Source: a virus
Taxonomy: Duplodnaviria > Caudoviricetes
Virus record (IMG/VR): IMGVR_UViG_3300016654_000301
Span: 1-38,726 of that record
DNA length: 38,726 bases
Reading direction: 5' to 3' (one strand)
This document shows positions 1 through 38,726 of the stretch, piece after piece. Within the stretch, counting starts at the first letter, position 1, and every line of letters begins with the position of its first letter. A program made the translations under genes and the position numbers. Under the pieces are notes generated by a model, which was not told the DNA's origin, did no database searches, and saw only the letters and a program-made list of their open reading frames with translations.

Positions 1-1068
1 TTACTTGGTAGGGTTCACTTTTTCTCCAACTCGGCGGTACACTTTCTTTGTCATTTCTTCCGTTGAATGACCAAGCAAGCGGCTCGCATCGGTGATATCC
101 TCAATCTCACTAGCTGCTTTGGGACGGATATCCCTGAACTGGAATTTCCTGATCGTAACTGCCAGCGCTGTATCACCTTCGACTGCGGCTTTGGTTGCGG
201 CCCTGTCCCGCGCTTCGTCCCAACGGTTACGCAGCATGTTGTAACTCATTCGGAGTCCAGCCTGGTTAGTTATAAGGATTGAGGTTTTGACGCCCGCCTG
301 CGTTCTGCGATCAAGCAGGCCATTGATGAAGATGCACAGGGCTGTCTCGGTCTCCCCGGCGTACAGTTGAATGCGCAGCCGTTTTCCCGTTTTACCTTGG
401 CCAACCATCAGGAAGCCGTTGTTGAGATCAGTGGTCGAGGCCTTGAGTACATCGGCCGCTCGCTGACCTGTCAGATAGGCTAGGTCCATGGCATCTCTGA
501 GATCTTGCCCCGCTTGTTCGTATACCGCTTTCCAAACGATATCCCCGGCATAGAAGTCCCTCGGTGTTTCCTTGTTCCGGCGCAAGCCGAAGCAGGGGTT
601 GGCTTTGTCGGTCAGCCCCCACTCGCGGGCGAAGGTGAACATAGTGGATAGCAGTGCTATCTCCCGATTGGCGCGAACCTTTGCCGTACGTGCATCTCGA
701 TACTGGGCTATCACCTGAGGGCTCATCGCTTCTATTGGCGCTGACTCGAAAGCTTTTCGAAGCTGCTTCAGGCTCAAGAGGTAGTCCCGTTGTGTGCGCG
801 CTTTCAGTGTCGGTATTATTTTCGATGCGTAGTCGTCAAAGAGTCGATCCATCAGGTGCGCGGGCTTGGGCGTCGCCTTGCGGTCGAGGCGCGCCCATTC
901 GATCTTGGCTTCGTCGAGGTCTCCGCCGAGCGGTATCTCTACGCGGTTGCCGTCGGCGTCCCTGCCGTTGTAGTAGTAGCCCGTCCAGATACTGCCGCCT
1001 TTTCTTTTGCGGGTGCGCCGGATCATTCGTGGTGGCAGGTCTCGGTTGGCTGGCTTCTTCTGTCGCAT
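1..1068 (-). CDS. int: Phage integrase, tyrosine recombinase
   Basis: 355 aa; LTGQR (catalytic R), FRDIR (H-x-x-R variant), LLGH, and TKKVY (catalytic Y). Confidence 0.95.
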   Translation of the reverse strand: MRQKKPANRDLPPRMIRRTRKRKGGSIWTGYYYNGRDADGNRVEIPLGGDLDEAKIEWARLDRKATPKPAHLMDRLFDDYASKIIPTLKARTQRDYLLSLKQLRKAFESAPIEAMSPQVIAQYRDARTAKVRANREIALLSTMFTFAREWGLTDKANPCFGLRRNKETPRDFYAGDIVWKAVYEQAGQDLRDAMDLAYLTGQRAADVLKASTTDLNNGFLMVGQGKTGKRLRIQLYAGETETALCIFINGLLDRRTQAGVKTSILITNQAGLRMSYNMLRNRWDEARDRAATKAAVEGDTALAVTIRKFQFRDIRPKAASEIEDITDASRLLGHSTEEMTKKVYRRVGEKVNPTK

Positions 1069-1070
1069 CG

Positions 1071-1355
1071 TCAGCCCACACGTGCCAGGTCAAGAGTCCA
1101 GGTTTCGGTCACGGCGTTGTTAGCCGTGGGTTTCACGCCCGCCAGCTTCAGACGGGCATAGACCCGCCCGACAATAGGTCGCTGGGCGCCGGTCAACACG
1201 AACTCCCAGTGATTGCTGGTTAGCCACTGGCGTTGGCAGGATGGGATCTTGTAGCCGGTGATGGTGGCTAGCTCTTCGTCGGTGAGAGTTTCACTCAGGA
1301 ATTCCATGGACTGACTCCCGATGGTGGATATAGCTGTGATGCACTGGTTGTTCAT
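1071..1355 (-). CDS. Excisionase-like protein (DUF4224 type)
   Basis: LTDEELATITGYK...QRQWL...GAQRPIVGR pattern; directly upstream of int; ATG overlaps the MTase stop (ATGA). Confidence 0.8.
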   Translation of the reverse strand: MNNQCITAISTIGSQSMEFLSETLTDEELATITGYKIPSCQRQWLTSNHWEFVLTGAQRPIVGRVYARLKLAGVKPTANNAVTETWTLDLARVG

Positions 1356-3430
1356 GCGGCCTCCCGGATTTGCTCTGCCTGACGCCAGGGATCGTTTGCC
1401 CGGGCGATCGCAGCCATCGGCGGCGGGCTGACGCTGTTGCCGCACATGTGCACCTGCTGAGTCTTGGTGAACGGCTTGCCGTCGGCACCGTGGCTGATGA
1501 TGTAGTCGGTGGGGAAACCTTGAGCCTTGTACAGTTCGGCCGGTTGCAGCATCCGCAGGCAGATGTCGACGATCACGTACGGCGTGCCCTTTATGGTGAC
1601 GGTGACCAGGCCCAGCCGATCCTTGGTGGTGATGGTTGGCGCTGGTGCGTCGGCGGCGCTCATGTTCTCGGTACCGTAGTAGCTGATCAGGAACGCGGCG
1701 ACTCGTAGCGCGCCTGCTTCAACCTCTGGCGACAGTTGTAGCTCGACCAGCGAGCTCTTGCCGCCACCGTCGGCGGTGATTGTTGGTGCCGGTTCGTCAA
1801 CACCCTGACCGACACTGGCCCCGAACTGGCGCTCCATGAAGGCGGTGACCAGCCCGTGGTGAGTGCCGCCGGCGCTGATGGTGTGCAGTGGGTCGCCGAC
1901 GTCCCGCGCATCGCAGTTGCCGCGCAGGTGCACCAGGTTCGCGGTCACCAGCTGCTGCTGGCTGCCGGTGTTGGTCACCGTGGTCATCGGGTCCTCGATG
2001 CTCTTGGCAGCCGTGGTGTTGAATCCGCCATTCATCTGGGCCATGAACACCGTCGAGATGCCCATGGCGTGGGCGGCGCCGGCCGGGCGCTGGTAGTTGC
2101 CGCCGCTGGTGATGGTCGGCAGCGGTTCGTCGAGGGCCTTACCCTCATCCGAGAACCGGAACTTGACCAGGTGTGCCGCTGCGAGTGCGCGGTGGTTCTG
2201 GGTCATCAGCGTGCCGACTGGCTGATCGGCTGACACTGGTTTGCCGCTGTACGCCGGGACACCGGCGCCGACCATCACTGGACTGATCAGCGTCAGCTCG
2301 CCGCGATTCGCGCAGGTCACCGTCGGCAGCGGGGCGTGAGGATCGTTGATCCGGTCGCTGCCCTGGTGCGTGACGGGCGCAATGATCGGGCTGGCCATGG
2401 CGAACGACCCTCCGCGTGGCCAAGATGTCACAGTGCGCAGCGGCTCGTTCGCGGATTGAACGCTTTCGCCGGACCAGTTCGCGATCGGCACAATGAACGG
2501 GTCGGCGGCATCGATGACGAACTTCTTCATACCCTTGGCGATCCGGCGCAGCGTGGCGTCTGCGAGCGGAGTTGGTCGCCCGAAAATACTTTTGGTCGGT
2601 ACCGTCCAGTCGATGCACTCGGCGGCGGTGCGCCACTTCTTCTGACCCCTTACCGGATTTTTCGCGTGGGTTGGTTCTGGCCGCACAATCGGCTGGCCAT
2701 CGCAGCGGGCAATCATAAAAAGACGTTCCCGGCTGGTTGGTGCGCCGTAATCGCAAGCCTTCAATACCCACCACTCCACGGTGTAGCCGAGGCGCCGTAA
2801 CTCGGCGACGAACACGGCCCAGGTCTGCCCGCGGCGAGCTGGGTCTGGTACCAGGAACTGATTGTTAACCGGCACAATTTCGCCCTGGTCCGCAACGCGG
2901 TTGATTTTGCTTTTCGGTTTGGTTGGGTGCGGTATCAAATCGAGAGTCACCACTCGGCCGGTGACCTTGCAGCGTTTGGCGATCAGCGGCCCCCACTGGA
3001 GGATCTGTTTCACGTTTTCCAGGCTGATGACTCGAGGCTTCTTCTTGCCGGCCCACTTCAGGCCGATCCACGACAGGTTCCGGATCTCGCGCTTGCGCGG
3101 CTGGCCGCCGGCGGCCTGGCTGTGGTGCGTGCAGTCCGGCGACATGTGGAACCAGCCCACGGCCTTGCCGCCGCACTCGGTGTCCGGATCACCGTCGAAC
3201 ACGTCGGTCGTGTAGTGAACGGCGCCCGGGTGATTAACGGTGTGCATGCTGATCGCCTGCGGGCTATGGTTCTTCGCAACGTTCACCGCGCGACCCAGGC
3301 CCATTTCCAGCCCGGTACCGGCGCCGCCGCCACCGCAGAAGAAGTCGACAACGATCTCATCGTCCTGAGTGTTGAAGCCCAAGGCGTACTGGGTTTTGAA
3401 ATCGAAGGGTGGTTTCTTGAATGCTGTCAC
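1352..3430 (-). CDS. Orphan DNA (cytosine-5) methyltransferase
   Basis: Motifs DFFCGGGGA (I), SPDC (IV), ENV (VI), RERLF (VIII), GNSV (X); GTG start at 3430 coupled to the upstream stop. Confidence 0.92.
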   Translation of the reverse strand: MTAFKKPPFDFKTQYALGFNTQDDEIVVDFFCGGGGAGTGLEMGLGRAVNVAKNHSPQAISMHTVNHPGAVHYTTDVFDGDPDTECGGKAVGWFHMSPDCTHHSQAAGGQPRKREIRNLSWIGLKWAGKKKPRVISLENVKQILQWGPLIAKRCKVTGRVVTLDLIPHPTKPKSKINRVADQGEIVPVNNQFLVPDPARRGQTWAVFVAELRRLGYTVEWWVLKACDYGAPTSRERLFMIARCDGQPIVRPEPTHAKNPVRGQKKWRTAAECIDWTVPTKSIFGRPTPLADATLRRIAKGMKKFVIDAADPFIVPIANWSGESVQSANEPLRTVTSWPRGGSFAMASPIIAPVTHQGSDRINDPHAPLPTVTCANRGELTLISPVMVGAGVPAYSGKPVSADQPVGTLMTQNHRALAAAHLVKFRFSDEGKALDEPLPTITSGGNYQRPAGAAHAMGISTVFMAQMNGGFNTTAAKSIEDPMTTVTNTGSQQQLVTANLVHLRGNCDARDVGDPLHTISAGGTHHGLVTAFMERQFGASVGQGVDEPAPTITADGGGKSSLVELQLSPEVEAGALRVAAFLISYYGTENMSAADAPAPTITTKDRLGLVTVTIKGTPYVIVDICLRMLQPAELYKAQGFPTDYIISHGADGKPFTKTQQVHMCGNSVSPPPMAAIARANDPWRQAEQIREAA

Positions 3431-3969
3431 GCGTACGTCCTCCGGTGGCTGCTTTGCATCAGCTCCATCAGTCGGTTGAAGTACTGCATGCCTGCCTCTT
3501 GTGCCGAAAGTGGGGTGATGTACTCCCGCATCGGTGGGATACCGCGCAGGCATTCCCATTCGGCAGGGTGGTCGGGCATCAGGTCGCGACGTTCGGTGGC
3601 CAGCGCCACCAGATCGGCGCGCACCACGCACTCGGGCAGGATGGGGTCGAGGTTGAATCGTGCACAGATCGCCTGCCAGATCAGTGTTTCCATCACGCGA
3701 TAGCCTGGCATGATGGCTTTAAGTGGGCTGGTCATATCTCCGAGGTACGCTTCCGGCGCATCGTGGAGCATCGCCGCCAGTTGGTCCTCCTCGGGGACAA
3801 GGCTTGCAACCAGCATGCTGTGCTGGGCAACGCTGTAGTGCGTGCGGGTGTGGCCGTTGAAACGGCACAGGTTGGCCAGTGCGTGCGCGATATCGTTGGG
3901 CGCAATCATGGCGGCGGTCGGGTTTGTCAGGTTGAACTGGCGACCGCTGTGCGTGAGTATCCAGCTCAT
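3427..3969 (-). CDS. HD-domain phosphohydrolase (YfdR/5'-deoxynucleotidase-like)
   Basis: DIAHALANLCRFNGH, YSVAQHS, LHDAPEAYLGD motifs. Confidence 0.9.
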   Translation of the reverse strand: MSWILTHSGRQFNLTNPTAAMIAPNDIAHALANLCRFNGHTRTHYSVAQHSMLVASLVPEEDQLAAMLHDAPEAYLGDMTSPLKAIMPGYRVMETLIWQAICARFNLDPILPECVVRADLVALATERRDLMPDHPAEWECLRGIPPMREYITPLSAQEAGMQYFNRLMELMQSSHRRTYA

Positions 3970-4616
3970 GCTGCGTCCCCCTTTGGCCACAGACCCAGCT
4001 CAACGGCTTGGCGGTTGTGATGGAGTTCGAATGCTTCACGCAGCGCGTCGCGCAGGTGCGGATAGCCCTCGGTGTCGGCTTCGTGGGGGAAGCTGATCGA
4101 ACTGAATTCCGGCGCCGCGCTGAAGGTGCCGTGCTTGTCGAGCCATTCGATGAGCTGGGTGTCCAGTGGCTGGGCGTTGAGGTTGCCGGCCATCTCGACG
4201 GTGTGGAAGACGCGGTACGCCATGGCGCGGGCAACCTTGATCAGCTGTTCGGCTTTTGCCTGGCTCGCCTCGGTGCCTTTCAAGGCTTTCCACGTTTGCA
4301 GTGCGAGCGCCAGAAACTGGGTGATCTCGGTCAAGTCGCGATAGTCGACCGGGGTGAAAGGTGTGGCTTTGATCCCGTGCATCTGCGTGCGCAGGTCGGC
4401 CAGTTGTTGGGCTTCGCGGTTGCGAAGTTGCGTGATCGTGACGAGGTCAGTATTCAGCACGGCTACGCGCTGACTGTGCAGGGCGTTGCGTTCGGTGAGG
4501 CCTTTGTTGTAACTGCGGGCCATTGCTTTCAGAACGATTTTCCGGATGTAGAACCCCAAAAGCAGCAGGGCGGTTAGGGTTCCGCTGGCGATGATGATCA
4601 GGTCTTGTGCTTGCAT
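3966..4616 (-). CDS. Hypothetical phage protein with N-terminal TM helix and coiled coil
   Basis: 216 aa; GGAG SD; hydrophobic N-terminus; translationally coupled to the next gene. Confidence 0.75.
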   Translation of the reverse strand: MQAQDLIIIASGTLTALLLLGFYIRKIVLKAMARSYNKGLTERNALHSQRVAVLNTDLVTITQLRNREAQQLADLRTQMHGIKATPFTPVDYRDLTEITQFLALALQTWKALKGTEASQAKAEQLIKVARAMAYRVFHTVEMAGNLNAQPLDTQLIEWLDKHGTFSAAPEFSSISFPHEADTEGYPHLRDALREAFELHHNRQAVELGLWPKGDAA

Positions 4617-4693
4617 GTGCTGTGCTCCGGTAGAGCCCGCCGCCGGGATTCTTGGTGAGAGGCCGGCGGCGGGGTGTTGCGATGGTGTTGGGG

Positions 4694-5503
4694 TTATGCG
4701 CTGAAGGTGCCCAGGATCAGCGTGGCGGTGCCGCCGACTTCCTTGGTGAGTGCGGTCTTAAACTCTTGAGCGATCTCTTCGACCTGTTGCTCTTCGCCGG
4801 CCCAACGCAGCTTGAGGGTTGGCTTGTCGTCGCCGGTCAGGATGCTGAGCTTCAAAGTGAAGATGCGGGTGCCGAGGCCGTCATACGGGATCAGTGAGAA
4901 TTGCAGAGCTTCAACGCGGGTTTCAGCGGACGCCGCTTCGATGCTCTCCATTGCGCTGCGTGCAGCGCTGAAGTTGTGCTCACTGCTGGTGGCGGTACTG
5001 CGCGCTTCGATGGTGATGTTGCGCACGCTGGCAACGGCGGCGCTGATCGGCATGGTCGCACCACCTTCTTTGATGGCTACTAGGCTCGCGTGCCAGTCCT
5101 CGATCCATTCGGCGAGTTCACGCTGGTTGAGCTTCCTTCCGGCAATTTCTTGAAGCGCTTTGTACGCGGCAGTTGGCTTCAGCTTCAGCGTTGCAAAGTC
5201 ATCCGCATGTCCGGGTGCCTCATCGGTGCCGAGGTTGAAGAACACCTGGCAGCTCATGTTGTCTTGATCAATGAAGCCCCTTGCTGCCGGACCGCTGCGT
5301 GAAATCGTGTATTCGGCGAAGTCGCGCAGACTGTTGGTATGCAGTTGGCCGCGAAAACGCAGACGCCCCGCCTGATACTGTTCCAGGTTGTGGATCTTCA
5401 CGCCCACGGGCAGAGCCGCCAGCGGCATCAGGGCAGAGGGTAGGGCGGCAGCGGCGCCGGCTTGGTCGAGAATCAGCTCCAGTGTGTCTTTAGCGAGTGG
5501 CAT
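4694..5503 (-). CDS. DUF2303 (YfdQ-like) phage protein
   Basis: LEQYQAGRLRFRG, FNLGT..PGHAD, QRELAEWIEDW patterns. Confidence 0.85.
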   Translation of the reverse strand: MPLAKDTLELILDQAGAAAALPSALMPLAALPVGVKIHNLEQYQAGRLRFRGQLHTNSLRDFAEYTISRSGPAARGFIDQDNMSCQVFFNLGTDEAPGHADDFATLKLKPTAAYKALQEIAGRKLNQRELAEWIEDWHASLVAIKEGGATMPISAAVASVRNITIEARSTATSSEHNFSAARSAMESIEAASAETRVEALQFSLIPYDGLGTRIFTLKLSILTGDDKPTLKLRWAGEEQQVEEIAQEFKTALTKEVGGTATLILGTFSA

Positions 5504-5554
5504 TGGTATTTCCCTTTTGGTGAGAGGACTTGGTATTGCGATCAGATGCGCGCG

Positions 5555-5896
5555 TTATCGGGCGTGCACCGGGGTATCGGCCTTGTCGAAGAGCTGCGAC
5601 GTCGGGTTGTTTTGGAACAGGGTCAGGCCATCCGGTGTGACGTAGAGCGGCGTGTCGAGGGTGGAGTCCTCGCGCAACTTTCCGCGTTTGGTTGGTTGCT
5701 GGAAGTCGAGGGTGTGGCTGACGGCGACCTGGTTGCTCTGGCCGATCTGTTTCATCTTCAGCGTGATGGTTACCTGGCCGGCCTTGCCATGGTCGATGAC
5801 GCCGGCGGCGACGTTCGACAGTGCCTGGCCGACTTGCTGCGCGAAGACGCCGGCGTTGAGTGAGTTGAAGAAGTCGTTCGTGTCTGTGGCTTTCAT
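5555..5896 (-). CDS. Conserved phage protein (YfdP-like), usual neighbour of DUF2303
   Basis: MKATDTNDFF...LNAGVF...PTKRGK...TPLYV; GAGG SD. Confidence 0.75.
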   Translation of the reverse strand: MKATDTNDFFNSLNAGVFAQQVGQALSNVAAGVIDHGKAGQVTITLKMKQIGQSNQVAVSHTLDFQQPTKRGKLREDSTLDTPLYVTPDGLTLFQNNPTSQLFDKADTPVHAR

Positions 5897-5954
5897 GTGC
5901 TGTGCCTCATTGAGTTTGTGTTGTTGCGCCTGATCGGCAGGCGCCACCGTGGAG

Positions 5955-6197
5955 TCAGGCCGCTTGCTTCGGCGCTTGGGCGTCGAGGTATTCAGCCAGG
6001 TGATGCAGGTACACCACCGGTTTCGCGCGGGCCGAGTTGTGCAGGCGGGTCACGGTCAGGTTTATGCGGCCGGCCTTGATCTCGCTCAGCAGGTAGCGGT
6101 CGGTGCGGATGTGGGTGAAGTAGTGTTCGCGTACTGCCGTCAGGGACGGGCAGGGCGTGGCGAACTGGCGGCGCAGTTGATCGATTGTGTCGCTCAC
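5955..6197 (-). CDS. Pyocin activator PrtN-family protein
   Basis: 80 aa; CPSLTAVREHYF...VVYLHHLAEYLD pattern. Confidence 0.75.
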   Translation of the reverse strand: MSDTIDQLRRQFATPCPSLTAVREHYFTHIRTDRYLLSEIKAGRINLTVTRLHNSARAKPVVYLHHLAEYLDAQAPKQAA

Positions 6198-6577
6198 GCT
6201 GCGTTCTCCCCGTGCCCCTCTGTTGGGGGCAGCAACTTCAGGCGGATCATTTCGGCCAGTCCTTCCTTGCTTTTGCCCATGGCGGCGGCGCAGACGTGGC
6301 CGTGGGCGTCCGCGACAACTGCGCCGAATGGGTATTCAGGTGAGTTGGTCGGGGTGACGTAGGCGGTTTGGCCTTCGTGGATCACGTTGTTGACGCAGCG
6401 GTACACGTCGGCCAGTTCGAGCACGCGCATCGGCAGGGCGCTGAGCTGGTCTATCGCTTCGCTGGCGGCGCCAATCAGCGTTGCGCGGCTGACGATGCCG
6501 GGGCTGTCCAGGTAGATCGGAATCAGTCGGAGCGTGCCGAGCGCCATGCAGTGAGCATTGAGGTATTCGTTTTTCAT
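6194..6577 (-). CDS. Hypothetical phage protein
   Basis: 127 aa; ATGA overlaps at both ends. Confidence 0.75.
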   Translation of the reverse strand: MKNEYLNAHCMALGTLRLIPIYLDSPGIVSRATLIGAASEAIDQLSALPMRVLELADVYRCVNNVIHEGQTAYVTPTNSPEYPFGAVVADAHGHVCAAAMGKSKEGLAEMIRLKLLPPTEGHGENAA

Positions 6578-6852
6578 GCGGCGGCGTCCTTGTTCGTGAT
6601 GGTGATGCCCAGCTTTTTCGCCAGCCAGTCGATCCCTTCTTCCTTCACCATCACTACGGCGTAGTGGCGGAGCTTGTTGATGCCGGGGATCACGGTGCTG
6701 CGTGGGTCTGAGAACAGATAGCCCCGGTCCCGGTGCTGGCTGGCAAGGTCGCCGCTGCTGTTGAGGATGCCCAGCTCGCGCAGCCTGGCGCGAAAGGCGC
6801 GGGGCTTGAGTCCGAGCAGTGCGGCGGTTTCGTCCAGGGTGCGGTTCGTCAT
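6574..6852 (-). CDS. Phage antirepressor KilAC-like domain protein
   Basis: LDETAALLGLKPRAFRARLRELGIL...GYL...VKEEGIDWL pattern. Confidence 0.7.
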   Translation of the reverse strand: MTNRTLDETAALLGLKPRAFRARLRELGILNSSGDLASQHRDRGYLFSDPRSTVIPGINKLRHYAVVMVKEEGIDWLAKKLGITITNKDAAA

Positions 6853-6862
6853 GGCTTCGCCC

Positions 6863-7129
6863 TCAGACCGACGCTGGGGCGTTGGCGACTTCATGAATGA
6901 AGTCGCGCAAGTGCAGATGATTTGCCCGGTCACCTCGGCGTAGCCTGATCGTGTCTTTGCGGCCAGCCACATCGACTTGGACGATTGTCTGGCTAGGCGT
7001 CAACTCAACCGTGAATTCGGCGCGCATCGTTTGCTGAGGACGTATCAGGTCACAAGTAGCATCGCCGCCGACCTGCAGCATGTGGTGCAGCAGCTCTTGC
7101 TTCGCAAGGGGGAGGGAATATGCGCTCAT
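6863..7129 (-). CDS. Hypothetical phage protein
   Basis: 88 aa; coupled in the leftward operon. Confidence 0.7.
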   Translation of the reverse strand: MSAYSLPLAKQELLHHMLQVGGDATCDLIRPQQTMRAEFTVELTPSQTIVQVDVAGRKDTIRLRRGDRANHLHLRDFIHEVANAPASV

Positions 7130-7323
7130 GCCGCGTCACCCCCGAACGGACCCAGATCCGGCGCGGCAGTCACTGCTTTCGCAGATGCCAGGCGGGCGCC
7201 GGGGGTGATGATTACCAGCAAGCCAGTGTGCTTTTGAATTGCTTCGACGGCCGCCGGGCTGGTACAGGCTGCTGGGTGTAGGTACACCGGGCAGCGGGTG
7301 GTGCTGTGCTGTGTCGTTTGCAT
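7126..7323 (-). CDS. Hypothetical phage protein, first gene of the pL operon
   Basis: 65 aa from ATG 7323; ends GGDAA, overlapping the next start. Confidence 0.65.
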   Translation of the reverse strand: MQTTQHSTTRCPVYLHPAACTSPAAVEAIQKHTGLLVIITPGARLASAKAVTAAPDLGPFGGDAA

Positions 7324-7357
7324 GGCTCGTACTCTTGGTGAGAGGTGTACGAGCAAA

Positions 7358-7411
7358 AGACTATACATACGGTTTTGGATGGTCAATACGCAAACGCATA
7401 AATATGCGTTT
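7358..7411 (-). promoter_or_regulatory. pL promoter with operator
   Basis: Minus strand TTGACC-N17-TAGTCT; ATACG-N4-CGCAT at 7386-7399; palindrome at 7392-7411. Confidence 0.6.
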
Positions 7412-7467
7412 TGAAATGCTAACCGACCAACGGCAAGACGTGGAAGTGTGTGGTTACGCTGCGGAAA

Positions 7468-7980
7468 CTAGGATTTATCTGATTCGGGTCGCTCGACGAA
7501 CAGCAGCTTCATTTCGGAGAGGCGGTAGGATCGCAACGCTTCTAGGAGGTCTTGGTCCTCTTCGTATATCTCTGCGATGTACTCGTTTATGAAGCCTTGA
7601 ATTGCGAGTGCAAGCGATTTTTCTTGTTCTAGAGATGTGAATGTCTTCGACCCCTGAGCGTCGACGACCTTGATTTCCAACTTCGTGCGACCCCTTGCAG
7701 ATTTGGGGCCTAAGCGCTTTTGGGGCCGGGCGCTAATCGGTTCGGGTTCGGTGGTGGGTAGCGTTTTTAGGGGAAAGAGGTCCTGCTTTCCAGTCCAAAG
7801 CCAGTTTGCAGATACTCCCAAAGCCTTCGCTATTTTGAGAATGTTTTGCTGCCTGGGACTTTGTGACTCTCCCGTCATTATTCTGTGAATAGTCGGTTGT
7901 GGTACGCCAGAAATTCGACCCAGTTCTGTTTGCGATAGACCTAGCTCACCCATACGGTCGGCTATTCGTTTGCGAATCAT
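7468..7980 (-). CDS. CI-like repressor, XRE HTH, no recognisable S24 peptidase domain
   Basis: LGLSQTELGRISGVPQPTIHRIMTG...IAKALGVSANWL; divergent from cro. Confidence 0.88.
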   Translation of the reverse strand: MIRKRIADRMGELGLSQTELGRISGVPQPTIHRIMTGESQSPRQQNILKIAKALGVSANWLWTGKQDLFPLKTLPTTEPEPISARPQKRLGPKSARGRTKLEIKVVDAQGSKTFTSLEQEKSLALAIQGFINEYIAEIYEEDQDLLEALRSYRLSEMKLLFVERPESDKS

Positions 7981-8018
7981 TCGGGGGATCCTAGCTTGAA
8001 ATATACGCCCTCATTCTA

Positions 8019-8047
8019 TTGCATGGGTATATACGTGTGCGTATGAT
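8019..8047 (+). promoter_or_regulatory. pR promoter with internal operator
   Basis: TTGCAT-N17-TATGAT; palindromic ATACG-TGTG-CGTAT at 8031-8044. Confidence 0.7.
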
Positions 8048-8077
8048 CTGAAACGTATAAACGAATCGGAATTGACT

Positions 8078-8272
8078 ATGAACATCCCGGAAATGCTGAA
8101 GGAGCTCATGAGTCTGGGGTTCACCCAGCGCGGCATCGCCATACAGATTGGCACAACGCAGCCAACCATATTCAGGGCCATCAATGGTGCTGATGTGCGG
8201 TACGAGCTGGGCAAGGCAATAGAAAGCTTGTACGAGAAAGAGGTCGGTGCGGGTAGATTGAAACGCGCCTGA
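8078..8272 (+). CDS. cro: Cro-like HTH regulator
   Basis: 64 aa; GFTQRGIAIQIGTTQPTIFR; recognition helix (QPTI) similar to that of CI. Confidence 0.85.
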   Translation: MNIPEMLKELMSLGFTQRGIAIQIGTTQPTIFRAINGADVRYELGKAIESLYEKEVGAGRLKRA

Positions 8273-8513
8273 AAGTGCCAGGCTGGGGCCTCTCACCAAA
8301 GAATCCCCCAGCCCAGCTGCAACGAGTTACATGAGTTACATACAGCTCGCTACATAGATCGTCGGCTCGGGGCCTCTCACCACAAGATCTCCCCGGACTG
8401 ACTGGAACGATGAACCGTGCGGCACAGCACGATTAGCACAGCACATCGGTCGTGGTCGTAGGATAGGGCGTGTCCCATCTGATGGCTAGGCCGTAAACGG
8501 GGTATTTACGGTT

Positions 8514-9002
8514 ATGAGTCGAACAGATCTCCTTCCGGGCGCTGGCCCGGTTCTTTCTTTGCGCGAGGCGCTTTACCGCGCCGGGCGCGATTTCCGGGGC
8601 GGCATCACAACGTTGGCCCATGACATGTTCATGGATTACGACGAGCTCCAGAAGAAACTCAAACTCAACGAAGAGCGCCGCTGGTTGACTCCCGATGAAC
8701 TCGAAGAGGTCATCCGGTTGACGCAGAACCCTGCATTGCTCGATGCGCTTGTGAGGCCGGCGGGTGCCGTTTGGTACAAGCCGACGCCAGTGCCTGCAAC
8801 GTCTGAGGCGTTGAAGTCAGTTGGCAAGCTACTGGAAAGAACCGGCGAATTTGTTTCGAGCATGCATGCCGGTGCGGCTGACAACGTATGGGAGCCGCAC
8901 GAAGTCGCTACCCTGGACAAATACGGCATCGATGTCATTCAGGCGGTGCTGGGCATCATGGCGGGCGCGCGTCAGGCCATGGAGGGTCAAGACAATGGCT
9001 GA
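8514..9002 (+). CDS. Phage regulatory CII-family protein
   Basis: GGITTLAHDM...LQKKL...LTPDELE; position after cro. Confidence 0.75.
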   Translation: MSRTDLLPGAGPVLSLREALYRAGRDFRGGITTLAHDMFMDYDELQKKLKLNEERRWLTPDELEEVIRLTQNPALLDALVRPAGAVWYKPTPVPATSEALKSVGKLLERTGEFVSSMHAGAADNVWEPHEVATLDKYGIDVIQAVLGIMAGARQAMEGQDNG

Positions 9003-9201
9003 CGATATCGATCGCGCCAACGACCAGGCGCAATACCTGCTAGACGTTGCCCTTCATCGAAACCGCCGCATGGCGACGAGCCGCGTCAGCGCGCAGTTCT
9101 GTGAGGATTGCGACGATGCTATCCCGTTGCTTCGACAGCAGACGATTGAGGGTTGCGAAACCTGCGTCCATTGTCAGGAGTTGCGGGAGGCTCGGAGATG
9201 A
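8995..9201 (+). CDS. TraR/DksA C4-type zinc finger protein
   Basis: MADDIDRA...CEDC...IP..R....GCETCVHCQ. Confidence 0.9.
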   Translation: MADDIDRANDQAQYLLDVALHRNRRMATSRVSAQFCEDCDDAIPLLRQQTIEGCETCVHCQELREARR

Positions 9202-10235
9202 GCGGCGATAAAATACCACTCCAAGTTCACGAATTGCCAAACCTCCTTCAGTACATCTCGCCAGACCAGCGTGACACGTGGGTCGAGGTTGGCATGGGCC
9301 TGAAATCTGAGTTCGGTCAGGAGGGTTACGGCCCCTGGAACAACTGGAGCCAGAGCAGCAAGAGCTATGACGGCAAGGCGGCTTTGTCCGTCTGGAAGTC
9401 GTTCAAGAAGGGCGGTACCGGCATGGGCACAGTGATCAAGCTGGCCCTTGATGCGGGTTGGAAGGCCGACAAAACCGAAATGTCTGCCGAGGAAAAGAAG
9501 CGGTTTGCGGCAGAAGCTGAGCTGCGGCGCAAACAGCGTCAGGCGGAGGTCGAGGCTGACGAAGCTTTACTCGAGGAGATGCGTGGTCTGGTGGCTGACT
9601 GCTGTTTGCGAATCTGGAACGAGCATTGTCAGTCGGAGGGGCGCAGCCCGTACCTTGACCGTAAGCAGGTTGGCGCGTTCGGTGTCGGGTTCTTCAGCAC
9701 CACGGTCATTCTGTCTATTGATGATCGTAACAAACGCTGTCAGGTGTGGGCTGGCAGCAACGCGATGCAGTTTTTCAACGGTTTGCCCAAGCCTCGGCCC
9801 GACTACCTGAGTTTTCTGGTGTTCAAGCCGGGCAGTATTGCGATCCCGCTTCGTGATGCCGCAGGCAAGTTGTGGAGCCTGCAATCGATCAATGGGCAGG
9901 GAACCAAACTGTTTCCGAAGTACGGGCGCAAGTCCGGGTGCTTCCACGTGTTGGGCGCGGTCGATTCGCCGGCGGTGGTTGGTGAAGCCGAGGGTTACGC
10001 GACGGCCGCAAGTGTTCACATGGCCAGCGGTTGGCCCGTAGCGATGGCGGTTGACTCCGGCAACCTGGTGAACGTCGCCCGAATTCTGCGTGAGGCGCAT
10101 CCTGAAGCATCGATCGTCATCGCGGGAGATGATGACCCGACTGCACCTGGTAATCCCGGACGGACCAAAGCGACTGCCGCAGCCCTTGAGGTCGGTGGCG
10201 TTGCTGCGTTCCCGTATTTTGGGGAGGTTGCTTGA
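9198..10235 (+). CDS. Primase: PriCT-2 domain plus Toprim (N-terminal portion)
   Basis: WVEVGMGLK...WNNWS..S..Y...WKSF; SPYLDRK; LWSLQSI; EGYATA; IAGDDD. Confidence 0.88.
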   Translation: MSGDKIPLQVHELPNLLQYISPDQRDTWVEVGMGLKSEFGQEGYGPWNNWSQSSKSYDGKAALSVWKSFKKGGTGMGTVIKLALDAGWKADKTEMSAEEKKRFAAEAELRRKQRQAEVEADEALLEEMRGLVADCCLRIWNEHCQSEGRSPYLDRKQVGAFGVGFFSTTVILSIDDRNKRCQVWAGSNAMQFFNGLPKPRPDYLSFLVFKPGSIAIPLRDAAGKLWSLQSINGQGTKLFPKYGRKSGCFHVLGAVDSPAVVGEAEGYATAASVHMASGWPVAMAVDSGNLVNVARILREAHPEASIVIAGDDDPTAPGNPGRTKATAAALEVGGVAAFPYFGEVA

Positions 10236-11947
10236 TGGCCAAGGACTGGAATGATTTGCACATCGAGCAAGGGCTTGATGTTGTGCGCACTCAGCTTTAT
10301 GCAGCCGCTGCTTCTGCTGTCCCTGTTCAGTTGGAAGACCTTCCCCGTTCCCCATCTCTGGAAGAGCCCGCCGAAAACGGCGCTACGGCTCCAGAGGGGG
10401 GCGGGGGGAACGGCTGGACGGCAGAACGGATCTTCACGCGGTTTGCGTTGGTCGAGGGCAAGACGGCGATTTTCGACACGTTCAAACGGGTGATCATCAA
10501 GAAGTCCGCGTTCGAAATGCTGGTGACGAAGCCGCTTGCGAAGGAATGGCTTGATCTGCCGGTGAAGAAGGTGATCGCCGATGACATGGCCGAGCGCTTG
10601 GCGAATAAGGCCAAGGCAGAAGCGAAGTTCAAACAGGTCAGCGGGGAGGGCATGCCCCCGGTTGAGCGTTACGTTTATATCGACGGGACGAAGGACACGT
10701 GGGACGTACAGAAGCGCCGGCGCGTTCCGGAAGGCGCGCTAAAGATGTCGCTGGGTGATGCGTATGGCATGTGGTTGAACAGTCCAGATCGCCGCACGGT
10801 GGATATGGAACACATTGTTTTCGATCCGCGTATGACGAAAGACCCTGAGGTGTATATCAACACTTTTGAGGGGCTTCCCCTGGTGCCTGACAGTGATCGC
10901 GGCAAGTGCAAGACCTTGCAGTGGATCATCACATTTCTTTGCAACGGTGATCGAGACGCGGCTGACTGGCTGACGAAGTGGCTTGCCTTCCCGTTGCAGA
11001 ATGTCGGCGCGAAAATGGATACGGCTGTGCTGTTCCACTCGACAGAGGAAGGCAGCGGTAAGAGTCTTCTGTTCAGTGACATTATGGGCCGGATCTATGG
11101 TGACTGCGGCGCAACGGTTGGCCAGGCACAGCTTGAGTCGAACTGGACGGTTTGGCAGTCGAACAAGCTGTACGGTGTGTTTGAAGAGGTTGTCAGTCGG
11201 GACCAGCGTTACAACCAGGTCGGCAAGATCAAACACATGGTCACCGGTAAGACGGTTCGGATGGAGTCCAAATTTGTAAATGGTTGGGAGGAAGCCAACC
11301 ATATGAACGCGGTGTTCTTGTCGAACGAGATTATGCCCTGGCCGATCGGGGAGAAGGATCGGCGAATGTTGGTGATGTGGCCCAAGGATCCATTACCCGA
11401 GGCCGAACAGAAGAAGGTCAAACATGAGCTGGCCAACGGTGGTGTCGAGGCGCTTTATGACTATCTGCTGAGCTATCCGCTCGGTGACTTCGATGAGCGC
11501 ACCAAGCCGCCGAATACGTCCGCACGCCAGCGGCTGGTTGAGCTGAGTATGGCGAGCTGGCAGACGTTCTTGCGGGAATGGCGATACGGAATGCTTGGTG
11601 CTCCGTTTACGGTGTGCGTGAGCAGTGACCTTTATGCGTTGTTCCTGGAGTGGTGCCACCGCAACAAGGAACACACGCTGAGCCACACGAAGTTCAGCGG
11701 CTTCATTTCGACCCAGGTCGATAAAGTGCCTCGGGTGCCTTGGATGGAAGGCGCCCGCCGGTCATTCGGTACGTTCTTCTTTCCGTGGTCCGGTGTAGAG
11801 CGTGCGCCTTCCCCGGCCCCATCCTTGACTGCAGCTGCGCTCGGAACAGCGGTTGCCACGTGGCGGGAGCAGGCCAAGGCCAGTGGCTGGAGCGTGGATA
11901 GCTGGGAGCATGTTAAGTTCGCCGACCGGGGGAGTGTGGCCGCATGA
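10235..11947 (+). CDS. Primase-associated P-loop helicase (DUF5906/SF3-like)
   Basis: Walker A EGSGKS, Walker B VFEE, FLSN, DRR; N-terminal DWNDLH. Confidence 0.88.
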   Translation: MAKDWNDLHIEQGLDVVRTQLYAAAASAVPVQLEDLPRSPSLEEPAENGATAPEGGGGNGWTAERIFTRFALVEGKTAIFDTFKRVIIKKSAFEMLVTKPLAKEWLDLPVKKVIADDMAERLANKAKAEAKFKQVSGEGMPPVERYVYIDGTKDTWDVQKRRRVPEGALKMSLGDAYGMWLNSPDRRTVDMEHIVFDPRMTKDPEVYINTFEGLPLVPDSDRGKCKTLQWIITFLCNGDRDAADWLTKWLAFPLQNVGAKMDTAVLFHSTEEGSGKSLLFSDIMGRIYGDCGATVGQAQLESNWTVWQSNKLYGVFEEVVSRDQRYNQVGKIKHMVTGKTVRMESKFVNGWEEANHMNAVFLSNEIMPWPIGEKDRRMLVMWPKDPLPEAEQKKVKHELANGGVEALYDYLLSYPLGDFDERTKPPNTSARQRLVELSMASWQTFLREWRYGMLGAPFTVCVSSDLYALFLEWCHRNKEHTLSHTKFSGFISTQVDKVPRVPWMEGARRSFGTFFFPWSGVERAPSPAPSLTAAALGTAVATWREQAKASGWSVDSWEHVKFADRGSVAA

Positions 11948-11957
11948 TGACCAGAAG

Positions 11958-12250
11958 TGTGTCAGGTGTGTTCCCTGTGTTTCAGGTTGAAATTCGAAAC
12001 CTGACACAACTACAGCCCACGGTTTTCGCGGGTTTCCGTACTCGTGTGTCAGGTGTGTCAGGTTTTACCCGCGTGCAGGCGTGCGCACGCGCAGAAACAA
12101 TGACACTTCATCAACACTTAATTCAATTTTTCATGCGTGAAGAACAACCCAACACACCTGACACACCTGACACAGTAGTTTTAAAGCAATGTTTTATAAG
12201 GGTTTTTGGTGTGTTGGGTTTGTGTCAGGTTTATGGGTTTATGTGTCGGG
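11958..12250. repeat. Iteron-like 9-bp repeats (TGTGTCAGG) in both orientations; probable replication origin
   Basis: Forward copies at 11958, 12045, 12054, 12221 (variants 12210, 12242); inverted copies at 12000, 12157, 12166 (variant 12148); AT-rich stretches between. Confidence 0.75.
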
Positions 12251-12275
12251 TTCGGTTTTTCGGGGGGAAGGCGCG

Positions 12276-12764
12276 ATGATCGAGGAAATTGAGGAGCTCA
12301 TGCAGCACTGGGGCAATCAGTTCAACCAGGTAGGCGAGGGTGGCGGTTTGGGTAGCCCGATGGCGACGATCATTGAGTGGGGTGGTTCGGCGCCTCGCGG
12401 TACGCCGGGATCTCGCGATTTGATGATGGCGGCAGGTGGCGGCATGGATCACGTTGCACTGGAAGTTGCCGCAGCGCTGGCGCAGCTTGAGCGTCAGTCC
12501 GAGAAGGGCGCGCTGTTGGTGACCCTGGCGCGGAATCGTTATTTGCCTCGGCCTGCGTTGTCGGTTCGGTCGCAGTTGCCCTATCTGGGGCTCGGGGAGG
12601 ATGCCGACCGGACGTACAGGAACTGGGTTCATGCGCTGCACCAGCAGGTGCTGGTGATTCTGACCGTGCGTAGTGCGCCGATGCGTGATCGCAATCGACG
12701 TGTCAGATCGCCGCAAACTGGGCTGACGCGCGCGTCGAAGGTCGCCCGCGTGAGGGTTTGCTAG
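12276..12764 (+). CDS. Putative Q-like late antiterminator/activator
   Basis: IEELMQHWG N-terminus and C-terminal HTH-like RTYRNWVHALH; sits between replication and lysis/packaging genes. Confidence 0.65.
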   Translation: MIEEIEELMQHWGNQFNQVGEGGGLGSPMATIIEWGGSAPRGTPGSRDLMMAAGGGMDHVALEVAAALAQLERQSEKGALLVTLARNRYLPRPALSVRSQLPYLGLGEDADRTYRNWVHALHQQVLVILTVRSAPMRDRNRRVRSPQTGLTRASKVARVRVC

Positions 12765-12961
12765 TTACCGTTCGTCCGGGTTGTTTGCCTCAAACCTGCG
12801 TCAAAGTGCGTCAAAGGTGCGTCGAGACAACCAACCGAAAATAGGCCCTTTTCGGTTTTTCCGGAGGCAGGTAAAAAGTCCCCACGATATGCGATTTGCG
12901 CCTGAATCGCTCACTGAGCACGTGCTGTGCAGCTTCACCCGGTTCTCCCCGAGCCGGTCAC

Positions 12962-13315
12962 CTAACCCCGCTTCGGCGGGGTCTTATTTGATTCCTTGGC
13001 GAGGGCCTTCTTGGCCTGGCTAGCACCTAGCCAATAGCCCACACCCATAGCAGTGAGAAGTAGACCGGCGGATCCGTTAAAGAAGCTCATAACCAAGTCA
13101 ACAATGTCTTTACGGCTTAAGGGTTCGACGCTGATGGAAAAGTCGTAAACCTGATAGTACGAATACGCTGTGATTCCAACACCTATTAGTAGCAGGAACG
13201 ATTTGAGTGTGAACGATGTGACCTCAATACGCTCATGCTCAGTGGCTTTCACCCAGTTGAACAGCACTGCGAAAAAAAGTGCCAGTAAGCTGATAACTAT
13301 TGTTATGTAACTCAT
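12962..13315 (-). CDS. Moron: small membrane protein with about 3 TM helices
   Basis: 117 aa; opposite strand to late genes; AT-richer; GAGGG SD. Confidence 0.7.
   Translation of the reverse strand: MSYITIVISLLALFFAVLFNWVKATEHERIEVTSFTLKSFLLLIGVGITAYSYYQVYDFSISVEPLSRKDIVDLVMSFFNGSAGLLLTAMGVGYWLGASQAKKALAKESNKTPPKRG
12965..12990 (+). terminator. Intrinsic terminator (tR'-like)
   Basis: ACCCCGC-TTCG-GCGGGGT followed by CTTATTT. Confidence 0.7.
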
Positions 13316-13477
13316 CGCGTTCCCTCACATCGAAGAACGCGAATGATATTCCATGTACCGCACTGATAGTAGTTACCCACCTTTTGTACTTCGGGGTCAA
13401 ACCTCAAAGCTCATGTAGATCGTATAGATCGCTTCGGCGTTTTTTCTGCCCAATGGATATTTGCAAGGAGAGTCAGC

Positions 13478-13831
13478 ATGAGCGAGCCGGCAACTGTTGT
13501 CGTGGCCGGTGGTGTGGGACTTGCGGCCACTGGACTGCTAGCGGGCGTGGACATGCTCGCGGTGATCGGTGCGTTGGCTGGTTCTCTGGTGTTCTTCACC
13601 ACCACTGAGGAATTGCCGGTTTGGAAGCGTGTTCTGTTCCTGCTGGTGTCTTTCGTGATGGGTTACATGTTCGCCCCTGGCATGGCCGAGGTTGAGTTGT
13701 TCGGCACCAGGCCTTTCAAGTACACCGGGCCGGCGGCGTTCGGCGCGTCGGTGGTGGTTGTGACCGTCGCGCTTGCTGTCATCAAGCGGCGCGGCCTCAT
13801 TGCTGAACAGCAAGGGAGGCAGGATGGATAG
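13478..13831 (+). CDS. Putative holin
   Basis: Multi-TM; VIGALAGS motif; basic C-terminus; AGGAG SD. Confidence 0.8.
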   Translation: MSEPATVVVAGGVGLAATGLLAGVDMLAVIGALAGSLVFFTTTEELPVWKRVLFLLVSFVMGYMFAPGMAEVELFGTRPFKYTGPAAFGASVVVVTVALAVIKRRGLIAEQQGRQDG

Positions 13832-14114
13832 TCAACTGATGCCACAAGTGCTAACGCAGGCCACGTTCTGGTTGTGCGTGGCACTGTTCGTTCGCCTGTT
13901 CACTTTCCGCCGGCGCGGTGCCCGGTTCCGTCGGAGCATGAGTTGCCTTGCCTGGGTGGTGATGGTCGCGGCGGGATCCACCGTGGTGTACATCGGCAAG
14001 GGACAGTTGGTCATGCCGACGAACTCTTGGCCGCTGGTGATCGTGCTGGCGGTGTTCGTTGGGTCGGTGTACCAGAGCGGTGGAAATCTGGCCCGGGTCT
14101 GGAAGATGGGCTGA
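13824..14114 (+). CDS. Second holin-family protein
   Basis: RLFTFRRRGARFR...SCLAW...GGNLARV pattern; 3 TM helices. Confidence 0.8.
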   Translation: MDSQLMPQVLTQATFWLCVALFVRLFTFRRRGARFRRSMSCLAWVVMVAAGSTVVYIGKGQLVMPTNSWPLVIVLAVFVGSVYQSGGNLARVWKMG

Positions 14115-14482
14115 TGAGCAATGTATCGGATGACCGACGCGGCAGTAGCACAGAACGGGGTTACGGGTACAAGTGGCAGCAGTCACGTGCCGCGCACCTG
14201 CGGGAAAATCCGTACTGCACGATGTGTTCGTGCGATCGGCGTCCGGTCGCGGCGACAGTCGTTGACCATAAGGTCCCGCCCAAGCTGAAGGAAGCCAAGG
14301 ACAGTGGCGACCCGGCGCGGATCAAGGCGGCGTGGAAGCTGTTCTGGAACCCTGAGAACTGGGCGGGCCTGTGCAAGTTCTGCCACGACTCGACGAAGCA
14401 ACGGATCGAGAAGAGCGGGCGGGTGCCGGGGTGCCACGCCGACGGCCGGCCGGTCGATCCGGGCCATCACTGGAACCGGTGA
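14114..14482 (+). CDS. HNH endonuclease (terminase-associated)
   Basis: RGYGYKWQ, CTMC, ATVVDH, LCKFCHDSTK. Confidence 0.92.
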   Translation: MSNVSDDRRGSSTERGYGYKWQQSRAAHLRENPYCTMCSCDRRPVAATVVDHKVPPKLKEAKDSGDPARIKAAWKLFWNPENWAGLCKFCHDSTKQRIEKSGRVPGCHADGRPVDPGHHWNR

Positions 14483-14638
14483 CCGCCCATCCCCGACGCA
14501 CCAAAAAATGACACGCCCCGAGGGTAGGGGGGGTGAAAAACTTCATTTCGACTTCTCTCTAGACCGATCGCCCCCCTCTTTACGCAAAGTCGGGAAAAAT
14601 GAGGGAGGGGGGGTATCGACAGGTAAGAGGTTGAATTT
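14483..14638. other. Probable cos packaging region
   Basis: Non-coding gap between HNH and terS with G-run/C-run tracts; position is typical for HK97/P27-like phages; exact cut site not determined. Confidence 0.55.
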
Positions 14639-15172
14639 ATGGCAGGAAATGGAAATTCGGGCCGTCCGTCTTTGCCGGCGTCGGTTCATTTGTTGCGGGG
14701 AAATCCGAGCGGAAAAAACGTCGCTGCTTTGCTGGACGAAGTTCAGTCCCCAACAGTCCCGGTGAAAGCCCCACCCATGCCGGATGTCCTTTCGGACGAT
14801 GCCAAGGCCGAGTGGGAGCGGGTGGTACCGGCGCTGATGTCTATGCGGCTTCTCTCCGAGCTCGATGCCATGGCGCTGGCCGCGTACTGCCAAGCCACTG
14901 CGGATTGGCGCCGTTATCAGCGGCTGATCGCGGAGAAGAATGCCCAGTCCACCGATGAACTGGGTGGCGATGTCCAAACCTTCAAGACCGGTGCCCAGCA
15001 GATGCACGTTTTGCGGCAGCTCGCCAACGATGCCGAGCGCCGCGCCAACGCCGCGGGCGCCCAGTTCGGCATGTCGCCAGTGTCGCGGCGTAACCTGAAA
15101 GCGCCGGCGCCCCCGCAAGGTGAGTTATTCCCCAATGACCCAAGAGCAGCCGCTGAACGATATTTCAGCTGA
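14639..15172 (+). CDS. terS: Terminase small subunit, P27 family
   Basis: GRP...LRGNPS, AKAEWERV, LAAYC, FGMSPVSR. Confidence 0.92.
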   Translation: MAGNGNSGRPSLPASVHLLRGNPSGKNVAALLDEVQSPTVPVKAPPMPDVLSDDAKAEWERVVPALMSMRLLSELDAMALAAYCQATADWRRYQRLIAEKNAQSTDELGGDVQTFKTGAQQMHVLRQLANDAERRANAAGAQFGMSPVSRRNLKAPAPPQGELFPNDPRAAAERYFS

Positions 15173-16949
15173 TGACCGAGTGACCGGCTACGCGAAGGCC
15201 GTGCTTGCTGGTGAAATCGTCGCGGGCCCGGATGTCCGCAATGCGTGCAAGCGTCACTTGCGAGATTTGAAGAACGGTCCGAATCGCGGGTTGGTGTTCG
15301 ACCTGGACCGTGTGAATCGTGCCATCGGTTTTTTCGAAGATGTCCTCTGCCTCAACGGCGGTGACTACGAAGGCATGCCGTTCTTGCTTGCCCCTTGGCA
15401 AGCCTTCGTCGTGGGCAGTCTATTCGGTTGGATGACGGAGGATGGTTTCCGGCGTTTCCGCTTGGGCTACATCGAGACGGGAAAGGGCTCCGGTAAAAGT
15501 CCTCTGGTTGCTGGCATCGGCTTGTATGGTCTGGCTTCCGACGGTGAGCGGCGTGCGGAAATCTACGCGGCCGCTACCAAGCGCGATCAGGCCATGGTCT
15601 TGTTTCGGGACGCCGTGTCGATGGTGGACATGTCACCGTCGCTTTATTCCCGGGTGGTGCAATCAGGTCGAGACGAAAAGGTCTGGAACCTGTACTACCC
15701 CAACACCCGATCATTCTTCCGCCCCATCAGCGCGGACGAAGGCCAGTCCGGCCCGCGCCCTCACATCGGCCTGCTCGATGAGGTGCACGAACACAAGACG
15801 GCCGCGACCGTGAACATGATGCGCGCCGGTACCAAGAACCGGCGCAAGGCCATGGTGGTGATGATCACCAACAGCGGCTCCGACAAGAAGACAGTGTGCG
15901 GTCAGTACCACGACCTGGGCGTGCGGATCTGTGCGGACATCGAAACAGACGACAGCTTCTTCGCGTTCATCTGTTCGCTGGACGAAGGGGACGATCCATT
16001 CACGGACGAAGCCTGCTGGCCGAAGGTCAACCCCTCGCTTGATCACATCGCAGAAGGGCAAGCCGACGGCATCCCCGGGCGCAAGTACTTGCGTGAACAG
16101 GTGCAGTCAGCGCGGGGCCTGCCGGCGCAAGAGTCCGTGGTGCGTCGCCTCAACTTCTGCGAGTGGACCCAGGCGGATGCGCCGTGGATTTCGTGGGCTG
16201 TCTGGAAACAGGCCGAAGAGCGCGTACCGATGCGGCTTCTCCGTAACCGCCGTTGCGTTGCCGGCCTCGACCTGGCCAGCACCACCGACCTGACTGCGTT
16301 CGTGCTGCTGTTCTGGCCAGTGCCACACGACCCTCACTGGCGGTTACTGCCGTACTTCTGGATTCCGGATGAGGATCTGCAAGGGCGTGAAGATCGGGAC
16401 AAGGTTCCGTACGCCATGTGGGTCAAGGACGGACACCTCGAAACGACCCCCGGTCGTGCCATCAGCAAGAAGCACGTACTGATGCGGCTCGTAAAAATCT
16501 GCGCGTACTTCGATGTCGAGCGAATCGGCTATGACCGTTGGCGCGTGGAAGACCTGTTGCAACTGATGGCGGATGAGGATATCTCGCTGCCGGAAATGGT
16601 CGGTTTCGGCCAAGGCTTTAAGGACATGGCGCCGGCTGTCGATGAGTTCGAACGCCGGTTGCTGGGGCGTGCAGATGAGCAGGGCGTCATTGATCTGGAT
16701 CCGGCGGACGTTGAAGTCATCGAAACGGAAACGGTCGAAACGCTACGCCATGACGGTAACCCGGTCATGACCTGGTGCGCCGGTAACGCGGTGATCGTTT
16801 GCGATCCGGCCAACAACCGAAAGGCCGACAAGGCCAAAGCCACGGGGCGGATTGACGGCATCGTGGCATCCATCATCGCTGTCGGGACCAGTATCAAATC
16901 CGCAGGCCCGAGCGGCAAATCCATCTACGACGAAGGGGCAGGTATATGA
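15135..16949 (+). CDS. terL: Terminase large subunit
   Basis: PWQ, GKGSGKS (Walker A), LLDEVHEH (Walker B), GLDLAS, RIDG; start uncertain. Confidence 0.96.
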   Translation: MTQEQPLNDISADDRVTGYAKAVLAGEIVAGPDVRNACKRHLRDLKNGPNRGLVFDLDRVNRAIGFFEDVLCLNGGDYEGMPFLLAPWQAFVVGSLFGWMTEDGFRRFRLGYIETGKGSGKSPLVAGIGLYGLASDGERRAEIYAAATKRDQAMVLFRDAVSMVDMSPSLYSRVVQSGRDEKVWNLYYPNTRSFFRPISADEGQSGPRPHIGLLDEVHEHKTAATVNMMRAGTKNRRKAMVVMITNSGSDKKTVCGQYHDLGVRICADIETDDSFFAFICSLDEGDDPFTDEACWPKVNPSLDHIAEGQADGIPGRKYLREQVQSARGLPAQESVVRRLNFCEWTQADAPWISWAVWKQAEERVPMRLLRNRRCVAGLDLASTTDLTAFVLLFWPVPHDPHWRLLPYFWIPDEDLQGREDRDKVPYAMWVKDGHLETTPGRAISKKHVLMRLVKICAYFDVERIGYDRWRVEDLLQLMADEDISLPEMVGFGQGFKDMAPAVDEFERRLLGRADEQGVIDLDPADVEVIETETVETLRHDGNPVMTWCAGNAVIVCDPANNRKADKAKATGRIDGIVASIIAVGTSIKSAGPSGKSIYDEGAGI

Positions 16950-17131
16950 AATTAGCCATCGCGGCCTGGCTGGCCGGCCTGCTGGGCTTCGGGCTGCTGG
17001 TGGGTGGAGTGACGCTGATCAGCGTTCCCGCTGGTTGCATCGTCGCCGGGCTCGGCCTGATGGCCTGGGCCTACCTTGCCGATCGCGCAGCCGCTGTACT
17101 GAAAGCCCAATCAAAACCCCAAGGAGGTTGA
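16946..17131 (+). CDS. Small 2-TM protein between terL and portal
   Basis: 61 aa, hydrophobic; coupled to terL. Confidence 0.7.
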   Translation: MKLAIAAWLAGLLGFGLLVGGVTLISVPAGCIVAGLGLMAWAYLADRAAAVLKAQSKPQGG

Positions 17132-17133
17132 GC

Positions 17134-18405
17134 ATGTTTTTCTCAAGCGTGCTCGGCGAAGGGCACGGCACTCTCACAAACCCGGACAGCGGATTCTGGC
17201 GCGGCCTCATCGGCAGCGGCCGCAACAGCTCGGGAGTTACAGTCACACCCGAGTCCGCGCTGGGCCTGCCCATCCTGCAGAACTGCGTCACGCTGCTGGC
17301 GGAAACCATGGGGCAGTTGCCCTGTGAGATGTACCGCCGGCAAGACAAAGGGCAGCGGGAACCGGCGATCAATCATCCGGCCTATGACGTCCTGCGGTAC
17401 CAGCCCAACGGATTCCAGACCCCGTATGAATACCGGGAATGCACCCAGCTCGCGGCGGGCCTGCGGGGCAACGGTTACAGCTTCATCGACCGTCGCGACG
17501 ACGGCAACGTCATCGGCCTGTGGCCGTTGTGCAATAACAAGGTGCAGGTGCTAAAAGGTGCCGACCTGCTGCCGTACTACCGCATTGGCGCGAGCGAAGC
17601 GCTGCCGATGCGCATGATCCACCACGTGCGCTGGGTCAGCACGAATCACTACGTCGGCCTTTCCCCGATCGAAGTGCACGCGGACTCACTGGGGCTCGCC
17701 CAGGCCGTCCGGCAATACACGGGCAAGAGTTTCGCCAACGGCGTGACCGTATCCGGCGTGATCGAGCGCCCCCGTGAAGCTCCGTCGATCAAGGATCAGG
17801 GCAGCATCGACAAGATCGTTGATCAGTGGGGCCAGAAGTTCGGCGGCATGGACAATGCCAAGAAGGTCGCGCTGTTGCAGGAGGGCATGACGTTCAAGCC
17901 AGTGTCGATGAACAACGTGGACGCCGAGGTGCTTGGCATCCTCAAAACCACCGGCACCGATATCGCCCGGATCTACAAAATCCCGCTGCCCATGGTCAAC
18001 GACCTGGAAAAGTCGAACTACAACACCCTCGAACAACTGATGATCCAGTTCGTGGTGTTCGCGTTGCTGCCGTGGGTCAAGCGCCACGAACAGGCAATGA
18101 TGCGCGACTTCCTGCTGCCCAAGGACCGCCGCGAGTACTTCATCGAGTTCAACCTGTCGGGCCTGTTACGTGGCGACCAGAAGAGCCGCTATGAAGCTTA
18201 TGCCATCGGCAGGCAGTGGGGCTGGCTCAGCGTCAACGACATCCGGCGCTTGGAGAATATGCCGCCAGTGCCTGGTGGCGATATCTACCTGCAACCCCTG
18301 AACATGGTGGATGCAGGCAAACCGAGCGGCGATCTGACCAACCCTCAAGTACGAGCGCAGCTCGAACTCCAGCAAGCTGAAATCGGAAGGATTCTTGCCC
18401 AATGA
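17134..18405 (+). CDS. Portal protein, HK97 family
   Basis: PNGFQT, GNGY, GLSPI, IARIYKIP, LLRGD, SVNDIRRLEN; AAGGAGG SD. Confidence 0.96.
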   Translation: MFFSSVLGEGHGTLTNPDSGFWRGLIGSGRNSSGVTVTPESALGLPILQNCVTLLAETMGQLPCEMYRRQDKGQREPAINHPAYDVLRYQPNGFQTPYEYRECTQLAAGLRGNGYSFIDRRDDGNVIGLWPLCNNKVQVLKGADLLPYYRIGASEALPMRMIHHVRWVSTNHYVGLSPIEVHADSLGLAQAVRQYTGKSFANGVTVSGVIERPREAPSIKDQGSIDKIVDQWGQKFGGMDNAKKVALLQEGMTFKPVSMNNVDAEVLGILKTTGTDIARIYKIPLPMVNDLEKSNYNTLEQLMIQFVVFALLPWVKRHEQAMMRDFLLPKDRREYFIEFNLSGLLRGDQKSRYEAYAIGRQWGWLSVNDIRRLENMPPVPGGDIYLQPLNMVDAGKPSGDLTNPQVRAQLELQQAEIGRILAQ

Positions 18406-19346
18406 AAAACTACCTGCGAGCCTCCAGCCTGCTGTTCAATCAGCCGCTGCTGGTGCTGCCCGACATGCTGGATCTTGGCGTGCGCTGGGCCAACCAGGCA
18501 ATGAGCCTGAACATTGTCAACATCGGCGCCAAGCAAGGCCCGGCCATCTGGGACGATGACGGTATTGACCGTATCGCACAGCGTGAAGAAGAGCGCCGAA
18601 CTGCCATTGCTCGAACCGGGATCGAGGTGATTCCCGTAAGCGGTGTTCTGGTCAGCCGTGGCAGTCATATCAGCATGTGCGAAACGATGACCAGCTACGA
18701 ATCACTCCGGGCGCAGTTGCGCAACGCGGTGGCGGATCCGATGGTTGAACGCATCGTGCTGGACATCGACAGCCCGGGCGGTTCCGCCGTCGGCGCTTTC
18801 GAACTGGCCGCCGATATCCGCGCCATGGCCCAGCAAAAGCCCATCACCGGCATCGTCAATTTCATGGCCTACAGCGGCGGCTATTTGCTGGGATCGGCGT
18901 GTAGCGAGCTGGTGGTGAGCCAGACCAGCGGCGTCGGCTCGATCGGCGTCATCGCCAGTCACATGGACCGCTCAAAGCAGGAAGAGGGCTTGGGCGTCAA
19001 GGTGACCACGGTGTATGCCGGGGCTCACAAGAACGACCTCAGTCCTCACGAACCCTTGAGCGAACAGTCGCTGCAGTACCTGAACGATGTTGTTCAAGAG
19101 AGCTACCAGCTCTTCGTCAACGCCGTGGCGGAGTATCGCGGGCTGTCCGTGCAACAGGTCATTGCCACCGAGGCTGGGCTGTATCGAGGACAGGCCGGGA
19201 TCAACGCCGGTCTTGCCGACCGGATGCAGAGTCCGCAACAGGCTGTTGATGACCTGTCTCAATCCATCGCATTGAGCCGCGCAGGCCGCCAGTCCGGTCG
19301 CTTGTCCGTCCGCGCAGCCGCACTGAATCTTCAAACCCAGATCTGA
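18402..19346 (+). CDS. Head maturation protease, S49 family
   Basis: LDIDSPGG, AYSGGY, GVGSIGV, AGLAD. Confidence 0.93.
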   Translation: MKNYLRASSLLFNQPLLVLPDMLDLGVRWANQAMSLNIVNIGAKQGPAIWDDDGIDRIAQREEERRTAIARTGIEVIPVSGVLVSRGSHISMCETMTSYESLRAQLRNAVADPMVERIVLDIDSPGGSAVGAFELAADIRAMAQQKPITGIVNFMAYSGGYLLGSACSELVVSQTSGVGSIGVIASHMDRSKQEEGLGVKVTTVYAGAHKNDLSPHEPLSEQSLQYLNDVVQESYQLFVNAVAEYRGLSVQQVIATEAGLYRGQAGINAGLADRMQSPQQAVDDLSQSIALSRAGRQSGRLSVRAAALNLQTQI

Positions 19347-19367
19347 CCGCGTTCGCGGCAGTCACCG

Positions 19368-19393
19368 AAACCCGCCCTGTGCGGGTTTTTTCA
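19368..19393 (+). terminator. Terminator-like hairpin before the capsid gene
   Basis: AAACCCGC-CCTGT-GCGGGTTTTTT. Confidence 0.6.
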
Positions 19394-19408
19394 TGCCCAG
19401 GAGGCAAC

Positions 19409-20740
19409 ATGTCCCAAGTACTTCAGTTGCGTAGCGAACGCGCGAAGATCAACGAATCGATCCAGGCACTGGCCAAGCTCGAAACCGACGGCGAAACGCT
19501 GACGGCCGAACAATTGGCCCAGTTCGCCAGCCTGGAAGCGGAGTTCAATGCACTGACCGACAAGATCAGTCGCGCAGAGCAGGCCGAGCGCATTGCTGCC
19601 GCGAGCGCGGTACCCGTCAGTGAGTCTGCTCAAGGTCGCACCGGTCCGCCGCATGGTCGTATGCACGGCCATATTCATGGCGGCGGCCCGGCAGGAGCGC
19701 CAGGTGTGGGGATGGCCCAGATGGTTCGTCTGCTTGCTGCTGCCGGCGGGAATCAACACCAAGCCGCTGAAATGGCGAAGCAGGGTGGTTTCTCTACCGA
19801 TGTCTCCATGGCGCTCAGCACCGTAACGCCCGGTGCCGGTGGTGTGTTGGTACCAACGAACTTCGCTACCGAAATCATCGAAGCGCTGCGCCCGATGTCC
19901 GTTGTTCGCAAGATGGGCGCCCGTAGCCTGCCGCTGAACAATGGCAACCTGACCCAACCCCGCATTACCGGCAACACCGTCGTCACCTACATCGGCACCG
20001 AAACCGATATTCCGCTGACCGGAATGACGTTCTCGGACACGAAGCTGTCTGCGAAAAAGGCTGCGGCGATTGTGCCTATTTCCAACGACCTGATTGCGAA
20101 CGCGGGCGTCAGCCCACGAATCGACGAAATTGTCGTTGCTGACCTGGCGGTGTCCATGGGGCTGTCGGAGGATCTGCATTTCATCCGCGCAGACGGTAGC
20201 GGTTCTCTGCCCAAGGGCATGCGTTACTGGGCGCAGTCGTTCAACGTTCTGCCTGCGCCGGCAGTGGACACCATCACCCTGGAGAAGATCGACCTGTTCT
20301 GTGGCGGCATGATGCTCCGCCTGGAAACCGCGAACGTGATGATGAAGGACTGCGGATGGCTGATGCACCCTCGCGTTTTCCGCTGGTTGCAGTCGTTGCG
20401 TGATGGCAACGGCAACAAGGCCTATCCGGAAATCGAGCAAGGCTTGTTCAAGGGCTATCCGGTTGGTTTGAGCAACCAGATCCCGGTCAACCTTGGCGCC
20501 GGTGGCGACGAGACCGAATTCTACTTCGTCAACTTCGCAGACATGATGATCGGCGAAGACATGGATCTGACGATCTCCTTCAGTAATGAGGCTTCCTACA
20601 AAGACGCCGAAGGCAACATGGTCAGCGCGTTCCAACGTGACCAGACCCTGGTCAAAGTGATTGCCAAACACGACTTCGGCCCGCGTCACGTCGAGTGCAT
20701 CGTCGTTGCCATCAACGTCAAGTGGGGCGCCGGCATGTAA
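19409..20740 (+). CDS. Major capsid protein, HK97 fold, with N-terminal coiled-coil delta domain
   Basis: GGVLVP, WLMHP, LRDGNG, GYPV, AFQRD. Confidence 0.95.
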   Translation: MSQVLQLRSERAKINESIQALAKLETDGETLTAEQLAQFASLEAEFNALTDKISRAEQAERIAAASAVPVSESAQGRTGPPHGRMHGHIHGGGPAGAPGVGMAQMVRLLAAAGGNQHQAAEMAKQGGFSTDVSMALSTVTPGAGGVLVPTNFATEIIEALRPMSVVRKMGARSLPLNNGNLTQPRITGNTVVTYIGTETDIPLTGMTFSDTKLSAKKAAAIVPISNDLIANAGVSPRIDEIVVADLAVSMGLSEDLHFIRADGSGSLPKGMRYWAQSFNVLPAPAVDTITLEKIDLFCGGMMLRLETANVMMKDCGWLMHPRVFRWLQSLRDGNGNKAYPEIEQGLFKGYPVGLSNQIPVNLGAGGDETEFYFVNFADMMIGEDMDLTISFSNEASYKDAEGNMVSAFQRDQTLVKVIAKHDFGPRHVECIVVAINVKWGAGM

Positions 20741-20788
20741 TCCAGCGGCCCCGCCTCGGCGGGGCTTTGCATATCTGAGGGATGAGTG

Positions 20789-21079
20789 ATGACTGAAAAA
20801 ACAGTAGTGCGATTTTTGAAGGCTTGGCGCGGGTATTCGGCAGGTGAGCTGGCGGGCTTCGATGAGCCGGTTGTCGAGGGTTTGGAGTCCAAAGGTTTTG
20901 CCGAAATCTATAAAGGCGATGGCGAGCCGACCACGAAGGCAAAGTCCGGGAAAGGGAAAACCCAGAAAGGTGGCGGTTCCACCCCCGGTAATGCCAACAC
21001 CAATGTTGAAGCGGGCACTGGAACAGGTACCGAAACTGGCGCTGGCGCTGGTACCGATCCCGACGACGAGAAACCCTAA
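20789..21079 (+). CDS. Small head-associated hypothetical protein with low-complexity G/T/K tail
   Basis: 96 aa, immediately after the capsid gene. Confidence 0.7.
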   Translation: MTEKTVVRFLKAWRGYSAGELAGFDEPVVEGLESKGFAEIYKGDGEPTTKAKSGKGKTQKGGGSTPGNANTNVEAGTGTGTETGAGAGTDPDDEKP

Positions 21080-21082
21080 GCC

Positions 21083-21634
21083 ATGGCCCGTCGAATCGAG
21101 TACTTCGGCGATCCAGTTCTGACGCTGGAGCAAGTAGCGTTCCAGTGTCGGCTGGAACCTGAGGACATGGAGCCGGGGCTGATTCGCGACATCATCATCC
21201 CCGGTGTCACGACTCAGTGTGAATCCAAAACCGGAGCGGGTATTCGCGGGGCGATCTACGAAGAGGACTGGCCCGTTGCGTTCCCTTCAGGGCACGCACT
21301 GGACATCGGGCAGGCGACCGAAGTTATTTCGATCAAGGTCCGGCAGCCTGATGGCACGTGGATCGACCACACTGGCCCGGTTGATCTCGAACAGGGCCAG
21401 CGCGAAAGCTTCGTATCGTTCCCGGCGGGACGGCCTGCTGGCGTCCTGCGGATCCGGTACAAGGCCGGGACTGATCTTGATCTTCACCCGGGTGTCCGCA
21501 ACTGGCTGCTGATGGCGGCGGCTACGATTCATCGGCACCCGGAAATGTTCCTTGTAGGTCAGTCCCTGTCAGAGCTCCCGTCCGACTTCCTTGACCACCT
21601 GGTGGCCGAGATCACCGTACCGCCGAGGTTCTAA
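21083..21634 (+). CDS. Head-tail connector (gp6-like)
   Basis: PVLTLEQV...IRYKAG...WLLM; synteny. Confidence 0.8.
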   Translation: MARRIEYFGDPVLTLEQVAFQCRLEPEDMEPGLIRDIIIPGVTTQCESKTGAGIRGAIYEEDWPVAFPSGHALDIGQATEVISIKVRQPDGTWIDHTGPVDLEQGQRESFVSFPAGRPAGVLRIRYKAGTDLDLHPGVRNWLLMAAATIHRHPEMFLVGQSLSELPSDFLDHLVAEITVPPRF

Positions 21635-21636
21635 CC

Positions 21637-21999
21637 ATGGCCTACCGCGAACCGAGCGCCGGTGAACTGGATCGGCGGATTACGCTCAGGCTCCGCACGG
21701 ATGCCCCGGCGCCGGATCAAGGCCTTGACTCAATCTTCACCGACGAGAAAAAGCGTTGGGCGAAGATCGAGCCAGTCGGTACCGCCGTTTACACAGCCGG
21801 TGTTCAAACCGATGTGAAGATCACCCACCGGGTGACGTTCTACTACCTCAAGGGGGTAAGTGATGCTCATGAGGTCGTGCACGGAGGCATCATCTATCGG
21901 GTACGACGGGTCGCCGATATGAACGGAACCCGTCGCTTCACCATTCTGGAAGTCGAAGAACTCGGGCCGCTAAAGCCTAAAGGTGGAATCTATGGCTAA
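21637..21999 (+). CDS. Head closure protein (SPP1 gp16-like)
   Basis: AGELDRRIT, WAKIEP, THRVT. Confidence 0.88.
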   Translation: MAYREPSAGELDRRITLRLRTDAPAPDQGLDSIFTDEKKRWAKIEPVGTAVYTAGVQTDVKITHRVTFYYLKGVSDAHEVVHGGIIYRVRRVADMNGTRRFTILEVEELGPLKPKGGIYG

Positions 22000-22513
22000 C
22001 TCCGCATCGGTCGAAAGTTACCTTCACGTCGAGGGCTTCGAAGATTTCGAGCGTGAAGCGTTCGACAAAAAGAAGATCCGTGCCGGGATGCGCAAGGCCG
22101 GTTTGCTGGTGACCCAGCACGCGCAAATGAACCTGGTGCTGGGCAAGGGACGGCAGGGCTACCCAGTCAACCGAACCGGTGAGACCGTCAGCTCCATCAA
22201 GTTCAAGGTGTCGCGCTCCGGCTTCCTGGTCAAGATTTCCCCGACCCTCACGCCTGCAATGGGCGAGTTTTATCCGGCCTACCTTTTCTACGGTGTGAAA
22301 CAAGGCCGAAAGCCCCAGAAGCTCGCGCCCGGCAAAGGCATCGGGCGCAAGAATCGACGGCAGGCAGGCGTTCGTGCGCGACTGGTCGCCGAACGGGCGG
22401 CGGGGGAATGGCGGATCAAACCGCACGACAACTACATGGCTGACGCGCTTCAGGATTCATCCGAGCAAGTTCGGTCAATCCTGTTCACGGCGTTTGCAGC
22501 GGCGCTGTCATGA
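21992..22513 (+). CDS. Neck/tail completion protein (HK97 gp10-like)
   Basis: Basic protein with P..RTG...SI and FYPAYLFYG; synteny. Confidence 0.7.
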   Translation: MANSASVESYLHVEGFEDFEREAFDKKKIRAGMRKAGLLVTQHAQMNLVLGKGRQGYPVNRTGETVSSIKFKVSRSGFLVKISPTLTPAMGEFYPAYLFYGVKQGRKPQKLAPGKGIGRKNRRQAGVRARLVAERAAGEWRIKPHDNYMADALQDSSEQVRSILFTAFAAALS

Positions 22514-22587
22514 TCCGCTGGCGGCGTAGAGGGCATTCTCCAGTGTTTTTGAGATAGGCTTGCTGCTCTGTTAACAGGGAGTTACCT

Positions 22588-22983
22588 ATGAAAGCGTTGA
22601 GTTTGATTGCCTCCGTCGTCATGTCCGTATCCGCGATTACTGCGCATGCTGTAGAAGCTGCGCGGGAAGCCCCCAGTGCTGCTATCGATCGCATCACCCT
22701 CATCTATCTGAACCACAAGATCTACCCCAACGGTTCTGTCGAGTGTGATTCGAAAGTGATTGGCAACCGCTCGATGATTGGGTGCTGGAACCTGACACTG
22801 AACGGTAAGAGCGCGCCGCACATCTGGCTCTATGAAGCCAATAAATTCCAGTCAGTGAACGGAAGCGCCCGCCAGTTGGCGGAAGGGAAGTTTTCCAAAG
22901 AGTCAGATGTAACCGTCGTGAAGCTTCCTTTGCCAAGCGACATCAATGTTGGTTCGGCGGTGGAGGCCTTCACCAAAGGCTGA
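22588..22983 (+). CDS. Moron: exported protein with Sec signal peptide
   Basis: MKALSLIASVVMSVSAITAHA signal; two Cys residues; own terminator. Confidence 0.75.
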   Translation: MKALSLIASVVMSVSAITAHAVEAAREAPSAAIDRITLIYLNHKIYPNGSVECDSKVIGNRSMIGCWNLTLNGKSAPHIWLYEANKFQSVNGSARQLAEGKFSKESDVTVVKLPLPSDINVGSAVEAFTKG

Positions 22984-22996
22984 TCCCCGTTCCGTG

Positions 22997-23027
22997 AAAA
23001 AGCCTCGCACTCGCGAGGTTTTTTTAT
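22997..23027 (+). terminator. Intrinsic terminator after the moron
   Basis: AAAAAGCCTCGC-ACTC-GCGAGGTTTTTTT. Confidence 0.8.
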
Positions 23028-23043
23028 GCCCGGGAGTTGATCA

Positions 23044-23634
23044 ATGAAGTTGAATCCGATTGTTGCCCATCTCAAGGCGACGTGCCCGACTTATGCCGGG
23101 CGGGTCGCAGCCGGTATCGATTGGGACGCTGTTGCGGAGACTGCCAAGCTGCCAATGCCGGCGGCATACGTGATCGCAGCAGCGGATGCCGCAGCGCCAA
23201 GCAAGGCACAGAACGCGGTGATACAGGAAGTCACAGACCAGTTTGCCGTGGTGGTTGTACTGGACGCCGGGGATGAACGCGGGCAAGAGGCCAATGATCA
23301 GTTGCATGACTTGCGTGCAGAACTATGGCGCGCTCTGGTGGGTTGGAAGCCTGGCCCGGAGTACACGCCGATCGAATACGACAAAGGCACGCTGGTTTTC
23401 ATCAGTCGTGCCCGAGTCATCTACCAATACCTCTTCACCGCCGAATTCCAGATCGGCCGCAATCGATCGGACCAACCTCCAGAGACCTGGCACGAACTGG
23501 AGCTAGATGGTCTGGCCAACTTCACGGGCGCGAACATCCGGATGGATTGCATCGACCCGGCAGACCCCAACCTGAAACGCCCCGGCCCGGACGGGCGCAT
23601 CGAAGTCCAATTCACTGGAGACGTAAAACCATGA
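23044..23634 (+). CDS. Tail terminator protein (Mu gp37-like)
   Basis: PAAYVI, ELWRALVGW, DPADPN..GPDGRIE. Confidence 0.8.
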   Translation: MKLNPIVAHLKATCPTYAGRVAAGIDWDAVAETAKLPMPAAYVIAAADAAAPSKAQNAVIQEVTDQFAVVVVLDAGDERGQEANDQLHDLRAELWRALVGWKPGPEYTPIEYDKGTLVFISRARVIYQYLFTAEFQIGRNRSDQPPETWHELELDGLANFTGANIRMDCIDPADPNLKRPGPDGRIEVQFTGDVKP

Positions 23635-23837
23635 CCAAGCGCATCACTGTGGCGCCGGCCGCTGGCCGCTCTGTGCCCGACCCGGAGGCGGGTGACCTGT
23701 TGCCTGTTGAGGGTCGGGAAGTCCCCGACAATGCCTGGTGGCGCCGTCGCCTGGCAGACGGTGATGTCACCACCAAGCCCGCCAAAGCTCCATCCACCAA
23801 AGCCGTCGCAGCGGCGCAACCCGAGGACGGCAAATAA
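23631..23837 (+). CDS. DUF2635 protein (Mu gp38-like)
   Basis: PAAGRSVPDP..G.LLP.EGREV...WWRRRLADGDV. Confidence 0.85.
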   Translation: MTKRITVAPAAGRSVPDPEAGDLLPVEGREVPDNAWWRRRLADGDVTTKPAKAPSTKAVAAAQPEDGK

Positions 23838-25333
23838 TGGCCATCGGATTCAGCAACATTCCCGTCGATATCCGGGTACCGCTGTTCTACGCGGAGATGG
23901 ATAGCTCGGCTGCAAACACCGCATCATCGGCCATGCGCCGGCTGATCGTCGGCCAGGTCAACGATGATGCCACCAGCGAGAGCATCGGCAAGCTGGTGCT
24001 GGTCTCCAGTGTCGCTCTGGCCAAGAGCATTGGCGGTCAAGGTTCTATGCTCGCCGCGATGTACGAAACCTGGCGAAAGGCTGACCCGATTGGCGAAGTC
24101 TGGTGTCTGCCTTTGCAGAATGAAACCGGCGAGACGGCATCAGCGACTGTGACTATTGCCGGTACCGCAACTGAAGGCGGTCTGCTGAACCTGTATGTCG
24201 GTGGTGTCCGTGTGCAATCGGTGGTTCCGGCGGCAGCGGCAGCGGCTGCGGTGGCCTCTGCGTTGGCAGTGAAGATCAATGCAAGTCCAGACCTCCCCGT
24301 GACCGCCACTGCGGCACTGGGTGTGGTCACGTTGACCTGTAAGTGGACGGGTGAAAGTGGCAACGACATCGGCATTGTTTTGAATCGTCTGGGCAAATCG
24401 AACGGTGAGGCAACCCCGGCGGGGCTGACGGTCACGGCCACCGCGATGTCGGCGGGTGTCGGCGCGCCTGACGCTGTGGACGCGATCGCCGCCCTGGGTG
24501 ATGAACCGTTCGAGTTTCTGTGCCAGCCCTGGTCGGATACCACCACGCTCAATGCCTGGCGCGATGCGATGGATGACAACACCGGGCGCTGGAGCTGGGC
24601 CAAACAATTGTTCGGCCACGTCTACAGCGCCAAGCGCGGTACCGTCGGCACTCTGGTTGCAGCCGGTCAGGTGCGCAACGATCAGCACATGACCATTCAG
24701 GGCGTCGAGGCCGGTGTACCACAACCGGTCTGGGTGGTCGCCGCTGCTCTGGCGGCCCGTACGGCGGTCTTCATCTCTGCCGATGCCAGCCGACCAACCC
24801 AGAGCGGCAGCATGCCGGGGCTGGATCCGGCGCCGGCCAGCGATCGCTTTACTCTGACCGAACGCCAGTCGCTGCTGAGCTACGGTATCGCTACCGCGTA
24901 CTTCGAAGGCGGTTATGTACGCATTCAGCGTTCGATCACCACCTACCAGAAGAATGCCTATGGCCAGGCGGACAACTCCTACCTGGACAGCGAGACCATG
25001 CACCAGTCGGCCTTTATCGTCCGGCGTATGCAAAGCGTGATCACCAGCAAGTACGGACGCCACAAGCTGGCCAGTGACGGTACCAACTTCGGCGCCGGCC
25101 AGCCCATCGTCACGCCGAGCACCATTCGTGGCGAGTTGATTGCGCAGTATGCGAAGCTCGAAAGGGAAGGGCACGTAGAAAACGCCGAGCTGTTCGCTGA
25201 ACACTTGATTGTTGAGCGCGACAGTAATGATCCGAGCCGCGTCAACGTGCTGTTCCCACCGGACTACATCAACGGCCTGCGCATCTTCGCGCTGTTGAAC
25301 CAGTTCCGCCTTCAGTACGACGCTGCGGCGTAA
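23837..25333 (+). CDS. Contractile tail sheath (Mu gpL-like)
   Basis: IPVDIRVPLFYAE, GSMLAAMY, ITTYQKNAYG..D.SYLD. Confidence 0.95.
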   Translation: MAIGFSNIPVDIRVPLFYAEMDSSAANTASSAMRRLIVGQVNDDATSESIGKLVLVSSVALAKSIGGQGSMLAAMYETWRKADPIGEVWCLPLQNETGETASATVTIAGTATEGGLLNLYVGGVRVQSVVPAAAAAAAVASALAVKINASPDLPVTATAALGVVTLTCKWTGESGNDIGIVLNRLGKSNGEATPAGLTVTATAMSAGVGAPDAVDAIAALGDEPFEFLCQPWSDTTTLNAWRDAMDDNTGRWSWAKQLFGHVYSAKRGTVGTLVAAGQVRNDQHMTIQGVEAGVPQPVWVVAAALAARTAVFISADASRPTQSGSMPGLDPAPASDRFTLTERQSLLSYGIATAYFEGGYVRIQRSITTYQKNAYGQADNSYLDSETMHQSAFIVRRMQSVITSKYGRHKLASDGTNFGAGQPIVTPSTIRGELIAQYAKLEREGHVENAELFAEHLIVERDSNDPSRVNVLFPPDYINGLRIFALLNQFRLQYDAAA

Positions 25334-25351
25334 CGCTGACCCTGAGCACCC

Positions 25352-25375
25352 AGCCCGCCCCGTGCGGGCTTTTTC
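25352..25375 (+). terminator. Terminator-like hairpin between sheath and tube
   Basis: AGCCCGC-CCCGT-GCGGGCTTTTT. Confidence 0.55.
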
Positions 25376-25393
25376 ATTCTGGAGACAAAGACC

Positions 25394-25741
25394 ATGGGCG
25401 AAAAAGTAGCCGGCACCGCGTACGTCAAGGTGGACGGGACCCAACTGACAATCAGCGGGGGCGCGGAAGCTCCCCTGATGGGCGTGAAACGGGAGACGGT
25501 TTATCCCGGATTCTACAAGGAAGAGGCACTTGCCCCGAGCTTGAAGATGACAGCGATTTTGTCGCAGGGCTTCCCGATCAAGATGCTGGCCAACGGGCGC
25601 GACATGACCGTCACCTGCGAATTCGCGAACGGGAAGGTGTACGTCCTTTCGGGCGCCTATCTCGTCGATGAGCCCTCGGCAAAGGGCGACGACGGTACGA
25701 CTGAACTGCAATTCGACGGTGTGAATGGGAGTTGGCAATGA
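25394..25741 (+). CDS. Tail tube protein (Mu gpM-like)
   Basis: VAGTAYVKVDG, FANGKVYVLSGA. Confidence 0.9.
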   Translation: MGEKVAGTAYVKVDGTQLTISGGAEAPLMGVKRETVYPGFYKEEALAPSLKMTAILSQGFPIKMLANGRDMTVTCEFANGKVYVLSGAYLVDEPSAKGDDGTTELQFDGVNGSWQ

Positions 25742-26034
25742 GTGATTCAGTGAAGCTGCAGGTTGCAATCGAGGCCCACGGCGAGCCGGTGACTGAACTG
25801 ACCATGCGCCGGCCAACGGTGCAGGAAGTCCGGACCATCAAGGCCTTGCCTTACAAGATCGACAAAAACGAAGAAGTCAGCCTGGACATGGACGTAGCCG
25901 CCAAATACATCGCCGTCTGCGCCGGGATCCCGCCGTCGTCGGTCAACCAGCTGGATCTGGCCGACCTCAATGCGCTGAGCTGGGCGGTGGCCAGTTTTTT
26001 CATGAGTGCGGCGTCGAGTCCATCGGCGACCTGA
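25738..26034 (+). CDS. Tail assembly chaperone (FluMu gp41-like)
   Basis: ELTMRRPTV, IPPSSVNQLDLAD; lies between tube and tape measure. Confidence 0.88.
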   Translation: MSDSVKLQVAIEAHGEPVTELTMRRPTVQEVRTIKALPYKIDKNEEVSLDMDVAAKYIAVCAGIPPSSVNQLDLADLNALSWAVASFFMSAASSPSAT

Positions 26035-26165
26035 TTGCCGTTGCGTATGACCTCGCGTGGTTCTGGAAAACCGATCCGGAACTGATGCTGGCGCGGCCAC
26101 TCGATGTGCTCCGTGAGGCCATGGAGCACGCCCAGAGGATCAACAAACTTCAGCAGGTGCAGTGA
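25995..26165 (+). CDS. -1 frameshift extension of the tail chaperone (G-T-like)
   Basis: Slippery T TTT TTC at 25995-26001; -1 frame open to TGA 26163-26165, which overlaps the tape-measure ATG. Confidence 0.75.
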   Translation, partial: FFHECGVESIGDLIAVAYDLAWFWKTDPELMLARPLDVLREAMEHAQRINKLQQVQ

Positions 26166-28228
26166 TGGCGGACAAGTTCCAGCTCAAGGCGTTGATCACT
26201 GGCGTCGACAAGCTGTCGCCGACGCTGTCCGGTATCCGAAAAAACGTTGCGGGCTTCCGCAAACAGTTGGAAAGCTCGGGACTGGGCAAGATCAGCTTTC
26301 AGGATGTAGTGCAGGGCGGGGCGCTTGCTGCCCCGTTTGTTGCCGGGGCGAAGGCCGCTATCGATTTTGAATCATCGATGGCCGACGTGAAGAAGGTGGT
26401 CAACTTCGACACGCCGCAACAGTTCCAGCAGATGGGCAAGGATGTGCTCGACCTGTCGGAGAAAATGCCAATGGCAGCGAGCGGCATTGCTGCCATCGTA
26501 GCGGCCGGCGGGCAGGCGGGTTTTGCAGCGGGCGAGTTGAAGCAGTTCGCGGAAGACGCCGTGAAGATGGGCATCGCCTTCGATCAGACGGCGGAACAGT
26601 CCGGCGACATGATGGCGAAGTGGCGGACGTCCTTTAAGTTGACCCAGCCCGAAGTAGTCGCCCTGGCCGACAAGATCAACTATCTGAGCAACACCGGTCC
26701 ATCCTCTGCCGCGCAGATCGCCGACATCGTGACCCGTATCGGTCCGCTGGGGAAAATCGCCGGTCTGGCATCGGGACAAATTGCCGCCATGGGCGCCACG
26801 CTCGCCGGCGTTGGTGTGCCCAGCGAAGTGGCGGCCACTGGCTTGAAGAACTTCATGCTGGCGCTGACCAAAGGGAAGGCCGCCACCAAAGAACAAACCC
26901 AAGCGTTCAAGTCGCTCAGGCTCGATGTCACGAAAGTCGCTCAGGGTATGCAGAAAGACGCTCAAGGCACCATGCTTGATGTGCTGGAGCGAGTGGCCAA
27001 GGTCGCACCGGAAAAGCAGGCCGGCTTGTTGACCCAGTTGTTTGGATCAGAGTCCGTCACAGCGATCGCCCCATTGCTGACCAACCTCGATCTTTTGAAG
27101 AAGAGCTTCGGGGATGTTGGGGCAGACGCCAAATACGCTGGCTCCATGAATAGCGAATACAGCGCACGTGCCGCAACCACCGCGAACGCGATGCAGCTGA
27201 TGCGCAACCGTGTGACGCGACTGGGCGTTGAGATTGGCAACGTGCTTCTGCCACCGCTCAACGACATCATGACGCTGCTGGGGCCTATCGTTGGACAGAT
27301 ATCAGAATTTGCTGCGGCGAACCCGGGTCTGGTCAAGAGCGTCCTGGGCGTGGGGATTGCTTTTGGCGCGCTCAAGCTCGCAGTAATGGGCGGCATCTTT
27401 GCTCTGAAATTGTTCGAGACAGTCACCAAGATGTCCGTCGTCGGGCTGGTGATTCGCGGGCTGGCGCTGGCGGCGGGCCTACTCATTGGTAACTGGCAGA
27501 GGGTCGCGCCATTCTTTTCCGCCTTGTGGGGATTGATCACGGCTGTTGCTCGGCGTGCCCAGGCGGCTTGGGAGAAATTCACCCAGACCAGCCCCGTCAT
27601 TGCCAAGAGCCTGATGGGGGCCGCTGCGGGCTTTCTCGCGATGCGCGTCGCCATGCTGGCGGCGAACGTCGCCGGGAAAATCTTCAGCGTTACCCTGGCT
27701 GTTGTGCGCGGCGCAGTGATCGCCGCCACGGTGGCGACTCGTATTTTCAACCTGGTGGCGAAGTCCAATCCGTTCGTGCTGATTGCCAGCTTGATCGCCA
27801 TGGCGGCCGGTGCGCTGATCGCCAACTGGGAGCCAGCGCTGCAATGGTTCAAGGAAGCGTGGGACAAGATCAGCGGCTGGGTCAGGTCGATCATGGAAGC
27901 CTTTGGCATGGTGGGCGATGGCGGCATAGATGGCACGGTGAGTACCGCAACCAACGCAGTCAACAACCTGACTATGCAAGTTGCCCCGGCGCGTGCCGGC
28001 AACGGCGACGGGACCCTGCTGCGGCCTCGGCCCGATGGCGAGCGTTGGTCGCCGCAAGGTGACTCACTGGTTCAGAACGCCATGGCCGCGAGCCAGCCCA
28101 AGCTTCAGGGGGAGCTGGTGATGCGTTTCGAGAACCAGCCGCCAGGCCTGCAGGTCGACAAATCACAAACCAATCAGCCTGGGCTGAAAATCAAACCTGA
28201 CGTTGGAACCCGCACTGTGGGTCGATGA
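26165..28228 (+). CDS. Tail tape measure protein, TP901 family
   Basis: AIDFESSMADVKKV, LADKINYL, QLFGSE; Ala-rich with a hydrophobic segment. Confidence 0.93.
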   Translation: MADKFQLKALITGVDKLSPTLSGIRKNVAGFRKQLESSGLGKISFQDVVQGGALAAPFVAGAKAAIDFESSMADVKKVVNFDTPQQFQQMGKDVLDLSEKMPMAASGIAAIVAAGGQAGFAAGELKQFAEDAVKMGIAFDQTAEQSGDMMAKWRTSFKLTQPEVVALADKINYLSNTGPSSAAQIADIVTRIGPLGKIAGLASGQIAAMGATLAGVGVPSEVAATGLKNFMLALTKGKAATKEQTQAFKSLRLDVTKVAQGMQKDAQGTMLDVLERVAKVAPEKQAGLLTQLFGSESVTAIAPLLTNLDLLKKSFGDVGADAKYAGSMNSEYSARAATTANAMQLMRNRVTRLGVEIGNVLLPPLNDIMTLLGPIVGQISEFAAANPGLVKSVLGVGIAFGALKLAVMGGIFALKLFETVTKMSVVGLVIRGLALAAGLLIGNWQRVAPFFSALWGLITAVARRAQAAWEKFTQTSPVIAKSLMGAAAGFLAMRVAMLAANVAGKIFSVTLAVVRGAVIAATVATRIFNLVAKSNPFVLIASLIAMAAGALIANWEPALQWFKEAWDKISGWVRSIMEAFGMVGDGGIDGTVSTATNAVNNLTMQVAPARAGNGDGTLLRPRPDGERWSPQGDSLVQNAMAASQPKLQGELVMRFENQPPGLQVDKSQTNQPGLKIKPDVGTRTVGR

Positions 28229-29496
28229 GGCAGCGAATGGATCAGACGACATGGCGAGACCAGATGCTGCCGGCGTCATTTCGGGGGATCAGCTTTTTGA
28301 TCCCTCAAGCATCGGTGCCGATCGGCATGAAAGTGCAGTTGCACGAATTTCCGCAACGGGACGAGCCGTACGCGGAACAGTTGGGCAAGCAATCCCAGGT
28401 GCATCGTCTGGTGTGCTGGATCATCGGTGATGACTGTTTCGAACGGCGTGACAAGTTCATGGAAGCTCTCCAGACGCCGGGCCCCGGTGAGCTGGTTCAT
28501 CCATGGCTGGGGCGAATGCAGGTCAAAGTCGGCGAGGGGGAACTGAGCCACGATTTCAAGCGCGGGGGCATGGCTGAGTTCGCGGTGACGTTCTATCCGG
28601 ACGCCCCGCTGAAGTTCCCCACGGCCAAGGTCAACACCCAGCAGCAGGTGGTCAAGGCTTCGGACAGCCTGCTGGATTCAGCACTCGGGCGCTATAAGGC
28701 TGCAATGGCCAAGGTGGATCAAGCGCGGCTCGGCTTGGCTCGGCTGCGCAACAGCCTGTCGGGTGTGTATACGGTGATCCAGCAGCAGTTCTCTACGATT
28801 GTTGGCGCCTTCACCAACCTGACCGGCTTCGTCCAGTCGCTGATGAATGCACCGGACTCCCTGTCGTCGCTGTTCTCCAGCTACTTCAGTGAGTTCTCGG
28901 TCGATGACTACTTGGGTGATGACTCAGGTTCAACCTACCGGAACACGGTGGCCGCTTCGACGCAGCACGCCGAGGCGGTGGCCAGCGTCAACACGGTCAG
29001 CCAGGCCGGCGGTAGAGACTCTGCCGCAGCGTCACAGGCGACCGCCGATCTGGTGCAGGACGCGCTTTTGGTGCAGGTCGCGTTGATCATCAGTGAAATG
29101 CCGATCGCTTCGCAGCCAGTGTCACCAGGTGCAACGCCCGGTGTTGATCAGCAGGCCGTGCAGCCGATCGCAAGGCCAGAGGTCCCTGTGGCTGACGATG
29201 TGATCGAGCTGCGTGACAACCTCAATGAAGCCATCTTCGAAGCATCGCTGAAGGCTGACCCCGAGCACTACATGGCGCTCAACACCCTGCGTCAGACCAT
29301 CGTCAAGCACCTGACCGCTGTCGCAGAATCCGGTGTGCGTCTGGTCGAAATCACGCCGGCGGAAACTCTGCCGGCCTTGGTACTGGCTTACCGGCGCTTC
29401 GGCGATGCCACCCGTGAATCCGAAGTGGTGCAGCGCAATCGCCTCAGGCACCCGGGGTTCGTCCCGGCGCTTCCGCTCAAAATAGCCCAGAGGTAA
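28225..29496 (+). CDS. DNA circularisation/tail protein (Mu gpN-like)
   Basis: ASFRGI, HEFPQRD, GPGELVHPWLG, RNRLRHPGFVP. Confidence 0.92.
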   Translation: MRQRMDQTTWRDQMLPASFRGISFLIPQASVPIGMKVQLHEFPQRDEPYAEQLGKQSQVHRLVCWIIGDDCFERRDKFMEALQTPGPGELVHPWLGRMQVKVGEGELSHDFKRGGMAEFAVTFYPDAPLKFPTAKVNTQQQVVKASDSLLDSALGRYKAAMAKVDQARLGLARLRNSLSGVYTVIQQQFSTIVGAFTNLTGFVQSLMNAPDSLSSLFSSYFSEFSVDDYLGDDSGSTYRNTVAASTQHAEAVASVNTVSQAGGRDSAAASQATADLVQDALLVQVALIISEMPIASQPVSPGATPGVDQQAVQPIARPEVPVADDVIELRDNLNEAIFEASLKADPEHYMALNTLRQTIVKHLTAVAESGVRLVEITPAETLPALVLAYRRFGDATRESEVVQRNRLRHPGFVPALPLKIAQR

Positions 29497-29499
29497 CCC

Positions 29500-30612
29500 A
29501 TGGAAGATATCAATGCTGTCGGCCTCACGGTTGACGGCCTGGATTACTCCGGCTGGAAATCCGTGGAAATCACCGCCGGCCTCGAGGATCAGGCCAGGTC
29601 TTTCAATCTCAGCATCACCTGGAAGTGGCCCGGGCAGCTCCAGCCGTTGCCGATCAAGCAGGGGGCGAAATGTCAGGTACGGATCGGTGATGACCTGGTG
29701 CTGACTGGCTGGGTGTTCGCCACGCCGATCAGCTACGACGACAAGCAAATCACCACCAGCATCAGCGGGCGCTCGCTGACCGCCGACCTGGTGGACTGTG
29801 CGGCGATCAACAAGCCGGGGCAGTGGAACAATCAGAGCGTGCTGGCCATTGTCAGCGCGCTTGCCCGTCCGTATGGGATCAAGGTGCGCAGTCAGATCCC
29901 GGAAGGCGCCAAGCTGTCGGATCACACCATTGAGCCGGGTGAAACGGCGTTCGAATCTATCGACCGGCTATTGACGTTGTTTCGGGTTTTCTCCACGGAC
30001 GATGCCAAAGGCATGGCGGTGCTGGCAAAGCCCGGGAGCGAGGTACGGGCTTTTGATGCGCTGGAGGTTGGCAAGAACATCCTTACCGGTGACGCGCCGC
30101 TGGATTTCTCGGCGGTGTTTTCCGAATACCGAGTGCTTGGCCAAAAGAGCGGAACCGATGATGAGTTCGGTGAACAGGCGGCTGAAGTCTCGGCGGTGGT
30201 GACTGATCCACGAATGGCGCGCAAGCGGGTGATGATCATCCAGGAGTCCGGCCAGATGACCAACGAGCTTGCCCAGGCCCGGGCGAACTGGGAGAGGGGC
30301 AGCCGGATGGGCAAGGCGCTCACGACCACCTACACCGTACAAGGTTGGCGGCAAACGAACGGGGCGCTGTGGCGGCATAACTCGCTGGTGCGGGTCATCG
30401 ATCCTGTGATCGGGTTCGACCGCGTGATGCTCATTGCCCGGGTGACTTACACCCTATCCGAGTCCGGAATGATCACACGGATGGAGATCGGCCCGCCGGA
30501 TGGTTTCGAACCGGAGCCGCACGACCCGCACAAAAACCGCAAGCTCAAGAAAGGCGGCAAGGGCGACAACTTCGAATACCTCATTCCCGCAGATTACGAG
30601 CCCAAAAAATGA
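29500..30612 (+). CDS. Baseplate hub (Mu gp44/gpP-like)
   Basis: YSGWKSVEI, GRSLTADLVDC, VQGWRQ..G.LW. Confidence 0.92.
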   Translation: MEDINAVGLTVDGLDYSGWKSVEITAGLEDQARSFNLSITWKWPGQLQPLPIKQGAKCQVRIGDDLVLTGWVFATPISYDDKQITTSISGRSLTADLVDCAAINKPGQWNNQSVLAIVSALARPYGIKVRSQIPEGAKLSDHTIEPGETAFESIDRLLTLFRVFSTDDAKGMAVLAKPGSEVRAFDALEVGKNILTGDAPLDFSAVFSEYRVLGQKSGTDDEFGEQAAEVSAVVTDPRMARKRVMIIQESGQMTNELAQARANWERGSRMGKALTTTYTVQGWRQTNGALWRHNSLVRVIDPVIGFDRVMLIARVTYTLSESGMITRMEIGPPDGFEPEPHDPHKNRKLKKGGKGDNFEYLIPADYEPKK

Positions 30613-31115
30613 GTCTGAAAAGCATGATGGCGCGCGGCACCGTGCTGCTGACGGCTGCCGGAAAAATGATGCAGACGCTACAGGTCCGGTTGACCGCCGG
30701 AGAAGTGAAGGACTCCGTGGAGCATTTCGAACCCTACGGGTTCACCAGCAACCCCTTGGCTGGCGCTGAGGTGCTGACCATGTTTCTTGGTGGTGACCGC
30801 TCCCACGCCGTGGTAGTGGTCGCCGCTGATCGCCGGTACCGAATCAAGCAACTGAAACCCGGTGAGGTGGCTATCTACACGGACGAAGGTGACAAGGTGC
30901 ATTTCAAGCGCGGCCGGATCATCGACATCGAAACCGACACGCTAAACATCAAGGCCACCAAAGCGGTGAACTTCGACACGCCAGTGATCAATCAGACCGG
31001 GAAGGTCGTTTCCGCGGGAGACCAGATCGCAGGCGGTGTCAGCCAGATAGAACACGTCCACACCCACGTACAGGCCGGCAGCGGCAACAGCGGGCCGCCC
31101 GCAATGGGGGCTTGA
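30609..31115 (+). CDS. Baseplate spike (Mu gp45/gpV-like)
   Basis: EPYGFTS, GGDRSH, GEVAIY, HVHTH metal-binding tip. Confidence 0.92.
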   Translation: MSLKSMMARGTVLLTAAGKMMQTLQVRLTAGEVKDSVEHFEPYGFTSNPLAGAEVLTMFLGGDRSHAVVVVAADRRYRIKQLKPGEVAIYTDEGDKVHFKRGRIIDIETDTLNIKATKAVNFDTPVINQTGKVVSAGDQIAGGVSQIEHVHTHVQAGSGNSGPPAMGA

Positions 31116-31513
31116 TGATTACTTCTGAAAACCGCGAGGACGTGCTGATTCGCGCCGTACTGATCAGTCTGTTCACCTGGCGCCGCGGGATGACCGACGA
31201 TCCAGTAGACGATGAGGAGTTGTTCGGCTGGTGGGGAGACAGCTATCCAACCATTGCCGATGACCGCATCGGCTCGCGCTTGTGGCTGCTGCGGCGAGTC
31301 AAACTCACCGGAGCCACCCAGCGTGACGCTGAGTTCTACGCCAGTGAGGCTCTTCAGTGGTTGCTCGATGATGGTCACGTGATCGCGATCGAGATCACCA
31401 GCGAGAGGCATGACGTCAATCGGTTGAACCTGATCGTCATCCTGACCATTCCAGGCGGTGACCGCGTTGAAATCAAACCCAACTCAACCTGGCAGGTGAT
31501 CTATGCCGTTTGA
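31115..31513 (+). CDS. Baseplate protein, Mu gp46 family
   Basis: AVLISLFTWRR, GWWGD, GSRLWLL, EALQWL. Confidence 0.92.
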   Translation: MITSENREDVLIRAVLISLFTWRRGMTDDPVDDEELFGWWGDSYPTIADDRIGSRLWLLRRVKLTGATQRDAEFYASEALQWLLDDGHVIAIEITSERHDVNRLNLIVILTIPGGDRVEIKPNSTWQVIYAV

Positions 31514-32540
31514 AACACCTTCATTGCCGGTACTCATCAGCCGAACCCAGAGCGATCTGGCAAACGATGCGCTCCGTCGATCCGACGCTCAGGTTCTGGC
31601 AAGAACAGTCAGTGGCACTGCTTACGGCTTGTACGGTTATCTGAACTGGATTGTCGAGCAGATCCTGCCGGACAAGGCGGATGAAGAAACGCTTGAGCGA
31701 ATTGCAGCACTGCGGCTGAACCAGCCGCGCAAAGCTGCTCAGGCGGCGGAAGGCATGGTCAGCTTCACCGCCGTTGCCGGCGCAGTCCTTGATGAGGAAG
31801 TCGTGCTGCAGTCTGGTGATGGTCGCATGTACCAAGTTGCAGAAGAGCTGATCACGATTGCCGGACTGAACAGTGCGCATGTTCGGGCAGTAAATGCCGG
31901 TAATCTGGGCAACGCCGGAACGGGAGGGCAGTTGTCGTTGGTGCAGCCAGTTCCTGGTGTAACCGATGCATTCACCATTCTGGCGCCTGGTCTGGTGGGA
32001 GGGATTGCCGAGGAAAGCGTCGAGTCCCTGCGGGCCAGAGTTATTCGATCCTATCGGGTGATTCCCCACGGTGGTTCTGCTGATGATTACGAAACGTGGG
32101 CAATCGAGGTTCCAGGCGTTACGCGGGCGTGGTGTCGGCGTAATTATATGGGCCCGGGTACAGTCGCTGTATTCGTCATGCGTGACAGTGACCCTGTACC
32201 AGTGCCAAGCCCTGCGCAGTTGGCCGAAGTTAAGTCTCATATAGAGCCGTTGCGGCCAGTGACGGCTGAAGTCTACGTGCTGCCTCCCGTCGAGAAACAT
32301 GTTTCCTATTCCATCCGCGTCCGGCCGGACACCTCTGCAATCCGTTCCGCAATCGAGGCTCAGCTTATCGACTTGCACGAGCGTGAAGCGGGGCTGGGTG
32401 ACACGCTGTTGCTAACGCATATTCGGGAAGCAATCAGCGGTTCGTTCGGCGAAGTTGATCATGACCTGGAATGGCCGGTGGCCAACGTCACGGCCGCGCC
32501 TAATGAGCTGCTGGTCTACTGGGGTGTCTTATGGTTGTAG
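31503..32540 (+). CDS. Baseplate J / Mu gp47
   Basis: QILPD.ADE, GG..EE....LRAR, GG..DY..WA..VPGV. Confidence 0.93.
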   Translation: MPFETPSLPVLISRTQSDLANDALRRSDAQVLARTVSGTAYGLYGYLNWIVEQILPDKADEETLERIAALRLNQPRKAAQAAEGMVSFTAVAGAVLDEEVVLQSGDGRMYQVAEELITIAGLNSAHVRAVNAGNLGNAGTGGQLSLVQPVPGVTDAFTILAPGLVGGIAEESVESLRARVIRSYRVIPHGGSADDYETWAIEVPGVTRAWCRRNYMGPGTVAVFVMRDSDPVPVPSPAQLAEVKSHIEPLRPVTAEVYVLPPVEKHVSYSIRVRPDTSAIRSAIEAQLIDLHEREAGLGDTLLLTHIREAISGSFGEVDHDLEWPVANVTAAPNELLVYWGVLWL

Positions 32541-33130
32541 CTCGAACCGCAGAAGAATATCGGCAGCAGCTTCGTGCCCTTTTACCAGCGGGGCCTGCAT
32601 GGGATCCCGAACTGGTGCCTGAGGTTGATTTGATCCTTTCGGGGGTGTCGATCGAGTTCTCACGATTAGACGCCCGTGCGGTCGACCTGCTGAATGAAAT
32701 GGATCCTGCGTCAGTCAACGAGCTGGTTCCAGAATGGGAGGCTGTCATGGGTCTGCCGGATGCATGCCTTGGACCGAATGCCGCCTTCGAGGATCGGCGG
32801 TTGGCTGTTCGCCGGCGTCTCGTCGAGGTAGGAGGACAAAGCCGCGCCTACTTTTTGGAAATCGCGATCAGTCAGGGATATCCCTCGCCAACAATCACCG
32901 AGCACCGAGCGCCCCGTATGGGGCGTTCTCATTTTGGGGCCGCGCACTTTGGTACGTGGGGAGCGCAATTTTTATGGACGCTCAACACGGGTAGTCGCCA
33001 ACGGATAGGACGCCGTTTCGGAGCGAGCTTTTGGGGCGAGCGCTTCGGTACCAACCCAGGTAACGCACTGGAGTGCCTGATTCGACGATCGGCACCAGCG
33101 CACACCGTCGTGCGCATCAACTACGACTGA
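32531..33130 (+). CDS. YmfQ / Mu gp48 baseplate protein
   Basis: LLPAGPAW, EWEAVMGLPD, LECLI....PAHT. Confidence 0.92.
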   Translation: MVVARTAEEYRQQLRALLPAGPAWDPELVPEVDLILSGVSIEFSRLDARAVDLLNEMDPASVNELVPEWEAVMGLPDACLGPNAAFEDRRLAVRRRLVEVGGQSRAYFLEIAISQGYPSPTITEHRAPRMGRSHFGAAHFGTWGAQFLWTLNTGSRQRIGRRFGASFWGERFGTNPGNALECLIRRSAPAHTVVRINYD

Positions 33131-33140
33131 GGGGAAAAAA

Positions 33141-34346
33141 GTGGATTATCCGATTAGCGTGCCAAACATTGGGTTGGTGGGCGGTAAGTTCGTGAACGAA
33201 GATTCGTTCGCTGGTACACCGGGATCCTTGATCCCTGCCCAGTGGGGCAACGCCGTCACCGATGAAATTATAAATGTCATCACAGGAGCCGGGCTGGTTC
33301 CGACCGAAGCCAACGTCACGCAGTTGCTGGCCGCAATACGCCTCATTAACAAACAGCCAGTAATTCTTAACGCCACTGGCCCTGCAAACGCCTATGTAGC
33401 AGTCAATTCACCAGCATTGACCGCGTTCCCTGCAAATGGATATGTGCAACGACTGTTGATTAATACCGCAAACACAGGTCCTTCAACGTACGCACCAGAC
33501 GGCCTGGCGGCCAAACCTATCTACGGACTTGCGTTGCAACCGCTTCAGGGTGGGGAGCTGCCTGTTGGTATCGCTGTACTCATGTACGTGGTTCAGGCGG
33601 GCGTGAACGGCGGGAACGGTGCATGGATCATCATCGATGCTATAGGGGGAAGGGCACAGATTCCGCAAGGGGTGGCCGGTCTGCATGCGATGCGACTGGA
33701 TCAAGCAGTAGGCCGCTTGATCAACGTGCAGACGTTTACATCTAGCGGCACTTGGACGCCGAGCCAGGGCACCAAATCCTTCCGGGTCAGGCTGATCGGC
33801 GGTGGAGCCGGTGGTGGTGGGGCTACGGCTACGAGCGCTACACAGGTCTCCTACGGGTCAGGAGGCAGTAGCGGCAGTTATGCCGAGGGATATTTTACGT
33901 CTGTACCTGCGTCTGCACAGGTCATCGTGGGCGCGGGCGGATCGGGTGTCACGGGGCAAAACGGTACTGCTGGGGGATCTTCATCGGTAGGGTCACTGAT
34001 CTCAGTAAATGGCGGAAGCTCGGGCGGTGTCTTTGGACCTGCCGTACCTCCGTTTACTGCGAACGCGCCGGCTACGGGCATTTCCATTACGGGCGCTTAT
34101 TTGGCTGTTCCGAGTGAGTCTCCGGCGCTCGCATTCGTTCTCTCAACTAGCACTGGATATTCGGGGCATGGTGCGTCCGGAAAGCTTGGCTCAGGCGGCC
34201 CACCGCTCAATACGGCCGGTACAGGCGTTGCTGGCCGTGGTTACGGTGCAGGCGGCGGCGGCGCTATTTCTTTCGCATCACAAGCGGTGGCCAGCGCCGG
34301 GGGCAGTGGGGCGCCCGGTATTGTGATAATTGAGGAGTACACCTGA
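33141..34346 (+). CDS. Tail fibre protein with glycine-rich C-terminal domain
   Basis: GTG start; GTPGSLIPAQWGN N-terminus; FTSSGTWT..IGGGAGGG...GAPGIVIIE. Confidence 0.85.
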   Translation: MDYPISVPNIGLVGGKFVNEDSFAGTPGSLIPAQWGNAVTDEIINVITGAGLVPTEANVTQLLAAIRLINKQPVILNATGPANAYVAVNSPALTAFPANGYVQRLLINTANTGPSTYAPDGLAAKPIYGLALQPLQGGELPVGIAVLMYVVQAGVNGGNGAWIIIDAIGGRAQIPQGVAGLHAMRLDQAVGRLINVQTFTSSGTWTPSQGTKSFRVRLIGGGAGGGGATATSATQVSYGSGGSSGSYAEGYFTSVPASAQVIVGAGGSGVTGQNGTAGGSSSVGSLISVNGGSSGGVFGPAVPPFTANAPATGISITGAYLAVPSESPALAFVLSTSTGYSGHGASGKLGSGGPPLNTAGTGVAGRGYGAGGGGAISFASQAVASAGGSGAPGIVIIEEYT

Positions 34347-34765
34347 TGCACACCTACGCGAGAGTTTCAGACGGGCTCGTTCACGAGCTTTTTTCCACTG
34401 AGGGTGATATCACCGAAATGTTTCATCCCGACCTTATCTGGGTAGATATCACGCGCCAGGATCCTGCCCCTGTCGTAGGTTGGTCGGCAACTGAATCAGC
34501 GGATGGATGGTTGCTTTCTGAGCCGGTTGTTCCACCACCGACTGATGCTGAACTGAAGCTTGAGGCGATGGCGCAGCGCGATGTTCTGCTGTCGATCGCA
34601 GACGAAGCGACCGTAGGTATGGCCGACGCGTTCATTGCCGGCCTGCTGGAGGATGACGACGTGGCGAGGTTCAAGGCCTTTGCCGCGTACAAGCTGGCCC
34701 TGAACAAGATCGACAAGCAGCCTCGATACCCTCAAGAAATTTTTTGGCCGCTAGCTCCAACGTGA
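34346..34765 (+). CDS. Tail fibre assembly protein
   Basis: MFHPDLIWVDIT...YKLALNKI...I.WP. Confidence 0.85.
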   Translation: MHTYARVSDGLVHELFSTEGDITEMFHPDLIWVDITRQDPAPVVGWSATESADGWLLSEPVVPPPTDAELKLEAMAQRDVLLSIADEATVGMADAFIAGLLEDDDVARFKAFAAYKLALNKIDKQPRYPQEIFWPLAPT

Positions 34766-35382
34766 TTAACGATTGTACTAATTACGGGAATGCTCTCCTT
34801 CATGACTGAGGGAAGCTTCTCGTACATTTCTGGGTGCATAAACATGGAGCATTCGATGAAAGCCCCGCCTAGGAAGGTACAGTTCTCAAAGGGTGTTACA
34901 TTCGTCACTGGTACATCACTGCGAACAATGATTATTTGACCGCGAACAAAAGTAGATCCTTTAATTGTGCACCCTGCTAAAAATATATTTCCGTTGCCGA
35001 CAATATTGCAGTCTTGAAATATTTTATCCTTGTGAGATCTATAAAAAGGATTGAAAAAATCTTCTGTGCTTATTGTTTGCCTTTCGAATTTTTGCTCAAG
35101 TGGGTTTACATTACGTTTGCTTGCGGCATTTTTTGCGATAGTAATGCCAATTCGCTTTTTGTCGAGATTTAGGATTAGATTGTAGGCAAACAGGCTTAAG
35201 AACGCTCCCGCAAAAAATAACCCTGAATAAATAATCGGCCCGGCGCTTTCAATCCATGGTGTGACGCGTGCAAGTGCTATTTGAATTGAGCCGCCGAATA
35301 TGAATATAAAGGCCGGAATTACCTTGCTTAAAATCCATTCAATATTTTTTGCGTGTCCAACTGATTTTGTTAACCAACTCAT
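34732..35382 (-). CDS. Moron: low-GC protein with 2 TM helices and a soluble C-terminal domain
   Basis: 216 aa; GGAGG SD; visibly AT-rich; opposite strand to late genes. Confidence 0.8.
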   Translation of the reverse strand: MSWLTKSVGHAKNIEWILSKVIPAFIFIFGGSIQIALARVTPWIESAGPIIYSGLFFAGAFLSLFAYNLILNLDKKRIGITIAKNAASKRNVNPLEQKFERQTISTEDFFNPFYRSHKDKIFQDCNIVGNGNIFLAGCTIKGSTFVRGQIIIVRSDVPVTNVTPFENCTFLGGAFIECSMFMHPEMYEKLPSVMKESIPVISTIVNHVGASGQKIS

Positions 35383-35526
35383 GGTGCCTCCGGCATTCCA
35401 TTTGTGCTGAGAGTTTGTGCTGGGAATATTAGTGCATTCTCGATTTAGGGAAAACTGGATGTGAGTTGAAAGTGAGCTAGCACCATTGCTTGACCGGATG
35501 TACCGGTCTGAGTACTGAATAATTTC

Positions 35527-35552
35527 AACCCGCCCACGAGGCGGTTTTTTTC
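35527..35552 (+). terminator. Terminator-like hairpin upstream of the endolysin
   Basis: CCGCC-CACGA-GGCGG followed by T7. Confidence 0.55.
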
Positions 35553-35567
35553 CGCCTGGAGAAATTG

Positions 35568-35993
35568 ATGACCGTTACAGAAAAAGACCGAGACATTCTC
35601 GCCCGGACGATCTGGGGTGAGGCGCGCGGCGAGACATCCGCCGGCAAGATTGCCGTGGCTTGGACGATCCGCAACCGTGTGTTCGATGGGAAAACCAATT
35701 CATGGTGGGGGGAGGGCTACGCCGGTGTGTGCCAGAAGCCGTACCAGTTCAGCTGCTGGAATAAAGGTGACCCGAACTATCCGTACCTCAGTGGCGCACG
35801 GGAGATCCCGTTCCGCGAACTGGCGCAGTGCCGGACTGCTGCTGACCAGGTAATCGACGGCAAGATGCCTGATCCCACGGGCGGAGCCACGCACTACTAT
35901 GCGCGCAGGATGAAGGCGGCGCCGGGGTGGGCGGCGAAGGCGAAGCAGACGCTGGAGCTCGGTGGCCACGTCTTCTTCAAGGATGTGCCGTAA
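35568..35993 (+). CDS. Endolysin, SleB/Hydrolase_2 cell wall hydrolase
   Basis: LARTIWGEARGE, NRV, YQFSCWN, DPTGGATHY, GGHVF. Confidence 0.92.
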   Translation: MTVTEKDRDILARTIWGEARGETSAGKIAVAWTIRNRVFDGKTNSWWGEGYAGVCQKPYQFSCWNKGDPNYPYLSGAREIPFRELAQCRTAADQVIDGKMPDPTGGATHYYARRMKAAPGWAAKAKQTLELGGHVFFKDVP

Positions 35994-36508
35994 TGGTCGT
36001 TCCGTGGAAATCCGTCGGCAGGGTGCTGCTGGTGCTGATCGGCGCCACCGGCGCGTGGCAATTTCAGGATTGGCGCTACGGCAAGCAGCTGGCGGAGCAG
36101 GCCAGGCTGCACACCGAAACCCTGAATCAGCTGACCATGGCGGCCGCCACCGCGCAGCAGGCCGAGCAGGACAAGCGGCTTGCGCTCGAGCAGCGGCTGG
36201 CGGCCAGTGACAAAACGCACTCCGAGAAAATGACCAATGCTCAAAAATCTCAGGCTGTTCTGCGCGATCGCCTTGCCACTTCTGATCTGCGGCTGTCAGT
36301 CCTCCTCGACGCGGGTTCAGCCGGTGGCTGTTCAGTGCCTGCCACCCCCCGCGCCTGCGGCGTGGATCATGCAGCCGTACGCGCCCGACTTGACCCAGCG
36401 CATGCTCAACGAATTGTCGTCATCACCGACGAAGGTGACCGGGGACTGATCGCGCTTCAGGCGTGCCAGGCTTATGTTAGGGCGTTGGCGCCAAGTCGGT
36501 ATGAATGA
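35993..36508 (+). CDS. Rz-like i-spanin
   Basis: N-terminal TM helix, WQFQDWRYG, coiled coil, LQACQAY. Confidence 0.88.
   Translation: MVVPWKSVGRVLLVLIGATGAWQFQDWRYGKQLAEQARLHTETLNQLTMAAATAQQAEQDKRLALEQRLAASDKTHSEKMTNAQKSQAVLRDRLATSDLRLSVLLDAGSAGGCSVPATPRACGVDHAAVRARLDPAHAQRIVVITDEGDRGLIALQACQAYVRALAPSRYE
36237..36449 (+). CDS. Rz1-like o-spanin lipoprotein nested in the +1 frame
   Basis: Lipobox LICG-C and Pro-rich CLPPPAPAAWIM. Confidence 0.8.
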   Translation: MLKNLRLFCAIALPLLICGCQSSSTRVQPVAVQCLPPPAPAAWIMQPYAPDLTQRMLNELSSSPTKVTGD

Positions 36509-36853
36509 CTACACGATTGTTTTCGTGTTGGGTGTTAGCCCTTCCAACATGCCGCGAAGAGCTGCCGCCTCCTTCTTGTGCGCATTCGCCGAAGTGCGCA
36601 GGCTAGACATTTCTCGGCGGAGTAATGCCGTCTCTGCGGCCTTTTCACGCAGCGTCGCCATGTAACCATCACGCTGTTGTATAGCTTCTGCGTGCATCTC
36701 GACCAGCTTGAATATCCGTTCCCGCTCTTCCCGGAGCTGACGGGTCAGTTCCTCGAACTCATTTTCGTAGAGTGCGAGCTGTTGGCGGCAGGTTTCGAGC
36801 GGCGTCGGACAGCCGAGCCAGTCGTCGGTGCTTTCGATATCGGAAGGATCCAT
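36509..36853 (-). CDS. Coiled-coil hypothetical protein under a LexA box
   Basis: 114 aa; acidic N-terminus DDWLGCPTPLE followed by a long coiled coil. Confidence 0.75.
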   Translation of the reverse strand: MDPSDIESTDDWLGCPTPLETCRQQLALYENEFEELTRQLREERERIFKLVEMHAEAIQQRDGYMATLREKAAETALLRREMSSLRTSANAHKKEAAALRGMLEGLTPNTKTIV

Positions 36854-36870
36854 GGTTTACCTATTGATCA

Positions 36871-36886
36871 CTGTTTGGATATACAG
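36871..36886. promoter_or_regulatory. LexA (SOS) box
   Basis: CTGTTTGGATATACAG = CTGT-N8-ACAG, 17 bp upstream of ATG 36853. Confidence 0.8.
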
Positions 36887-37052
36887 TAATCGAGGTAGAA
36901 CACGAAGACGAGGCACGACCGACGAATAGCTAGGAATGTGTTCCGCAACCCAAACCGGCACGCTTGCGTTACAGGGGTTGCAACGCGAAAAAAATCAGTA
37001 GCTTGCGGAACGCGAATAGTGCTAACCTATTGATCTACTGAGATTTATAGAT

Positions 37053-37099
37053 GGATTGCAAATCCGCCTACGCCGGTTCGATTCCGACCTCGGCCTCCA
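37053..37099 (+). repeat. attR core: 3' portion of tRNA-Cys(GCA), truncated copy
   Basis: GGATTGCAAATCC anticodon arm, GGTTCGATTCC T-arm and CCA present; acceptor 5' strand and D-arm missing. Confidence 0.88.
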
Positions 37100-37103
37100 C
37101 TAT

Positions 37104-37146
37104 AAACAAGCTCCGTAGATCCATGATTTACGGAGCTTGTTTATTT
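37104..37146 (+). terminator. Hairpin after the tRNA-Cys fragment
   Basis: AAACAAGCTCCGTA...TACGGAGCTTGTTT. Confidence 0.7.
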
Positions 37147-37293
37147 CCAGTGCGCTGCAAGATTTAGTCTTGAAATCAACCACTGTGAACTTGCTTCACC
37201 GGGACGTGATGTATATATTTCCCGCTCTGCTTTACAAGGCTTAACGCTGTCAGGTTTGCTGATCGACTGCTTTGAGCACTACACCGCGCTACC

Positions 37294-37380
37294 GCCCGAA
37301 TGGCGAAACTGGTAGACGCATGGGACTTAAAATCCCCCGCTCGTAAGGGCGTGCCGGTTCGATTCCGGCTTCGGGCACCA
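37294..37380 (+). tRNA. tRNA-Leu (TAA)
   Basis: 87 nt; GCCCGAA/TTCGGGC acceptor stem, anticodon TAA at 37328-37330, long variable arm, GGTTCGATTCC, CCA. Confidence 0.96.
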
Positions 37381-37720
37381 TCTTAAATCAAGGGTTTGCG
37401 GGCGAAAGCTGATGCAGACCCTTGTTTGTTTTCAGGGCACCATTTTTAAATGGCTCGTCGTCAATTCTTCCATGTCCTCTTCTTCCTGTTTGCAAAGACC
37501 GTTGGTCACTTCTTGATGCAATCAATCCTGCGAGCGTCTACGTTTGTGGCTTGGTCGAAGATATCAAAAGTTATTGAGTGAACATTTGAGCTTGACCCGA
37601 TGGCGTTGATATCAGGATGGATCTTGATCAAGGCGCGGTACATCGCTCAGGCGATGGGCATTCAGACGGCCTGTCTGTTACGCCAGACCCGCCATTTTTG
37701 ACGTGTTAAGGAGAACACCG

Positions 37721-38161
37721 ATGGCAATCAATCAAGTGCACGCAGCAACCGATAAAACCGCTCTCGTCGAAGCCGAGGTGTACCGTTGGTACAATCTCTT
37801 CTTTCCGTGGTCGCGCGGTATGTCTTCCCGGTCGGAAGGGGCCATCAAACCCCTGTACGACGCGTTGGCGAATGACTTTCGTGTGGTACTCACCGACGGA
37901 CAGATCATGAGTCGAGCGGATTATTGGGAGCGACTTTGGGGTTTGTATGGCAAGCGTGCTGGAAGCCCTGAATCGCACATCACCAACCTCTCGATCACAT
38001 CGCTTCCAGGGGACTGCTTCCTGGCCGTCTTCGATCTTGTCAAAGACGGCATCACCAAAAAGAAAGTCGATTCGGCGCTTATGCGCCTCGACCAGACCTC
38101 GCCATCCGGAATTTCATGGGTTTACGTGCATGAAAGCGAGCACGAAAGGGCTCTTGCGTAA
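37721..38161 (+). CDS. NTF2/SnoaL-like (DUF4440-type) protein
   Basis: AAGGAG SD; LANDF.VV..DG....R pattern and C-terminal W.YVHES. Confidence 0.7.
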   Translation: MAINQVHAATDKTALVEAEVYRWYNLFFPWSRGMSSRSEGAIKPLYDALANDFRVVLTDGQIMSRADYWERLWGLYGKRAGSPESHITNLSITSLPGDCFLAVFDLVKDGITKKKVDSALMRLDQTSPSGISWVYVHESEHERALA

Positions 38162-38224
38162 GTCACTTGAGTTCTACTCTTGTGGCTGAAAAGCCTGCAT
38201 GTTTTAACGTTGACGAACAATCAG

Positions 38225-38250
38225 GCCCAGCCCCGTGCTGGGCTTTTTTG
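38225..38250 (+). terminator. Intrinsic terminator
   Basis: GCCCAGC-CCCGT-GCTGGGC followed by T6. Confidence 0.75.
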
Positions 38251-38312
38251 TATCTGCTGTTCAGTCAGAAACAACAAGCCCAGGCATGCCCGGGCCGGTT
38301 TAGGGAATACAT

Positions 38313-38474
38313 TCAGCGTGAATCAACCTCTTTTGCAGCCTGGGCGTTTAATCGTTCCTTGCGCCTGCGCAACCAGCTGAAGAATGCATGTACCGGGTGC
38401 AAAAACGCAGCCAGTACGCACAGCAGCATGATGGTGAAAATGGCAATCAGCGGGATGCTTTCGTGCGAGAACAT
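38313..38474 (-). CDS. Small single-TM protein, 53 aa (below the ORF track cutoff)
   Basis: AGGAG SD; MFSHESIPLIAIFTIMLLCVLAAFLHPVHAFFSWLRRRKERLNAQAAKEVDSR. Confidence 0.6.
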   Translation of the reverse strand: MFSHESIPLIAIFTIMLLCVLAAFLHPVHAFFSWLRRRKERLNAQAAKEVDSR

Positions 38475-38594
38475 GGTGGGGTACTCCTGTAGGCACTATG
38501 TTGGAACCCGCAGGCTAGACGCTTAGAGCCATGCTTGCGATGAACGTATGTTCATCCTCGGGCGCTTGAACTGTGCTACGGAGGGTTCACCAAA

Positions 38595-38726
38595 ATGATC
38601 AATTCCAGAGCTGCGCAAGCGCCGGCCTCAGCAGAGGCCAGCGCCGTGCGTGAAGTGATTACGCAGGTGTGTTTTCAGCTGCGTTTCGGCAGCTTCCAGT
38701 TCGGGCGGATGAAATGGCAGGTGTAA
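38595..38726 (+). CDS. Small hypothetical protein, 43 aa
   Basis: GGAGG SD; MINSRAAQAP...GRMKWQV ending in TAA at the window edge. Confidence 0.45.
   Translation: MINSRAAQAPASAEASAVREVITQVCFQLRFGSFQFGRMKWQV

What the first reader, a model, noticed from the sequence alone, without database searches (positions are those of the whole stretch)
4636..8395. Five-copy hairpin-loop motif CCUCUCACCA, always in transcript sense, in both early operons
Seen: CCTCTCACCA(A) occurs in five intergenic positions. Three are on the minus strand, at 7335-7345 (just before the first pL gene), 5517-5527 (before DUF2303) and 4652-4662 (before the 216-aa gene). Two are on the plus strand, at 8289-8299 (right after the cro stop) and 8373-8382. 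The motif sits in the loop of stems whose sequences differ between copies: gctcgtac/gtacgagc, an 11-bp cccgccgccgg/ccggcggcggg, ggctgggg/ccccagcc and cgggg/ccccg. The 5517 copy has only a weak stem that includes the SD. Inference: a conserved loop with variable stems and strict strand polarity points to an RNA element rather than a DNA operator. Two copies lie where lambda nutL and nutR do, yet no lambda N homolog is recognisable. It may be an uncharacterised nut/put-like antitermination site or a translational operator. PrtN-like and small pL proteins are candidate readers.
Basis: partly seen in the sequence, partly recalled or inferred. Interest (0 to 1): 0.85.

Follow-up and report, generated by a model that had tools for sequence, protein, structure and literature searches.

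The report
Prophage antisense RNA gating early genes
The repeated motif is real and conserved across many Pseudomonas prophages; three copies are likely landing sites on the phage's early-gene message and two likely encode, on the opposite strand, a small antisense RNA that is predicted to block those genes and would add an RNA layer to the dormancy-versus-lysis switch.

Summary
The five CCTCTCACCA copies are real (0.04 expected) and conserved in 88 of 95 related loci. The 'always sense, nut-like' reading is likely wrong.
The two post-cro copies sit behind a conserved minus-strand promoter (63 of 67 representatives). In fluorescens-type phages their stems fold better on the minus strand. They likely encode an RNA of about 185 nt (about 80 nt in most relatives) with GGUGAGAGG and GUGCUGUG loops.
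The boxes mark all 4 uncoupled pL starts and 0 of 8 coupled junctions. Gap loops and targets change together, even between sister phages with an identical PrtN-like protein. An inverted repeat beside the -35 tracks the CII type, so the promoter is probably a CII-activated pE.
It likely works like P1 c4 or lambda aQ but matches no Rfam family. Expression, pairing and sign are untested; the U-tail is weak and one wobble test was neutral. This scan found the same kind of element before on other genomes, and those notes supplied the gap-RNA idea.

The parts
8270..8453 (-). Predicted antisense small RNA, about 185 nt here and about 80 nt (two hairpins) in most relatives; ends inferred
   Evidence: Folds at z -2.9 on minus vs -1.5 on plus; own covariance model hits 8270-8350 and 8354-8453, both on minus; helix covariation in relatives
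8483..8488 (-). Predicted -35 hexamer (TAGCCA) of the antisense promoter
   Evidence: Found 27-29 nt from the cII start in 63 of 67 representatives
8460..8465 (-). Predicted -10 hexamer (TATCCT), 17-nt spacer
   Evidence: Spacer 17 nt in 57 and 18 nt in 6; inner -10 bases vary by clade
8491..8511 (.). Inverted repeat CCGTAAA-N7-TTTACGG between the cII start and the -35; candidate CII-binding site
   Evidence: Arm type follows CII N-terminal cluster (87/92, 42/42, 7/7), not the 51 repressor clusters; physical linkage to cII not excluded
8422..8444 (-). Box B' loops (two GUGCUGUGC copies) of the predicted RNA
   Evidence: fold; 10-12 nt complementarity to the 4615, 5895 and 7301 sites
8362..8402 (-).
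8318..8355 (-). Middle hairpin of this expanded array, no conserved target assigned
   Evidence: Fold; varies among 2x and 3x arrays
8277..8317 (-).
   Evidence: its two outer A.C appositions on plus are G.U pairs on minus
7335..7345 (-). Target box A, 22 nt before the first pL gene
   Evidence: at -22 to -25 in 73 related loci
7301..7313 (-). Target box B in codons 4-8 of the first pL gene
5895..5906 (-). Target box B abutting the AUG of the YfdP-like gene (5555-5896)
5516..5527 (-). Target box A just 5' of the SD of the DUF2303 gene (4694-5503); usually unstructured
4652..4664 (-). Target box A in an 11-bp hairpin, 46 nt before the 216-aa gene
4615..4626 (-). Target box B abutting the AUG of the 216-aa gene (3966-4616)
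7358..7386 (-). Likely pL promoter (TTGACC-17-TAGTCT); its start would fall at or inside the 5' arm of the first-gene stem
   Evidence: Read from sequence; not flagged by the strict scan; inference
7468..7980 (-). cI-like repressor gene
   Evidence: HTH_3, PHROG repressor
8078..8272 (+). cro-like gene
   Evidence: phrog_6831
8514..9002 (+). cII gene, Phage_CP76 family
   Evidence: PF06892, phrog_101
12890..12990 (+). Leader between the 162-aa gene (12276-12764, Q-like by position only) and the lysis genes; carries the box B complement at 12918-12930 and ends in a terminator at 12965-12982; second candidate antisense RNA
   Evidence: complement on the late strand in 55 of 68 distinct loci, the box itself in 0

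Best explanation
The three pL copies are likely target sites and the two post-cro copies likely encode loops of a small antisense RNA, predicted to be made from a minus-strand promoter beside the cII start and to pair with the four independently translated pL starts, where it would block translation. Shown: the motifs, their fixed positions at starts, complementarity, co-change, the conserved promoter-like site and the fold. Inferred: CII activates this promoter as a pE homolog, so when CII is high the phage makes both the RNA and, by read-through past the weak U-tail, cI message. The RNA's short loops (UGGUG, UGUGC), flanked by weak G.U-rich stems, would nucleate on box A and box B and cover the SD-AUG regions. 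Because 8 of the 12 pL genes follow an overlapping or near-abutting junction, closing four starts would silence the whole operon, including the antirepressor-like, xis and int genes. The RNA is also fully complementary to the cro-cII stretch of the pR message, so pR and this promoter would titrate each other.
For: Minus-strand structure: 42 A.C vs 8 G.U in 68 gap stems on plus; three G.U pairs in helix 1 kept in 29-30 of 31 sequences, 6 pairs with two-sided changes, 0/500 shuffles; z lower on minus in 48 of 62. Promoter pattern at a fixed offset in 63 of 67, at 182 nt in 3 more, vs 13 of 3350 random stretches. Co-change: own target word in own gap for 49 of 49 CTCTCAC phages and 10 of 15 others. 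L011 vs L097 switch all detected sites with CII 98% identical, and mosaic L100 carries two loop types matching its two target types. Boxes at 4 of 4 uncoupled starts, 0 of 8 coupled junctions. Over 68 loci, box matches on the pL strand lie near ATG starts (A 125 of 142, B 147 of 179; background 14%), with only 8+8 on the pR strand. Core target variants are 10 of 10 C>T, which G.U tolerates. The box is shared across 23 repressor clusters.
Against: No direct evidence of expression, pairing or sign. Strand bias is clade-limited: fluorescens-type 29 minus/5 plus/12 tie, stutzeri-type 2/0/6, aeruginosa-type 2/3/5. The broader wobble test was neutral, 5 vs 6, and the 10 C>T cases are only 4 distinct variants of a common mutation type. 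The terminator is weak: 18 of 33 short RNAs have at least 4 U in 10 nt, the window has ACUUUC, and the A-run partly comes from the cro stop codon. Plain duplex energy separates targets poorly: pL1 4th and DUF2303 6th of 38 for loop A. Five of 15 non-CTCTCAC phages lack their exact target word in the gap, and 'own match beats all other classes' held in only 13 of 64. The promoter pattern and box classes were written after seeing these loci, and the loci are related. Co-change alone also fits a phage-specific protein reader.
Confidence: 0.7

Rival explanations
1. Sense-strand RNA loop read by a phage or host protein: nut/put-like antitermination or a translational operator.
For: Positions resemble nutL and nutR; the motif lies in loops on the mRNA strand; phage-specific co-change is what an N-boxB code gives (established lambda/P22 knowledge, recalled); the g216 stems lean to sense (15 G.U vs 8 A.C). 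A resemblance to the phage 21 boxB loop is recalled only; one search listed one review that I did not read.
Against: Gap stems favour minus. DUF2303 sites mostly have no stem. No N family hit and at most 5 Arg in 15 aa in the 10 of 12 pL proteins checked. Identical PrtN-like protein with different boxes. Only one terminator-like site in the pL operon. The late leader carries the complement of box B, not the box.
Confidence: 0.12
2. Same RNA-RNA pairing, opposite sign: the RNA opens the target hairpins and activates translation, IsrK-like.
For: The first-gene SD lies in the 3' arm of its stem; IsrK activates through translational coupling (PMC12197685 section 9); int lies at the end of this operon and is needed for lysogeny.
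Against: Box B sits directly on the SD-AUG spacer of two genes, and box A abuts the SD of the unstructured DUF2303 start, where pairing should occlude the ribosome.
Confidence: 0.08
3. The promoter is just pE for cI establishment, and the gap hairpins act in cis only (attenuation, processing, or a decoy in the pR message for the late-leader RNA); the pL boxes serve another reader.
For: Position and CII-linked repeat fit pE (PMC6593788 passages); weak U-tail; the late leader independently carries box B'.
Against: Does not explain why box A loops change together with sites 1-4 kb away, or why L100 carries two loop types.
Confidence: 0.06
4. Polar double-stranded DNA site (stoperator) bound by CI, Cro or another phage protein.
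For: Short, asymmetric, intergenic and oriented with transcription, as L5 stoperators are (PMC9283540 passages); first-gene stems show no RNA strand bias (17 A.C vs 14 G.U).
Against: One box is shared by 23 repressor clusters, and boxes differ within single clusters; compensatory stems; fixed distances to start codons.
Confidence: 0.04

Closest known systems
c4 antisense RNA of phages P1 and P7 (Rfam C4 RF01695; targets c4-a1b1 RF03163)
   Same: Structured phage RNA with complementary sequences in loops that pairs near ribosome-binding sites and blocks translation; specificity differs between related phages (PMC12197685 section 9). The two-box layout is implied by the Rfam target family name.
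   Different: No match to the C4 model in the gap (the C4 hit in L113 is a separate element). It sits in the cro-cII gap on the strand opposite pR, targets four starts across 2.7 kb of the other early operon, and grows as a 1-3x loop array.
Lambda aQ RNA (paQ) and OOP RNA; P22 sar
   Same: Antisense RNAs of the lysis-lysogeny decision; paQ acts alongside pRE and pI in the lysogenic response (PMC12197685 section 4) and is cII-dependent per the title of its reference 20.
   Different: Those act mainly in cis on one overlapping gene through long complementarity; this one would act in trans through 9-13 nt seeds on several genes.
Phage 186 pE and CII
   Same: CII-family protein (Phage_CP76 here); a promoter convergent with pR that makes cI message; CII binds an inverted repeat at -38 and -58 (PMC6593788 passages).
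   Different: Here the repeat spans 21-27 bp directly upstream of the -35, with closer half-sites, and the 5' part of the transcript is a conserved multi-loop RNA; the passages I read describe none for 186.
Lambda nut (boxA-boxB) and HK022 put
   Same: Hairpin-loop motif near both early promoters, phage-specific sequence (recalled).
   Different: Multiple copies at internal gene starts, no recognisable N, and structure evidence on the opposite strand at the post-cro site.

Membership tests
C4 antisense RNA (RF01695 clan) | Match to the C4 or c4-a1b1 covariance models | tested here: not met
   No hit in 4400-8700 at E up to 10, in the window at gathering, or in the gaps of 11 relatives
C4 antisense RNA (RF01695 clan) | Two short boxes in loops complementary to two boxes at target start regions | tested here: met
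   (computational complementarity only)
C4 antisense RNA (RF01695 clan) | Encoded in an immI-type operon in front of the antirepressor gene it controls | tested here: not met
   Lies between cro and cII; the antirepressor-like gene (6574-6852) is in the other operon and has no box of its own
C4 antisense RNA (RF01695 clan) | Expressed RNA that represses its target | not testable with these tools
   No run on record as RNA was listed
nut site (N antitermination) | Cognate Arg-rich N protein in the pL operon | tested here: inconclusive
   No Pfam or PHROG N hit; at most 5 Arg in 15 aa in 10 of 12 pL proteins; a very divergent N cannot be excluded
nut site (N antitermination) | Hairpin functional on the sense strand after cro | tested here: not met
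   Gap stems favour the minus strand in fluorescens-type phages
nut site (N antitermination) | boxA upstream of the hairpin | not tested
   No formal search run
nut site (N antitermination) | Terminator read-through | not testable with these tools
   Needs reporters
Stoperator | Sequence follows repressor specificity | tested here: not met
   Same box across 23 repressor clusters
186-type pE promoter | Promoter convergent with pR next to the start of a CII-family gene | tested here: met
186-type pE promoter | Inverted repeat bound by CII | tested here: inconclusive
   Repeat type tracks CII type, but it is physically linked to cII and its spacing differs from -38/-58

The most novel reading that the evidence does not exclude
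These phages run a modular RNA immunity layer. A CII-driven antisense RNA gains and swaps loops to match a mosaic set of early-gene starts, and a second RNA from the late-promoter leader shares its box B seed. Because one box is shared across more than 20 repressor types, a lysogen's RNAs would also silence the early operon of repressor-heteroimmune relatives.
Probability: 0.3. Interest if true: 0.88.

Novelty: new variant of a known kind. Interest (0 to 1): 0.72.

Why it matters
If true, a widespread group of Pseudomonas temperate phages, including isolated ones (KT1, Lodos, LPPA56, vB_PstS-pAN), has an undescribed RNA layer in the lysis-lysogeny switch. One small RNA would close a 12-gene operon through its four uncoupled starts, with a pairing code that changes between sister phages. 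This would explain how an early operon without a recognisable N or intrinsic terminators is controlled after transcription. It would also predict immunity groups independent of the repressor, and offer natural orthogonal RNA-target pairs for Pseudomonas engineering.

Tried and rejected
Rfam: only a tRNA in the window; three chance-level hits, none on the gap; none in the gaps of 11 relatives. Expression: no RNA holder listed. Four runs only guessed to be RNA were laid as contigs; they include records up to 38-40 kb and cannot show strand, ends or level, so they are not used either way. The strict promoter scan found no site in 1-14000; the promoter rests on comparison. The wobble-asymmetry test over 64 representatives was neutral. 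Duplex energies of isolated loops against 38 start regions were not selective. A third target class was sought and not found: other gap matches lie near starts in 35 of 184 cases vs 14% background. The one-mismatch site near 31993 lies inside an ORF and was set aside. The assembly is the window itself, so no host background count was possible. Literature searches listed nothing that describes this element; subscription papers and bioRxiv supplements were not searchable, and the 2014 paper on 186 CII was not held.
Full report
Observation. The window is a complete-looking Pseudomonas-type prophage. It has a leftward early operon (65-aa first gene to integrase), cI, cro, a CP76-family cII and a primase-helicase pair. 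A second motif, GCACAGCAC, occurs six times against 0.75 expected. I call these box A and box B.

Conservation. Ninety-five loci were fetched with the first pL protein. They fall in four fixed places: 22-25 nt before the first pL gene, 23-37 nt before DUF2303, about 45-52 nt before the gene after DUF2303, and the cro-cII gap. The gap holds one copy in 63 loci, two in 7, three in 10 and none in 6, of 86. The DUF2303 site is mostly unstructured (stem in 5 of 57), so a stem is not required for the site. These loci are related and are not independent trials.

Change of reading. My recorded reading favoured translational or antisense control through the late leader. Earlier AI notes of this scan (later) proposed that the cro-cII gap of related prophages encodes an antisense RNA. 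I took that as a lead and tested it on my own loci.

Strand of the gap structure. With stems found in a strand-neutral way, 68 distinct gap hairpins have 42 A.C and 8 G.U appositions on plus, so the wobble pairs form on minus. First-gene stems are neutral (17 vs 14) and the stems before the 216-aa gene lean to sense (8 vs 15). On 64 de-replicated phages the vote is 33 minus, 8 plus, 23 tie. This comes from fluorescens-type phages (29/5/12); it is weak in the stutzeri type (2/0/6) and absent in the aeruginosa type (2/3/5). For 33 short RNAs (of 62 predicted; those up to 90 nt), 99.6% of cells pair, six pairs show two-sided changes, and three G.U pairs are kept in 29-30 of 31 distinct sequences. 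The window's 8268-8456 folds at z -2.9 on minus and -1.5 on plus; minus is lower in 48 of 62 relatives. A model built from the short RNAs hits both window units on minus, and the gaps of KT1, Lodos and LPPA56.

Promoter and end. A TAGCCA-like, 17-18 nt, TA...T pattern lies 27-29 nt from the cII start in 63 of 67 representatives, 182 nt away in three more, and is absent in one; random stretches match in 13 of 3350. I wrote the pattern, so the fixed offset and constant spacer length carry the weight. Between the -35 and the cII ATG is a 21-27 bp inverted repeat. Its arms follow the CII N-terminal cluster (87 of 92, 42 of 42, 7 of 7) while the repressors split into 51 clusters. Phage 186 CII activates pE by binding an inverted repeat (PMC6593788 passages), so I infer a pE homolog; linkage to cII is an alternative cause of the correlation. 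The 3' end is a hairpin with a modest U-tail (A-run of 3 or more on plus in 45 of 62, T-run in 0 of 62; 4 or more U in 18 of 33), partly owed to the cro stop codon. Read-through to cI is therefore plausible.

Targets. In the window the boxes mark the first pL gene and all three genes preceded by a gap of over 50 nt, and none of the eight junctions with gaps of 10 nt or less. Complementarity is 10-13 nt. Over 68 loci, gap matches of at least 10 nt with box A or B fall on the pL strand near ATG starts (125 of 142; 147 of 179; background 14%), with only 16 on the pR strand; the box classes were defined from the targets. Plain duplex energies rank the true targets only moderately well.

Co-change. 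Sixty-nine further loci came from three distant queries; 128 of the 164 loci (window included) with a first-gene hit had both regions usable and were reduced to 64 representatives. All 49 with CTCTCAC targets have that word in their own gap, and 10 of the other 15 have their own variant. Of the five misses, two differ by a single T/C change that G.U would tolerate. The longest shared word averages 11.6 nt with the own gap and 7.0 with other classes; the strict 'beats all others' count was only 13 of 64. Variants switch among sister phages on a CII tree. L011 and L097 share CII at 98% and a PrtN-like protein at 100%, yet use CTCTGAC and CTCTCAC at all detected sites; L100 has two target types and both loop types. 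Core target variants in fluorescens-type phages are 10 of 10 C>T, in 4 distinct forms, but a wider test gave 5 vs 6.

Second candidate RNA. The leader at 12890-12990, ending in a terminator, carries the complement of box B on the late strand in 55 of 68 distinct loci and never the box itself. The stutzeri-type leaders carry a variant matching their own targets, and the box-less relatives L014 and L160-L163 lack it. Its role is untested.

Mechanism. Shown: motifs, positions, complementarity, co-change, promoter-like and fold signals. Inferred: transcription of the RNA, CII dependence, pairing, repression, and silencing of coupled genes. I put 0.70 on repression by the gap RNA, 0.12 on a protein-read sense loop, 0.08 on activation, 0.06 on cis-only roles and 0.04 on a DNA site.

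Known systems. It likely works like c4 of P1/P7 (loops pairing at ribosome-binding sites, phage-specific; PMC12197685 sections 4 and 9) and like the lysogeny-promoting aQ RNA. It fails the C4 model and context tests, so it is not filed as C4. Papers seen: PMC12197685 (passages and two sections); PMC7067206, PMC6593788, PMC2864571, PMC9283540 and PMC11846083 (passages only; the last describes Lodos and Turba and has no occurrence of antisense, small RNA, non-coding or CII). Nine searches listed no description of this element; that library lacks most subscription papers. Lambda nut, HK022 put and phage 21 boxB details are recalled, not from a call.

Verdict. Observation confirmed, interpretation partly supported. 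New variant of a known kind; interest 0.72, limited by the lack of any expression or functional data.

Noticed in passing
window 12890-12990 (+): Late-promoter leader with the complement of box B (12918-12930) and a terminator; conserved in 55 of 68 distinct loci and absent in box-less relatives; second candidate antisense RNA.
   Followed up: partly
window 8331-8342 and 13304-13315 (-): The middle hairpin of the gap RNA is complementary to the first 12 nt of the backward-facing 117-aa gene; seen only in the window among 68 loci, so chance is likely.
   Followed up: partly
window 4607-4681 (+): The reverse complement of the 216-aa gene's leader scores against the RNA model (28.6 bits), hinting that the RNA unit arose as an inverted copy of a target leader.
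   Followed up: no
window 7370-7400 and 8030-8050: ATACG-N4-CG(T/C)AT-like palindromes at pL and between cI and cro; candidate CI/Cro operators, read from sequence only.
   Followed up: no
window 9198-11947 (+): PriCT_2/Toprim primase and DUF5906 helicase are two ORFs here, both matching one PHROG family (phrog_2249); Lodos annotates a single bifunctional primase.
   Followed up: no
window 37294-37377 (+): tRNA gene near the right end.
   Followed up: no
L100 9301-9491 and L124 13084-13265: Rfam RT-15 RNA hits in the downstream pL region of two relatives.
   Followed up: no
L113 2334-2527: A true C4 RNA plus c4-a1b1 in the pR operon of a relative that also has the gap array, so both antisense systems can coexist.
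   Followed up: no
L011, L097 and L100, cro-cII gap: The promoter pattern lies in mid-gap (182 nt from cII) with further box hairpins between it and cII, and the CII-side repeat is missing in L011; possibly two RNAs.
   Followed up: no
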